Shown here: positions 1 through 64,000 of the stretch, in pieces
How the letters are laid out: every line of letters begins with the position of its first letter
How positions within the stretch are numbered: position 1 is the first letter of the stretch
Program-made: the position numbers and the translations under genes
The notes under the pieces: generated by a model
The model's database searches: none
What the model was told of the DNA's origin: nothing
Seen by the model: the letters and a program-made list of their open reading frames with translations, nothing else
Source: an uncultured Kordiimonadaceae bacterium
GTDB lineage: Bacteria > Pseudomonadota > Alphaproteobacteria > Sphingomonadales > Kordiimonadaceae
NCBI GenBank assembly: GCA_963976155.1
Contig: CAXBKT010000001.1
Coordinates: forward strand, 1,308-65,307
Direction: 5' to 3'
Length of the DNA: 64,000 nucleotides

Positions 1-1502
1 TACTTGGTGCTTAGGAATTCAACGAGTGTTTTCCCTTTGTCACCAAAGTCAGTTGCAAGAAAAACAGATGGAACACCTTGCTGCACAAACCGATAATGGT
101 CACTCCGCGTAAACAAACCCTCTTGTGGTAGTGGGTCAGGCGCCATTTTAACACCGATTTTACCAACTGCTTCCGCTGTAATCGGACCAATCGTTGAGCG
201 GTCTGCGCCAAAAGCTACCAAATGAGAAAAGTCCTTAACAAGAACCGGCATATCAAGGTTAACATTGGCAACCATTGCGCTCTTTGCAACGGTTGGATAG
301 TGCGCAAAATACTCCGCACCAAGTAAACCCCGCTCTTCGCCAGTTACAGCAGCCAGCAAAATAGAACGCCGCGGCTTAATACCATAATTCACATAAGCGC
401 GCGCCACCTCAAGCATCGTTGCAATGCCTGTTGCATTATCCATTGCACCATTATTGATTTTATCATCGCCTTTAGCATTTTCTGATACACCAATGTGGTC
501 AAGGTGTGCCGATAGAACAACATACTCATTCTTCAAAACAGGATCAGATCCCTCAAGAACAGCAATCACATTCGGCGTATCAAAAACCTCACTATGGTTA
601 CTTGCACGGTCCATATTGATTTCAGCATTTATGGCAAAACCACCTGTTTCCCCACCCTCTGTTGCTGATAGGACATCGCTCAGATTTTTATCAACCGTGT
701 TGAATAATTCTTCCGCAACATCATGGCTTAACGTCGCTGACGCTTGGAACTTCGGAGCAACAGGATCATTCTCCGGCGGCAACCAACCAAAAGATTTTCT
801 GCCGAGATAACGTTTATAGCTTTTAAATGGGCGGCGCTTTTCATCTACATTTGACAAAATCGACACATACCCTAAAGCACCGCGCTTCAGAAGCTCATGA
901 CCCTTTGTTTTTGAGGAACCATGATGCGCGCGAATTTCCGTGTGGAAGCTTTTTGGTGCACCGGACACAACAAGGACAACCTTACCCTCAATATCTAATC
1001 CCTCAAGATCATCATGGCCAAGGTTGGGCGCATGGATACCATACCCAACATAGACAACAGGGGCAGCTACACTGCCCTCAGCAGACAAAACATTGCCGTA
1101 CATCATGAAATCGTCGCCGAGCACAAGGTCCTTCGTATTGCCATCAATAGTTACACTCACTTTTGACCCTGAGCTTTTCAGTGTCGCGGTGCGCATTGGT
1201 ACTTCTTGGAAATAACCACCATTCTCACCGTAGGGCGCAAGGCCCAATTGCTTAAACTGCGCAGCAACATAATTGGCGGCAATACGGTGGCCTTCACTGC
1301 CTGTGTCACGACCACGAAGCAAATCATCCGCCAAGAAAGTCACGTCTGCCTTCATGCGTTCTGCGCTAAAACTGCCTACGTTAGGCATTGCTGGGCCAGT
1401 TTCCACGTCTGCATCATTTGTTGTTGTGCAGGCTGTTAAAAACAAAGCTGTCGCACAAATACCAACGCGTACGATGTTTCTATTCTTTTTCATTTTTTTC
1501 AT
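1..1502 (-). CDS. M28-family metallopeptidase with PA domain, probable lipoprotein (3' end runs off the window; absent from the ORF track)
   Basis: Manual translation from ATG at 1502: MKKMKKNRNIVRVGICATALFLTAC (lipobox-like), FLADDLLRGRDTGSEG, YVVLSAHLDHIG, NGAMDNATG, VTGEERGLLG, FTRSDHY; frame checked at 1139, 530 and 20. Confidence 0.9.
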   Translation of the reverse strand, partial: MKKMKKNRNIVRVGICATALFLTACTTTNDADVETGPAMPNVGSFSAERMKADVTFLADDLLRGRDTGSEGHRIAANYVAAQFKQLGLAPYGENGGYFQEVPMRTATLKSSGSKVSVTIDGNTKDLVLGDDFMMYGNVLSAEGSVAAPVVYVGYGIHAPNLGHDDLEGLDIEGKVVLVVSGAPKSFHTEIRAHHGSSKTKGHELLKRGALGYVSILSNVDEKRRPFKSYKRYLGRKSFGWLPPENDPVAPKFQASATLSHDVAEELFNTVDKNLSDVLSATEGGETGGFAINAEINMDRASNHSEVFDTPNVIAVLEGSDPVLKNEYVVLSAHLDHIGVSENAKGDDKINNGAMDNATGIATMLEVARAYVNYGIKPRRSILLAAVTGEERGLLGAEYFAHYPTVAKSAMVANVNLDMPVLVKDFSHLVAFGADRSTIGPITAEAVGKIGVKMAPDPLPQEGLFTRSDHYRFVQQGVPSVFLATDFGDKGKTLVEFLSTK

Positions 1503-1547
1503 AACTCCCCTCACCGCCTCAGAATAGGCGTTCATTCCAATCGAACA

Positions 1548-1569
1548 GTTTCATGCGCCAACATGAAAC
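1548..1569. other. Inverted repeat GTTTCATG-N6-CATGAAAC (terminator of the DsbA-like gene or an operator)
   Basis: Perfect 8-bp stem between two co-directional minus-strand genes; no clear U-tract. Confidence 0.35.
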
Positions 1570-1616
1570 CTTGAGTCCATTGGTAAATAGTTTAGCAAAA
1601 TGACACAATAGCTGAG

Positions 1617-2900
1617 CTACATATACTTGAGTGTTTCAACAATAGCCCAAAGCCTATCTTGCCCCCACAATGTTTCAGACCCAACGCGGAAAGTTGGCAC
1701 CCCCCAACTACCAGCCATCAACATCTCTTGTCGATTGCGTTCAGCCTTTTCCTGCCAAACTTCACGCGGCAGTGCAGCAGAGACCTTGGCACTTGAAAGG
1801 CCTGCCCGCTCCATAATGCGAGCAAGGCCTTTATCGCTGTTACCGTCTATACCTTCTGCCCAAACGCCTTTGGTGAATGCCTTAAAAAAGGCAAGATCAG
1901 AACCTTCTTCCTGCAACGAAACCCCAATTGCCATCGCGCGTTTTGTTGCATCACCAAGCGGGTCCACAATTCTGCCAAAAGAGATATTTTCCATACGGGC
2001 TTCACGGGCTGCATCAAACAATATGTAACGGCGTTTTCTAGCGGGCACAGGCATACCCCGCATAACCATAGGAAGGACCGGCTTTAATTTTAGGCGCAAG
2101 CCAGATTTTGCGGCAAGTTCAGACGCAAGATGTAGTGCTAAATAGCTATAAGGGCTACGTACAGAGAAGAATATTTCGATAGTTCGACCTGAAACCGATT
2201 TTTCCAACTTATCTAGTTTGTAGCGCCAAAGCCGGGTCAGTTCGAAATGTATTTCACCGTCACCAACACCAAGTCTATTTAGTCGCTTCTCAAGGTGGTC
2301 TAAACGATCCAAACCCGGATAAAACTCACCCGCATAATATACCGTTCCACTTGCGTAATGGCCAAGAGAACGCAGTAACTTCTCATTACTTTTCAACCGA
2401 TCTTCGTGTATATCAGCAATCACGCAAAGCCGTTTCACATCAGCAAGGTCTTCTCGCCAGAGCGCAGCTCCAACTTCCTCAGCAACTGTAAAAAACTTTG
2501 GGTCGTCCTGAAGACTGGCCAAATACCGGTTAGCCATACCAACACCAAGGCGGTCAGGCACAACAGCCGTTGACGGAAAGCCTAATCCATAAAGGCGTGC
2601 AAGCCGCGTCGCATCAAGAATACTATAAGCCTCAAATCGTGCTGGATCCGGGTACATATTTGCTGGCAATTGCTCAACTACCAGCGGCCTTATTTTCACA
2701 TCAAAACGAGAGGCAAAGTCCGGCAATACCTGCACCATCAACTGACAGTAAGGGTCATCAGACCTATGGAAATAAAGAAGTTCATGTTCAGTGCGTTTCA
2801 GGCGACGCACCATTTCTGCTTGAGTATGTTGCAGGCTCAACCTTGTTTCGCTTGTAAGCCAAGCGGCGATATTTGACTGCAAAAAACTATGTACGCTCAT
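1617..2900 (-). CDS. DsbA/2-hydroxychromene-2-carboxylate isomerase (GST-kappa-like) protein with two tandem thioredoxin-fold domains
   Basis: C-terminal domain has FFSVRSPYSYLA and GSWGVPTFRVGSETLWGQDRL; N-terminal domain has YFHRSDDPYC and FYPGLDRL. Confidence 0.75.
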   Translation of the reverse strand: MSVHSFLQSNIAAWLTSETRLSLQHTQAEMVRRLKRTEHELLYFHRSDDPYCQLMVQVLPDFASRFDVKIRPLVVEQLPANMYPDPARFEAYSILDATRLARLYGLGFPSTAVVPDRLGVGMANRYLASLQDDPKFFTVAEEVGAALWREDLADVKRLCVIADIHEDRLKSNEKLLRSLGHYASGTVYYAGEFYPGLDRLDHLEKRLNRLGVGDGEIHFELTRLWRYKLDKLEKSVSGRTIEIFFSVRSPYSYLALHLASELAAKSGLRLKLKPVLPMVMRGMPVPARKRRYILFDAAREARMENISFGRIVDPLGDATKRAMAIGVSLQEEGSDLAFFKAFTKGVWAEGIDGNSDKGLARIMERAGLSSAKVSAALPREVWQEKAERNRQEMLMAGSWGVPTFRVGSETLWGQDRLWAIVETLKYM

Positions 2901-2920
2901 AAAGACAGACTTCGACTATG

Positions 2921-3382
2921 TTAATCTTCTAGAGCTTCTACCATCAAAATTGTTCCTTCAACAGCAATAACACGTACCTTTTTGCCTATGACTGTATCCG
3001 GGCCTTCAGCAAGCCAGCGACTATCTCCCACTGCAACATGGCCACGACCATTTTTAATTGCCTCAACCACGACGTAAGTTTTGCCAATATGATGTTGGCC
3101 GCGTGTATTAACAACGCTTTCAGGTTCGTCAGTTCGTCTATTATAGAAATAACGGTGTCCCACAAAAACAGAAAGGGCGGCAAACACCGCAAAAATTAAG
3201 CCATGCCCCTCAAAACCAAGCCCGGGCATAAACCATGCAGCAATACCAGTAAGAGCGGATGCAAGGCCTATCCATAAAAGATAAACCCCCGGTATAATCA
3301 TTTCCCCGGCCAGCAATAACACTCCTGCCGACCACCAAATCCAGTGCGCCTCTTCAGTCAGCCAAGCTAAGACTTCAAACAT
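2921..3382 (-). CDS. NfeD-family membrane protein
   Basis: Hydrophobic N-terminus, C-terminal OB fold (GRGHVAVGDSRWLAEG), adjacent to an SPFH gene. Confidence 0.9.
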   Translation of the reverse strand: MFEVLAWLTEEAHWIWWSAGVLLLAGEMIIPGVYLLWIGLASALTGIAAWFMPGLGFEGHGLIFAVFAALSVFVGHRYFYNRRTDEPESVVNTRGQHHIGKTYVVVEAIKNGRGHVAVGDSRWLAEGPDTVIGKKVRVIAVEGTILMVEALED

Positions 3383-3387
3383 AAAGT

Positions 3388-4347
3388 TTACTCCGCATTT
3401 GGCACACTCGCAGTGTGCCCAACAGACTTACCAGTACCTTTTACATCCTTGAATAACTCAGCAATACCACCAATTGAACCAATCACGCCCGACGCCTCCA
3501 TCGGCATGAAGACAAGTTTTTCATTCGGTGAGTTAGCAAAACCATGCAGCGCCTCAACATACTTCTGCGCCACAAAATAATTAATCGCTTGTGCGTCACC
3601 TTCCGCGATAGCCTTCGATACCATTTCAGTTGCTTTTGCCTCGGCCTCCGCGGACCGTTCCCGTGCCTCCGCATCTCTAAAGGCGGCTTCTTTACGCCCT
3701 TCTGCCTCAAGCATAACGGCTTTTTTCTCGCCTTCTGCTCGGAGAATATCTGATGCGCGCCGGCCTTCAGCCTCAAGTATTGACGCACGCTTATCACGCT
3801 CTGCCTTCATCTGACGAGCCATCGCATCCACAATATCCCGTGGCGGTGCAATATCCTTAATTTCAATTCTTGTAATTTTAATACCCCATGGCTGCGTAGC
3901 TTCATCAACCACATTCATCAGACGGGCGTTAATTTCATCACGTTTGGACAAAAGCTCATCCAAATCCATTGACCCCATAACCGTCCGGAGGTTAGTCATC
4001 GTCAGGTTAAGAATAGCGTGCGTAAGGCTGTTAACCTCATAGCTAGCCTGCGAAGCATCAAGAACCTGAAAAAAAACAACGCCGTCCGCAGCAACCATTG
4101 CATTATCTTTGGTAATGACTTCTTGGGTAGGAATGTCGAGCACCTGTTCCATCATGTTCATCTTGTGCCCAATGCGTTCAATGAACGGGACAATAAGATG
4201 AAAGCCGGGCGTCAAAGTTTTTGTATAGCGCCCAAAACGCTCGACCGTATATTCGAACCCTTGGTTAACCGTAGTAACTGCTGAAAAGATAAATACAACA
4301 GCTAGAAACCCAATCAAACCAACAAGAATTGATGACATATCAACCAT
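3388..4347 (-). CDS. SPFH/band-7 (QmcA-like) protein
   Basis: VERFGRY, QEVITKDN, WGIKITRIEIKDIAPP, Ala/Glu coiled coil. Confidence 0.93.
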   Translation of the reverse strand: MVDMSSILVGLIGFLAVVFIFSAVTTVNQGFEYTVERFGRYTKTLTPGFHLIVPFIERIGHKMNMMEQVLDIPTQEVITKDNAMVAADGVVFFQVLDASQASYEVNSLTHAILNLTMTNLRTVMGSMDLDELLSKRDEINARLMNVVDEATQPWGIKITRIEIKDIAPPRDIVDAMARQMKAERDKRASILEAEGRRASDILRAEGEKKAVMLEAEGRKEAAFRDAEARERSAEAEAKATEMVSKAIAEGDAQAINYFVAQKYVEALHGFANSPNEKLVFMPMEASGVIGSIGGIAELFKDVKGTGKSVGHTASVPNAE

Positions 4348-4415
4348 CTAAACGGCACTCCCCCAAAGTAAAATTCCACGCACATGCTAAGTTTATACAT
4401 AGTAATGGCCAGTAC

Positions 4416-4446
4416 AAATAAAAAGGGGCAGCACCAGCCGCCCCTT
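4416..4446 (-). terminator. Intrinsic terminator after the peroxiredoxin gene
   Basis: Minus strand GGGGCGGC-TGGT-GCTGCCCC followed by TTTTTTATTT. Confidence 0.75.
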
Positions 4447-4471
4447 CTTTCAAATACTACAAAAAGTTCAA

Positions 4472-4954
4472 TTACAGCTGAGACAAAGCATGATCAGCGC
4501 TAGAAACCTGGAACGCCCCCGGATCTTCAACATTGAGTTCAGTCACTGTGCCGTCATCAACAATCATAGAGAAGCGCTTGGACCGCAGTCCCATTCCAAA
4601 ACCAGAGGCATCCATCTCAAGGCCTAATGCTTTTGTAAATTCAGCGTTACCATCCGCAAGCATTGTTACCTTACCTGCTGCACTAGAACCTTCGCCCCAA
4701 GCATGCATCACAAACACATCATTCACGGCAAAACATGCAATTTCATCAACGCCTTTTGCCTTTAGTGCTTCCGCTTGCTCTACAAAGCCCGGAAGATGTT
4801 TTGCAGAGCATGTCGGCGTAAAGGCACCCGGCACAGAAAAGATAACAACTTTACGGCCTGCAAAGTATTCGTCTGTACTAACAGGGCCAGGGCCATCTGC
4901 GGTCATCGTTGTCAGGCTTGCAGAGGGGAGTTTGTCGCCAACTTTAATCGTCAT
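4472..4954 (-). CDS. Peroxiredoxin, Prx5 type
   Basis: VPGAFTPTCS, NDVFVMHAW, LADGNAEF. Confidence 0.95.
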   Translation of the reverse strand: MTIKVGDKLPSASLTTMTADGPGPVSTDEYFAGRKVVIFSVPGAFTPTCSAKHLPGFVEQAEALKAKGVDEIACFAVNDVFVMHAWGEGSSAAGKVTMLADGNAEFTKALGLEMDASGFGMGLRSKRFSMIVDDGTVTELNVEDPGAFQVSSADHALSQL

Positions 4955-5034
4955 GTTTTATCTCACACATTAAATGGTTACGGGGAACTTTACCAAGAGG
5001 ATAGAGGCCCCCTAATTAGGATCAAGTATTAATA

Positions 5035-5883
5035 TTAGTTGGCATGGCCCAATGGTAAATTCAGCGTGCGCTCAATCGAAGCACCAAGCCCATCAGCAAA
5101 GGTCAATCGCACCCTTTGTCCACGCAAATCTTCTGGCATTTTCCCTGTCATCGCGGGAAGTACGAAACGTGCAGATTGCCCATTAGCAAGCAGTTTCATT
5201 TTTGGTTTACCAAAATGAAACATATCATTCACCTCCGCGAGCATATCCGCGTTAGAAAGTGAGCGACCAGCCGCCACCTCCACAATAATTTTTTGACGCC
5301 CAACAGGGCCAACGACCTTGGCCCACTTAATTTCAAGTCCAGCGTCATCCGTCCCTGTTGTAGCTGGCACCTTCTCTAACCACTTCGCGATTTTCTCATC
5401 ATGGATTGATATATCCCCAACAGACAGAATATCAACTTGGTATACGGCGCGAAATGGGACACAAATTTCTTTGCAAACCATAAAGTCTACTTCAACAGTT
5501 AAGTCTGCTCCCGCTGTAGCTGCATCCAGCTCAAACGGAAGCACAACATATTTGCTATAGCCAAAGGTTTCCAAACCAAAGAGTTCAAACCGCTCGGGGA
5601 AAGGATATTTAACTTCCTGCTCAGTTCCTGCCGTAAAAATACGAACAGGCAATCCCGCCTCGCCAGGTGAACGCCAATAGGTTTTCCAGCCAGGTTGGAG
5701 CTTAGCCTCCCATGCTAATAATAACTTGCCTGACGGAGCGAGTTCAGCAGAAGCTGCAATCAGCCGAGTTTGAAGCATGTCATGGTGCTGTTGCCACTCA
5801 CTTCCCATAGCAGAAGTAGTTTGCACAAAGCCAAAAATCATCAATAGACATACAAAAAGGTAACGCAACACACTCTCCATCAT
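5035..5883 (-). CDS. Periplasmic DsbD N-terminal-domain protein
   Basis: Signal peptide, LQPGWKTYWRSPGEAG, CKEIC. Confidence 0.85.
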   Translation of the reverse strand: MMESVLRYLFVCLLMIFGFVQTTSAMGSEWQQHHDMLQTRLIAASAELAPSGKLLLAWEAKLQPGWKTYWRSPGEAGLPVRIFTAGTEQEVKYPFPERFELFGLETFGYSKYVVLPFELDAATAGADLTVEVDFMVCKEICVPFRAVYQVDILSVGDISIHDEKIAKWLEKVPATTGTDDAGLEIKWAKVVGPVGRQKIIVEVAAGRSLSNADMLAEVNDMFHFGKPKMKLLANGQSARFVLPAMTGKMPEDLRGQRVRLTFADGLGASIERTLNLPLGHAN

Positions 5884-6037
5884 GAACGTAGCTTTGTCAT
5901 AGCAAGCTTCAAGGCTTTGTGCCAATCGACTTTCTTCACATTAGTGTCATGCAGCTAGCATGCTCAGAATTTTATTGGGAGTAGATTGCGCCCAAGCGGC
6001 AATCCCGCTAAACTTAGCTCAATCATATAAGGAACCA

Positions 6038-6607
6038 ATGTTTGTGACTTCCTCGACATTTTTAGATGGCAAACTTTTACTCGCTATGCCGAGCCTGACT
6101 GATCCAAGATTTGATCGCAGCGTTATCTATCTTTGCTCTCATGATGCCTCTGGTGCAATGGGACTCGTTATAAATCAGAGCTTTGACAACTTAGATTTCG
6201 AAGGGCTGTTGGACCAACTCGACATTGAGTGCGACGAGAGCGTGCCCGACATACCAATTCACATTGGCGGCCCCGTTGAACCTGGGCGCGGGTTCGTTTT
6301 GCATTCTGCCGATTTCGTTCAAGATTCAACAATGGTTGTGAGTGAAACCTTGGCGCTAACAGCAACTGTCGACATTTTACGAGCTATGGCACATGGCCGT
6401 GGCCCTATCCACAGCTTGTTAGCACTTGGTTATGCGGGTTGGGGGCCCGGCCAACTTGAACAGGAAATTCAATCCAACAGCTGGTTAACAGCCGATGCCG
6501 ATGATGAAATTATTTTCCATACCGAGCTTGAACAAAAGTGGCCGCGCGCAATGGCAATGCTTGGTGTTGATGTATCAATGTTATCCGCTGAAGCAGGACA
6601 TGCTTAA
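6038..6607 (+). CDS. YqgE/AlgH family protein
   Basis: LLAMP, FDRSVIYLC, GAMGLVIN, GGPVEPGRGFVLH, GYAGWGPGQLEQE. Confidence 0.93.
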   Translation: MFVTSSTFLDGKLLLAMPSLTDPRFDRSVIYLCSHDASGAMGLVINQSFDNLDFEGLLDQLDIECDESVPDIPIHIGGPVEPGRGFVLHSADFVQDSTMVVSETLALTATVDILRAMAHGRGPIHSLLALGYAGWGPGQLEQEIQSNSWLTADADDEIIFHTELEQKWPRAMAMLGVDVSMLSAEAGHA

Positions 6608-6635
6608 GTTTTCAGAGCATTCATTGGCTAGGGTT

Positions 6636-7331
6636 TTAGTTTAAAATACTAGGGTTTAATGCCCGAAACTTGTCTAGGCTAACTGACGGTACTTCAGGAA
6701 ATTTATGATGCATTCCTGAATGATCAATTTCCAAAACCTTGGGTAAGTCCATTACCCGTAAATCAATTTTCAATGCAGAGAGTGAATTCCTTACACGTTC
6801 TGACAAATGTGATGTGCCTACAACACGCGGAGATGGCACCACAAAAAGCCTTTTAAGCTGCTGATCAAACTCACCCCATTTATCAATGAAGGACTGGTTG
6901 CGGGCTTCAAACGGACGAATAACACCAACTAAGGTCACACCTCCCATCGCACGAGCGTCACTGAAAGGCAGAGATATTACTTCTAGGTCAAATTTATTGC
7001 GCGTACCAAGCTTTAGCGATCCTGTACGTAAAATACCACTACCCTGCACCAGAGCAGTTGCATATAGCTCTTCCATGATGCACGCCTGCTCGGTTTGAGC
7101 AAAAATACTATAGTATGTTTCTCCGGCCATCCCGCGCCCGATTGCTTCTTCAAGGGATGATCCTGCAAGGCGGTAAGTCAGTGCCCCATCATCTGTCATT
7201 TCTAAAATGAACATCCAAGGCATGATATGTGTGAGTTGGCGCAAATCGAGTTCTGCACGCTCTGGCAGCCTCTCTCCACCACCTAACGAGCGCCAATATC
7301 CAAGCAGTTGGCATACTTCAGGACTAAGCAT
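6636..7331 (-). CDS. Stand-alone PAS-like (DUF1457/PAS_5-type) protein
   Basis: LLGYWRSL..LP.RAELD, YRLAGS; typical of alphaproteobacterial PAS_5 proteins. Confidence 0.7.
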   Translation of the reverse strand: MLSPEVCQLLGYWRSLGGGERLPERAELDLRQLTHIMPWMFILEMTDDGALTYRLAGSSLEEAIGRGMAGETYYSIFAQTEQACIMEELYATALVQGSGILRTGSLKLGTRNKFDLEVISLPFSDARAMGGVTLVGVIRPFEARNQSFIDKWGEFDQQLKRLFVVPSPRVVGTSHLSERVRNSLSALKIDLRVMDLPKVLEIDHSGMHHKFPEVPSVSLDKFRALNPSILN

Positions 7332-7741
7332 CCTTGTCTCCCTGTTAGCACCTCACCCAGCACCTTATTCTGCCAATCTTCTACCACGAATAGGCACAGT
7401 AAAAACAGCCCCGTTACTTAAGTATTACTCTTAATCAATATAATAGTTTATTAACTTATAAATAATAATACTTCCCTATTTCCCGCTAATTTCGCCCAGA
7501 AGATAAGCCGTCACTTTAGGGTACCTACACCCACCTCCTGACAGCAGAAGACTTACTAAGCCTCAATATGGGGCATAAGTATTTGAATTAAATGAGTATT
7601 TTTTAAGGCTTTGCAAAAGCCTTGTTTTTCGAAACTATCCATAGCGCGAAGTATAGGCAATCTTCTATCGTCTAATTCGAGCCCAATCAGGCAATTTATA
7701 ACAGTCATATCAAAATGAACTCACAGAGAGTCCATTTACAT

Positions 7742-8986
7742 TTATTTATTAAAATTGACGTTCTCAAATGCCCCAGGCCCGACAATCGCAATAGATGGTG
7801 AAGTAGACTCGCAAATTTTTTGTGCAACACTGCGCACGTGATCAGGCGATACAGCATCGACATTTGCGACCATCTCTTCAACGGGGATTAGGCGGCCAAA
7901 CACGAGAAGTTGGCGCCCAAGTTGTTCCATACGTGAGGTCGTCGCCTCAAGTGCCATCAACAAACTTGCTTTCAACTGCGAAGTTGCAACTTTGTACTCA
8001 AGCTCCTCCGGCCCGTCAGCAAGTTTCTGCATCTCGCCTTTCACAACAGGAATAAGCTCATCCATCATGTCCGGGCCTGTGCCAGCATAAAGCCCAAACA
8101 ACCCCGTTTCTGCATGGCTACTCGTAAAACTATAAACTGAATAAGCCAAGCCTCTGTGCTCTCGCACTTCTTGGAATAAACGAGAAGACATGCCGCCCCC
8201 AAGAATTGTTGAGTAGACCTGCATGGCGTAATAATCATCGTCATGGAATGAGCACCCCTGCCAAGCAGCAGTTAAATGCACCTGTTCAAGTTCACGCGTT
8301 TCAATTTTACGCCCACCTACATAAGTAGACGGCGTGATAATGCTTGCTTTACCAGTTGGTAGATCACCGAGTTTATCTTCAACGAGCTTCACCAAATCAC
8401 TGTGCTTCATGTTACCAACGGCTGATATCACAATATTGGAAGCAACATAATTTTGACCAAGGTACCCAAGTAAATCTTCTTTTTTGAAGGATTTGATCAA
8501 GTCAGGCTCGCCGAGAATAGTGCGTCCAATGGCTTGATCGCCATACGCAGAGGCTTGCAAATGGTCAAAAACAATATCATCTGGTGTATCAAGAGCCTGC
8601 CCAACCTCTTGTAAAATCACCTCTTTTTCACGCTCAATTTCAACTTCAGCACACACGCTATTTTGAATAATATCGGCTAGCACATCAACAGCAAGCGGCA
8701 TATCATCCTTTAAAACCCGAGCATAATAAGTAGTATTGTCCCGGGTGGTATATGCATTCATGTGGCCGCCAACAGCCTCAATTTCAAAAACTATATCCCT
8801 TGCTGAACGTGTTTTTGTACCCTTAAAAAGCATATGCTCAAGAAAGTGAGTTACACCATTCAGTGGCTTTGGTTCATGCCTAGACCCTGCATCCACCCAA
8901 ACGCCCACGGACACTGTCTCGACACTACGTCTGCTTTCGCTGACAATACGAAGGCCACTTGCGAGGCGCGTTATTTCCACGCTCAA
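7742..8986 (-). CDS. M16B (pitrilysin/MPP-like) zinc peptidase
   Basis: HFLEH (inverted HXXEH), NAYTT, GGGMSSRLFQEVRE; GTG start overlaps the thrC stop. Confidence 0.93.
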   Translation of the reverse strand: MSVEITRLASGLRIVSESRRSVETVSVGVWVDAGSRHEPKPLNGVTHFLEHMLFKGTKTRSARDIVFEIEAVGGHMNAYTTRDNTTYYARVLKDDMPLAVDVLADIIQNSVCAEVEIEREKEVILQEVGQALDTPDDIVFDHLQASAYGDQAIGRTILGEPDLIKSFKKEDLLGYLGQNYVASNIVISAVGNMKHSDLVKLVEDKLGDLPTGKASIITPSTYVGGRKIETRELEQVHLTAAWQGCSFHDDDYYAMQVYSTILGGGMSSRLFQEVREHRGLAYSVYSFTSSHAETGLFGLYAGTGPDMMDELIPVVKGEMQKLADGPEELEYKVATSQLKASLLMALEATTSRMEQLGRQLLVFGRLIPVEEMVANVDAVSPDHVRSVAQKICESTSPSIAIVGPGAFENVNFNK

Positions 8987-10380
8987 GATACATCTCCTGC
9001 AAGCACACGAGCCTGAAGATCTGCCTTGTCATTGGGTAGCACTTCAAAGCGCTCTTCTCTCTCCATCAAATCAGCCATATGAGCTGGTAATTCAGGTATT
9101 ACACCACATGCACTTTCTACAGCTGCACCAAATTTGACTGGGTGCGCCGTTGACAGTGTTACCTTTGGCACAGCACCATTTGGTAAAAGTCTATCCGCCA
9201 CGTCAAGACCAACAGCGGTGTGCGGATCAGCAATATAGCCTGCATTCTTCTGATATGCTTTCATAACTGCCTGTGTGGTTATGTCATCGGCACGGCCTGC
9301 AATGAAGTCACGGCGCAGAATTTCCAAATGCCCAGCCTCCAAATCAAACCCATTTTCTCTAGTAAACGTGTCCATATAAGCTTTGACACGGTTACCATCG
9401 CGGCCAGCAAGGTCAAACAGTAAACGCTCAAAGTTGCTGGAAACTTGGATATCCATACTTGGAGACAAAGTCGACGATGCCTGGCCTGACGCATAGCGGC
9501 CTGTCTCAAGTGTGCGCGCTAAAATATCATTGCTGTTTGTCGCTATAGCAAGCGTCTCAATCGGCAGGCCCATTCCTTTAGCGATATAACCTGCAAAAAT
9601 ATCGCCAAAGTTACCTGTGGGTACACTGTAAGATATTTTACGATCTGGTGCGCCAAGAGCCACAGCAGATGTGAAATAATAGACAATCTGCGCCATAACC
9701 CGTGCCCAGTTGATTGAATTAACTGCCGTTAGGCCAACATTGTCGCGAAAGTCCAAATCATTGAAACATGCTTTAACAAGCGCCTGACAATCATCAAACG
9801 TACCCTCAATAGCGATATTCACCACGTTAGGTTCAATCACAGTGGTCATCTGACGGCGCTGTACATCTGACACTCTGTCTTTTGGGTGCAGCATAAAGAT
9901 AGAAACATTCTTACGTCCCCTGCACCCTTCGATCGCTGCGGAACCCGTATCCCCAGATGTCGCTCCAAGGATGGTGAGCTTTTCATCGCTTGTCGTCGTG
10001 AAATGGTCGAAAAACCGACCAAGCAGTTGCAAGGCAAAATCTTTAAACGCCAGTGTGGGTCCGTGGAATAGCTCCAAAAGCCATGCATTATTGTCAAGCT
10101 GAACTAGCGGCGCTACAGCACTGTGCCGAAACGTATCACCATACGTAGCATCAAGCATCTTCTTCAAGTCACCATCAGATACCGAGCCTGCAACAAAAGG
10201 TTGGATAACTTCAAAAGCAACTTCCGCATAGGACTTGCCGCGCATACCCCGTATTTTATCGGCACTGAAGGTTGGTATTGTTTCCGGCACATAAAGACCA
10301 CCATCTCTGGCGAGCCCGGTTAATGTAACACCTTCAAAATTCAGGCTTTCCGCCTGACCACGTGTGGAAACATACTTCAC
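8983..10380 (-). CDS. thrC: Threonine synthase
   Basis: YVSTRG, ELFHGPTLAFKD, ATSGDTG, NSINWAR, VPTGNFG. Confidence 0.97.
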   Translation of the reverse strand: MKYVSTRGQAESLNFEGVTLTGLARDGGLYVPETIPTFSADKIRGMRGKSYAEVAFEVIQPFVAGSVSDGDLKKMLDATYGDTFRHSAVAPLVQLDNNAWLLELFHGPTLAFKDFALQLLGRFFDHFTTTSDEKLTILGATSGDTGSAAIEGCRGRKNVSIFMLHPKDRVSDVQRRQMTTVIEPNVVNIAIEGTFDDCQALVKACFNDLDFRDNVGLTAVNSINWARVMAQIVYYFTSAVALGAPDRKISYSVPTGNFGDIFAGYIAKGMGLPIETLAIATNSNDILARTLETGRYASGQASSTLSPSMDIQVSSNFERLLFDLAGRDGNRVKAYMDTFTRENGFDLEAGHLEILRRDFIAGRADDITTQAVMKAYQKNAGYIADPHTAVGLDVADRLLPNGAVPKVTLSTAHPVKFGAAVESACGVIPELPAHMADLMEREERFEVLPNDKADLQARVLAGDVS

Positions 10381-10452
10381 GGCAAATCTACTCAGCTTAG
10401 GGTTAAAATTGCGGCATTACTCTTAGGTGCAGTTACGGCAAGATGCAAGGCT

Positions 10453-11157
10453 TCATGCGGCTTTGCGGCCTCTTTTAATGCCAAAAGCAATAAAAATACC
10501 CAACAAGCTCGCGGCTAACCCATACCAAGTAAACGCATATTCCAAGTGATCATTAGGGATATCAACGCGTATCTGTCCCCCAAGAGGTAGCTCTCCGCCC
10601 TTACCTACTTGGTCCGCAAACACCCTAAAATGATAATATTCTTTCGTGCGCAATCCAAAGTGTGCTGCCATTTCATGCACATCTGCCAAAAACCAGCTAC
10701 CTCCCGCGGAGTCATTAGGCAGTGTCATCGTGCCTGGGGTCGCGCTAGACATCAGCACCCCGGTGAAATTAGAAACCCGCGTTGGAAGTTCAGGTAACTC
10801 TCGCGTAGCATGAGGAATCCAGCCAAAGTTCACCAGCACTGCCATACCGTGGTCTTTTTGTACCGGGGCATAAAGAAAATAGCCTGACCCACCACTTTGA
10901 TTTATGCCAAAGACCTTAATGGGCTCAGCGAGGCGCTTTCCATCGAAAAAGACGCGGCGATACTCAACAGACTTTGGGTCATCCAGGTGTACAGGCAACG
11001 GCATTGGCTCTGCCTGCAACCCAACTTCGATCCGGTTCAGCAGGTCAGTTTTTGGGCCAATTTTGCGAGCTTGCCATGTCCCAAGGGATAGAAGGATTAC
11101 GAGCGCTACCAACATACTAATAGTGAGTGGAATACCAGGTTTAAAAGTCTTGAACAT
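10453..11157 (-). CDS. SURF1/Shy1 cytochrome oxidase assembly protein
   Basis: LGTWQ, VNFGW, PNDHLEYAFTWYGLA. Confidence 0.92.
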   Translation of the reverse strand: MFKTFKPGIPLTISMLVALVILLSLGTWQARKIGPKTDLLNRIEVGLQAEPMPLPVHLDDPKSVEYRRVFFDGKRLAEPIKVFGINQSGGSGYFLYAPVQKDHGMAVLVNFGWIPHATRELPELPTRVSNFTGVLMSSATPGTMTLPNDSAGGSWFLADVHEMAAHFGLRTKEYYHFRVFADQVGKGGELPLGGQIRVDIPNDHLEYAFTWYGLAASLLGIFIAFGIKRGRKAA

Positions 11158-11568
11158 TCAGTCCTCGTCTTCTGTCTGGCCTTGATGCGCATCATGATGA
11201 AACTGAAGCGCAACAAGAGTCGCTTTGAAAATTCTGAGCATCCAATATGAACCACCAATAATAACGACAGTTAACACACCGATAATAACTGGCGTTGAAA
11301 GACCCGCACCAGTTAAAATGAAGCCAAGAATAGCGCAAATTGCACCAAGGATAAGAATGACAAAAACCTGCGCACCATCCCCTGTATCAGCAGCAGACAA
11401 GTCGAACCCACACCCTTCACAGGTTTCTCTTATCTCAAGGCCATTTTGGAATAGTGGGCTAATACCGCAGTTAGGGCATTTGCAAGAAAAACCAGCTTTA
11501 TAAGGAGAAACCGACCGAGGCATACCCCGGTCGGTTTCTATATTTTTATGATCTAAAGGATCAGTCAT
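11158..11568 (-). CDS. DUF983 family protein
   Basis: CKCPNCG..LF, CEGCG, DTGDG, two TM segments; typical position after coxC. Confidence 0.85.
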   Translation of the reverse strand: MTDPLDHKNIETDRGMPRSVSPYKAGFSCKCPNCGISPLFQNGLEIRETCEGCGFDLSAADTGDGAQVFVILILGAICAILGFILTGAGLSTPVIIGVLTVVIIGGSYWMLRIFKATLVALQFHHDAHQGQTEDED

Positions 11569-11574
11569 CGGTTA

Positions 11575-12420
11575 TTAGCCGCCCCAAATATACACAGCCA
11601 TAAAGAGGAACAACCAAACAACATCTACAAAATGCCAATACCAAGCAGCAGCTTCAAACCCAAAGTGATGGTCTGACTTAAAGTGGCCTTTGTAAACACG
11701 ACCCAAGCATACAGCGAGGAAGATAGTCCCCACTAGCACGTGGAAGCCATGGAAACCTGTCGCCATAAAGAATGTCGCACCGTAAATGCTGCCATCAAAA
11801 CCAAACGCCGCATGGCTATACTCATACACCTGCACACAAGTAAAAAATGCGCCGAGTAGAACTGTAAGCCAAAGGCCTGTTTTGACAGCTTCACGATTGC
11901 CTTCAACAATTGCATGGTGGGCCCATGTAACAGTTGTGCCTGACAAGAGTAGAATAAGTGTATTGATGAAAGGCAAGTGCCAAGGGTCAAATGTCTCAAT
12001 ACCTTTTGGCGGCCAGACAGCTTCTTGACCAATTACCTCAAAAATACCTGATCCTTCTGTAGGAATAATCGGGTAGAGGGAGGCGTTGAAAAATGCCCAG
12101 AACCAAGCCACAAAGAACATTACCTCTGAGGCAATGAACAAGATCATACCATAGCGCAGACCAATTTGAACAACAGCCGTATGGTCACCCGTTTCGCCTT
12201 CGTGGATCACATCTTTCCACCATGCAAACATGGTATAGAGAAGGCCAACGAGACCAATGACAAACATATAGTCGCCAAAACCGGTCATCCCAAACAGTTC
12301 AGCCTCTGGCTTCATCGTGAAGACAGCACCAACCATCATAATAAGTATCGCAAGGGAGCCGACAGCCGGCCAAGGGCTTGGGTTCACCAAGTGATAATCA
12401 TGTTTAACGTCGCCCGCCAT
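11575..12420 (-). CDS. ctaE: Cytochrome c oxidase subunit III
   Basis: [40 protein letters not shown]. Confidence 0.97.
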
Positions 12421-12475
12421 ATATCTTCTCCTGACAGTTTGCTGGTCTCACACCAGCTAATATTCTATTTGGTTT

Positions 12476-13039
12476 CTAACGACCAGCTAACACTTCAGCG
12501 GTTTCTTCATCATCTAAGCTGAAGAAAGTATATGAAAGTGTCACCTCAGTCACTTCATCCAGATTGATATCTTGATCAATTTCCGGATCAATATAATAGA
12601 CGACAGGCATTATCACCCGCTCGCCTGGTTGCAGTATCTGCTCAGTAAAGCAAAAACAGTCAATTTTTGTGAAGTAGCTGCCAGCCTTGTGCGGCGCTAC
12701 ATTATATGTAGCACGTCCAACAATAGGATAATTCGTTGGGTTATAAGCTTCATAATAAGCAAGATTCTGTGAACCGATTTTCAGAGTTTGTTTATTCTGA
12801 ACAGGCTTAAATTCCCACGGCATATCCCGGTGTGTGTTAGCTACAAACCGCACACGCATATCCCGGTCAATCACTTCATTTGAAGCAAGTTCCACCTGCT
12901 GTGTGGTACCGCCATACCCTGTTACTTTACAGAATAGATCATAAAGAGGCACCGCTGCGTAGGCCATGCCGAGCATACCAACAGCCGTACCAAACATAAT
13001 GACGCCTAGCTTTTTGTTCTTTTCAGCAACCGTACTCAT
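12476..13039 (-). CDS. ctaG: Cytochrome c oxidase assembly protein CtaG/Cox11
   Basis: YAAVPLYDLFCKVTGYGG, KIDCFCF. Confidence 0.96.
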   Translation of the reverse strand: MSTVAEKNKKLGVIMFGTAVGMLGMAYAAVPLYDLFCKVTGYGGTTQQVELASNEVIDRDMRVRFVANTHRDMPWEFKPVQNKQTLKIGSQNLAYYEAYNPTNYPIVGRATYNVAPHKAGSYFTKIDCFCFTEQILQPGERVIMPVVYYIDPEIDQDINLDEVTEVTLSYTFFSLDDEETAEVLAGR

Positions 13040-13164
13040 GGTGCCAATCCCTTGATCCGGAAGTAACTTATAACTGCCAGTGAAATAACAAAAACAACAA
13101 GTGCGCCGCCCACTACGCGGTTACGCTTTTTAATCTTTTCGGATACTTCTGGTGTATTGCTCAT
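13036..13164 (-). CDS. 42-aa single-TM small protein in the cox operon (CoxF-like position; not in the ORF track)
   Basis: [42 protein letters not shown]; ATGA overlaps with both ctaB (13161-13164) and ctaG (13036-13039). Confidence 0.85.
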
Positions 13165-14093
13165 GAAAGTAGCCCCGTAATAAGCCGCTCAGCAGCAAGT
13201 GTTGCAAACACGGCAAAAAGATAAAAGATTGAAAAGAAGAACAGCTTGCGCTCAGCTTTTGTTTCGCCGCGCCAAACAAAGAAGGCAAGCAGCGAAAAGT
13301 ACGCACTAAGCGCAGCCGTAACAATACCATAAACAGGGCCTGCAAAGCCCATAAAATAAGGCGCGAGCGCACAAGGCACCATCAAAATAGTATAAAGCGC
13401 AATCTGCTTGCGTGTTTCTTTTTCACCCGCAACAACGGGCAGCATAGGCACACCAACTTTTTCATAGTCTTTATGAATGAAAAGCGACAGCGCCCAAAAA
13501 TGCGGTGGTGTCCACAAGAAGATGATACCAAAAAGAACGATTGATTCTATCGTCACACTATCCGTGACAGCGGCCCAGCCAATCATTGGAGGAAAAGCAC
13601 CAGCTGCGCCCCCAATAACAATATTCTGCGGCGTACGGCGCTTAAGCCACATGCTGTAAATCACGACATAAAAGAAGATAGTCAACGCTAGCAGTACCGC
13701 AGACGTGATATTTACAATCAGCCCAAGCAAAACCACTGAGGCAACGGAGAGAGTAAGGCCAAACCCAAGGGCGTCGCCTTCAGAAACTTTACCAGCTGGT
13801 ATAGGTCGATTTGCAGTGCGCGCCATCAAACGATCGATGTCTGCGTCATACCACATATTAAGGGCACCAGATGCCCCTGCTCCAATAGCAATTAGCACAA
13901 TCGCTGCAACGGCAAGCGCAGGGTTCATCGTACCCGGCGCCGCAATCATACCAACAAAGCCTGTGAAAATCACAAGCGACATTACCCGTGGTTTCAACAA
14001 CGCGATGAAATCACGAGCGTCAGCCTCCCGCCCCAAAGGTGGAGCAGGAGTCTGAATTTCTGTATCAAAGGATGTAAGGCTATCAGCCAACAT
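13161..14093 (-). CDS. ctaB: Protoheme IX farnesyltransferase (heme O synthase)
   Basis: [46 protein letters not shown]. Confidence 0.96.
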
Positions 14094-14114
14094 TCAGTCC
14101 TTTACAAACCAAGC

Positions 14115-16630
<2,516 letters not shown>

Positions 16631-16913
16631 AGTTCTGCTTTCCTTTTGTTTCACCCCTACCCGGGCAACCGAAGCTTGCTCATAGTAAACAATTTCGGCG
16701 ATACAGCCAGTCTGACATAGGTAATAGCTTATATACTAATTTACCTGCTGACCGATCAAAAATGCGCGCCCGTTATAACAGACGTTTCCGCAGGCTCAAG
16801 CCCGAGAACGTCCTTACTGTCACTTTTTTGCCAAAATAGCATTATTTTCTATTCTGATGCTTGTCATTCTCAACTTTCGGCATCATGCTAACACCATATG
16901 CAAAGCTCAACAT

Positions 16914-16928
16914 GTGCCACTATGTCGC
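16914..16928. promoter_or_regulatory. Candidate RegA/PrrA/RegR box
   Basis: GTGCCACTATGTCGC fits G(C/T)G(G/C)(G/C)(G/A)NN(T/A)(T/A)NNC(G/A)C at all positions, in the ctaC/tldD divergent region. Confidence 0.4.
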
Positions 16929-16969
16929 AGTTTTGCTTAATTCTCTTTTAATGCGCAAGGAACTACCTA

Positions 16970-18418
16970 ATGGCTAATCCTGAAGGCCCAACATCTGACG
17001 CTTCTTTAAACTTCTTTTTTTCCCAATCTGACTTGGACGAAAACAGAACAGAATCCCTTGTTTCTGAAGCACTTAGTGGCATGGAAGATGGTGAGCTATA
17101 CCTTGAAAGTACACAATCTGAATCTTTTACGTACGATGATGGCCGCCTAAAGGGAGCTAGCTTTGATTCTAGTCAAGGTTTCGGTCTAAGGGCGGTTCAC
17201 GGCGAGTCGACAGGGTACGCGCACTCAAATGAACTATCAGAAGCAGCAATCAAACGAGCCGCTGAAACGGTACAAGCTATTAAAACCGGCAACGGCGGCG
17301 AAATGAGTCTTGCACCTGCGCGCACCAACAAACAACTTTATACCGATGCCAACCCCCTTGGTGGAATCGATTTTGGAAAGAAGGTTGCCCTCCTTGAGGA
17401 GATAGACGCTTATGCGCGAGCTGCCGATCCTCGTATTCGCCAAGTAAGTGCTTCAATTCTGGGAAGCTGGCAAGCAGTTGAAATCATTAGAGCGGACGGC
17501 CACCGTGTCCGGGATATCCGCCCACTTGTACGCCTTAATGTTGGCGTCGTGATGGGCGAAGGTGACCGTCAAGAAAGCGGTCATGACGGCGCAGGCGGCA
17601 GAGAATCATATGATTTCCTCTTTGACGAAGATCACTGGCAGGCGCAGGTTAATGAAGCAGTTCGCCAAGCAAGCGTAAACTTAGAAAGTGTTGATGCACC
17701 AGCTGGTGAAATGACCGTAGTACTTGGCCCAGGCTGGCCAGGCGTACTGTTGCACGAAGCTGTTGGGCACGGTTTAGAAGGCGACTTCAACAGGAAAAAA
17801 ACCTCGGCATTCGCTGGCTTAATGGGGGAGCGCGTTGCGGCCCCTGGCATCACTGTAGTTGATGATGGCACTTTGGGCTCAAAGCGCGGCTCCTTGTCCG
17901 TAGATGATGAGGGCACGCCAACGGAAAGCACTGTTCTTATAGAAGATGGTATCCTGAAAGGCTATATGCAGGACCGCCTTAATGCCCGCTTGATGGGTAT
18001 GAAGCCAACGGGTAATGGGCGGCGGCAAAGTTTTGCACATTCTCCGATGCCGCGCATGACAAACACATTCATGCTTGCTGGCGATAAAGACCCTGGTGAA
18101 ATTCTTTCCAGCGTGAAAGACGGCCTTTACGCCGTTAACTTTGGCGGCGGCCAAGTGGATATCACTTCCGGCAAGTTTGTTTTCAGTTGCACCGAAGCAT
18201 ACCGTATCAAAGGCGGGAAAATTGCCGAACCCGTGAAAGGGGCCACGCTGATTGGCAACGGCCCTGATGTCCTTAAACGCGTTTCTATGATAGGGAATGA
18301 CCTCAAGCTCGATAACGGTGTTGGAACTTGTGGCAAGGGCGGACAAACCGTACCTGCAGGAGTTGGACAGCCTACCCTTAGAATTGACGGCCTAACTGTT
18401 GGTGGCACCGCAAGTTAA
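16970..18418 (+). CDS. tldD: Metalloprotease TldD
   Basis: LLHEAVGHGLEGDFNRK, DDEG, MPRMTNT, CGKGGQ. Confidence 0.97.
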   Translation: MANPEGPTSDASLNFFFSQSDLDENRTESLVSEALSGMEDGELYLESTQSESFTYDDGRLKGASFDSSQGFGLRAVHGESTGYAHSNELSEAAIKRAAETVQAIKTGNGGEMSLAPARTNKQLYTDANPLGGIDFGKKVALLEEIDAYARAADPRIRQVSASILGSWQAVEIIRADGHRVRDIRPLVRLNVGVVMGEGDRQESGHDGAGGRESYDFLFDEDHWQAQVNEAVRQASVNLESVDAPAGEMTVVLGPGWPGVLLHEAVGHGLEGDFNRKKTSAFAGLMGERVAAPGITVVDDGTLGSKRGSLSVDDEGTPTESTVLIEDGILKGYMQDRLNARLMGMKPTGNGRRQSFAHSPMPRMTNTFMLAGDKDPGEILSSVKDGLYAVNFGGGQVDITSGKFVFSCTEAYRIKGGKIAEPVKGATLIGNGPDVLKRVSMIGNDLKLDNGVGTCGKGGQTVPAGVGQPTLRIDGLTVGGTAS

Positions 18419-18424
18419 AAATAT

Positions 18425-19246
18425 ATGCAGCAAAGAATAGGTATAAAGCTCCGTATATTACTGAGCCTAATCGCTTTAGTATCCTCAGTCAGTTCTGCTG
18501 CCTCCGAGGATACTATTGCTGTTACTATTTATGATTTTCCGCCAGATATCATTAATTCCAAAACAAAACCAGCAGGCCCCCTAACTGACAAAATGAAGCA
18601 GATCATGAAATCCGCAGGCCTCTCGATCCAGTGGCTTCAATCCTCGCTAGCGGAAGAATCCGTTATGTTAAGTGGCGGTAGTCGACCATTTTGTACCACC
18701 GGTCGAATCTACTCCAATATGCGGGTCGTGAAAGATAATTGGATTTTCCTACCCTATACCCTGCACACACTTGCTGGGGATGCCCTTCTTGTCCATCACA
18801 AAAACCTAAATAAATTTGCCCGCTTCAATCACATCACTGAAGTGTTTGAAGCTGATACTCTTACAGGCGTTTTCATAAGCGACGTTAGTTATGGCTCCAA
18901 CATCGATAGTTACCTGAACAAAACCCCGGAGCGATTTGATCGTAGCGCATCATCAACTGACCAGATTATAGCGATGGTGTCTAACCGCCGCGCTGACTAC
19001 GGTATTGTGTCCGCTGAGTATTGGCGGGACTCACTGCGAAAAAATCAACATTATGATCAACTCGTCGATCTTGCTGATCAAATTTCTTTATTTAAAAATG
19101 GCAATGTAAACTTACACTTAGCTTGCAGTCGGGCTGTACCCTCGACTATACTCGCCCGTATAGAAGCCGCGATGCAACAACTTGGGTTCCCAAAATCACC
19201 TGAAAAAATTCAATCCTATATTACTCAAACAATACCACCCAAGTAA
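18425..19246 (+). CDS. Orphan periplasmic substrate-binding-like protein (family 3-like)
   Basis: Signal peptide, DFPP near the N-terminus, MVSNRRADY, LACS; no permease nearby. Confidence 0.5.
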   Translation: MQQRIGIKLRILLSLIALVSSVSSAASEDTIAVTIYDFPPDIINSKTKPAGPLTDKMKQIMKSAGLSIQWLQSSLAEESVMLSGGSRPFCTTGRIYSNMRVVKDNWIFLPYTLHTLAGDALLVHHKNLNKFARFNHITEVFEADTLTGVFISDVSYGSNIDSYLNKTPERFDRSASSTDQIIAMVSNRRADYGIVSAEYWRDSLRKNQHYDQLVDLADQISLFKNGNVNLHLACSRAVPSTILARIEAAMQQLGFPKSPEKIQSYITQTIPPK

Positions 19247-19422
19247 CACCCTAATTTCTGTTGGCCAGATCAGGATTAAAGGCTATTTTCCTTCGCCATA
19301 AGATAAAACTGATTGTTTCATAACGATCTGTCCTACCCATTAATATTAATGAAGCAACACTGGGGAGGTAACTGATTCCTGTAATTGTATTGCACTCGTA
19401 TAAACAAGTATCACTATATCAC

Positions 19423-19450
19423 AAAAAAGGCGGCCAATTTGGCCGCCTTT
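19423..19450 (-). terminator. Intrinsic terminator after the CoA-transferase genes
   Basis: AAAGGCGGCC-AAATT-GGCCGCCTTTTTT on the minus strand. Confidence 0.85.
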
Positions 19451-19471
19451 CCACAAACCGATAACGCGCCG

Positions 19472-20116
19472 TTAGCCAACAATTGCAGCTTCAGTTGCAG
19501 CTTTCACTTCATCTAATGTTATGCCGTCCGCGAGTTCAATGACCTTAAGGCCACCATCCACTATGTCAAAAACACCGAGGCCGCTGATGATGCGGTCAAC
19601 CACACCCTTACCCGTAAGTGGCAGCGTGCAATCCTTAAGGAGTTTGGGTTCGCCTTTTTTATTGGTATGATCCATCAACACAACCACACGCTTCACACCG
19701 GCCACAAGGTCCATCGCACCGCCCATACCTTTAACCATTTTGCCAGGGATCATCCAGTTAGCAAGGTCACCATTTTCAGCCACTTCCATTGCACCAAGGA
19801 TCGACAAGTCAATATGACCACCTCGGATCATGCCGAAGCTGTCTGCACTGGAAAAGTAGCTAGAAGTATCAAGTTCAGTGATTGTTTGCTTACCTGCATT
19901 GATCAAGTCAGCATCAACTTCATCATCAAAGGGGAACGGTCCCATGCCTAGCATGCCATTCTCTGACTGCAACGTTACATGCATGCCTTCAGGGATATAG
20001 TTCGCCACAAGCGTCGGAATACCAATACCAAGATTCACATAAAAGCCATCTTGCAGTTCGCGTGCTGCACGAGCAGCCATTTGGTTGCGGTCCCAGCCTT
20101 TTCTTGTATCGCTCAT
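19472..20116 (-). CDS. scoB: 3-oxoacid CoA-transferase subunit B
   Basis: NLGIGIP, catalytic LQSENG, GAMDLV. Confidence 0.93.
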
Positions 20117-20820
20117 TATGCTGTCTCCCTGCTTCTAACTGTGCGCTGTTCGATGCGTTTTTCATGCTCGCCTTTGATAATGCGCTGCACAAAAATACCG
20201 GGTGTATGAATATTGTCAGGGTCAAGTGCACCCGCTTCAACAATCTCTTCCACCTCAACAATGGTAACTTTCCCGGCCGTTGCCATCATTGGGTTAAAGT
20301 TACGCGCGGTTTTGCGGTAAACCAGATTACCTTCGGTGTCAGCTTTCCATGCCTTTACGATGGAAACATCAGCAACAAGACCCGTTTCCATAATGTAGGT
20401 TTCGCCGTCAAAATCCTTGTGCTCTTTACCTTCAGCAATCAGTGTACCTACACCTGTTTTGGTATAAAAACCCGGAATGCCAGCGCCGCCTGCACGGATG
20501 CGCTCCGCAAGTGTGCCCTGCGGGTTAAACTCAAGCTCAAGTTCTTTTTCCAAATACTGACGCTCAAATTCCTTGTTTTCACCAACATATGAAGAGACCA
20601 TCTTTTTGATCTGTTTGGCATCAAGCAAAATACCGAGACCAAAACCGTCAACACCACAGTTATTGGAGATCACTGTTAAGTCTTTAACGCCATTCGCATG
20701 AACAGCCGCGATAAGGTTTTCTGGGATACCACAAAGGCCAAAGCCTCCTGCCATCATCGTCATGCCGTCAAAAAGCAATCCATCCAGTGCCGCCTCGGCA
20801 CTATCATAAACTTTGCGCAT
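20116..20820 (-). CDS. scoA: 3-oxoacid CoA-transferase subunit A
   Basis: [23 protein letters not shown]. Confidence 0.93.
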
Positions 20821-21013
20821 TCTTATCTCCTCACACACGGGGACACATACTATTTACAAAATGGTCTAGGCATTATTAGTTTCAGTTGCAACCAATAATA
20901 ATACTGCTGAGACAACTTAACGTGAAACACTAACCCTTGAAGCCCAATTATTGCCATATTATATATAGATAACGTCTATATAAAAAAAGAATGACAGCGA
21001 ACGGAGAATAACC

Positions 21014-21283
21014 ATGGTGCGTATTATATGCAGCATAATAGGAACGGCACTTTGTCTTATTGGCATTGTCGGCATGCTTACGCCGATTCCATTAGGACTT
21101 TTCATCTTCATCATCGGCTTGATGTTCTTAATCCCAGCAAGTCCAACTGCTGCAGGTTATGTTCGCTTTGCGCGCCGTAAAATTGGCTTATTTGACAGAG
21201 CTATGTCTGCTGTTACCAATAAAATGCCTGTGCCCTATCGCCGCGTTTTGCGCCGCACGGAAGTGAATGGTTACGACTGGTAA
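21014..21283 (+). CDS. Small membrane protein (PGPGW-like hairpin), paralog of 36023-36286
   Basis: Two TM segments around TPIPLG, basic C-terminus, GGAGA RBS. Confidence 0.7.
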   Translation: MVRIICSIIGTALCLIGIVGMLTPIPLGLFIFIIGLMFLIPASPTAAGYVRFARRKIGLFDRAMSAVTNKMPVPYRRVLRRTEVNGYDW

Positions 21284-21319
21284 ACACGCTTTACGCATAA
21301 AATTATACATGCCTGCAAC

Positions 21320-21342
21320 GTACTGACATTTTTTGTCAGTAC
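21320..21342. promoter_or_regulatory. Palindromic operator GTACTGACA-N5-TGTCAGTAC
   Basis: Perfect 9-bp inverted repeat ending 44 nt before the GST ATG; near-identical copy at 41017-41039. Confidence 0.7.
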
Positions 21343-21386
21343 CACATCCGTATAGATGTTCTCAGATATCAACACGGAGACACGAC

Positions 21387-22109
21387 ATGCAAGAAAACAA
21401 TATCACACTTTATGCCTTCCCAACCGGGCCTGGCTTTTTCAATTTTAGCCCTTACTGCACGAAAGTAGAAATCCTGCTCGCACAGGCTGGGCTAGAGTTC
21501 TCATTAGAAATGCCTGAGGATTACAAAACTTTTTCAAAAGGCCGGCTCCCAGTTCTTAACGATAACGGTAGCATCATTGAAGATTCTGAAATCATCCGTC
21601 TTCATATTGCGGAAAAGTACGGAAAAGAGCTTGATGGCTCCTTGACGGCTGCTGAAAAAGCAACGGGCCACGCTGTATGCCGCATGCTTGATGAGCGCAC
21701 AATTTACGGCCTTGTATGGACACGTTGGGCTGAGGACGCAGGCTGGTCTCAAACGAAACCCATTTTCTTTGAAGGCATGCCTGACGCGACCGCTGAAGAA
21801 ATGCGAGCCCAAGTGATTGAGGCAATAAAAGCCGTTGGTTTCGGAAAATTCACTTCAGAAGAGCAAAAAACCTTCATTCGCGCAGATCTAAAAACCCTCT
21901 CTGGCTTGTTAGGCGAGCGAGAGTTTTTCCTTTCTGATGAACCAACTTACCTAGACGCCACAATCTTTGGTCATATCTCTAACCTGTATGGAACACCTAT
22001 CAGGTCATGGAATAATGAGTTGGTTGGCGAGCACCAAAATCTAGTGAATTATTTCAACCAAGGCATGGCTCGTTGGTACCCCAATGCAGTACAAGCTGCT
22101 GCTGAATGA
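21387..22109 (+). CDS. Glutathione S-transferase family protein (metaxin/FAX-like)
   Basis: FSPYCTKVE, KGRLPV, IEDSEII, EPTYLDATIFG. Confidence 0.88.
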   Translation: MQENNITLYAFPTGPGFFNFSPYCTKVEILLAQAGLEFSLEMPEDYKTFSKGRLPVLNDNGSIIEDSEIIRLHIAEKYGKELDGSLTAAEKATGHAVCRMLDERTIYGLVWTRWAEDAGWSQTKPIFFEGMPDATAEEMRAQVIEAIKAVGFGKFTSEEQKTFIRADLKTLSGLLGEREFFLSDEPTYLDATIFGHISNLYGTPIRSWNNELVGEHQNLVNYFNQGMARWYPNAVQAAAE

Positions 22110-22110
22110 C

Positions 22111-22142
22111 AAAAAAAAGGGCTGGTAATTTTACCAGCCCTT
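22111..22142. terminator. Bidirectional intrinsic terminator between GST and ppa
   Basis: A8-GGGCTGGTAA-TT-TTACCAGCCC-TT between convergent genes. Confidence 0.85.
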
Positions 22143-22164
22143 CTTCATTTCGATTAGCTGTAGC

Positions 22165-22698
22165 CTATACGGCAGCCGCTTCAGCTTTGATGCCTTCTTC
22201 AATAAGGGACGCTGCTTTTTCTGGGCCATCCCAGCCAACAACTTTCACCCATTTACCTTTTTCAAGGTCTTTATAATGCTCAAAGAAGTGCGTAATTTGG
22301 TCGAGGAAAATCTTCGGCAGTTCTTCGTATGTTTGCACGTCACTGTGGAATGGGTGTAGCTTATCAACTGGCACCATCAACAGTTTCTCATCCATGCCGG
22401 CTTCGTCTTCCATGATCAGCACACCAAGGGGGCGGCAGCGCACAACAGCACCCGGCATAATGGGGGTGTGGTTCGCCAAAATCACGTCAACAGGGTCGCC
22501 GTCATCCGCAAGTGTGTGCGGAATGAAACCATAGTTACACGGGTAGCGCATGCTTGTATGCATGATACGGTCAACAAACAAAGCACCTGACGCTTTATCA
22601 AGTTCATACTTAACTGGCTCAGTACCTGCTGGTACTTCAATGATCACGTTCACGTCCCAAGGGGCGTTTTCGCCAACGGAAATCTTGCTGACATCCAT
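22165..22698 (-). CDS. ppa: Inorganic pyrophosphatase (family I)
   Basis: KYE, YPCNYGFIP, DGDPVD, DEKL, FFEHYK. Confidence 0.97.
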   Translation of the reverse strand: MDVSKISVGENAPWDVNVIIEVPAGTEPVKYELDKASGALFVDRIMHTSMRYPCNYGFIPHTLADDGDPVDVILANHTPIMPGAVVRCRPLGVLIMEDEAGMDEKLLMVPVDKLHPFHSDVQTYEELPKIFLDQITHFFEHYKDLEKGKWVKVVGWDGPEKAASLIEEGIKAEAAAV

Positions 22699-22751
22699 GG
22701 GTTTAATTCCTTAACAGTTGGGGGTTGGGGATAGAGTTACTCAAGCATACC

Positions 22752-23696
22752 TTACAATTGTCTTACTAGCTGCCCTGCAATCAGGCTGAAAAATACAATC
22801 CAGCCAAAGGAAATGTTAGAGCGAAAAACCGATAAACAAGCGTCTGGGTCATCAATATCAACCCGTTTCACCTGTACGCCGAGGTGGGTCGCCGCGAGCG
22901 CGATGCCGATGTAATAGATTTCATGAAGATTTGCAAGGATTCCTGCGGCAATCAGCGCAATTATAAAGAAACTGTAAAAAACCGCGACAGCGCGCTGCGT
23001 CCCACCGCCCAGTGCAAGCGCGGTTGATTTTACGCCAACAAGCATATCGTCTTCCCGGTCTTGATGCGCATAGATGGTGTCATAACCCAGCGTCCAGAAG
23101 ATACCGCCAGCATATAACAGAAGCGCTGGCCAAGCGAGACTACCCTCAACAGCAGTCCAGCCCATAAGCGCGCCCCAATTGAACGTCAAGCCAAGCCAAG
23201 CCTGCGGCCAATATGTAACGCGTTTCATAAAGGGGTAGATAGCAACCAGAATAAGCGACGCGGTCCCCACGCCCATAGCAAACATATTTAACTGCACCAG
23301 AACCAGCAAACCAACAAGGCACTGCGCCACCATAAAAACCACAGCTTGCTTTACGCTGACCTCACCCGCAGGAATCGGCCTGCTTTTTGTACGCGCCACC
23401 TGCCCGTCAAAATTCCTATCAACAATATCATTATAGGTACAGCCCGCGCCGCGCATAACCGTGGCACCAATCGCAAACAGGATTAAAAGCCATAGGCTGT
23501 TCAGCTGAAACCCACCACCGCTTGCAAGTGTGATAGACCACCAGCACGGCCACAGTAAAAGCCACGTGCCGATGGGCCGGTCCATGCGCGCAAGCTTCAG
23601 GTAGGGCCGAAAAGCTGCCGGGGCCTGCCGGTAAACCCAACTCCCGTCAACAGCATCTGCTGTTTCAACCACATCTTTCTTCAAGTTCCAAAACAT
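22752..23696 (-). CDS. ubiA: 4-hydroxybenzoate octaprenyltransferase
   Basis: RMDRPIGTWLL, NDIVDRNFD, YDTIYAHQDREDD. Confidence 0.96.
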   Translation of the reverse strand: MFWNLKKDVVETADAVDGSWVYRQAPAAFRPYLKLARMDRPIGTWLLLWPCWWSITLASGGGFQLNSLWLLILFAIGATVMRGAGCTYNDIVDRNFDGQVARTKSRPIPAGEVSVKQAVVFMVAQCLVGLLVLVQLNMFAMGVGTASLILVAIYPFMKRVTYWPQAWLGLTFNWGALMGWTAVEGSLAWPALLLYAGGIFWTLGYDTIYAHQDREDDMLVGVKSTALALGGGTQRAVAVFYSFFIIALIAAGILANLHEIYYIGIALAATHLGVQVKRVDIDDPDACLSVFRSNISFGWIVFFSLIAGQLVRQL

Positions 23697-23866
23697 GCCC
23701 TGTCGCTACGCTGAGAGACCCGGGCTGTCAAGGCTCTGCTTGAAGATATACGGACAAACCTAGATATGCTGCGCCAATAGTTTAATTTGAAACTAACCTG
23801 TTGCCTTCAGACATTAAATTGGGAACACTGCCTCCAGACCATATCAATACGGGAAAGTTTACTATC

Positions 23867-24952
23867 ATGCTTAAAGCCTTTGTGCCCCTTCTCTGCATCC
23901 TTGCCGCGCCTGCCTTCGCTTTTGATAAAGGAGAAGGCAAACTGGCTATGGCTCACGTGCAAATTCAGAAGGGCGTATATACGAAAATAGACAGCATGAT
24001 TGTCTACCAAGACAACAAACTTGCTATTGAGAAATATTATGGCCGGTTTGATGCAGACACACTGCACCGCACACATTCCTCTTTCAAAAGCATTACGGGC
24101 ATACTGGCCCTCATCGCAGCAGACCAAGGAATTCTGGAACTCGATGAGCCAGTGTTACCACTCCTTGCCCAGTTTGCAGACGTTCCTAGCAGCGATCCAC
24201 GCCGTGAAGAAATAACCGTTAATAATTTACTGGATATGACCTCAGGTTTGGACTGCGATGAGGCCCCACAGTCTGCCGGCCCCTCCCATGAGGAAGGGGT
24301 TGACGAAGGCCCCACTCCCTTACTGTACAGCCTTGGCATAAATATGGCTCGCACCCCGGGCAGCGAATGGCATTATTGTAGCGCCAACAGCTTCATGCTT
24401 GCGGCAACCGTTTCCGCCGCCTTAGAGCGGGCAGGAAAACCTGATATCTTTAACTTCGCTGATAACTTCCTGATGGCCCCACTCGGCATCACAAATTACA
24501 GGCTGACACGCAGTGCCAGCGGCAAATACCTCAACGGCCAAGGGAACTCTTACTTCCGCCCTCTCGATTTGGCAAGAATCGGATTACTTGTTTTGAACAA
24601 AGGCAAATGGGACGGTAAGCAAATTGTGTCCGAAAAAAGCATAGCCCGACTGTACCATGCAAAGGAAACCGTAAACTGGCCGTGGACCGATACGATAGCA
24701 AACCACCCTCTCACAGCATCTCATTACAGTGCCCAATGGTATCAAACCGAGTTTGACGTCGATGGCATCAAAGTACCAGTAACCCATAGTTGGGGAAATG
24801 GAGGCCAATTCATTTTTGTGGCCCCTACAATTAATCTGGTAGCTGTCTTCACTGGTAGTAATCAAGGTAGTCGTCATATCAAACTACAAAAACAACCATT
24901 CAACATTATGCACAAATATATATTGCCGAGAATTGTTGGGCAAAGGCACTAA
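23867..24952 (+). CDS. Serine hydrolase, beta-lactamase-like (6-aminohexanoate-dimer-hydrolase-like)
   Basis: SxxK (SSFKS), YxS (WHYCS), HSWGNGGQ; signal peptide. Confidence 0.88.
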   Translation: MLKAFVPLLCILAAPAFAFDKGEGKLAMAHVQIQKGVYTKIDSMIVYQDNKLAIEKYYGRFDADTLHRTHSSFKSITGILALIAADQGILELDEPVLPLLAQFADVPSSDPRREEITVNNLLDMTSGLDCDEAPQSAGPSHEEGVDEGPTPLLYSLGINMARTPGSEWHYCSANSFMLAATVSAALERAGKPDIFNFADNFLMAPLGITNYRLTRSASGKYLNGQGNSYFRPLDLARIGLLVLNKGKWDGKQIVSEKSIARLYHAKETVNWPWTDTIANHPLTASHYSAQWYQTEFDVDGIKVPVTHSWGNGGQFIFVAPTINLVAVFTGSNQGSRHIKLQKQPFNIMHKYILPRIVGQRH

Positions 24953-25051
24953 TACGCATTTTTGCAACTAGTTGCGCGTGCTTAAAAAACCATAATGACT
25001 GGCCAAAGGCTAGCAAGGCCACTTAAGGCGCTGAAATAAAAGTCACTATTT

Positions 25052-25669
25052 TCATGGCTTACGGGCAATGAACTGTGTGACAGCGCTTAGCCCGGTATGG
25101 TGTGTGCCTTCATTGACTTCTCGGACGGTATCTTGCGCCAGCATGATTTCAAACCCCTCAAACACCTTCCTAAGCTGACCGAGCGATGGGAGGTACGAAA
25201 CATCGCCCGGGCCACCTGTCCCATAATCTAATTGGCGCTTATTATAAGCTTCAAAAATGAAAACACCGCCCGGCTTCAGTGCCCGTTTGACGGAGTGGTA
25301 TATCTTTGCACGCTCTGTTAAGTGCAAATGGCAAAAAATTGAAACAATGGCATCCCACGAAGTGTCGCCTATATTATAGCTTGTGAGGTCTGCAAGGTCA
25401 TACTCAATTGTAACTTCATGTTGCGCTGCAAGCTCCATCGCCTTTTTCCGGCCTTCTGCTGAAAAATCTACACCCCGTACGACACAACCTTGCCCTGCCA
25501 AGTAAACAGCATTGCGTCCCTCACCTTCCGCAAGACTGAGAACCTGACCGCCATGTTTAATACGACGGGCCTGTGCCCGCAAAAAATCATTTACCTGAAC
25601 CCCATACATATAGTCTTCGCTTTGATACCGCTCATTCCAAAACTCTGATCCTGTAAATTGCTGCGTCAT
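25052..25669 (-). CDS. Class I SAM-dependent methyltransferase
   Basis: FWNERY, LSLAEGEGRNA, LKPGG. Confidence 0.9.
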   Translation of the reverse strand: MTQQFTGSEFWNERYQSEDYMYGVQVNDFLRAQARRIKHGGQVLSLAEGEGRNAVYLAGQGCVVRGVDFSAEGRKKAMELAAQHEVTIEYDLADLTSYNIGDTSWDAIVSIFCHLHLTERAKIYHSVKRALKPGGVFIFEAYNKRQLDYGTGGPGDVSYLPSLGQLRKVFEGFEIMLAQDTVREVNEGTHHTGLSAVTQFIARKP

Positions 25670-25713
25670 GACTTTCTCCTGAAAACATCTGTTGTTCTTT
25701 GTACATAAACGCT

Positions 25714-25744
25714 AAGATACAAGTTCAAGTTCACTTGAGGTCAA
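25714..25744 (-). promoter_or_regulatory. MerR-type 19-bp-spacer promoter for the methyltransferase, with internal dyad
   Basis: Minus strand TTGACC-19 nt-TATCTT; spacer contains TCAAGT-GA-ACTTGA; divergent merR gene adjacent. Confidence 0.8.
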
Positions 25745-25750
25745 GAGATA

Positions 25751-26143
25751 ATGTTAGATATTTCCGAAGTATCAAAGAAAGCTGGTGTACCCGCTTCAAC
25801 CTTGCGTTTTTATGAGGAGAAAGGCTTAATTCTCTCCATCGGGCGCCGCGGTCTTAAGCGACTGTTTGATAAAACAATTTTTGAGCGCCTATCGCTCATT
25901 ACACTAGGTCAACGTGCTGGTTTTTCCCTCGAGGAAATCGCGAATATGTTTAGTAGAAACGGCGCCCCCCAGATAAAACGTCAAGTCTTATCCGACAAAG
26001 CAGATGAATTGGATCAAACTATCAAACAACTCAGCGCCATGCGGGATGGCCTACGTCATGCGGCTAATTGTCCTGCACCCAGCCATATGGAGTGCCCAAC
26101 CTTTCAGCGCCTCCTGCGCCTCACTACCAAGAGAAAGACCTAA
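25751..26143 (+). CDS. MerR-family transcriptional regulator
   Basis: LDISEVSKKAGVPASTLRFYEEKGLI; C-terminal CPAPSHMECP. Confidence 0.93.
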   Translation: MLDISEVSKKAGVPASTLRFYEEKGLILSIGRRGLKRLFDKTIFERLSLITLGQRAGFSLEEIANMFSRNGAPQIKRQVLSDKADELDQTIKQLSAMRDGLRHAANCPAPSHMECPTFQRLLRLTTKRKT

Positions 26144-26435
26144 TCTCTCTCACCAGCATCGCACACACTCAAAAGGGACCGTATGGCCACTGAGGGCTCT
26201 GAAATCATATAAGTTAATATAGCGAATACTGGCGACTATCAGTTCCACATCTTATTGCTTGATATTTTTTTCTTGCACAATTTGAAAAAAAGGATCATAT
26301 CGCTTTTGACGTTAAGAGCGCACGTGCCACGACCCACCGCTGTACGCAGAAGTACGGGTAACGACGCAAATCTTTCTTTGTTGATTGGGGCCATACACAC
26401 GAGATGGCCAGAGTTGATTGAAGTGGTTTGCTGGT

Positions 26436-26582
26436 ATGTTCCAGGCACGAAAAAAAGAAGCGCTTGCTTACTTAAAAGCAACACATGAATTCGAAGGTAA
26501 CAGGATTTTCCTGCCGCCTGAGATGTATGATTATTTTGCGTCCGTGCTGGAACTCAGCCATACCCCCGCGCGCTTATCATAA
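26436..26582 (+). CDS. Possible 48-aa upstream ORF/leader peptide before the decarboxylase
   Basis: MFQARKKEALAYLKATHEFEGNRIFLPPEMYDYFASVLELSHTPARLS; its stop lies in a 9-bp GC-rich stem (26568-26588). Weak RBS. Confidence 0.3.
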   Translation: MFQARKKEALAYLKATHEFEGNRIFLPPEMYDYFASVLELSHTPARLS

Positions 26583-26732
26583 GCGCGCCATTCGTGAGAA
26601 TATAACCTCACTCCTTCAGTAGTATTAAGCTTGGCGTTAACGCCTCTATTGCATTTTATCCTTTGTAGGGAAGGGTCCTAGCCAATGAAGGTTATGGATT
26701 TCCAGCAGCCTCTTCTTCGAAAAGAAGAAGAC

Positions 26733-27893
26733 ATGCGCACTTTCATTCGTACATATGCTTCTGTTGAGGCAGCCGTGTTCGCAGAAAATACCAATGATGC
26801 GGTACATATCCTTTATCCAAACCGGATACAGGATGCTGCTAAATCATTTTTGACCGGCTTTCGCGGAACGAACCTTTATGCCGTGAAAGCAAACCCAAGT
26901 CCTGTGGTCTTAAAGACCCTTTGGGAAGCTGGCATTCGGGATTTCGACGTTGCGTCACTGCGGGAAATTGAGCTGGTACATTCCCTGCTGCCACAAGCGC
27001 GCATGCATTTCATGCATCCGGTGAAAAGCCGCGAATCCATTCGTTATGCTTACCGCGTTGGTATTCGTGCTTTCTCGTTCGATCATATTGATGAGCTGCG
27101 GAAAATTCAGGAAGAAACTGGTGATGCCCGTGACCTGAACCTGTTTTTGCGCCTTAAAGTGGACGGCGGACAAGCGCTTTATGACCTAGGCGGCAAATTT
27201 GGTGTTGATACAACAACAGCACCGCTTCTGCTCAAGCGTGCCCGGCAAATTTCCAAAAAACTGGGGGTTTGTTTCCATGTTGGCTCACAGTGTATGGACC
27301 CTAATTCCTTTGGACGTGCCATTGCGTCTGTCGCTGAGCTTATTGCTGACACAGGTGTTAAGCTTGACGCCATAGATATTGGCGGCGGCTTCCCGTCTTC
27401 ATATCCCGGCATGGAACCACCAAAACGCACGCTCTATTTTGATGCTATCCATGAAGCGATTGACACACACGGCCTCTCGGGCCTTGAGCTTATTTCAGAG
27501 CCCGGCCGCGCGATGATCGCAGAAGCGGGTGCCGTTGCTGTGCGGGTTGAACTGCGGAAAGGCACAGACCTTTATCTTAATGACGGCACCTACGGCGCGC
27601 TGTTTGATGCGGGTACACCAGACTGGCCCTTCCCTGTGCGTTGGATATCGGCGTCAGACGAAGAAGCCACACCTGAGACCATAAATTTCCGCTGCTTTGG
27701 ACCAACATGCGATAGCTGCGACAAAATGAATGGCCCCTTCCCCTTGCCTGTCAATATCGCTGAAGGGGATTGGATTATTTTCGAAAACCTCGGCGCCTAT
27801 GGCTTTGCCATGCAGAGCCGCTTTAACGGATTTTACTCAGAAACATTGGTTGCCGTTTCTGACGAAGCACCAGCGGTACTATACGGCGCATAA
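26733..27893 (+). CDS. Type III PLP-dependent (alanine-racemase-fold) basic amino acid decarboxylase, ornithine decarboxylase-like
   Basis: YAVKANP, FDVAS, FHVGSQ, DIGGGF, SEPGR, GPTCDS, GAY. Confidence 0.9.
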   Translation: MRTFIRTYASVEAAVFAENTNDAVHILYPNRIQDAAKSFLTGFRGTNLYAVKANPSPVVLKTLWEAGIRDFDVASLREIELVHSLLPQARMHFMHPVKSRESIRYAYRVGIRAFSFDHIDELRKIQEETGDARDLNLFLRLKVDGGQALYDLGGKFGVDTTTAPLLLKRARQISKKLGVCFHVGSQCMDPNSFGRAIASVAELIADTGVKLDAIDIGGGFPSSYPGMEPPKRTLYFDAIHEAIDTHGLSGLELISEPGRAMIAEAGAVAVRVELRKGTDLYLNDGTYGALFDAGTPDWPFPVRWISASDEEATPETINFRCFGPTCDSCDKMNGPFPLPVNIAEGDWIIFENLGAYGFAMQSRFNGFYSETLVAVSDEAPAVLYGA

Positions 27894-27943
27894 ACGCCTT
27901 AACCGCTCACACATAATTTATTGAAAATACCAAGGATTTTCTA

Positions 27944-28984
27944 ATGACTGACCAAGTAAAAACCAACGAAAAAGCTGAATTGCTTTCTAAAGTAGTTGAG
28001 CATATCGATATCAAAAGCTTCGATGCACGGCCGATTATCGACGGGATGGAGAAAATGTCCTTCACGTCACGGGACCTTGCGCGTGCAACTCGTATTTTCA
28101 ATATGGCGGTTGAAGACAAAGATTGCTCTATCATCCTGACGCTTTCAGGCTCCACATCTGCGGGTGGCTGTATGCATGTATACCGCGACCTTGTGGAAGC
28201 AGGCATGGTAGATGCAATCGTTTCAACGGGTGCTTCCATCGTTGACATGGATTTCTTCGAAGCGCTTGGCTACAAGCACTATCAAGGCGACCAATTCATT
28301 GACGACGGTAAACTGCGTGACCTGTACATTGACCGCATCTATGACACCTTCATCGATGAAGAAGAATTACAGGCCTGCGACGAAATCACCAAAGTGATTG
28401 CCGACAGCTTGGAGCGTCGCCCCTATTCTTCCCGCGAGTTCATCTGGGAAATGGGCCGCTGGTTGAAAGACAATGCGGTTAAAAAAGGCTCGCTCATTGA
28501 GACATGCTACGACCATAATGTGCCAATCTTCGTGCCAGCTTTCTCTGATTGCTCAGCGGGTTTTGGCCTTGTGAAGCACCAAGTTGAAAACCCAGGAAAC
28601 TATATGTCTATCGACAGTGTCGCTGACTTCCGCGAACTGACCGACATTAAAATCGCGGCAGGCCAAACCGGCCTTCTGATGATTGGCGGCGGTGTACCGA
28701 AAAACTTTGTGCAGGATACTGTTGTCTGCGCAGAAATCCTCGGCAAAGAAGTTGATATGCATAAATATGCCATTCAAATCACCGTTGCTGATGTGCGCGA
28801 CGGCGCTTGCTCATCCTCAACACTCAAAGAAGCATCAAGCTGGGGTAAGGTAGATACTGTGTACGAACAGATGGTTTTTGCTGAAGCCTCTTCTGTTGTA
28901 CCACTTTTGGCGTCTGACGCTTACCATCGTGCTGGTTGGAAAGGCCGCCCACGCCGTAACTTCGCGAAGCTTTTTGAAAAATGA
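27944..28984 (+). CDS. speY: Deoxyhypusine-synthase-like protein (SpeY-type polyamine synthase)
   Basis: STGA, RIYDTFI, PAFSD, GGGVPKNF, EASSWGKV (catalytic Lys of DHS retained); polyamine context. Confidence 0.85.
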   Translation: MTDQVKTNEKAELLSKVVEHIDIKSFDARPIIDGMEKMSFTSRDLARATRIFNMAVEDKDCSIILTLSGSTSAGGCMHVYRDLVEAGMVDAIVSTGASIVDMDFFEALGYKHYQGDQFIDDGKLRDLYIDRIYDTFIDEEELQACDEITKVIADSLERRPYSSREFIWEMGRWLKDNAVKKGSLIETCYDHNVPIFVPAFSDCSAGFGLVKHQVENPGNYMSIDSVADFRELTDIKIAAGQTGLLMIGGGVPKNFVQDTVVCAEILGKEVDMHKYAIQITVADVRDGACSSSTLKEASSWGKVDTVYEQMVFAEASSVVPLLASDAYHRAGWKGRPRRNFAKLFEK

Positions 28985-29886
28985 AGCCTCCGTTCGACAT
29001 AATGCCATCAGAAGACGCCTTCCTCGGACTTGAGGAAGGCGACGCGGTTTCATACAGCGATGCGAAAGCCGTTGTCATTCCGTTTGGCCTTGAGGCTTCT
29101 GTCAGCTACGGCGGCGGTACAGCAAAAGGCCCGGCAGCAATGCTTGTCGCCAGCCATCAAGTTGAGCTATTCGACGAAGACCTATGGTGTGAACCATTCC
29201 GCAGTTACGGCGTTGTTACCGCTGTTGAGCCTGAGATCGACGGGGAAAATATTCCTGCAGCACTCGAAGCACTTGAAGGCATGACAACAGCCGCGCTTGC
29301 GGACGGTAAGTTCCCTATCGTTTTTGGCGGGGAGCATAGCATCACACCCGGCGCAATCCGGCCGTTCCTTGGGCAGTATGATGATCTGATCATCTTGCAT
29401 TTTGACGCGCACGCTGACCTGCGCGACGGTTATGAGGGTGAGCATTATAGCCATGCAGCAGCGCTTCGGCGTGTGCTTGACCACCCGACGGTAGAGCTGG
29501 TGTCTGTTGGTATCCGAAATATTTCAGCTGAAGAAATTCCGTTCTTGGAAGCAAACCGACACCGCATCACTATCCACTGGGGTAAAGACCGCGACGAATG
29601 GAATGTGGAAGATATTATCGCTCCGCTCAAGGGACGCAATATCTACCTGACGTTCGATCTGGATGGTTTTGACGGCTCGGTTATGCCTGCGACCGGCACA
29701 CCAGAGCCTGGCGGACTATACTGGAACGATGCGATAAAAATTATCAAAGCAGCGTCACAAGCCGGCACTATCGTTGGTGCAGACATTAATGAGCTTGCAC
29801 CAATTGAGGGCTTTCATGCCCCCAACTTCCTTGCTGCAAAGCTCGCTTACAAAATTCTATCCTATTCACTACAATTAAGTAGGTAG
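28981..29886 (+). CDS. speB: Agmatinase / ureohydrolase
   Basis: GGEHSIT, FDAHADL, FDLDGFD, ATGTPEPGGL; ATGA overlap with the upstream gene. Confidence 0.92.
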   Translation: MKPPFDIMPSEDAFLGLEEGDAVSYSDAKAVVIPFGLEASVSYGGGTAKGPAAMLVASHQVELFDEDLWCEPFRSYGVVTAVEPEIDGENIPAALEALEGMTTAALADGKFPIVFGGEHSITPGAIRPFLGQYDDLIILHFDAHADLRDGYEGEHYSHAAALRRVLDHPTVELVSVGIRNISAEEIPFLEANRHRITIHWGKDRDEWNVEDIIAPLKGRNIYLTFDLDGFDGSVMPATGTPEPGGLYWNDAIKIIKAASQAGTIVGADINELAPIEGFHAPNFLAAKLAYKILSYSLQLSR

Positions 29887-29928
29887 TCGGTATTTCTGGG
29901 AGTTAACCTCCCAGAAATTATCACGCTA

Positions 29929-31368
29929 TCAGCGGTCAGCTTTTTTCATAGTGACTGTACCATGCCAGTTATAGCCAACAACCACTCCTGCGTCATCTCG
30001 CATGAAGGTAATGGTTTCAGCCGTTGAGCCATCCCGGCGCACGCGGGCGAACGTATCTTCTTCTACATGGCGCAATTTCGTCATATCTTCCTTAGGGTTT
30101 TCAGCCCGTAAAGATACAGAAATCAGATCCTTGCCCCACGGCATAATGTAATTTTCATCATCCCAAGGCTGAGTGTCATAAATCCCCGTGTAATCAACAA
30201 GCGAAACTGCCGGCCCTTCATCTGAGACTTCTGCTTTTTCACTTTTCAATGCAGGTTCCAAAACATCAAACATGATACGAATGAGGCCATTGGGGTTAGT
30301 ACCTGCTGCATTAATAAGGGCCACACCGCCAATATTTTTAGCCGGATCAATATAGATCTGAGACTGATACCCTGGGCAATAACCGCCGTGCCCAATCAAC
30401 GTACCACCATCATTGTTGCTCATGGAAAAGCCCAGCCCAAACGCACCACGCCACCCCATAACCACACTGTGAGGTCGCTGCATTTCCCGAAGGGTGTTAT
30501 GATCAAGCACTTCATCACCTTCACCGTCCCGCAGCTTCAGCTGCCAGCTCACGAACTTGGCGAGGTCATTGGCGCTTGACGCAAAACCTGCCGCAGGTGC
30601 AAGCGCCTCTGCATTAAAATACGGCATTTCGGACCGCTCGCCAGACCGTGTTGGAGCACCGTACCCAACAGAAAGCGCTTCACCGTGCTTATCTTTCGGC
30701 ATTTCACTAAAGGTATTATCTAGGCCAAGTGGATCCAAAATATGCGCCCGTACATAATCATGATAGTTTTCACCTGACACGCTGGCGACAATCTCCCCCG
30801 CAAGCGTTAACCCAAGGTTACTATACTGAAAATGCTCCCACGCGCGGTACAAAGTTTCCTGACTTTTTGTTGCGGCAATTGCATCTTCGCGTTCAGGAAA
30901 CGGAAAACCCTTGGAAATCGACCAATAAGAGGTGTCCACCTCGCGCGGCAAACCGCTTGAATGGCTAAGAATGCCCTCAATTGTCACGTCATCGGATATT
31001 GGGTATTTCTGTTTAATATCATACCAATCCAAATGTTTACCTACTGGGTCCCGCAGACTGACTTTACCGGCATCTCGCTGCTGCATCACACCTATACTGG
31101 TAAACAATTTGGAAATTGAACAAATGCTATAAAGCGTATCTGTTGTGGCTTTAACACCTGTGCGCCGGTTCGCTTCACCGTAAGCATTAGCGTAAATTTT
31201 TTCTTGCCCTTTTACGAAAGCAACGGAAACGCTTGGCCAATCATTATAATCTTTTTGTGCGTCGAGCCATACATCCAAAAGCTGCTTCGCTTCATCCAGT
31301 GATTGCCCTGTAACCGGCGCGGATACCATCACAGCACACGCTGCTGTTGCCATTAAAAACTTGCGCAT
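29929..31368 (-). CDS. Secreted serine hydrolase (class C beta-lactamase/PBP-like) with C-terminal extension
   Basis: SISK, YSN, GHGG; signal peptide. Confidence 0.88.
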   Translation of the reverse strand: MRKFLMATAACAVMVSAPVTGQSLDEAKQLLDVWLDAQKDYNDWPSVSVAFVKGQEKIYANAYGEANRRTGVKATTDTLYSICSISKLFTSIGVMQQRDAGKVSLRDPVGKHLDWYDIKQKYPISDDVTIEGILSHSSGLPREVDTSYWSISKGFPFPEREDAIAATKSQETLYRAWEHFQYSNLGLTLAGEIVASVSGENYHDYVRAHILDPLGLDNTFSEMPKDKHGEALSVGYGAPTRSGERSEMPYFNAEALAPAAGFASSANDLAKFVSWQLKLRDGEGDEVLDHNTLREMQRPHSVVMGWRGAFGLGFSMSNNDGGTLIGHGGYCPGYQSQIYIDPAKNIGGVALINAAGTNPNGLIRIMFDVLEPALKSEKAEVSDEGPAVSLVDYTGIYDTQPWDDENYIMPWGKDLISVSLRAENPKEDMTKLRHVEEDTFARVRRDGSTAETITFMRDDAGVVVGYNWHGTVTMKKADR

Positions 31369-31540
31369 TTCATCCCCCTGATAAATTCTTTCTCAAACTA
31401 TAATCAAAAGAAACGCCAGGGCAAATTGGGGATCGAATAAAATGCGAAAATCAAAATTCATCTTGCGGCATTAGTTTTCTTTGCCAAGCGCATATAGACC
31501 CGCTATTCACAGCAGTATACCAAGTCCGGCCGGAGGCATC

Positions 31541-32284
31541 ATGACTTACAAGGCAAATATTCGTCTATTTATTGAGGATAGCCTCTCTGGTGGCTGCACC
31601 GTTACGCTTGAAAAAGATCAGTCGCATTATCTGGCAAATGTAATGCGCTGCAAACTTGGTTCACACGTTAGCCTCTTTAACGGACGGGACGGTGAATGGG
31701 TTGCGGAGATTTCAGACATTCAAAAACGTGCAGTTACCCTAACTCTATTATCTCGCCAGAAAGAACAGCTGACCGAACCCGACCTTTGGCTTGTTTTTGC
31801 TCCTATCAAAAAAGCACGACTTGATTTTATCGCCCAAAAGGCAACCGAACTCGGGGTCTCGCACCTTCAACCTGTTTACACACGCCGCACTATCGTCGAG
31901 AGGGTTAAAACCGAGCGCCTTCATGCCAACGCTGTTGAAGCAGCTGAGCAATGCGAACGCCTCACAGTGCCAACTATTGCTGAGCCCGAAAAACTAGACA
32001 TAATCCTGAAAAGCTGGCCTGTTGACCGCAAAATCATGTTTTGTGACGAAACCTTGAGCGGAGAACCTGCTCATACCGCGCTCGCAAATACAGGCTCTAA
32101 AAACACGAACAAACCATGGGCTATTATTATCGGCCCAGAAGGTGGCTTCGATGATGTTGAGCGCAAAGCAATTATAGAGCATTCAAACACAACGGTTGTT
32201 GCCCTTGGCCCACGTGTACTGCGCGCCGACACGGCCGCCATGGCGGCCATCAGCCTCTGGCAATCCTCTATCGGAGACTGGTAA
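31541..32284 (+). CDS. rsmE: 16S rRNA m3U1498 methyltransferase
   Basis: HYLANVMR, QKATELG, EAAEQCERL, IGPEGGF, LGPRVLRADTA. Confidence 0.96.
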   Translation: MTYKANIRLFIEDSLSGGCTVTLEKDQSHYLANVMRCKLGSHVSLFNGRDGEWVAEISDIQKRAVTLTLLSRQKEQLTEPDLWLVFAPIKKARLDFIAQKATELGVSHLQPVYTRRTIVERVKTERLHANAVEAAEQCERLTVPTIAEPEKLDIILKSWPVDRKIMFCDETLSGEPAHTALANTGSKNTNKPWAIIIGPEGGFDDVERKAIIEHSNTTVVALGPRVLRADTAAMAAISLWQSSIGDW

Positions 32285-32387
32285 TTCATCTTGAATAGAT
32301 TTGTTTACTCACCTGTTTAGATTCAAATGTTTGTTTGTGGTGCCACCAGTTCCTACATCTTGATAAAATAGGAAAAGGACAAAGCCA

Positions 32388-32894
32388 ATGACAACACAGC
32401 AATCAGACACCATGCGCCAATATTGTATCATGATGGCTACATACAACAGAAACGCCAACGAAACATTGTATGAAGCTTGCAGTAAGCTTTCAGAGAATGA
32501 CCTGACAGCTGACAAAGGGGCTTTCTTTGGCAGCATTTTGGCCACACTTAATCATATCATGGTCGGCGACGACATCTGGATGTCCCGCTTCGAGAAAACC
32601 CCACTGCCCCACAAGCAGCTTGACGCTGTGCCCTACGGCAATTTCACAGACCTAAAAAAGGCCCGCGCCGAACGCGACCAGAAGTTTATCGCATTTTTCA
32701 AGAATACAGATGGCGCGTTCTATGAGGGGGATTTTGCTTTCACCTCAATGGCAGGGGACACCTTCATAAAGCCCCTACAGCAAATAGTGGCACACTTCTT
32801 CAACCATCAAACCCATCACCGAGGCCAAGTACATACACTTCTTACGCAGGCTGGAGTTAAGACACCCGTATCTGATTTGCCCTATATAGTATAA
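32388..32894 (+). CDS. DinB family protein
   Basis: FFGSILATLNHIMVGD, HFFNHQTHHRGQ. Confidence 0.92.
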   Translation: MTTQQSDTMRQYCIMMATYNRNANETLYEACSKLSENDLTADKGAFFGSILATLNHIMVGDDIWMSRFEKTPLPHKQLDAVPYGNFTDLKKARAERDQKFIAFFKNTDGAFYEGDFAFTSMAGDTFIKPLQQIVAHFFNHQTHHRGQVHTLLTQAGVKTPVSDLPYIV

Positions 32895-33027
32895 CTTTTG
32901 TTCGAAGAAAATCACGAAAAGTTCAACAGTTAAGCTCACTTATCGGTGATCTCCTATTTACCTTGCTTGAATACAATCCGGTCACCGTTTACATTAGCAT
33001 CTGATTTTGAAACTTAAGGTCTAGTCC

Positions 33028-34392
33028 ATGTCCAAACCCAACCCAGTAATTGAATCCAAAGCTGAACTCCTTAGTTATATGGAAAAAGGCAACAAGCCTG
33101 ACCGTACAAGTTGGCGCATTGGGTCTGAACATGAAAAATTTATCTATTATAGGCCGGACCGTAGCCCCCTCGCCTATGAAGGCATAGGCGAAAAACCTGG
33201 TATTAAAGATGTTATTCAAGCTTTTGTTAAACGCGGATGGGAGCCTGTCGAAGAAAACGGCTTCTTAATTGCTGCCAAACTCAACGGCGCATCCATCACC
33301 CTTGAACCTGGTGGACAATTTGAGCTTTCAGGCGCACCGCTTAAAACCATTCACGACACATGCAATGAAACATCATCGCATTTACGTATGTCCCGTGAGA
33401 TAGGTGACGAACTAAATATTGGCTTCCTTGGCCTAGGCTTTCACCCAACGCTCAAGCGTGAAGAAGTGCCTGTAATGCCCAAAGCGCGTTATGATATTAT
33501 GCGGTCCTATATGCCCCAAAAAGGCACTATGGGCCTGGACATGATGCTACGCACCTGCACTGTTCAAGTTAATTTGGACTTTGCGAGCGAAGCCGACATG
33601 GTGGAGAAATTCCGCATCGGCGTAGCCCTGCAACCGCTCGCAACAGCGATGTTTGCCAATTCACCGCTCCGCGAGAACAAAGTGAATGGTTTCCGTAGCC
33701 TTAGAAGCCATGTTTGGACAGACACTGATCCAGACCGCTGCGGCATGCTACCTTTCATTTTTGAAGATGGTATGGGATTTGAACGATGGGTAGACCATGT
33801 ACTTGATGTACCCATGTATTTTGTAACGCGCGGCGGTAAATATCTTGATGCTTCGGGCCAGTCATTCCGTGACTTTATGGCAGGGAAATTACCTGTGCTT
33901 CCCGGTGAACTGCCAACCATCACAGACTGGGAAGACCATATGACTACGCTTTTCCCTGAAGTGCGTCTTAAAACTTTCCTTGAAATGCGCGGTGCGGATG
34001 GTGGCTCATGGTCGAGCCTTTGCGCATTACCTGCTTTTTGGGCCGGTCTCCTATATGATAAAGATGCACAAACTGCTGCTCTTGACCTAATCAAAGACTG
34101 GTCCATAGCTGATATGGAGCAGGCTCGCGCCGATACTCCAGCCCAAGGCCTGCAAACTATGCTTGCAGGTCGCACCCTTCAAAACATTGGCGTAGAAGCG
34201 CTTGCCATTGCTGACAAGGGCCTGAAAAACAGAGCTGCACTTTCCACAAGCGGGGAGACCGAACAAGGTTTCCTTTCCATGCTTCATGAAATTATTAGAA
34301 CGGGTAATTCCCCAGCCGACTCACTTCTCAAAAAGCTAAACGGCGATTGGGCGCAAAATACTGACATGGTATTTTCTGAACTAAGTTACTGA
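33028..34392 (+). CDS. gshA: Glutamate-cysteine ligase (alphaproteobacterial/plant type)
   Basis: IGSEHEKF, TLEPGGQFELSG, TCTVQVNLDF, FPEVRLKTFLEMRGAD. Confidence 0.96.
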   Translation: MSKPNPVIESKAELLSYMEKGNKPDRTSWRIGSEHEKFIYYRPDRSPLAYEGIGEKPGIKDVIQAFVKRGWEPVEENGFLIAAKLNGASITLEPGGQFELSGAPLKTIHDTCNETSSHLRMSREIGDELNIGFLGLGFHPTLKREEVPVMPKARYDIMRSYMPQKGTMGLDMMLRTCTVQVNLDFASEADMVEKFRIGVALQPLATAMFANSPLRENKVNGFRSLRSHVWTDTDPDRCGMLPFIFEDGMGFERWVDHVLDVPMYFVTRGGKYLDASGQSFRDFMAGKLPVLPGELPTITDWEDHMTTLFPEVRLKTFLEMRGADGGSWSSLCALPAFWAGLLYDKDAQTAALDLIKDWSIADMEQARADTPAQGLQTMLAGRTLQNIGVEALAIADKGLKNRAALSTSGETEQGFLSMLHEIIRTGNSPADSLLKKLNGDWAQNTDMVFSELSY

Positions 34393-34522
34393 TCTTGGCG
34401 AGTTAGGCTTTTTTTAATTTCCATAGCCTAATACAGCTATATCTTGTGTTTTTATGAACCCCACGACATTGTCATAGGGAATGTATGAACTGGTTAACGC
34501 TGTAGTGCATGGAGAAAAAGAC

Positions 34523-34798
34523 ATGGATTTTAAAGTCAACTCTACGGACAAGGGCCTGAAAATAGAGATTGATGGCACTTTAACTTTTGAGAACCACCGC
34601 GATTTTAAAGATATTTTGACTGCAATTAGAGACGCTCAAGAAGATGTCGAGATATCCCTTAAGGGACTTTCAAATATGGATTCAGCGGGTGCTGGCATGC
34701 TAAAGCTCGCACAAGACAAAGCACAACAGAATGGCAAGGACTTTAAACTAGCTAACATCCCTGAACAATTGGAAGTTTTTGTGGCTCTGTTGAAATAA
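34523..34798 (+). CDS. Stand-alone STAS domain protein
   Basis: IDGTLTF, LSNMDSAGAGML. Confidence 0.8.
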   Translation: MDFKVNSTDKGLKIEIDGTLTFENHRDFKDILTAIRDAQEDVEISLKGLSNMDSAGAGMLKLAQDKAQQNGKDFKLANIPEQLEVFVALLK

Positions 34799-34819
34799 GA
34801 TCGGTCTAAAGGCTGCAGA

Positions 34820-35338
34820 TTAGAGATATTTTAGCCAATCAATAAACCAATAAAGACAGATTACAAATACGCCCACAACTGCACTCCACATCAGAGCAAA
34901 AGGTAGGCCGGAAAACCGAGAACGCTTATCACGGTAATAACTGTCACACTGCAAACAGTGAAACCAGCCATCTTGCCTTCCTGCTGCTAGCCTAATCCCC
35001 GGTATAAAAGTTGGTACTTCTCCCTCAAAACTATGCACACGTGTTGACCCGCACTGAGCACAAGCCCTTTCTTCGCCGTCTTCATCAAGCTTAGTCGGTA
35101 TGGCACAGCGCGGCATTGTTGCAACCTTTTGCAAAACCTGTTCCGCAGCTTTCCAGTCAGAGGCACGCACCATAATATCTGCACGCACAGCGTAATTGAG
35201 TGCACCCATGTGCTCGCCGTTCATGAAAACCTTAATTCCGTGGCCTTCCAGCAAAGATCGCAATAATTGCCCGTCTGCTTGATCAAGACCGGAACGAATA
35301 GTGATCAGACGGTCCTGCTGTTCAAAATTAGCTGTCAT
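34820..35338 (-). CDS. DUF2007-like protein with CxxC pairs and C-terminal TM
   Basis: AxLLRSLLEGHGI, CAQCGS, CLQC, hydrophobic tail. Confidence 0.65.
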   Translation of the reverse strand: MTANFEQQDRLITIRSGLDQADGQLLRSLLEGHGIKVFMNGEHMGALNYAVRADIMVRASDWKAAEQVLQKVATMPRCAIPTKLDEDGEERACAQCGSTRVHSFEGEVPTFIPGIRLAAGRQDGWFHCLQCDSYYRDKRSRFSGLPFALMWSAVVGVFVICLYWFIDWLKYL

Positions 35339-35340
35339 TA

Positions 35341-35883
35341 TTAGTCATTCAATCCGGTATCAAGCCCATCAATTGACTTGAGGTTCTTCTTTTGTTGATA
35401 TTCAAGAATACCATCTTCCCCAAGGTTTTCAGTATATTTCACCAGAGTCTGACGTTCAGTTTTCAGCTCCATAACAGGCACCGCGTAACCGCAGCTTGTT
35501 TGCGTACTTTCTACGTCCATCAAAATAATCTGCCGAGCCCCAGGAAGGTTTGGAAATCTATCCTTCAGTTCTTCAAATTCAGGAGACCCCGCACGTGCTA
35601 CCCGCCCTTTGCCATATAATCGGTAAATTAAGGTTTGTCTTGAAAAGCTGTTGAACATGATTGTAACACGGCCATCATGCTTGAGGTGGGTCGCGGTCTC
35701 GTTACCGCTGCCAGTCATATCAAGGTACCCACATAAATTAGGCGATAAAACCCTAAAACAGTCCATACCTTTTGGGCTGAGGTTGATACGCCCTTCTTTA
35801 CAGGCCGTAGCGATAAAAAACATCGGTTGTTCGGCAATAAAGTCCGCATGCTTATCAGTGATATGATCAAAAAATTCAGCCAC
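35341..35883 (-). CDS. Pyridoxamine 5'-phosphate oxidase-like FMN-binding protein
   Basis: MFFIATA, NLSPKG, DMTGSGNET, QTSCGYAVP. Confidence 0.9.
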   Translation of the reverse strand: MAEFFDHITDKHADFIAEQPMFFIATACKEGRINLSPKGMDCFRVLSPNLCGYLDMTGSGNETATHLKHDGRVTIMFNSFSRQTLIYRLYGKGRVARAGSPEFEELKDRFPNLPGARQIILMDVESTQTSCGYAVPVMELKTERQTLVKYTENLGEDGILEYQQKKNLKSIDGLDTGLND

Positions 35884-36022
35884 GCTAATTCCATTCTTCA
35901 TCAAAAGGATCTGAAGGTCCAAACGGGATACCCGAAAAGCCTCTTCAGAATATAGTCATAAAACCGTGATAGATTAACCCTTATATTAGAGGGAATTTCT
36001 TTTTCTCGGAGTAAGTTAAACT

Positions 36023-36286
36023 GTGAAAACCCTGATACGTTGGATTGCACTACCAATTGGCCTAATAATTTTTTTCATTGGCGCGGTAACCTTCCCCTTA
36101 CCCATTCCAACCGGACTTATTCTGATGGTCATTGGTATTTCGATTGCAGCCCTTAATCCAGCCATGCTGCGCTGGCTCAAAAAAACACGTAAAAAATATC
36201 CAAAAACCAATTTTCATATTCGCCGCCTCGCACCCTACATGCCTCGATTTGTCCAGCGGGTGATCCGGCGGACAGATTCAAAATAG
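36023..36286 (+). CDS. Small membrane protein, paralog of 21014-21283
   Basis: Two TM segments around PLPIPTG, basic C-terminus RVIRRTD. Confidence 0.7.
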   Translation: MKTLIRWIALPIGLIIFFIGAVTFPLPIPTGLILMVIGISIAALNPAMLRWLKKTRKKYPKTNFHIRRLAPYMPRFVQRVIRRTDSK

Positions 36287-36377
36287 TTTTGTCTTATTGC
36301 ATCTGATAATGATATCTTTCTTGCAGGAAGAATATCAGCCAAGTAGGTTTTTCCATAAACCCAAGAGAGACACACAA

Positions 36378-36875
36378 GTGGCACGCATAAGACCTTATAA
36401 AAGCACAGATTGGCCTGCTGTTGAGCGCATCACACAGGAAGGCATTGATACAGGTGTAGCCACCTTTGAAATTAAACCAAAATCTCAAGAAAAATGGGAA
36501 GAGGAAAGCATTCCTGGCACCCAACTTGTTGCAGCGGAAGAAGACGGTGTTGTGCACGGCTGGGCCCTTTTATGGCCCGTTTCTGATCGCTGCGCCTACA
36601 CTGGTGTGTCTGAAGTGAGCGTTTATGTGTCAAAAAATGCGCAAGGCCGTGGAATTGGTAAACTTTTACTGAATGCGGTTATTAAAAAATCCGAAGAAAT
36701 CGGCATCTGGACCATTCAGGCTGGCATTTTTGAGGACAACCCCAGCTCCATCGCACTGCATCTGTCTTGCGGTTTTCGGCTTATAGGCGTTCGGGAACGC
36801 ATCGGGAAACTACGTGGCATTTGGAAAAATAGCCAACAATATGAGCGCCGTAGTAGTGTGGTCGGCATCGAATAA
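36378..36875 (+). CDS. GNAT N-acetyltransferase (phosphinothricin acetyltransferase/YncA-like)
   Basis: ATFE, SDRCAYTGV, QGRGIGKLL, SIALHLSCGFR. Confidence 0.9.
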   Translation: MARIRPYKSTDWPAVERITQEGIDTGVATFEIKPKSQEKWEEESIPGTQLVAAEEDGVVHGWALLWPVSDRCAYTGVSEVSVYVSKNAQGRGIGKLLLNAVIKKSEEIGIWTIQAGIFEDNPSSIALHLSCGFRLIGVRERIGKLRGIWKNSQQYERRSSVVGIE

Positions 36876-37033
36876 ACACTTTTAAACACTACCTTTTTTC
36901 TCGATCACTAAAATGCGTATCCTACCGGTAACGCATATCCACCCCACCATCAAGCACCGCGAGAACTTCTTTTATAGATTGTAAAATACCCTCAAAGCTG
37001 CATTATTAAATACACTAGATGTTGGGGGAAAAT

Positions 37034-37942
37034 ATGATGAAATACTGCTTAACACTGCTCGCCTTTTTAACCTTTGCTACAACGGCAGTTGCACTAGCCC
37101 CGCCCCCCTATGAGCAAATGACCTATGAGCAACTTAAGCAGGTAGATCAATCAAAATTACTTAAAGCCGAGAAAAAGGCGTGGAAGAAAGCATTTCGAAA
37201 AGCTGCAAAGACCCACAGAAAAGTCGAAAAAAAGAAAGCTAAAGCCAAAGAAAAACGAAGGAAATTAGAAGAAAAAGCTAGGAAAGAGCGTAAAAAATTA
37301 CTCGCAAAAAGGCTTAAAGAGTATGAACGATCATACTCAAAAACCAGAATACTCATGGACGAATATGAGCCCCATATACAAATCATAGGTAACCGCACAA
37401 GCTGGCAGGCCAATTCCAGTTTAAACTTTATTTTGTCTCGGCCTGTACCAACAGAGTATTTCATGCGGGCCTTCTATAATCCCAATACTCAGACATTAAC
37501 TCTGCAAGTATATTGCATCAAATCTTTCACAGAAAAAATACCCGTAACGCCAGAAGGAGTGCCCCTAACTTCACCCATGCAGTACGCAGCATATGCGAAT
37601 TGGTGGGGCAATTACTATAAAGCTACGCTTCGTGGAGGTAGCGGACGTAAGATAATCGCCATAACCAAAAACGCAAAAAACAGCGCTGGCTCTTACTATA
37701 ACTTTTACGAGGAATCTGCAATTTACATAGACACCGAAGACTTATTTCAATCCATCCGCAATAATGAAAATCTCAGTATCAAAGTGTCAACACGGTCAAA
37801 GACCCCAGTTTTGATTACCTTAACTCCTGACTATATAGCAGGTTTCATAAAAAAGCTTTCTGAAGTTGACAGTCGGCTAGCCCATTTTGCGAAAACAGCC
37901 GAAATCTTTCTGACACAAGAAAGTCAAAAATTAAGCGAATAA
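37034..37942 (+). CDS. Secreted hypothetical protein with Lys-rich helical N-terminal region
   Basis: Signal peptide, PPYEQMTYEQLK module, K/E/R-rich helix, unrecognised globular C-terminus. Confidence 0.75.
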   Translation: MMKYCLTLLAFLTFATTAVALAPPPYEQMTYEQLKQVDQSKLLKAEKKAWKKAFRKAAKTHRKVEKKKAKAKEKRRKLEEKARKERKKLLAKRLKEYERSYSKTRILMDEYEPHIQIIGNRTSWQANSSLNFILSRPVPTEYFMRAFYNPNTQTLTLQVYCIKSFTEKIPVTPEGVPLTSPMQYAAYANWWGNYYKATLRGGSGRKIIAITKNAKNSAGSYYNFYEESAIYIDTEDLFQSIRNNENLSIKVSTRSKTPVLITLTPDYIAGFIKKLSEVDSRLAHFAKTAEIFLTQESQKLSE

Positions 37943-37965
37943 TGAAATCATCCCAACTCTGATAA

Positions 37966-38319
37966 CTATAAACCCAGCTCACTTCGCAGCTTTTTCGTCA
38001 GCTTAGCTGCAATAATCTCATGAGCATCACTAATATAGCTTTTGACATCCTCGTCACTGAGTGCACCATCACGCTCCAGCTGCACCCATTTTGCGCGCGC
38101 CAAATAAGGCGCGGGAATAACACCGTCTAATTCACACAGAATTTGATAACTTAAGTCACTGCACTTGAAACTTATTTTCTGCTCCATCCCTTCACCCCAG
38201 ATAGAGCAGATAGCAAATATCTTACCGCCAACTTTCCAAACCGAACTGTTCCCCCACTGGATAACATTGGTTGTTGCCTTCAAACCCCGGCAATAGTCAT
38301 CAAATTCGTCACGTGTCAT
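37966..38319 (-). CDS. MmcQ/YjbR family protein
   Basis: VWKVGGKIFA, APYLARAKWV. Confidence 0.9.
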   Translation of the reverse strand: MTRDEFDDYCRGLKATTNVIQWGNSSVWKVGGKIFAICSIWGEGMEQKISFKCSDLSYQILCELDGVIPAPYLARAKWVQLERDGALSDEDVKSYISDAHEIIAAKLTKKLRSELGL

Positions 38320-38404
38320 TGCCGCTATCTCCCATGTTTCATTTCCTTCTTGTTAATACTTCGACACTAACATGCAACCCTTATCAGCCGGGAAAGGACA
38401 CACG

Positions 38405-38734
38405 ATGAAACCTCTATTAGTTGCAGTATCCCTATTCGCTTTTTCAGCTACAAGTATTGCACAAGACACGCCACCATCTTACGATCAAATGACCTACGAG
38501 CAACTTAAAGCCATTGACAAAAAGGCACTGAAGAAGGGCGAGAAAAAAGCCTATATGAAGGCCCTTAAAAAGGCCCAAAAAGCCCATAAAACAGAACATA
38601 ACCCTTCGCCCGAAAAAAAGGCGGCTGCGGGAATAAAAAAGCATAAAGGCAAACACAAAGATAAAATGGGCAAAAAAGACAAGAAAAAGAAAGATTATGA
38701 CGATGAAGATGGCGATGATCCTGATATAAAGTAA
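38405..38734 (+). CDS. Small secreted Lys-rich protein with acidic tail
   Basis: AAGGA RBS, signal peptide, PSYDQMTYEQLK module, ends DYDDEDGDDPDIK. Confidence 0.75.
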   Translation: MKPLLVAVSLFAFSATSIAQDTPPSYDQMTYEQLKAIDKKALKKGEKKAYMKALKKAQKAHKTEHNPSPEKKAAAGIKKHKGKHKDKMGKKDKKKKDYDDEDGDDPDIK

Positions 38735-38745
38735 TCATACCAATT

Positions 38746-38770
38746 CGGTGCCCTTCATTTTAGGGCACCG
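38746..38770. terminator. Probable bidirectional terminator
   Basis: CGGTGCCCT-N7-AGGGCACCG between convergent genes. Confidence 0.75.
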
Positions 38771-38775
38771 TTTCT

Positions 38776-40926
38776 CTAAAACATCTTTCTATGGCTTTTG
38801 GCCTTTTTGGTGCGCGTACCTGGTTTGCCGCCCAGCGAGCGTCCTTTTGGCTTACCGTGTGTGGTGCCAAGGCCCAGTTCACCGGCTTCTAGCTTCCGGA
38901 TTTCATCGCGCAAACGCGCAGCTTCTTCAAACTCAAGGTTCTCGGCTGCTTCATGCATTTTCTTCGTCAGCGCCGCCATATGGGTTTTAAGATTTGAACC
39001 CACTAGGTGCTTGGCGTCACCGCCAATACCCACCGTGACATAATCACCAGACGTTGCATGCTCAATGATATCCCCAACATTCTTCTTAACCGACTGCGGT
39101 GTAATGCCGTGTAACTCATTGTAAGCAGTTTGTTTTTCTCGCCTCCGATTGGTTTCCTTGATCGCAGCATCCATCGAGCCCGTGATTTTATCGGCATAGA
39201 GAATTACACGCCCATCCACATTCCGCGCGGCACGGCCAATCGTTTGCACGAGCGAACGTTCTGAACGCAAAAAGCCCTCTTTATCTGCATCCAGAATCGC
39301 CACCAGACCACACTCAGGGATATCCAACCCCTCGCGCAGCAAGTTGATACCCACAAGCACGTCAAAGGCCCCAAGTCGCAAATCTCGGATAATTTCGATC
39401 CGCTCAAGCGTATCAATATCAGAGTGCATATAGCGTACTTTGATACCGTTTTCATGCAGATACTCGGTCAGGTCCTCGGCCATGCGCTTGGTCAGCGTGG
39501 TCGCCAGCACCCGCATGCCCTTTTCAGCAATACGCCGCGCCTCATGCATCAGGTCATCAACTTGGCTTTCTACCGGACGCACATCAATTTCAGGGTCGAC
39601 TAGGCCTGTGGGGCGAATAACCTGCTCTGCAAACACACCGCCGGTACGCTCCATTTCCCAATCACCCGGCGTCGCTGACACATAAACAGACTGCGGACGC
39701 ATTGCGTCCCACTCTTCAAAACGAAGGGGTCTGTTGTCCTTACAGCTCGGCAACCGGAACCCAAAGTCCGCCAGCGTACCTTTACGCTTCGCGTCGCCCC
39801 TGCTCATGCCATTGATTTGCCCAACACCCACATGGCTCTCATCCACAAATAGAAGGGCGTTTTCCGGGATATATTCAAAGAGGGTTGGCGGTGCTTCGCC
39901 GGTATTCCGTCCTGACAAATAGCGGCTGTAATTTTCAATACCCGGACAGCTACCTGTCGCCTCCATCATCTCAAGGTCAAACGTCGTACGCTGCTCAATG
40001 CGTTGCAGCTCGAGCAATCGGTCAGCCTCCTTATATTCCTTGAGGCGCTGCGCGAGTTCAAGTTTGATGCCCTTGATCGCCTGATCAAGTGTTGGACGCG
40101 GTGTTACATAGTGGCTATTAGCGTAAACCTTAATGGTTTCGAGTATCTGTATCTTCTCACCAGTGAGCGGGTCAAACTCGACAATTTCCTCAACCTCGTC
40201 GCCAAACATCATCAGACGCCAAGCACGGTCTTCAAGGTGGCTTGGGAAAATATCGATAACATCGCCGCGAACCCGAAAAGTACCACGCTGAAAAGCTGCA
40301 TCATTCCGGGTATATTGCATCGCAACAAGGCGGCGCAGCAGGTCACGGTTATCTATCTCATCACCCGCTTTTACAGTGAAAGCCATCGCCGTATAGGTTT
40401 CCACCGCGCCGATACCATAAATGCAAGACACGGACGCAATAATGATAACATCATCTCGTTCTAAGATCGCACGCGTTGCAGAATGGCGCATACGGTCAAT
40501 CTGCTCATTGATCGAGGCTTCTTTTTCAACAAAAGTATCAGTACGTGGCACATACGCTTCTGGTTGATAATAGTCATAGTAAGATACAAAATATTCGACC
40601 GCATTGTTGGGAAAGAAGTTTTTAAACTCCCCGTAGAGCTGGGCTGCGAGCGTTTTATTGGGCGCAAGGATCAGCGCTGGTCGCTGCGTCTCCTCAATGA
40701 TTTTGGCCATAGTGAAAGTTTTACCGGAACCAGTCACCCCAAGGAGCACCTGATCTCGTTCACCGCCCTTAATGCCTTCTACCAGCTCAGCAATCGCCGT
40801 AGGCTGGTCACCCGCAGGCTCAAAATCCGATACTATCTCGAACCTTTTTCCACCCTCAGATTTCTCAGGGCGGTTGATTATACGAGGCTCAAATTGAACA
40901 GGCAGAGTTTCGATAGATGGCATCAT
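38776..40926 (-). CDS. uvrB: Excinuclease ABC subunit B
   Basis: [40 protein letters not shown] domain FEEAARLRD. Confidence 0.98.
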
Positions 40927-41016
40927 TAAAGCTCCAGAACACTTGGCAGCCACACTGCCCCGAGCGCGCATTCTCTTCAAGAAAGAAATCAGGTTATGCG
41001 CCTTCCTATCAAGGAT

Positions 41017-41039
41017 GTACTGACATAATTTGTCAGCAC
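41017..41039. promoter_or_regulatory. Palindromic operator GTACTGACA-N5-TGTCAGCAC
   Basis: Second copy of the 21320-21342 motif, ~90 nt upstream of uvrB and ~115 nt upstream of the sigma54 site. Confidence 0.65.
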
Positions 41040-41154
41040 ATTAACTGTATATATTTTATACATTGTTTATTTATTGATCATTTCGATTAACACTCTTTGT
41101 CAATACATGAGAAATAAATATTTATTATCAAATACTTATACAGATACTCGCCTG

Positions 41155-41170
41155 TGGCACAATCCTTGCT
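41155..41170 (+). promoter_or_regulatory. sigma54 (-24/-12) promoter of the porin gene
   Basis: TGGCAC-AATCC-TTGCT with exact GG-N10-GC spacing; AT-rich tract upstream. Confidence 0.8.
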
Positions 41171-41227
41171 AACCAAGCCAAGTGAACCATAAAAATGAAA
41201 CTAAAATCCATACTCGGAGGAAAAAGT

Positions 41228-41929
41228 ATGCCCATTCTTACCTCAAAATATTTCCGCGTGGTCCTAGTTATCACCGCCGCCGCCAGTGCAGCAGCAACCG
41301 CTTCGCCAGCATTTGCTGAAGATAATACCTTCAACCTCTCAGCCAATGCAGCTCTTGTTTCAGACTATCGCTTCCGCGGCATCTCACTTTCAGACAAAGA
41401 CCCTGCCCTCCAAGGTGGTTTTGACCTCGAAACTAAAAGCGGCTTCTATGTTGGCACATGGGGTTCTTCAATCGAAAGCTACGAAGGGTCAGAGCTCGAA
41501 CTGGATGTCTACGGCGGTTATGCGGCAAACTTTGGCGGTCTGGACTTTGATATCGGCATCCTTGCTTACACCTACCCCGGATCAAGTAACACCACATACT
41601 GGGAAGCATATTCGTCCGTCGGCGGGTCCGCGGGCATCGTAAACTGGACACTCGGCGCCGCCTACGCCTTCGACCAAAAAAGCATCGGGGATGATGATAA
41701 TATCTACCTCTATCTGGGCGCAGGTGTACCAATCGCCAACACACCCCTCACTCTATCCAGTCACATAGCCTATGAGGACGGCGCCTTTGGCACTGACAAA
41801 TGGGATTGGGCACTCGGTATAACTTATAACTTCCAGCAGTTTTCGTTAAGCCTCAGCTATATCGACACCAATGTAAACAGCCGGACAGGAAAAGGTGGTG
41901 TAGTTGCCTCCCTATCTACTTCTTTTTAA
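41228..41929 (+). CDS. TorF-family putative outer-membrane porin (TIGR02001-like)
   Basis: GGAGG RBS, signal peptide, SDYRFRGISLS, PALQGGFD, GFYVGTWGS, ELDVYGGY, terminal Phe. Confidence 0.88.
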   Translation: MPILTSKYFRVVLVITAAASAAATASPAFAEDNTFNLSANAALVSDYRFRGISLSDKDPALQGGFDLETKSGFYVGTWGSSIESYEGSELELDVYGGYAANFGGLDFDIGILAYTYPGSSNTTYWEAYSSVGGSAGIVNWTLGAAYAFDQKSIGDDDNIYLYLGAGVPIANTPLTLSSHIAYEDGAFGTDKWDWALGITYNFQQFSLSLSYIDTNVNSRTGKGGVVASLSTSF

Positions 41930-41937
41930 AACCCGAA

Positions 41938-42100
41938 CAGCATCCTTTGTTTCTATCTTCCCTGATAACCTTACAAAGGACGCTGAATTCGCGCCCACCC
42001 AGCTATAGCTGCCTCCCCGCATATAGCTAGTTTGCGCGAACACACTGAAGAGCATAGCGGCCCCATTACCTCCCACTTTGGCCTCTATGCTCTTTTTTTT
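41938..42100 (+). ncRNA. Candidate cuckoo-like sRNA: three hairpins with CCUCCC-type loops, ending in a U-tract
   Basis: Stems 41938-41985, 41988-42040 and 42048-42094; loops CUUCCCU, CCUCCCC and UUACCUCCCA; 3' U-tract ending at 42100. Confidence 0.65.
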
Positions 42101-42120
42101 GCTTCAAGAAAAACACCTAA

Positions 42121-43419
<1,299 letters not shown>

Positions 43420-43743
43420 CGAAATGACGACAAGCATCACAACGCTTGCAACTCTCTTAACTTTTTCCTCTGTGTTTTTGCACACTAGCCGAAACGCAGA
43501 GGTCAAACACCCCAAAGACCCCCCTTTTCGCCAGCCTATACGACAGGACATAACTTACGCCCTTACTAATACTGCCCCTACTTACCGACTATAAAGTATA
43601 AGGTTTATGTTTGGTCGTCGTCATCCAGCTAAAGCACTGCAATGAGTGCGTATTGCCAATATTCAACAAGAGGTTTATATTAACGCATAAGGATAACACC
43701 CCCAAAAGAGGGTGGTTTATAATAAATTAAAAAGGATACCCAG

Positions 43744-43911
43744 ATGAGCTTGAGTGAAGGTGCGAAAAAAAGAAAACTAAAAAAAGTGGTTAAGGGCATA
43801 AAATCCAAACCTACTGCTGCACAGGCACGCGCCAGAGCCAAAGCTAATAGTGTATCAAAATCCAGACAAAGTGAGCACGGCGGCCGGGCTCATAGAAGGC
43901 GCAATGGATAA
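43744..43911 (+). CDS. 55-aa highly basic small protein (not in the ORF track)
   Basis: AAAGGA RBS; MSLSEGAKKRKLKKVVKGIKSKPTAAQARARAKANSVSKSRQSEHGGRAHRRRNG. Confidence 0.6.
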   Translation: MSLSEGAKKRKLKKVVKGIKSKPTAAQARARAKANSVSKSRQSEHGGRAHRRRNG

Positions 43912-44227
43912 CAAACCGGACTTTTTGACGAAATCTTGGTTAAAATTCTCCAAAGCAATTACATCAGCCCTTTCTCAATCCTTATAATATACGGACATCA
44001 CGCAATATTTGAACGTGCATTTATTAAATACTTTATAAATCAAAAATACACTGGCCTCATTTCACTAAATCGCCAATTTATAAATGATTTGAAATACCTT
44101 ATTATCTTTCAGTACTTAATAAAGGCTATGCGCCCTTCTGCGTTGTTAAACCTGCTTTCACCCCCATCTTGACAGAGAGCCCTCTATTCTATAATTTGGT
44201 AATTAGCGAAATAACGAAAAATAGCCT

Positions 44228-44557
44228 ATGTCAGACGTATTTATTGCACTTTCATCACCGATAAGACGCCAAATTCTTGGCATGCTTCAGAAGAAAGACA
44301 TGACGGCCGGGGACATTGCCGACCAGCTAGACGTTGGGAAATCCACCCTGTCCGGACACTTCAACGTCTTGAAGGCAGCAGACCTTGTTTCCACAAGCCG
44401 CAAAGGCACAACCATCACCTACACACTAAACGTGAGTGTGGTGGAAGAAATGCTAACCGCTATCGCAAACCTTTTTGGTAAAGAGGATACACAAAGTGAA
44501 GAAGATGTTCGCCAAACACCAAATTTCCTGGGGCGTTACCGCCCTGACAATTCTTAG
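44228..44557 (+). CDS. ArsR/SdpR-family repressor
   Basis: FIALSSPIRRQIL, STLSGHFNVLKAADLV; its 3' end overlaps the sdpI-like gene by ~55-60 nt. Confidence 0.9.
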   Translation: MSDVFIALSSPIRRQILGMLQKKDMTAGDIADQLDVGKSTLSGHFNVLKAADLVSTSRKGTTITYTLNVSVVEEMLTAIANLFGKEDTQSEEDVRQTPNFLGRYRPDNS

Positions 44558-45152
44558 CGGTATCATTGCGCTAACTCTCACAGACGGCGATGTGCGCATT
44601 CCAACCCACTGGAATGCAGCAGGTGACGTTGACGGCACCTCATCACCGCTTGTTGGGTTTTTCGTGATGCCTTTGGTACAGCTCTTTACCATTCTCCTGC
44701 TGAGCAACTTGCATCTGCTTGAGCCAAGAAAAGAGCATCTGGAAAAATCGCAAGGCCTACTTTTTATCGTCATCCTTGGGTGTAGCGTTTTGTTTGCTGC
44801 TATACAGGGCCAAATCATCGCCGTCAGCTTCGGTCATGACGGTAACAGCTCAATCATCTTTGTCGGCGTAGGCATATTGATTGCCCTCATCGGGAACTAT
44901 ATGGGGAAACTGCAATCCACCTTCACGGTCGGTATCCGCACGCCTTGGACACTATCAAGCGAGCACATATGGCGCAAAACACACCGGTTAGGCGGCAAAC
45001 TATTACTGGCGTCAGGTATCGCCACTACTGCAGGAGCTCTCCTCCTTAGTCCTGAACTTCAAATCCAAATTATGCTCGCCACCATCTTGCCTGCGGCTGT
45101 CATTCCTATCATCTACTCGTGGGTATTATGGCGCAAGGAACAAAGTAATTAA
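44496..45152 (+). CDS. SdpI-family membrane protein (DUF1648 + SdpI)
   Basis: IPTHWNAAGDVDG, GIRTPWTLSSEHIWRKTHRLGG; GTG 44496 or ATG 44505 start. Confidence 0.9.
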   Translation: MKKMFAKHQISWGVTALTILSGIIALTLTDGDVRIPTHWNAAGDVDGTSSPLVGFFVMPLVQLFTILLLSNLHLLEPRKEHLEKSQGLLFIVILGCSVLFAAIQGQIIAVSFGHDGNSSIIFVGVGILIALIGNYMGKLQSTFTVGIRTPWTLSSEHIWRKTHRLGGKLLLASGIATTAGALLLSPELQIQIMLATILPAAVIPIIYSWVLWRKEQSN

Positions 45153-45160
45153 TCGTTTAT

Positions 45161-45197
45161 ATCGATTATAATTATTAATTTAAATTATTGGATCGAT
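45161..45197. promoter_or_regulatory. Candidate OxyR-type site upstream of dps
   Basis: ATCG-N7-TTAT-N7-AATT-N7-CGAT has the exact ATAG-N7-CTAT-N7-ATAG-N7-CTAT spacing. Confidence 0.55.
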
Positions 45198-45247
45198 TTT
45201 AAAATATCCGCCATATAAGGGGCAGCAAACAAAAAGAGGATACCCTA

Positions 45248-45709
45248 ATGGCACATACAATTGACACAGAAACACAGACCAAAATTGCAAACACCTTAAA
45301 ACCAATTCTGGCTGAAACGTTCCAGCTTTATCTGCTGACGCAGAATGTTCACTGGAATGTGGTCGGCCCCTTGTTTCAAGGTGTACATACGCTCACTGAG
45401 GAGCAATATACAGAATTGGCACCTGCTGTGGACGAGATTGCGGAACGTATCCGTGTGCTCGGTGAAAAAGCCCCCGGCAGCATGAAAGCCTATGCGGCAC
45501 TCGGCTCAATTGAGGACGGCGATGAAAACGCACCAGCAGAGACAATGGTAAAAGCCTTGTCCGCAGCTCACAGTCTACTTGCAAGTCATATTCGCCCTGC
45601 GATTACTCTTGCCGCAGAAGCTGGGGATGAAGTAACCGCGGGCCTCTTGACTGACAGGTTAACCACCCATGAAAAAGCCCAGTGGATGCTGAACGCTATT
45701 GTTGCATAA
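45248..45709 (+). CDS. dps: Dps ferritin-like protein
   Basis: HWNVVG, HTLTEEQY, DEIAERIR, HEKAQWML. Confidence 0.95.
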   Translation: MAHTIDTETQTKIANTLKPILAETFQLYLLTQNVHWNVVGPLFQGVHTLTEEQYTELAPAVDEIAERIRVLGEKAPGSMKAYAALGSIEDGDENAPAETMVKALSAAHSLLASHIRPAITLAAEAGDEVTAGLLTDRLTTHEKAQWMLNAIVA

Positions 45710-45719
45710 AAAAATTTCT

Positions 45720-45750
45720 TGTGTGGCCAACCTACTCGGTTAGCCACACA
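45720..45750 (+). terminator. Hairpin after dps (probable terminator)
   Basis: GTGTGGCCAACC-TACTC-GGTTAGCCACAC; weak U-tract. Confidence 0.5.
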
Positions 45751-45842
45751 CCTCCAATGCCCAGATCACATTTCAGTAACCTACTCGACTGCGGCCTTTA
45801 GTTCGCTTGCAGCTCCCAATTTTACATGCTAGAAGCCCGTAT

Positions 45843-45860
45843 AGTAAGAATCGCTCGCAA
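45843..45860. promoter_or_regulatory. Candidate Fur-type iron box upstream of feoA
   Basis: AGTAAGAATCGCTCGCAA (reverse TTGCGAGCGATTCTTACT) resembles alphaproteobacterial TGCGA-N-TCGCA iron boxes. Confidence 0.45.
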
Positions 45861-45874
45861 AAACAGGGCAGCAA

Positions 45875-46129
45875 ATGAACGCCATATCAGACACCCTTGT
45901 ATCCTTGGGCTCTTTAGCACCCGGATCATCCGGCAAAGTTTCTATGTTTGACGAAACGGATCCCGAAATGGTGGACCGCCTTCGCGAAATAGGATTCGCG
46001 GAAGGTCTTGATATTGAGCTTCTGCATCAAAGCCCTTTTGGTGGTGACCCAATCGCTGTGCGTATTGATGTCATGACCGTTGCACTCCGCCGCGAACAAG
46101 CAAATTTGATTAAGGTACAGATTGTATGA
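45875..46129 (+). CDS. feoA: Ferrous iron transport protein A
   Basis: RLREIGF, SPFGGDPIAVRI, ALRREQA. Confidence 0.93.
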   Translation: MNAISDTLVSLGSLAPGSSGKVSMFDETDPEMVDRLREIGFAEGLDIELLHQSPFGGDPIAVRIDVMTVALRREQANLIKVQIV

Positions 46130-47961
46130 CTGCTGTGTCTTTAGTTGCGGTTGTTGGAAATCCCAACTGCGGAAAGTCCGCGTTATTTAATGCCCTAACA
46201 GGCCTCCGCCAAAAAGTAGCTAACTATCCCGGCGCAACTGTTGAGCGGCGCTCTGGCCCTCTGCTTGGGAATACCGATGTTGAGTTAATTGACTTACCGG
46301 GCTCTTACAGCCTTACACCACGTAGCCCTGATGAAGAAGTAACATACCAAGTGTTATCAGGCACTCATGATATCGAGCAAAAGCCGCACGCGATACTTTG
46401 CGTTATAGATGCCACCAAACTACCACAACACCTTCGCTTTGTTATTGAGCTTAAAAACCTCGGCCTACCGATGGTTATTGCCCTCAACATGGTTGATTTA
46501 GCTGCGCGTGAACGCATCGCAATCGATGTAAAAGCGTTATCAGACAAACTAGGCGTACCAGTCATTGAAACCGTAGCAGTTCGCAAAAAAGGCCTTGTTG
46601 AATTAACCAAAGAAGTACTGGCATCTTTTGACCGGACACCAACTCGGGCCGTTGATTTTGGTGACACCGTAAAACAGCGCCAAAAATCAGCACGTAAAAT
46701 TGCCTCCGACGTAATGATGTCTGAAGGAATTGGCCACAAAACCACACGGGTTTTAGATCAATTTTTGCTCAACCCTATTATCGGCCCAGTCATACTATTT
46801 TCTCTGCTCTTCACCATTTTTCAGGCTGTCTTTGCATGGGCAGAAGCTCCGATGGAAGCTATTGATAGCGGCGTCGGGGCCTTACAGGGATATTTTTCAA
46901 GCATCTTAAATGAAGGCCTGCTGCTGAGTTTCTTGAACGACGGCATCCTCGCAGGTGTAGGTGCCGTCATTGTATTCCTACCTCAGATTCTAATTCTATT
47001 TCTCTGTATACTTATATTAGAATCAACAGGCTACATGGCACGAGCCGCCTTCTTAATGGATAAATTAATGGCCTCTGTAGGCCTAAATGGCCGTGCCTTT
47101 ATCCCGCTATTGTCCAGCTTCGCCTGCGCAATCCCCGGCATCATGGCCGCGCGCTCCATTGCGAATGAAAAAGATCGCCTAACAACCATTCTCATTGCCC
47201 CTTTGATGACATGCTCTGCACGTCTGCCAGTATATACTGTGATCATTGCAGCCTTTATTCCAAACACGACGATTGGAGGTTTCGGGCTACAAGGCTTAGT
47301 TATGTTTGGCCTTTATATCTCAGGCATTCTTGCAGCGCTGATCGCTGCAGCCATTCTAAAAAGAACACTCACCCAAGGCCCTTCAGATACATTTATGCTT
47401 GAACTACCCAAGTACCAAGCCCCTAACCTGCAGTATTTGGTATCCGGTCTTTATGAACGCGCAAGTGTCTTCCTCCGCCGTGCTGGTACTATCATTCTTG
47501 TTTCAACTGTAATTTTGTGGGTATTAGCACAGTACCCCATTGCACCGGTGGGTGCAGATAAACCAGCTGTCGCTTATAGTTTCGTGGGCATTATTGGAGG
47601 CTGGCTTGAAGTTATCTTTGCACCAATTGGCTTTAACTGGGAAATATCCGCCGCACTCGTGCCCGGCATGGCTGCCCGCGAAATTGCCATTGCGGCCCTA
47701 GGAACAGTTTACTCGCTGTCAGGTAGTGAGGAAATGATTGAAGCAGGTCTTGTTGGCATGTTAAATTCAGCGTGGTCACTACCCACCGCTCTCTCGTTTC
47801 TAACCTGGTTTATTTTCGCCCCTCAGTGCTTATCCACAATCGCTGTCACACGCCGTGAAACTGGTGGATGGAAATGGCCAATGATCATGGTCGGCTATTT
47901 GTTTGCCCTTGCCTATATTGCGTCGTTTATCGTCTACCAGACCGCGAGTGCGCTTTTATAG
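46126..47961 (+). CDS. feoB: Ferrous iron transporter B
   Basis: GNPNCGKS, NYPGATVE, DLPG, NMVD, PFMTCSARLP-like PLMTCSARLP. Confidence 0.96.
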   Translation: MTAVSLVAVVGNPNCGKSALFNALTGLRQKVANYPGATVERRSGPLLGNTDVELIDLPGSYSLTPRSPDEEVTYQVLSGTHDIEQKPHAILCVIDATKLPQHLRFVIELKNLGLPMVIALNMVDLAARERIAIDVKALSDKLGVPVIETVAVRKKGLVELTKEVLASFDRTPTRAVDFGDTVKQRQKSARKIASDVMMSEGIGHKTTRVLDQFLLNPIIGPVILFSLLFTIFQAVFAWAEAPMEAIDSGVGALQGYFSSILNEGLLLSFLNDGILAGVGAVIVFLPQILILFLCILILESTGYMARAAFLMDKLMASVGLNGRAFIPLLSSFACAIPGIMAARSIANEKDRLTTILIAPLMTCSARLPVYTVIIAAFIPNTTIGGFGLQGLVMFGLYISGILAALIAAAILKRTLTQGPSDTFMLELPKYQAPNLQYLVSGLYERASVFLRRAGTIILVSTVILWVLAQYPIAPVGADKPAVAYSFVGIIGGWLEVIFAPIGFNWEISAALVPGMAAREIAIAALGTVYSLSGSEEMIEAGLVGMLNSAWSLPTALSFLTWFIFAPQCLSTIAVTRRETGGWKWPMIMVGYLFALAYIASFIVYQTASALL

Positions 47962-48058
47962 AAGACAAAACTTTAAGCTGGTTCGATAACCTTGCCGAGC
48001 CCCTTTATATTCGCTACAACCCTAGTAATTCATAATTTGATCATAGGGGGATTTATCC

Positions 48059-49273
48059 GTGAAACATTTCATCACTGGGGTATCACTATTCGCACTTGCG
48101 GCCTGCGGAGAGCAAGCAACTCAACAAACAGATACAGCTGTTGACTATGCGGCTGATGCAAAGCGTATAGCTACCGAAACAATCGTAGTAGATACGCATA
48201 TTGATGTACCATACCGCCTTGGTATGGGTTGGGAAGACGTATCACAAGCAACTGAAACTGGGGATTTTGATTACCCTCGTGCCGTTGCAGGTGGCCTTAA
48301 CGCGCCTTTCATGTCTATTTACACACCAGCGGAATTTGATGGTACTCCCAAAGCCAAAGAACATGCTGAAGAAATGATCGCTATCGTCGAGCGTATGGTA
48401 TCCACAGCACCTGAAAAATTTGTTATCGCAAAATCAACTGCAGACGTGGAAGCCGCTTATGCAGCAGGCAAGATTGCTCTACCGCTAGGCATGGAAAATG
48501 GCTCGCCAATCCTTGATGACCTTGCGAACCTCGATTATTTCTATGAGCGCGGCATTCGCTACATCACACTTGCCCATTCAAAAGCCAATGGCATTTCCGA
48601 CAGCTCTTATGACCCTGAGCGCAAATGGAGTGGCCTTTCTGAATTCGGGAAAACTGTAGTAACGCGCATGAACGAACTCGGCATCATGGTTGATATCAGC
48701 CATGTATCGGATGAAGCATTCTGGCAAGCACTTGAACTAAGTGCTGTACCGCCCATAGCTTCACATTCATCAGCTCGTCATTTCACACCCGGCTTTGAAC
48801 GCAACATGGCAGACGATATGATCAAAGCGCTTGGTGAAAAGGGCGGTGTGATCATGATCAACTACGGCTCATCTTTCTTAACTGCTGAAGCAAACGGCTG
48901 GCGTGGAAACCGCGCAGCGGCATATGAAAAGCATCTCGCTGATAACAGCCTCGAAGCATCAGATGAAGTAGAAGGCGCTTTCAACACAGCCTATGCTGTA
49001 ACAAATCCTTACCCATATGCAGATATTAGTGATGTTCTTGATCATATTGACCATTCTGTGAAGCTAGCTGGTATCGACGGTGTTGGTATTGGTTCAGACT
49101 ATGACGGTGTTGGTGATACCCTTCCTACTGGCCTTAAGGATGTTTCTTCCTATGCCCCTCTTGTAGAAGGCCTTCTCAAGCGCGGATACAGCGAAGCTGA
49201 CATCAAAAAAATACTATCCGAAAACCTTATGCGTGTATGGCGTGCTGTTGAAGTTTACGCCGAAAACAACTAA
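48059..49273 (+). CDS. M19 membrane dipeptidase, lipoprotein
   Basis: Lipobox LAAC, VDTHID, GMENG, DISH, SHS, GIGSDYDG. Confidence 0.93.
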   Translation: MKHFITGVSLFALAACGEQATQQTDTAVDYAADAKRIATETIVVDTHIDVPYRLGMGWEDVSQATETGDFDYPRAVAGGLNAPFMSIYTPAEFDGTPKAKEHAEEMIAIVERMVSTAPEKFVIAKSTADVEAAYAAGKIALPLGMENGSPILDDLANLDYFYERGIRYITLAHSKANGISDSSYDPERKWSGLSEFGKTVVTRMNELGIMVDISHVSDEAFWQALELSAVPPIASHSSARHFTPGFERNMADDMIKALGEKGGVIMINYGSSFLTAEANGWRGNRAAAYEKHLADNSLEASDEVEGAFNTAYAVTNPYPYADISDVLDHIDHSVKLAGIDGVGIGSDYDGVGDTLPTGLKDVSSYAPLVEGLLKRGYSEADIKKILSENLMRVWRAVEVYAENN

Positions 49274-49291
49274 TATTTGACTATTACTTAC

Positions 49292-49319
49292 TAGGCTCCA
49301 CCTCAAACGGGGCCTAGTA
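49292..49319 (+). terminator. Hairpin after the dipeptidase gene
   Basis: CTAGGCTCC-N9-GGGGCCTAG. Confidence 0.45.
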
Positions 49320-49391
49320 AGCTTCACTTGAGATAGACATTCTGTTGCACACTGTGCACAGTGCAGGTTCATGGCTGATCGGGGACAGTAT

Positions 49392-50399
49392 ATGACCAAT
49401 GCAAACTTCAAACGCTTTTTTGACGAAGTAATCGTACCTGCACAAACTTCAACTAAGGAATCTTTCAAAAAAGTACCAGTACCAGACGGCGTCAGCGACG
49501 AGGCCAAACTCTTTATCATGGGCGACAAAGGCCCTACCCCACCAGTTGATGTATTTGATAAGGCACAGCGTACAGTGGTGCGCACTTTTATAAATTCTAT
49601 GTGGCATTCGGCAGAACAGCATTTAGATATTGAACACACTGCCCGCCATGAACCAATTGCAGGTGTTTCTTGCAAAGTTTTCACCCCCAAACAGCTTGAA
49701 AATAAAAAGCAGAAACTTCTTTACCTACACGGCGGTGCATACTGGCTTGGCTCAGCCGAAGCAAATTCGAGTATTGCCATCAGCATGGCCGATAAAAGCG
49801 GTCTGGAAGTTATCTCCGTCGATTACCGCTTAGCACCCGAACACCCCTACCCTGCAGCACTAGAGGATACAATCGCTGTCTATAAAGCTATACTCGCTAG
49901 CGGTACTGCACCCCGAAACATTGCAATAATTGGCGATTCTGCAGGAGGCGGCCTTGCCCTTGCCTCTGTTATCAACATCATCAGCCAAGGCCTACCAAAG
50001 CCCGCTGCTACAGGCCTAATCGCGCCTTGGGCTGACCTCACGTTCAGCGGAGATAGCCATAAAATAAACAATATGTATGCAGATAGCCGACTGAGCGTTG
50101 AAGGCCTCCAAGGGCCTGCAAAGGCCTATGCAGGGAACCTCGCCCTTTCAGATCCTAATGTCAGCCCTTTATTCGCTGACCTGAGAGGCTTACCACCTAC
50201 TCTCATTCAAGTTGGCAGCCGCGAAATCCTGCTTTCTGACGCCACAAGACTAACCAAACGGGCGCAGGAAGCAGGCGTTGAAGTTACCCTTAATGTTTTT
50301 GAGGCTATGTGGCACGTTTGGCAATTCTACCCACATTTACCGGAAGGTACTCAAGCCCTTCAAGAAATGACAACTTTTCTAAAAAACCACATGGCTTAG
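49392..50399 (+). CDS. HSL-family alpha/beta hydrolase (esterase/lactonase)
   Basis: HGGAY, DYRLAPEHPYPA, GDSAGG, HVW. Confidence 0.93.
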   Translation: MTNANFKRFFDEVIVPAQTSTKESFKKVPVPDGVSDEAKLFIMGDKGPTPPVDVFDKAQRTVVRTFINSMWHSAEQHLDIEHTARHEPIAGVSCKVFTPKQLENKKQKLLYLHGGAYWLGSAEANSSIAISMADKSGLEVISVDYRLAPEHPYPAALEDTIAVYKAILASGTAPRNIAIIGDSAGGGLALASVINIISQGLPKPAATGLIAPWADLTFSGDSHKINNMYADSRLSVEGLQGPAKAYAGNLALSDPNVSPLFADLRGLPPTLIQVGSREILLSDATRLTKRAQEAGVEVTLNVFEAMWHVWQFYPHLPEGTQALQEMTTFLKNHMA

Positions 50400-50422
50400 A
50401 CTGACATCCCATTATCACAGGC

Positions 50423-50462
50423 AAAAAAGAAGCTGACCGTTTGCAATGGCCAGCTTCTTTTT
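50423..50462. terminator. Bidirectional intrinsic terminator
   Basis: AAAAAAGAAGCTG...CAGCTTCTTTTT between convergent genes. Confidence 0.8.
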
Positions 50463-50479
50463 GTTCATAATACCAAAAC

Positions 50480-51913
50480 CTACTCGGCAGCGTTGTAACC
50501 CAAAACTGACTTTGTTTCGAGGAAGTCAGCAAATGCATGATCCCCCCACTCGCGGCCATTTCCAGACTGCTTGTAGCCGCCAAAAGGTGCAGAAAGGTCG
50601 CCAGCAGCACCATTAATATAAACCATACCAGTGCGCATTTTAGCAGCTACCTTACGTGCGCGTTCAGGGTCTGAAGAATAAACGGCACCTGATAAGCCAT
50701 AAGGACTATCATTTGCAATACGAATAGCTTCATCCTCGTCTTTGTACCCAATGATAGAAAGTACTGGTCCAAAAATTTCCTCTCGCGCAATAGTCATTTC
50801 GTGAGTTACATCCGCGAATACAGTCGGCTTCACAAAATATCCGTCGCCAACACCTTCAGGTTTACCTGGGCCACCAGCAACAAGACGAGCACCTTCATCA
50901 ACACCAACCTGAATAAGGCTTGATACCTTTTCATACTGTGTACTGTTCGATAGGGGCCCCATCGTCGTAGCCTCCTTAATCGGATCACCTGTTACAACTT
51001 TCGCTGCTGCAGTAGCTGCAATTTCTGCAGCTTCATCCATCCGGCTTACAGGGACTAACATACGGCTTAACAGCGTGCAGGTCTGCCCTGTGTTCCGCAT
51101 CGCAGAAAGAGTTTCACGTTTCACAACAGATGCAAAATCAGCATCATCCAAGATAATATTTGCTGATTTTCCACCAAGTTCCTGTACTACCCGTTTAATT
51201 GTTGGAGCAGATGCTTCTTGCACCGCGGCACCCATCCGGGTCGAGCCTGTCACTGACATCATATCCACATCTGGGTGGCGTGATATCGCTTCCCCCACGG
51301 GCACACCTTCGCCGTAAACGACATTGTAAACACCCGCGGGCACACCTGCGGCATGCATAATTTCGGTAAAAAGCTGACAACTGTAGGGCGCGACTTCACT
51401 TGGCTTTAATACCATAGTGCAACCCGTTGCAATCGCAGGCCCAACCTTACAAGCGATTTGATTAATCGGCCAATTCCACGGCGTAATCATACCAACTACA
51501 CCGATAGGCTCTTTCACAATCCGCGTTGTGCCTCGATCTTCATAAAATGCGTAATTTTTTAGAACTTTGGAGGCTGTAATAAGATGCCCGAGCCCAGACG
51601 GTGCATGCGCGCTCGCAGCCAGCCCTACTGGTGCGCCCATTTCCTCTGTGATCACGGCGGCCATTTCTGGCATGCGTTTCTTATATTCTTCAATGATGGC
51701 ACTCAGAAGTTCAAGGCGCTCTTCAACACTCGAGAAACCGAAAGTTTCAAATGCCTTTTTTGCGGCAGCCACTGCCAAATCAACCTCAGCGCCTGTACCA
51801 AGTATCATTTCACCAGATTTTTTCTCTGTGGCCGGATTAATGATATCACGCAGTGTTGCGCCAGGCACTTCAACCCAACTACCGTCAATATAATGTCTAT
51901 GAAGTTCGCGCAT
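50480..51913 (-). CDS. Aldehyde dehydrogenase
   Basis: ITPWNWP, KPSE, QELGGKS, NTGQTC, EEIFGP. Confidence 0.95.
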   Translation of the reverse strand: MRELHRHYIDGSWVEVPGATLRDIINPATEKKSGEMILGTGAEVDLAVAAAKKAFETFGFSSVEERLELLSAIIEEYKKRMPEMAAVITEEMGAPVGLAASAHAPSGLGHLITASKVLKNYAFYEDRGTTRIVKEPIGVVGMITPWNWPINQIACKVGPAIATGCTMVLKPSEVAPYSCQLFTEIMHAAGVPAGVYNVVYGEGVPVGEAISRHPDVDMMSVTGSTRMGAAVQEASAPTIKRVVQELGGKSANIILDDADFASVVKRETLSAMRNTGQTCTLLSRMLVPVSRMDEAAEIAATAAAKVVTGDPIKEATTMGPLSNSTQYEKVSSLIQVGVDEGARLVAGGPGKPEGVGDGYFVKPTVFADVTHEMTIAREEIFGPVLSIIGYKDEDEAIRIANDSPYGLSGAVYSSDPERARKVAAKMRTGMVYINGAAGDLSAPFGGYKQSGNGREWGDHAFADFLETKSVLGYNAAE

Positions 51914-52034
51914 TCTGGTCTCCTGATACAAACACTAAGTTATTTCCAATTAAGCTTCTTTACATGATAGTTAACCACCCATCATACAAGGCACTTTTTC
52001 TTGATCATGCAGCATGTAAATCTATAGAAAAGTG

Positions 52035-52862
52035 TCATAAAATGGCATGTTTATCTTTTGTCCGCTTTGCCATGGTGGCACGCCAGTAATTTGGCACCCA
52101 ACGACTTAATTTGTCGATCAGCCGGGCATCCTTACCCACCAAAATTTTGAACTTGCCCTTGTCGACACCATGTAGAATAATTTCGGCAGCCTCTTTAGCG
52201 CTGGTCACTGCCATTCCCTTAAAACGCTGCTGCATTTTCTCAACGTCAATTGCTCCTGCAGTGTTGTTTTTCTGAAGTCCGTTCAAAACAATCCCTGTAT
52301 CTACACCTCCCGGATGCACGCTATGTATCTGCACACCTGTTCCTTGAAGCTCATAGTAAAGAGATTCATTAAACCCTTTCACTGCATGTTTTGCTGCACA
52401 ATAAGCAGCTTGAGCAGGTATCCCAACAAGCCCAAACAAGCTTGAAATATTCACAATATGGCCCGACTGACGTTCCAACATATACGGCAGAAAAGCCTTG
52501 GTGCCATGTACCACACCCCAAAAATTAATATTCATTAGCCACTCAAAGTCCTGATAATTCATTTTTAAAATGGTGTCGGATAACGAGACTCCAGCATTAT
52601 TAAAAATAATATCAACCGTTCCCATCAGGTCATTGGCTTTTGCGGCCATATCAAACACAGCCTGCTTATCGGACACATCAAGCAAAAACGAATACACCTG
52701 CCCACCACTCGCCTTCAATTCCTCCTCAACAACATCAAGGCGCCCTTGATTATTATCCGTTATGTAAACCGCAACGCCTTTGTCCACGAGCGCATGTGCA
52801 AGAGCACAACCAATCCCTGACCCCGCGCCCGTTATAAATGCCGTCTTAATTGGCTCTTGCAT
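52035..52862 (-). CDS. Short-chain dehydrogenase/reductase
   Basis: TGAGSGIG, NNAG, YCAAK. Confidence 0.93.
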   Translation of the reverse strand: MQEPIKTAFITGAGSGIGCALAHALVDKGVAVYITDNNQGRLDVVEEELKASGGQVYSFLLDVSDKQAVFDMAAKANDLMGTVDIIFNNAGVSLSDTILKMNYQDFEWLMNINFWGVVHGTKAFLPYMLERQSGHIVNISSLFGLVGIPAQAAYCAAKHAVKGFNESLYYELQGTGVQIHSVHPGGVDTGIVLNGLQKNNTAGAIDVEKMQQRFKGMAVTSAKEAAEIILHGVDKGKFKILVGKDARLIDKLSRWVPNYWRATMAKRTKDKHAIL

Positions 52863-53010
52863 TCCATCCCCCTTAATCTATTTATCAATCACAAACCTAG
52901 TTCTTGAGCACTATTTAGATAATGTGTTTGATGTAGTGCCTACAATGGGATAAGCAACTGTATACACTCCCTACTTCTCATTGCTTCAATTGTACTCTGC
53001 TATTGATTAT

Positions 53011-53029
53011 TTTAATGTGTCCCATTAAA
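53011..53029. promoter_or_regulatory. Candidate TetR operator
   Basis: TTTAATG-N5-CATTAAA in the SDR/TetR divergent region. Confidence 0.4.
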
Positions 53030-53068
53030 GGTTAGTTTCGGCCACACGTTCAATAGGGGCAAAATATA

Positions 53069-53692
53069 ATGAGCACTGTTACCGACAGTAAAACCAAAAA
53101 GGCTGAATCTACCCGCATGCTGCTTATTGAGGCCGCTGAGCGCCTTATTGCGGAAAAAGGACTTGCTGACGTTTCGACACGTGAAATTTTGCAGGAAGCT
53201 GGGCAAAGAAATCAATCCGCACTTCAGTATCATTTTGGCTCTAAAAACGGCCTAATTGGCGCAACCATTAACGAACGCACTAGTCAAATTGATGTACACC
53301 GCCAAGAGCTCATAGCTACAATAACTGGAAAACCCACCCTCAGACAAATTATTGAGGTTATGGTTATACCGCTTATTGAGCTTATTCGCATTGATGCTGC
53401 GGGGAAAAACTATCTTATATTTCTTAGCCAAGCGATCACAAGGCCTGATTGGGATCTTAGAAAAGTTATTAAAGACTTCGAGATTACCGGCCTAGGTAAA
53501 GCCTATGAATTTTATGATGCAGAATTGTCCCATTTAGACCCCGAGGAACGGCGGTTGCGTCAAAATATCGGTTTTGATCTCACGATTTTAACCCTCAAGC
53601 GTTGGTGCATGGCAGATCAAACACCCAAACACTCGCTTGAGGAAATTACTGAATTCATAATTAAATCCACGATTGCAGTTGTTTCAGCCTAG
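53069..53692 (+). CDS. TetR/AcrR-family regulator
   Basis: AAERLIAEKG..VSTREI..EAGQRNQSALQYHFGSK. Confidence 0.93.
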   Translation: MSTVTDSKTKKAESTRMLLIEAAERLIAEKGLADVSTREILQEAGQRNQSALQYHFGSKNGLIGATINERTSQIDVHRQELIATITGKPTLRQIIEVMVIPLIELIRIDAAGKNYLIFLSQAITRPDWDLRKVIKDFEITGLGKAYEFYDAELSHLDPEERRLRQNIGFDLTILTLKRWCMADQTPKHSLEEITEFIIKSTIAVVSA

Positions 53693-53826
53693 CCCGTTTT
53701 CACACAATATTGTGATACGTATTGGTTTTTCTTCCTAAGCGCCCCACTTCATTTGGCAAATGCTGTATGATCCTAGGGTAGCCTGTTTGCCTACCCTACA
53801 TAATGTGCCAACAGGAGATAGAAACA

Positions 53827-54519
53827 ATGACCCTTACCGTGTGCGGTTTAATTGGCTCCCCCTTCTACAGGAAGGTCTGTACCATCCTAAATGAAAAGGG
53901 TGTTGAGTATGAAACTGAGGTGCTTAACCCTTTTCAAGCTGATGAAACATTCACTGAAATCAGTCCAATGCGCCGGGTACCACTTCTAAAAGATAGCGAT
54001 GCTGGAGAGGATTTCATTTTACCTGATTCCAGTGCGATTGCTCAATATATTGAACGCAAACACCCTACACCCTCATTGTTACCTGAGAATTTGGCTGACT
54101 ATGGTAAAGCACTATGGATAGAGGAATATGCTGATACCGAACTGGCAGGAACGATCGGCCTGAAAGTTTTTCGTTCTGTTGTTTTCCCCCAGCTAGCTGG
54201 GCAAGAACCAGACTTGGATACGGCCCTAAGCGCAATTCATAACAAACTCCCCCCAATTCATGACTATTTAGAAAAGCAACTCGAAGGCCGAGACTGGTTT
54301 GCGGGAGATAGCTTCAGCATCGCTGATATTGCCATCGCAGTACATTATGGAAACCTAGCCTTTACTGGCTATATTCCATCACCTACACGCTGGCCAAACT
54401 TGGCAGCCTTTATGAGACGTGTCGGAAGTAGAGAAAGCTTTTCTGGGCTCCATATCAAGGCTGCGACGTTGTTCGCCACCATGAAGAAAATAGAAATCGA
54501 CCCGTCGGAGGGAATATAA
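53827..54519 (+). CDS. Glutathione S-transferase family protein
   Basis: SPFYRKV, RVPLL, DSSAI, FSIADIA. Confidence 0.9.
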
Positions 54520-55202
54520 TGATTGATCTATATACAGCAGCCACCCCAAATGGCTGGAAGGTTTCAGTAACACTTGAAGAATTAGGGTTACCCTACACAG
54601 CGCATACCATCAAGTTGATGGACGGAGAGCAAAAGAAACCTGAGTTTCTAAAGTTGAACCCAAATGGCCGCATACCTGCAATTATAGACCGCGATGCCGA
54701 TGATCTCACCATTTTTGAATCTGGCGCGATCATGATCTATTTAGCTGAAAAAACAGGAAAACTACTACCGACCAACACCAAAGACCGCATGAATGTCCTG
54801 CAATGGCTGATGTTTCAAATGGGCGGCGTTGGCCCCATGATGGGACAAGCCAACGTCTTCTACCGTTATATGGAAGAGAAAATCTCAACAGCCATCGCTC
54901 GATACCAAAACGAAGGCCGCCGCCTCTTTGAGGTAATGGACGGGCATTTGGCGCATCAGGAATATTTGGCAGGTGACTATTCCATTGCCGACATCGCTAA
55001 CTGGTGCTGGGTACGAACACACAATTGGTCAGGCATTGATACAGATGGCTTAGAAAATTTGCAGCGCTGGATAAATGCCATTTATGAACGCCCTGCTGCT
55101 CTCAAAGGCATCAAAGTACCTGAAGATTTTTCTGATATTTTAAAGCGCGAAGAAAACGCCGAAGAATTTGCCAAAAGCGCTAGAAAAATGGTGACCAAAT
55201 AG
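54519..55202 (+). CDS. Nu-class (YfcG-like) glutathione S-transferase
   Basis: ATPNG, NPNGRIP, FESGAI, YSIADIA. Confidence 0.92.
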
Positions 55203-55221
55203 CGGAAAGAATGACGGCTGA

Positions 55222-56783
55222 CTATAAAACTTCCGCCTTCGCACTAACAAGACCAACATTTGGTTTACCAAAGTAATAGCCTTGGCCGTAGTCAACTCCG
55301 ATTGCGGTCAAGAGCTCCGCGTGTTCCTTAGTTTCCACCCATTCCCCAACGGTGACGATACCTAGATCCTTACACAAGGTAACCATTGAGCGCAAAAACG
55401 CCCGATCTTCACGACTTTTAGTCGCATTGCGCACATAATCGCCATCGATTTTAAGTGCATCAACTTTCAATTTTTTCAGATACTGAAATCCAGCTGCACC
55501 GGCACCAAAATCATCTAAATATACCCTGAAGCCTTCAGCTCGAATTTCCTCAAGCGCCTCGCCAAGCATATCAAGGTCGTGGATCTTTGCAGATTCAGTT
55601 ATCTCGATAGAGAGGTATTTTTTTAAGTCCTTATTACCCTTCAATATTGAAATTAGGTCGAAAATGAATTCCGGGTCCGAGAGAGAGCGCCCAGAAACAT
55701 TAACCGCAATACCCGGTGCACTCCCTTTACGTAATAATTCCCGTAGTTTTTGAATAGTACGATTAAGTACAGCAGTATCAAAATCACTGATCAACCCGAC
55801 ATCTTCTGCAAACCGGATCATTTCCCACTGACTGTTAATCATCGCAGGCAAGTCAAAACGTGTTAAAGCTTCAAAATGATGCGTTGTTCCTTTTTTTAGG
55901 TCGACGATCGGCTGATAAACAAGAGAGAAAGACCCTTCTGCCAACACATTCCGGAACGCTGCTACTCGCTCGGTTGTTTCACCAATCAAAGTACTGCAAT
56001 TTTCCTCAATCTGTTTAACATCGAAACCTTGGCTATCTTCTGCAAAGTGCTGAAGACTAAAAATCATGGCGCGCATACTGTCTTTTTGACTAAGCTTTGC
56101 CTCAGATGCATCGATAGTTGCCGCCTCAATCGCAACACCTGTCGCGTTCTTGATTTCTTCAGCGTAGTTAATTTTAGGACCATCTTCTTTACTTTTTTCA
56201 TGCACAAAAGCAAATTTATCATCACCTAGCATCGCAGCATGATTACCACCTACAGAGTAGGATTTCAGGTATTGCTCAAGATCCCGTTGCTTTTCAGCGT
56301 CCAGTTCCTGATTGGCACCCGCCTCAACAACTGTGACCTGCATATTCTGCTCAGCATCGCTATTACCTTCAAAAAGCCCTTCCAAGCGGGAAAAGAATTC
56401 TTTTTTATTCTCTTACTCGGCCCCTTCATCCCAACTCGGTAAGGTTTCGAAAGTACGAAATAAAAGCGGTCCTGAGCTGTTGGGAGCTTAGCCATGAAAA
56501 CAGCAAAGGGCTCTTTTGCGCCGCCCTTTGGGCCCACTGACACAGTGAAAGGGCCAAGGCGGTTCGAGCCATTAAGCATTCCAGTAGAACTTTTGATTAA
56601 GCCTTGACCTTTTTCAGTCAATAAATCGAGAAAATTAGTACCAGCCTCAGTCTTTAGACTTGAGCCAAAGGTTTGATTAACAGCCCCATCCGCATTTTGG
56701 ACATTAAAATCTTGGTCAAGCTCAAGAAGCACATCCCCTACGCAGAAGGCATACCCTAAGAATCTATCTGGTACTTTACTCAT
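55222..56783 (-). pseudogene. PAS-like + EAL (c-di-GMP phosphodiesterase-type) gene split by a one-base frameshift; may be recoded or a sequencing error
   Basis: 5' ORF 56783-56265 and 3' ORF 56385-55222 join by a -1 shift at 56400-56406; EAL motifs FEAL, IEITE, LDDFGAG, KIDG, EWVE, QGY are intact. Confidence 0.75.
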
Positions 56784-57098
56784 TTAAGTAACAATCATTT
56801 GGCAAATAGCAATCATTTGGTAAAAAATATTTATTTTTAAGTAGAGTATCCGGCGCCAGAGTATCAGTGCCAAATCACAAACGTATCAAATAAATCCATC
56901 CTTTGTTTTCGCATAAGCATAGTTATCAAAAGGTAAAAAAGGCGTAACTGCAAGCAAAAGAATTTCTCAAACACATGATAATGGAGAAGGAATTTGCCGA
57001 ACATATTAAATGCGCCATATTTACAACGTAAGCGCAAAAGCATCTAACGGGAACAAGTACATCTATAGGTACTCCCGCAGTCGACAGGGAAAGTAAGA

Positions 57099-58952
57099 AT
57101 GTTCTGGAACGCACTAGAAAAACCCAACCGCCGTGAACTTATCCGTTCTGCAACAGCAGCCGCCGGCATTACGGCAATATCTGGTACGTCTATAGCTTCG
57201 AGGAGATCTATCGGGCCTTCGTTCACACATGGCGTTGCAAGTGGCGACCCCCTTCAAGACAGCGTCATCCTCTGGACACGCGTGCTTGACCAAACTGATC
57301 TTACCAGAACTATTAAAGGTGAATGGCAAATATCCAGCGACAATTTATTTACTGTAGTGTTGAAAAGCGGCACCTTCACAGCAGGTCCAGTTCGTGACTA
57401 CACCGTTAAGGTCGATGCCTCTGGCCTAGAATTTGGCCAAACTTACTATTATCGCTTCATAGCTGAAGGGGCAATAAGCTCCGTTGGCAGAACAAAAACA
57501 CTCCCTAAACAAACAGACCGCATCAATCTTGCTGTTGTTTCATGTGCCAACTATTCCCACGGATACTTCAGTGTTTACAAAGAGATAGCAGATCGTTCCT
57601 TTCAAGCAGTTTTACACCTCGGTGACTATATCTATGAATATGCTGTTGGCAAATACGAGAACCCCGAAGCAATCAAACAAGGTCGTATTGCAAAACCAAA
57701 AACAGAGGTAATCTCTCTGGAAGATTATCGCACCCGTTACGCACTGTACCGGAGTGACCCGGACTTACTCGCCGCACATGCTGCCCATCCGTTTATTTGC
57801 GTATGGGATGACCATGAAGTCGCTAACGATTCATGGAAAAACGGTGCTGAAAACCATAATGAGGGTGAAGGTGACTATAAGGAAAGGCAGAAAGTCGCCA
57901 TGCAAGCCTACCGTGAGTGGCTACCTATCCGAGAGACAAATGACGTTATCCAAGGAAAAATATATCGCAGCTTTGAACTTGGTCAGCTAGGTACTTTAAT
58001 CATGATGGATACACGCCATATTGGTCGGGATCGTGTACTCGACTACACTCAAGACCTACCTATGCGTACAATTCCATTTAACATGTGTAATCCTGATAAG
58101 CCTATTGCCATCCTTGATGAAAAATCCGCAGAAGGTGTCCTTGAAGACAACATCAAACAAATAGCCGTACCTTTCAAACTGGAAAACGGCACGGCAACCC
58201 CTATGACTGACTGGGCAAGCATTAAAACACTTGACCCTAAAAGTCTTCCCGCGGGTTATACTTATCTTCCAGACACCGATAAGTTTCAATCCAGTATACT
58301 CGGTGACGAAGCGCGAAGTATCATGGGTGAAGCGCAGGAAAAGTGGTTAACCACAGAATTAAGACGCTCGGCTGAAGTAGGAAAACCCTGGCAAATCTTA
58401 GGCCAGCAATTACTTGCCGGCAAATTGGGCATCCCCCAGCTGTCAGATGATGAACTGGATTACGAAAACTCCCAATACATCACACCAGAAGTTATGTCTT
58501 TTTTCCGCATGCTAGGGAAAATGGGCCTCCCCCTTAACCTTGATGCATGGGATGGCTACCCAACCTGTAGAGACCGCACCTACGCCGCCATTGCCGAGAA
58601 TGCTAACAATGCTATTTTTCTGGCGGGCGACACCCATAATGCTTGGGCCTTTAATCTCAAAGACAAAGACAAAAATGCTATTGCTGTTGAACTCGGTACA
58701 CCATCAGTTAGTTCTCCCGGGTTAGAATCCTATATTCCAGCAAACCCTGCCCGAGTAGCTGAGGAGCTTATGCGGGCTAGTAGTGAGCTTCACTACGTCA
58801 ACAGTAAAAACCGGGGCTGGCTTGAGCTCACAGTTACAGAATCCGTGCTAAAAGCTGATTGGCGCTTTGTCACTACAGTTCTCAGCAAGTCATATGAAGT
58901 CATTGAAGGGCCAACTTATACAGTTAAGGCGGGTCACCCAGCCCTAACCTAA
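57099..58952 (+). CDS. phoD: Alkaline phosphatase D, Tat-exported
   Basis: Tat signal NRRELI, HGVASGDP, HLGDYIYE, WDDHE, DAWDGY, GDTH. Confidence 0.94.
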   Translation: MFWNALEKPNRRELIRSATAAAGITAISGTSIASRRSIGPSFTHGVASGDPLQDSVILWTRVLDQTDLTRTIKGEWQISSDNLFTVVLKSGTFTAGPVRDYTVKVDASGLEFGQTYYYRFIAEGAISSVGRTKTLPKQTDRINLAVVSCANYSHGYFSVYKEIADRSFQAVLHLGDYIYEYAVGKYENPEAIKQGRIAKPKTEVISLEDYRTRYALYRSDPDLLAAHAAHPFICVWDDHEVANDSWKNGAENHNEGEGDYKERQKVAMQAYREWLPIRETNDVIQGKIYRSFELGQLGTLIMMDTRHIGRDRVLDYTQDLPMRTIPFNMCNPDKPIAILDEKSAEGVLEDNIKQIAVPFKLENGTATPMTDWASIKTLDPKSLPAGYTYLPDTDKFQSSILGDEARSIMGEAQEKWLTTELRRSAEVGKPWQILGQQLLAGKLGIPQLSDDELDYENSQYITPEVMSFFRMLGKMGLPLNLDAWDGYPTCRDRTYAAIAENANNAIFLAGDTHNAWAFNLKDKDKNAIAVELGTPSVSSPGLESYIPANPARVAEELMRASSELHYVNSKNRGWLELTVTESVLKADWRFVTTVLSKSYEVIEGPTYTVKAGHPALT

Positions 58953-59227
58953 GCAACAGTAAAAAACACTTGAAAGTGGGCATTGTATGACGCTGGCCAC
59001 TTTCAAACAGGTACAAAAATATTGTTAATCACATAAGCTATTGATTTTATTATTAATTATTAACTTTGTTTTTCAAAGTTCTTTGTGTATAAAAATAAAC
59101 GCGAACCAAAGCGTTGTAACTTTCGTATTGATAGCTATCTAGAAAATACAATCGTTCGTGTCTTTTGCTTGAAGGCTCAAAGCCTTGCGTTAGACTGCTT
59201 GTGTAAATTGTGAAGGGGGACCCTACC

Positions 59228-60280
59228 ATGGATGACAAGAGCGAGCTGCTAAGCCAACTAAAGATAGACCGCACAGAAGAACCTTCTTCAAGTGGCGTCT
59301 CAGTAGTTGCTGTTGTTGTCTTGATGCTTACAGCTGCTGCCGCTGGCGGCGTTGGCGCATGGACTTTGTTAGATAAAAACCCTAACCCCAACCAAACGGC
59401 AATAACACCTCAAAGCATTCCTCCGTCCAAAGCTGTTTCAACAACAGAGGCATCTCCAGAAGCAGCTACTACGCCTGCGGTCGAACGCCCCGTTGATGTA
59501 TCTGAGAAAATACTAAACGCTTCTGGTTATATAACCGCGCGCCGTATGGCCACTGTATCTGCAGAGATTATGGGCCTCATTACCGAAGTGAATGTAGAAG
59601 AAGGCATGTCAGTAGAAACCGGGCATGTACTCGCAAAACTTGATAGCGCGGTCGCGACCGTAAACCTGAATTTTGCAAAAGCACAAGTCACTGTCGCAAA
59701 AGCCCGCCTTGGCCGTATCAACGCTATCCTCTCAGAAGCAAGGCGTGTATTTGAGCGCACCAAAGAGCTTAACAAATCAGACTTTTCCACAGTCGCAAAC
59801 CTTACACGCGCTCAAGCCGACGTAGAAAGCTTCGAAGCGGACCTCATGAGCGCTCAGGCTGACATCACCGTCAGCGAACTTGAGGCAGAGCGCCAACAAG
59901 AACGGCTCGACGACCATACTATTAAGGCCCCCTTTGGCGGCGTGGTAACAGTCAAGAATGCACAGCCAGGTGAGATTGTTGCCCCTTCTTCAGCAGGAGG
60001 TGGTTTCACACGAACTGGGATTTGCACCATCGTTGACATGGACTCGCTTGAAATTGAAGTTGATGTAAACGAGGCCTTCATTGGCCGAGTATTTGAGGGT
60101 CAGAAGGTTGAGGCTAATCTGGACGCCTATCCAAATTGGACAATCCCAGCCTCAGTGATTGCGGTTATCCCAACGGCAGACCGCGCAAAAGCAACCGTGC
60201 GTGTGCGCATAAGAATTGATGAAAAAGATGCCCGCATCCTACCGGACATGGGCGTAAAAGTGGCTTTTTTAAAGGCCTGA
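59228..60280 (+). CDS. MacA-like periplasmic adaptor (membrane fusion protein)
   Basis: N-terminal TM, ASGYITARR, APFGG, PDMGVKV. Confidence 0.92.
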   Translation: MDDKSELLSQLKIDRTEEPSSSGVSVVAVVVLMLTAAAAGGVGAWTLLDKNPNPNQTAITPQSIPPSKAVSTTEASPEAATTPAVERPVDVSEKILNASGYITARRMATVSAEIMGLITEVNVEEGMSVETGHVLAKLDSAVATVNLNFAKAQVTVAKARLGRINAILSEARRVFERTKELNKSDFSTVANLTRAQADVESFEADLMSAQADITVSELEAERQQERLDDHTIKAPFGGVVTVKNAQPGEIVAPSSAGGGFTRTGICTIVDMDSLEIEVDVNEAFIGRVFEGQKVEANLDAYPNWTIPASVIAVIPTADRAKATVRVRIRIDEKDARILPDMGVKVAFLKA

Positions 60281-60327
60281 GTTACGACAAAACATACCAG
60301 TGAGAGATAATTTAAGGGGACTATAAA

Positions 60328-61023
60328 ATGGCAAGTGATATCCTTTACGACCTACGCAAAGTTTCAAAAAGCTTCGTTAAAGGTAAAGAAAAAATCACAA
60401 TTTTTGACGGGCTAGACATGTCCATCAAACAAGGTGATTTTTTGGCAATCATGGGGCCATCAGGGTCCGGTAAAACCACCCTCCTCAATATGCTTGGCGG
60501 TGTAGACCAGCCAACTGGGGGGGAAGTGTGGTTTGATGGTAATCGTGTCGATAATCTTTCTGAGGGCCAACTTGCAAAATGGCGTGCAAACAACATTGGC
60601 TTCATTTTCCAGTTTTATAACCTGATGCCGATGCTAAACGCAGAGCGCAACGTCGAATTACCTCTGCTTCTTACAAACCTCAGTGCAAAGCAGCGCAAAC
60701 AGAGTGTTGCAACCGCCCTTGAGCTTGTCGGCCTTGCAGACCGTGCCAAGCATATGACAAGTGAAATGTCAGGCGGCCAACAACAGCGTGTCGCCATTGC
60801 AAGAGCAATCGTTTCTGATCCGAAACTGATGCTGTGCGATGAGCCAACAGGTGACCTTGACCGTAAAACAGCCGACGAAATTCTTGAGATGCTTCAGCTA
60901 CTGAACGAGAAATTTGGGAAAACTATCGTGATGGTAACACACGATCCTTCTGCTGCCACTTACGCCAAGCGCACACTTCATTTAGATAAAGGTGAGTTTG
61001 TTGCCAAGGAACTCGCAGCATGA
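60328..61023 (+). CDS. ABC exporter ATP-binding protein (MacB/LolD-like)
   Basis: GPSGSGKT, MSGGQQQRV, CDEPTG, VTHD. Confidence 0.95.
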   Translation: MASDILYDLRKVSKSFVKGKEKITIFDGLDMSIKQGDFLAIMGPSGSGKTTLLNMLGGVDQPTGGEVWFDGNRVDNLSEGQLAKWRANNIGFIFQFYNLMPMLNAERNVELPLLLTNLSAKQRKQSVATALELVGLADRAKHMTSEMSGGQQQRVAIARAIVSDPKLMLCDEPTGDLDRKTADEILEMLQLLNEKFGKTIVMVTHDPSAATYAKRTLHLDKGEFVAKELAA

Positions 61024-62333
61024 AAGCCCTGAACAACATAGTTGGCAAAATATTTGGTGCCATAGGCTGGCTTATCAAAATGATACTGCTAGCCATAACC
61101 AGCCCAGTTTGGGTTCCCTTTTGGCTATTAGCTTGGTCGGTAGAAAACGTCCCTATTATCAGAAATTTTTTCATTACAATCGATCTATATTTACCACTAA
61201 AAAATCTATCCCGAAAACCACTTCGTTTTGCTCTAACAAGCGTTGCAATTTTTGTGGCTTTCCTAATATATGTCGCGCTCACATCGTTTGATGATGCCAT
61301 GAATGCTGGGGTGGAACTTTCCGCCGACGACCGTCTGATCTCGGTCAATAAAATTAACTTCACACAACCACTTCCTATTTCGTACGTTCGAAAAGTAGAA
61401 ACTGTGGAAGGCATTGACAGTGTAGTGCACATGAACTGGTTTGGTGGTTATTACCAAGACCCTCGGCAACAAGTTTTAACCTTTGCTGTTGATGAGACAA
61501 AATTACTTGATGTTTACAAAAGTTCAATTGACGTAGCTGATGACCAGCTCAAGAAGTGGCAACAGAACCGTCAAGGAATTCTTGTTGGGGAAGCCATCGC
61601 CAAAACACATGGCTGGAAACTTGGGGATCGCATACCGCTAAGTTCTAACATCTTCTCACAGCAAGATGGTAATTCTACTTGGGAGTTTGTAGTTGAAGGC
61701 ATCTACAAGGGCGTTAACGTTCAGGACGACACCAACGGCGTTTATATCCATTATAAATATTTCAATGAAACACAGTCATTTGGTGGTGATTACATTGGAT
61801 GGATGGGCATCAAAACAGTCGATCCAAGTGTAAACGAACAAGTTATCAAAAAAATTGACGAAATGTTTGTGAACACACCTTTTGAAACCGAAACAGTTCC
61901 GGAAAAAGCTTTTAATAAAAGCTTCTTGGCACAACTTGGTAACATTGGACTGATTGTGACATCCGTTGTGTTTGCAGCCTTCTTCATTATCCTTGTCATT
62001 GTTGGCTTCTCAATGGTTCTCGCGATCAGAGAGCGCACTAACGAAATTGGTGTAATGAAAACACTTGGCTTCACTTCCGGACGTATCTTCAAGATGGTAC
62101 TTGTGGAATCCACCCTTCTGACCCTTATAGGTGGAACGGCAGGATTGGCTGCGGGAACGTTTGTACTAGACATGCTAAACAACGCACCACAGTTTCCTGT
62201 TACCGTCATTCTGAAAGACTACATCGTATGGCAAACAATTGGCCTTATGTTGTTCTTCGGCTTGATAACAGGCGTTATTCCTGCACGAAGCGCTCTCAGA
62301 CTTAACATCATCACTGCGCTTAGTCGCCGATAG
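61020..62333 (+). CDS. MacB/FtsX-type ABC permease with N-terminal extension
   Basis: RERTNEIGVMKTLGF; TM-periplasmic-3TM topology. Confidence 0.92.
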   Translation: MKALNNIVGKIFGAIGWLIKMILLAITSPVWVPFWLLAWSVENVPIIRNFFITIDLYLPLKNLSRKPLRFALTSVAIFVAFLIYVALTSFDDAMNAGVELSADDRLISVNKINFTQPLPISYVRKVETVEGIDSVVHMNWFGGYYQDPRQQVLTFAVDETKLLDVYKSSIDVADDQLKKWQQNRQGILVGEAIAKTHGWKLGDRIPLSSNIFSQQDGNSTWEFVVEGIYKGVNVQDDTNGVYIHYKYFNETQSFGGDYIGWMGIKTVDPSVNEQVIKKIDEMFVNTPFETETVPEKAFNKSFLAQLGNIGLIVTSVVFAAFFIILVIVGFSMVLAIRERTNEIGVMKTLGFTSGRIFKMVLVESTLLTLIGGTAGLAAGTFVLDMLNNAPQFPVTVILKDYIVWQTIGLMLFFGLITGVIPARSALRLNIITALSRR

Positions 62334-62347
62334 GAAAGGACTAGCTA

Positions 62348-63538
62348 ATGTTTAATATCTTTTCCCAAATTGGGACTGTTATAGCCATGAATATCAGAAG
62401 CCTACCTCAGCGTTTCTGGATGGCCTTTGCTGCAACACTTGCCATCTCTGTTGTCGTTGCGGTGCTCCTTTCGTTTTTATCCATGTCCAATGGCTTCAAG
62501 AAAACACTTGAAGGTGCTGGTTCAACCGAAACCGCCATTATCACGCGCAGTGGTTCAAGGTCTGAACTGAACAGTGTTTTGTCAAACGACGTAGTGAAAA
62601 TCGTCACGTCCTCACCTGGCATTGCCAAAAATGAAAACGGCCAACCCATCTACTCCGCCGAGCTTTATGTTGTTGTTGACGGCATCAAACGGACAACACT
62701 CACTGAAGCTAATCTGCCTATGCGAGGTGTTTCACAGGCTGGTATTGATCTACGCGGAAACGTCGAAATTATTGACGGGCGTATGTTTGAGGCCGGACGA
62801 AATGAAATCATCGTCGGAGAAGCGGTCTTAAGAGAGTTTTCTGGCTTTGAACTTGGCCAATCTGTTCGCTTCGGCAAAACAGAATGGACCGTTGTTGGTG
62901 TATTCAGCACCGGAGGGTCAGCTTTTGAAAGCGAACTATGGGCCGAGGCAAGAACTGTCCAGACACAGTTTCGCCGTGGCAGTAGCTATCAAACAGTCCG
63001 CATTCTATTAGAAGAACCGGGTGATGTTTCTGGAATCCTAAAAACCATCGAGGATGACCCACGTCTTATTCTTGATGCAGAAACCGAAGCAGATTATTTC
63101 AAGGAACAAGGCGAAGCGCTTAACGGCATGGTCTATCTGGGCTGGATTCTTAGTATTCTAATGAGTGTTGGTGCCCTCGCTGGCGCTCTCAACACAATGT
63201 ACACATCTGTATCTGAACGCGAACAAGAAATCGCTACTCTGCGGGCTATTGGTTTTAGTAACGTCTCTGCTTTCTTTGGCACACTAACTGAGTCACTTTT
63301 GCTTTCCATCATTGGCGGTGTGATCGGCGCAATTGCTTCATACATGTTCATGGACGGCCTAACGACCTCAACAATAGGCGGTAACTTTACGCAGGTTGCT
63401 TTCACATTTTCCATGAGCCCTGAGCTGTTCACAAACGGCATTATCCTAGCGCTTGTGATTGGGCTTGTTGGCGGCTTCTTCCCTGCTTGGCGCGCCGCAC
63501 GTCTACCCGTGGTTCTTGCTTTCCGCGGCGGTGCCTAA
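62348..63538 (+). CDS. MacB/FtsX-type ABC permease
   Basis: EREQEIATLRAIGF, FFPAWRAARL. Confidence 0.92.
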   Translation: MFNIFSQIGTVIAMNIRSLPQRFWMAFAATLAISVVVAVLLSFLSMSNGFKKTLEGAGSTETAIITRSGSRSELNSVLSNDVVKIVTSSPGIAKNENGQPIYSAELYVVVDGIKRTTLTEANLPMRGVSQAGIDLRGNVEIIDGRMFEAGRNEIIVGEAVLREFSGFELGQSVRFGKTEWTVVGVFSTGGSAFESELWAEARTVQTQFRRGSSYQTVRILLEEPGDVSGILKTIEDDPRLILDAETEADYFKEQGEALNGMVYLGWILSILMSVGALAGALNTMYTSVSEREQEIATLRAIGFSNVSAFFGTLTESLLLSIIGGVIGAIASYMFMDGLTTSTIGGNFTQVAFTFSMSPELFTNGIILALVIGLVGGFFPAWRAARLPVVLAFRGGA

Positions 63539-63556
63539 ACAAAGAACTCACCTCTC

Positions 63557-63586
63557 GGGCTGCCCCTTCGAGGGCAGCCCTTTTTT
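63557..63586 (+). terminator. Intrinsic terminator of the exporter operon
   Basis: GGGCTGCCC-CTTCGA-GGGCAGCCC-TTTTTT. Confidence 0.9.
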
Positions 63587-63677
63587 CTCCAAAAACTTTT
63601 CAAAAAACACTAGTCACAACATGTTGGCTATTCCAATAATAATAGGTTAGCGCATCATATCTACCAATGCTCACCTG

Positions 63678-64000
63678 CTACTTCATCTGAGCAGACCCTG
63701 CCCCAGCAGGCACACGAATATCTTCCACAAGGTGCTGAATTTCCTCGGGAACAGCTGGGGTGAAACGGTCCACAACTGCTGCAACTCCAAAGTTCAAGAA
63801 CATACCAAGCATGCCGATACCTTCAGGAGAAATACCAAACCACCAGTGGTCTGCAGAATTCAGCTCAGGGGCTACAAATTTGAAATACACAATATACCCA
63901 AAAGTAAAGACTAACCCACTAACCATACCCGCAATAGCGCCTTCTTTATTCATACGCTTGGAGAAAATTCCCATTAGAATAGCTGGAAACAAGCTTGCCG
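63678..64000 (-). CDS. Sodium:solute symporter (ActP-like), 3' part only
   Basis: ASLFPAILMGIFSKRMNKEGAIAGM, FGISPEGIG, VEDIRVP. Confidence 0.88.
   Translation of the reverse strand, partial: ASLFPAILMGIFSKRMNKEGAIAGMVSGLVFTFGYIVYFKFVAPELNSADHWWFGISPEGIGMLGMFLNFGVAAVVDRFTPAVPEEIQHLVEDIRVPAGAGSAQMK

Follow-up and report, generated by a model that had tools for sequence, protein, structure and literature searches.

The cuckoo RNAs of Alphaproteobacteria consist of two to four adjacent hairpins with no multiloop, each with at least 6 bp and a length of 24-50 nt, joined by linkers of at most 10 nt, and are known from Rhizobiales and Rhodobacterales (PMC4615179). Each of CcsR1-4 comprises a pair of hairpins with CCUCCUCCC loops, and RNase E releases these RNAs from the ccaF1 3' UTR (PMC8034643). 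C-rich loops are, more generally, a convergent signature of sRNAs that occlude ribosome-binding sites (PMC4615179). Our full-text literature search on Kordiimonas small RNAs found no paper on small RNAs of the Kordiimonadales. In the window (the whole 64 kb stretch of DNA analysed here), three consecutive hairpins at 41938-42100 (+) follow a porin gene, the first beginning 8 nt past the stop codon and the last ending in a U8 intrinsic terminator.

The open reading frame upstream of the hairpins matches Pfam Gcw_chp (PF09694, 1.8e-53) and NCBIfam TIGR02001 (5.3e-41). Its likely start is at 41228, which is supported by homologues that are also 233 aa long and begin with MP, and its stop codon is at 41927-41929. 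The gene carries a strong Shine-Dalgarno (SD) sequence, GGAGGA, at 41216-41221, and this sequence is nearly invariant (YGGAGGAA) across about 40 loci. All named porin homologues belong to Kordiimonas or Kordiimonadaceae, and UvrB of the window is 94% identical to UvrB of a Kordiimonas MAG (L001). The gene order uvrB-porin-aminotransferase is kept in the 38 loci retrieved. The features of the locus are as follows.

38776-40923, minus strand: uvrB, divergent from and upstream of the porin gene.
41228-41929, plus strand: CDS of a putative TorF-family (Gcw_chp/TIGR02001) porin of 233 aa (Pfam PF09694, NCBIfam TIGR02001).
41938-41985, plus strand: hairpin 1 (HP1), a 12-bp stem CAGCAUCCUUUGU/ACAAAGGACGCUG with one A/C mismatch and an inner 4-bp helix UAUC/GAUA (MFE fold).
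41956-41963, plus strand: apical C/U-rich core of HP1, UCUUCCCU, predicted to be unpaired with a probability of 0.75.
41988-42040, plus strand: hairpin 2 (HP2), with outer stem UUCGCGC/GCGCGAA, middle stem AGCUAUA/UAUAGCU and apex UGCCUCCCCGCA (MFE fold).
42011-42019, plus strand: apical-loop block of HP2, GCCUCCCCG, with an anti-SD-like CCUCC core, invariant in the alignments.
42041-42046, plus strand: A/C-rich linker CACACU, inside a conserved GCGAACA-ACU stretch (unpaired probability 0.82; alignment conservation).
42047-42100, plus strand: hairpin 3 (HP3), with a 15-bp stem, plus a U tract (T8); together they form the intrinsic terminator at which the porin transcript ends.
42151-42178, plus strand: candidate sigma-70-type promoter of the aminotransferase gene, TTGCCC-N16-CTATCG, a conserved block outside the element.
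42217-43419, plus strand: aminotransferase CDS, downstream of the element.

RNAfold of 41930-42105 gives exactly three hairpins as both the MFE and the centroid structure, and the three hairpins named in a preliminary description of this DNA are all present and are the same three. The MFE of -62 kcal/mol compares with -29.9 +/- 3.8 kcal/mol for 200 dinucleotide shuffles (z = -8.5), none of which folds as well. The hairpins measure 48, 53 and 49 nt, with linkers of 2 and 6 nt. The inner part of HP1 reads UAUC-UUCCCU-GAUA, and CUCCCC in HP2 is predicted to be unpaired with a probability of 0.98. HP3 (42047-42095, 11+4 bp, with the T run at 42093-42100) closes a 17-nt loop, CCAUUACCUCCCACUUU, that holds ACCUCCCA at 42068-42075 (predicted unpaired probability 0.99); the ACCUCC of this loop equals the canonical 16S anti-SD core. 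The CACACU linker may have a role such as chaperone binding. CCTCCC by itself is not enriched in the window (14 observed against 19 expected), and no second cluster of this type turned up when all 64 kb were scanned for hairpins with the motif. The unusual feature is the cluster of three strong hairpins displaying C-rich motifs, not the frequency of CCTCCC.

An alignable element is found in seven non-identical relatives from Kordiimonas-like genomes and metagenomes (L170, L161, L162, L001, L171, L172 and L167), with porin identities of 65-79%. These close relatives came from exact-protein look-ups and a genome scan, and the metagenome scan contributed few. A covariance model built from a seed of five sequences recovers three that lie outside the seed (L167, E = 4e-17; L172, 2.5e-12; L161, 8e-8). 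In the eight-sequence model alignment, which was fitted to the structure by the covariance model and so favours pairing, 89.7% of pair cells hold standard pairs (30-48% after the partners have been shifted by 1-3 columns), and 25 of the 46 base pairs show changes on both sides, with none of 500 shuffles reaching the observed values. Compensatory changes are still present in 16 of 33 pairs when the unfitted MAFFT/RNAalifold alignment is used. Changes on both sides are distributed over all three hairpins: helix 1 of HP1 has them in 9 of 11 pairs (with 93% of cells paired across the eight sequences), the middle helix of HP2 in all six pairs, its outer helix in three of six, and HP3 in 6 of 16. 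The middle stem of HP2 differs in almost every lineage, reading AGCUAUA, GGCUAU, CUCGCC, CCCUG or UUGCUA.

The loops follow a different pattern of conservation from the stems. The HP2 apex block GCCUCCCCG is identical in all eight sequences and is the sole long invariant block; a further locus, L002, carries it as CUGCCUCCCCCGCAG. The HP1 core is CUUCCC in five of the eight sequences (the window, L170, L001, L162 and L172), and its variants, CUCCCC in L171, UUUUCCCC in L167 and CUGCCCCUUUU in L161, are all C/U-rich, one of them including CUGCCCC. The HP3 loop sequence ACCUCCCA is kept only in L170, with ACCUUCCA in L162, and the loop is otherwise not conserved; L172 and L167 are among the relatives with a weak U tract. 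Nucleotide identity over the whole element is 57-75%, no higher than the 69-76% of the porin CDS, so that selection acts on pairing and loop sequence and not on the whole stretch. The covariation and the invariant loop thus support the preliminary description in its claim of a conserved structured RNA in the porin 3' UTR, and the compensatory changes it had looked to relatives for are present. It had also named loops that vary on conserved stems as the pattern that would speak against the claim, and the opposite is found, with stems that vary and a loop block that does not. Its further claim, of three anti-SD loops, is too strong as regards conservation: the HP2 loop is invariant and that of HP1 stays C/U-rich, and the loop of HP3, the terminator, is kept in the nearest relatives only.

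In more distant Kordiimonadales the element is no longer alignable, yet the same site bears hairpins of the same kind. The 3' region of the uvrB-adjacent porin gene repeatedly has two to seven hairpins with C/U-rich, G-poor loops (CUUCCC, CCUCCC, ACCUUCCC, GACCUUCA) across the order. When stable hairpins with CCUCC, CUUCCC, CCUUCC, CUCCCC, UCUCCC or ACCUUC in the loop are counted in 37 syntenic loci, the 3' intergenic region has 4.5 per kb, compared with 0.16 per kb in the rest of the plus strand and 0.06 per kb on the minus strand. Downstream of 133 other TorF porin genes, which comprise paralogues from these genomes and genes from Glycocaulis, Sphingomonadales, Emcibacter and others, the density is 0.36 per kb. 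A motif-blind hairpin census of the 3' intergenic region finds the motif in at least 30% of loops, a lower bound since the span-limited census overlooked known hairpins (0 motif loops in L170, L001 and L004), and a loop composition of 42% C and 7% G. For comparison, the share of motif loops is 0% for the reverse complement and likewise for the 5' (uvrB-porin) intergenic region, 3% downstream of other porins and 5% for shuffles.

The clade of K. gwangyangensis and K. aestuarii has five to seven modules that alternate two invariant loops, CAACCUUCCCUG and UGCYGACCUUCA, on stems that covary (22 of 93 pairs), and one extra module has been gained in two genomes of this clade. The syntenic loci L164, L003, L013, L023 and L083 carry a plain terminator only, which indicates that the element is widespread but dispensable. 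We further note that in L164/L165 (1486-2648) a 242-aa gene on the opposite strand, with no Pfam match, lies between the porin and aminotransferase genes, and a plain terminator stands in place of the array. L009 (3768-3811), L015 (3750-3791) and L017 (4005-4048 and 4243-4286) contain almost perfect hairpins, very long at 16-18 bp, with the pattern GGCAUACCG...GCCGACCUUCAC...CGGUAUGCC. Such GGCAUACCG...CGGUAUGCC hairpins recur in several lineages, twice in K. marina, are often preceded by unpaired AUCCCUCCCCUGGC, and are a distinct, highly conserved module type within the arrays. Separately, CTGAGAGTCTGC...GACCCTTAGAACCTGATCTGGCTAACACCAGCG found 3' of paralogous TorF porin genes (L010, ~3790-3930; L031, ~3840-3960; L084, ~2270-2400) presumably resembles the TPP (THI-box) riboswitch.

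The flanking genes are conserved at 81-94% (UvrB) and 78-96% (aminotransferase) amino acid identity across the syntenic loci, and the porin at only 55-79%. The porin thus evolves much faster than both neighbours, as expected for a surface-exposed protein under diversifying pressure. Most Kordiimonadales loci (about 25) have a conserved CTTGCT(G) motif ~50-60 nt before the start codon of the porin gene (window 41160-41195, +), and the TTGCTA-N17-ATAAAA found at this position in the window is likely the porin promoter. Downstream of the element, the region 42145-42216 (+) upstream of the aminotransferase gene is strongly conserved in relatives (AACTTCCCGTTGCCC...GCCTATCGTGC...TTTTCAGGACGCTTAAAAATG) and resembles TTGCCC-N16-CTATCG followed by a conserved 5' UTR with a weak AGGA Shine-Dalgarno; the block AACTTCCCGTTGCC...GCCTATCGTGC around this promoter candidate is conserved in L001, L161, L162 and L172. 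From its sequence, TTGCCC-N16-CTATCG, 50 nt downstream of the element, is plausibly a separate promoter, in which case the aminotransferase gene would have its own start and HP3 would end the porin transcription unit.

HP3, the only one of the three hairpins with a U tract, is the only one able to terminate transcription. A promoter scan of 41900-42100 found none. An internal promoter candidate over the last porin codons and the stop codon, TTGCCT-N17-TAAAAC, is not conserved at synonymous sites in relatives; synonymous sites vary freely in the last 25 porin codons, so that no conserved internal promoter is visible there. Small open reading frames over the element were rejected as an explanation: they are only TTG- or GTG-initiated (27-54 aa), and the indels of relatives are not multiples of three. 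Given the 8-nt gap, the lack of a promoter in the scan and HP3 as the sole terminator, the element is most simply the 3' UTR of the porin mRNA, and we infer that it is co-transcribed with the porin gene. Like other 3'UTR-borne RNAs, the element is bounded by the stop codon and the intrinsic terminator of its host gene, no separate promoter was found for it, and selection on structure and seed is seen in the covariation, the invariant loop and the order-wide enrichment. The definition of a simple intrinsic terminator fits HP3, and HP1 and HP2 are conserved in addition.

The hairpin layout of the element is that of cuckoo RNAs, though HP2 exceeds the 50-nt limit by 3 nt. None of the 4227 Rfam models, RF02344 included, matches at the gathering threshold in the window or in 20 related loci, and a plus-strand search at E <= 10 over 2 kb and over 186 nt returned no family match, alphaproteobacterial sRNA families included. 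The best Rfam match, to antisense_SR1, a Bacillus family, at 42047-42235 (-), scores 38.2 bits, below the gathering threshold of 45 (E = 2.9e-5); it spans the reverse complement of HP3 and of the aminotransferase promoter and 5' UTR, probably reflects a hairpin plus an A-rich tract, and is probably due to chance. No CCUCCUCCC is found within one mismatch anywhere in 41900-42110, and in place of this cuckoo motif the loops hold CUUCCC, CCUCCCC and CCUCCC, with cores of 6-7 nt. The upstream gene is a TorF porin and not a CIN1-type DUF1127 gene, and the relatives belong to Kordiimonas and other Kordiimonadales. Cuckoo RNAs have several paralogous copies per genome. Both the motif-plus-hairpin scan and the covariance model find one copy in the 64 kb window. 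With filters off, the model marks a single site besides a weak 16.8-bit match at 18475-18644 (+), which we rejected as a second copy: its position is inside a 273-aa ORF, in the N-terminal part, and it has no folding advantage over shuffles (z = -1.7). A hairpin loop in that stretch, UGCUGCCUCCGA, resembles the HP2 apex.

These results bear on whether the element could belong to the cuckoo (ar14/CcsR/NfeR1) family by descent, as a true but highly diverged homologue relocated to a porin context. Such an origin would account for the adjacent hairpins, short linkers, anti-SD-like loops, alphaproteobacterial host and CcsR-like position in a 3' UTR (PMC4615179, PMC8034643), and remote cuckoo members are poorly found by covariance models (PMC4615179). 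We nevertheless regard it as very unlikely, as there is no Rfam match (E <= 10, plus strand), no loop within one mismatch of CCUCCUCCC, no DUF1127 context and no second copy in 64 kb, the order lies outside the reported range, and convergence on C-rich loops is well documented (PMC4615179). The preliminary description had offered two options, a divergent cuckoo/ar14/CcsR member or a new family. The covariance search it proposed for the former gave no match in the window or the 20 related loci, which, together with the missing CCUCCUCCC and a host outside the known taxa (PMC4615179), speaks against membership, and the data back the latter. The contrast it drew between a porin mRNA origin and CcsR is less marked than it assumed, since an upstream ORF with its 3' UTR is the source of CcsR1-4 as well (PMC8034643). 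The element is most likely a new lineage-specific family of porin-3'UTR-borne regulatory RNA, cuckoo-like in its working but outside the cuckoo family.

The best reading of its function, to which we give about an even chance, is that of a conserved modular 3'UTR-borne RNA that pairs with ribosome-binding sites in trans through its loops. The porin promoter would drive both the porin gene and the element, the transcript would end at HP3 and its U8 tract, and the hairpins would act as scaffolds presenting C/U-rich, G-poor loops (GCCUCCCCG, CUUCCC and, in the window genome, ACCUCCCA). These loops, which resemble the 16S rRNA 3' end, would pair with GGAG-type ribosome-binding sites and thereby block translation initiation, or alter the stability, of target mRNAs. 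The RNA would most likely act in trans, whether it stays on the full mRNA or is freed as a ~165-nt fragment when an endonuclease cleaves the AU-rich sequence UUUUUAAAA around the stop codon. Porin transcription would in this way be coupled to the expression of other genes. The CCUCC or CUUCC of the loops is complementary to GGAGG or GGAAG, and GGAGG is present at porin ribosome-binding sites; as in the anti-SD class, the C/U-rich loops are exposed, with unpaired probabilities of 0.75-0.99. Variable stems that present conserved loops are a hallmark of seed-bearing regulatory RNAs. Pairing in trans is favoured by this loop pattern together with the CcsR precedent and the general signature of C-rich loops. 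Against it count the shortness of the C-rich cores (6-9 nt), the lack of conservation in the HP3 loop and the syntenic relatives that do with a plain terminator, and duplex predictions with the 124 SD-bearing start regions of the 64 kb window give candidates down to -20 kcal/mol with none outstanding.

The same complementarity could act in cis, with the loops pairing to the SD sequence of their own porin mRNA, joining its 5' and 3' ends and limiting translation or triggering decay. The porin SD is strong and nearly invariant (about 40 loci) and can pair with CCUCC and CUUCC, the element is physically tied to one porin gene throughout the order, and a UCCCCUG motif in the S. aureus icaR 3' UTR pairs with the SD of its own mRNA (PMC3868564). 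The predicted pairing of the three loops with their own start (-8.7, -10.0 and -9.2 kcal/mol) is, however, average when set against the means for the 124 SD-bearing starts (-9.4, -11.1 and -8.9 kcal/mol), so that special self-targeting of the porin SD was rejected. Complementarity stops at a generic 5-6 nt, loop motifs change between clades (ACCUUCCC against CCUCCCC) where the SD is constant, and two to seven loops exceed the need of one SD, and on balance we consider pairing in cis unlikely. Mere protection and termination is a further alternative: HP3 with U8 has all the features of a textbook intrinsic terminator, a simple terminator is enough for some relatives, and highly expressed outer-membrane-protein mRNAs often have stable 3' ends, so the array might be only a compound terminator and 3' stabiliser against 3' exonucleases, its C-rich, G-poor loops being a by-product of, for example, avoiding SD-like or G-rich sequence. 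A stabiliser would need stems and not loop sequence, and here the stems drift while GCCUCCCCG is invariant. The loop motifs also recur in clades that differ in stems and module number and are not seen in the 5' intergenic region or after other TorF porins (0% and 3% of loops), making this explanation decidedly unlikely.

With its multivalent, identical loop motifs on variable stems, the array resembles CsrB/RsmZ-type sponges, and CcaF1 binds CcsR RNAs (PMC8034643); the C/U-rich loops might in the same way bind a protein with a KH or cold-shock domain, a chaperone or a CcaF1-like factor, which the array titrates or recruits. The genomic context offers no candidate protein, the neighbours being uvrB and an aminotransferase gene, and the match of the motif to the anti-SD sequence points more simply to RNA partners, and we find a protein-binding platform quite improbable. 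A Rho-utilisation (rut) region, in which the C-rich, G-poor 3' UTR loads Rho as a termination backup, would fit the strongly negative GC skew (-0.35) across 41900-42200 and the weak U tracts of relatives such as L172 and L167. Rho prefers unstructured RNA, however, and the C residues here lie in the loops of very stable, covarying hairpins and include a specific invariant 9-mer, which leaves a rut site with hardly any likelihood. The protein platform, the mere stabiliser and the rut site are thus each less likely than pairing in trans or in cis.

Pairing in trans can be carried one step further. Each porin transcript, with its two to seven SD-binding loops, might be a stoichiometric clamp on ribosome-binding sites or a sponge, or else a platform for a loop-specific protein; we consider this proposal speculative and improbable. 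If the clamp or sponge were real, transcription of the porin gene would directly determine how far a whole group of strong-SD mRNAs is translated, and arrays would change over time as modules are gained or lost and as the loop 'dialect' (CCUCCCC, ACCUUCCC, GACCUUCA) shifts from clade to clade.

The element adds a well-supported new RNA family for the Kordiimonadales and is a candidate Rfam entry. It points to no new mechanism. It does suggest an independent evolutionary arrival at anti-SD-loop hairpin arrays on an mRNA 3' end, as in CcsR, and its invariant loops, covarying stems and gain and loss of modules at one syntenic site make it a good case for modular sRNA evolution. The nature of the host gene, an outer-membrane porin, suggests a post-transcriptional link between porin expression and other genes.

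Among known systems, the element shares with the cuckoo RNAs (ar14, RF02344; CcsR1-4 of Rhodobacter sphaeroides; NfeR1 of Sinorhizobium) adjacent hairpins, short linkers, variable stems and anti-SD-like C/U-rich loops. Both are alphaproteobacterial, with two to four hairpins in cuckoo RNAs and three here, rising to about seven in relatives. CcsR, like the element, is co-transcribed with an upstream ORF and lies within its 3' UTR (PMC4615179, PMC8034643). The element differs from the cuckoo RNAs in loops that read GCCUCCCCG, CUUCCC, ACCUUCCC or GACCUUCA and not CCUCCUCCC, in the missing covariance-model match, in a TorF porin host instead of DUF1127, in its occurrence in Kordiimonadales, in its single copy in 64 kb and in a last hairpin that doubles as terminator. 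The actinobacterial 6C RNA is also an sRNA with C-rich loops. In S. aureus RNAIII and Rsa RNAs (UCCC), Xanthomonas sX13 and H. pylori RepG, hairpin loops with C runs pair with G-rich ribosome-binding sites, a convergent likeness (PMC4615179); these RNAs are unrelated to the element in sequence and taxon, and most are stand-alone genes with their own promoter and not porin 3' UTRs. The icaR 3' UTR of S. aureus likewise places a C-rich anti-SD motif in the 3' UTR of a protein-coding mRNA (PMC3868564), but its single motif is complementary over a longer stretch to the 5' UTR of the same mRNA and it belongs to another phylum, whereas the element has several loops with generic complementarity to the porin SD. 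The alphaproteobacterial 3'UTR-derived sRNAs SorX (from ompR-1), UdsC and CcsR share the terminator of a coding gene, as the element does, and are released by RNase E (PMC8034643, PMC9779115). SorX and UdsC, unlike CcsR and the element, are not multi-loop anti-SD arrays, and processing of the element is putative. The element is therefore best filed as a new family within a known kind, the UTR-borne regulatory RNAs built as hairpin arrays with anti-SD loops, its regulatory function being proposed by analogy with these systems.
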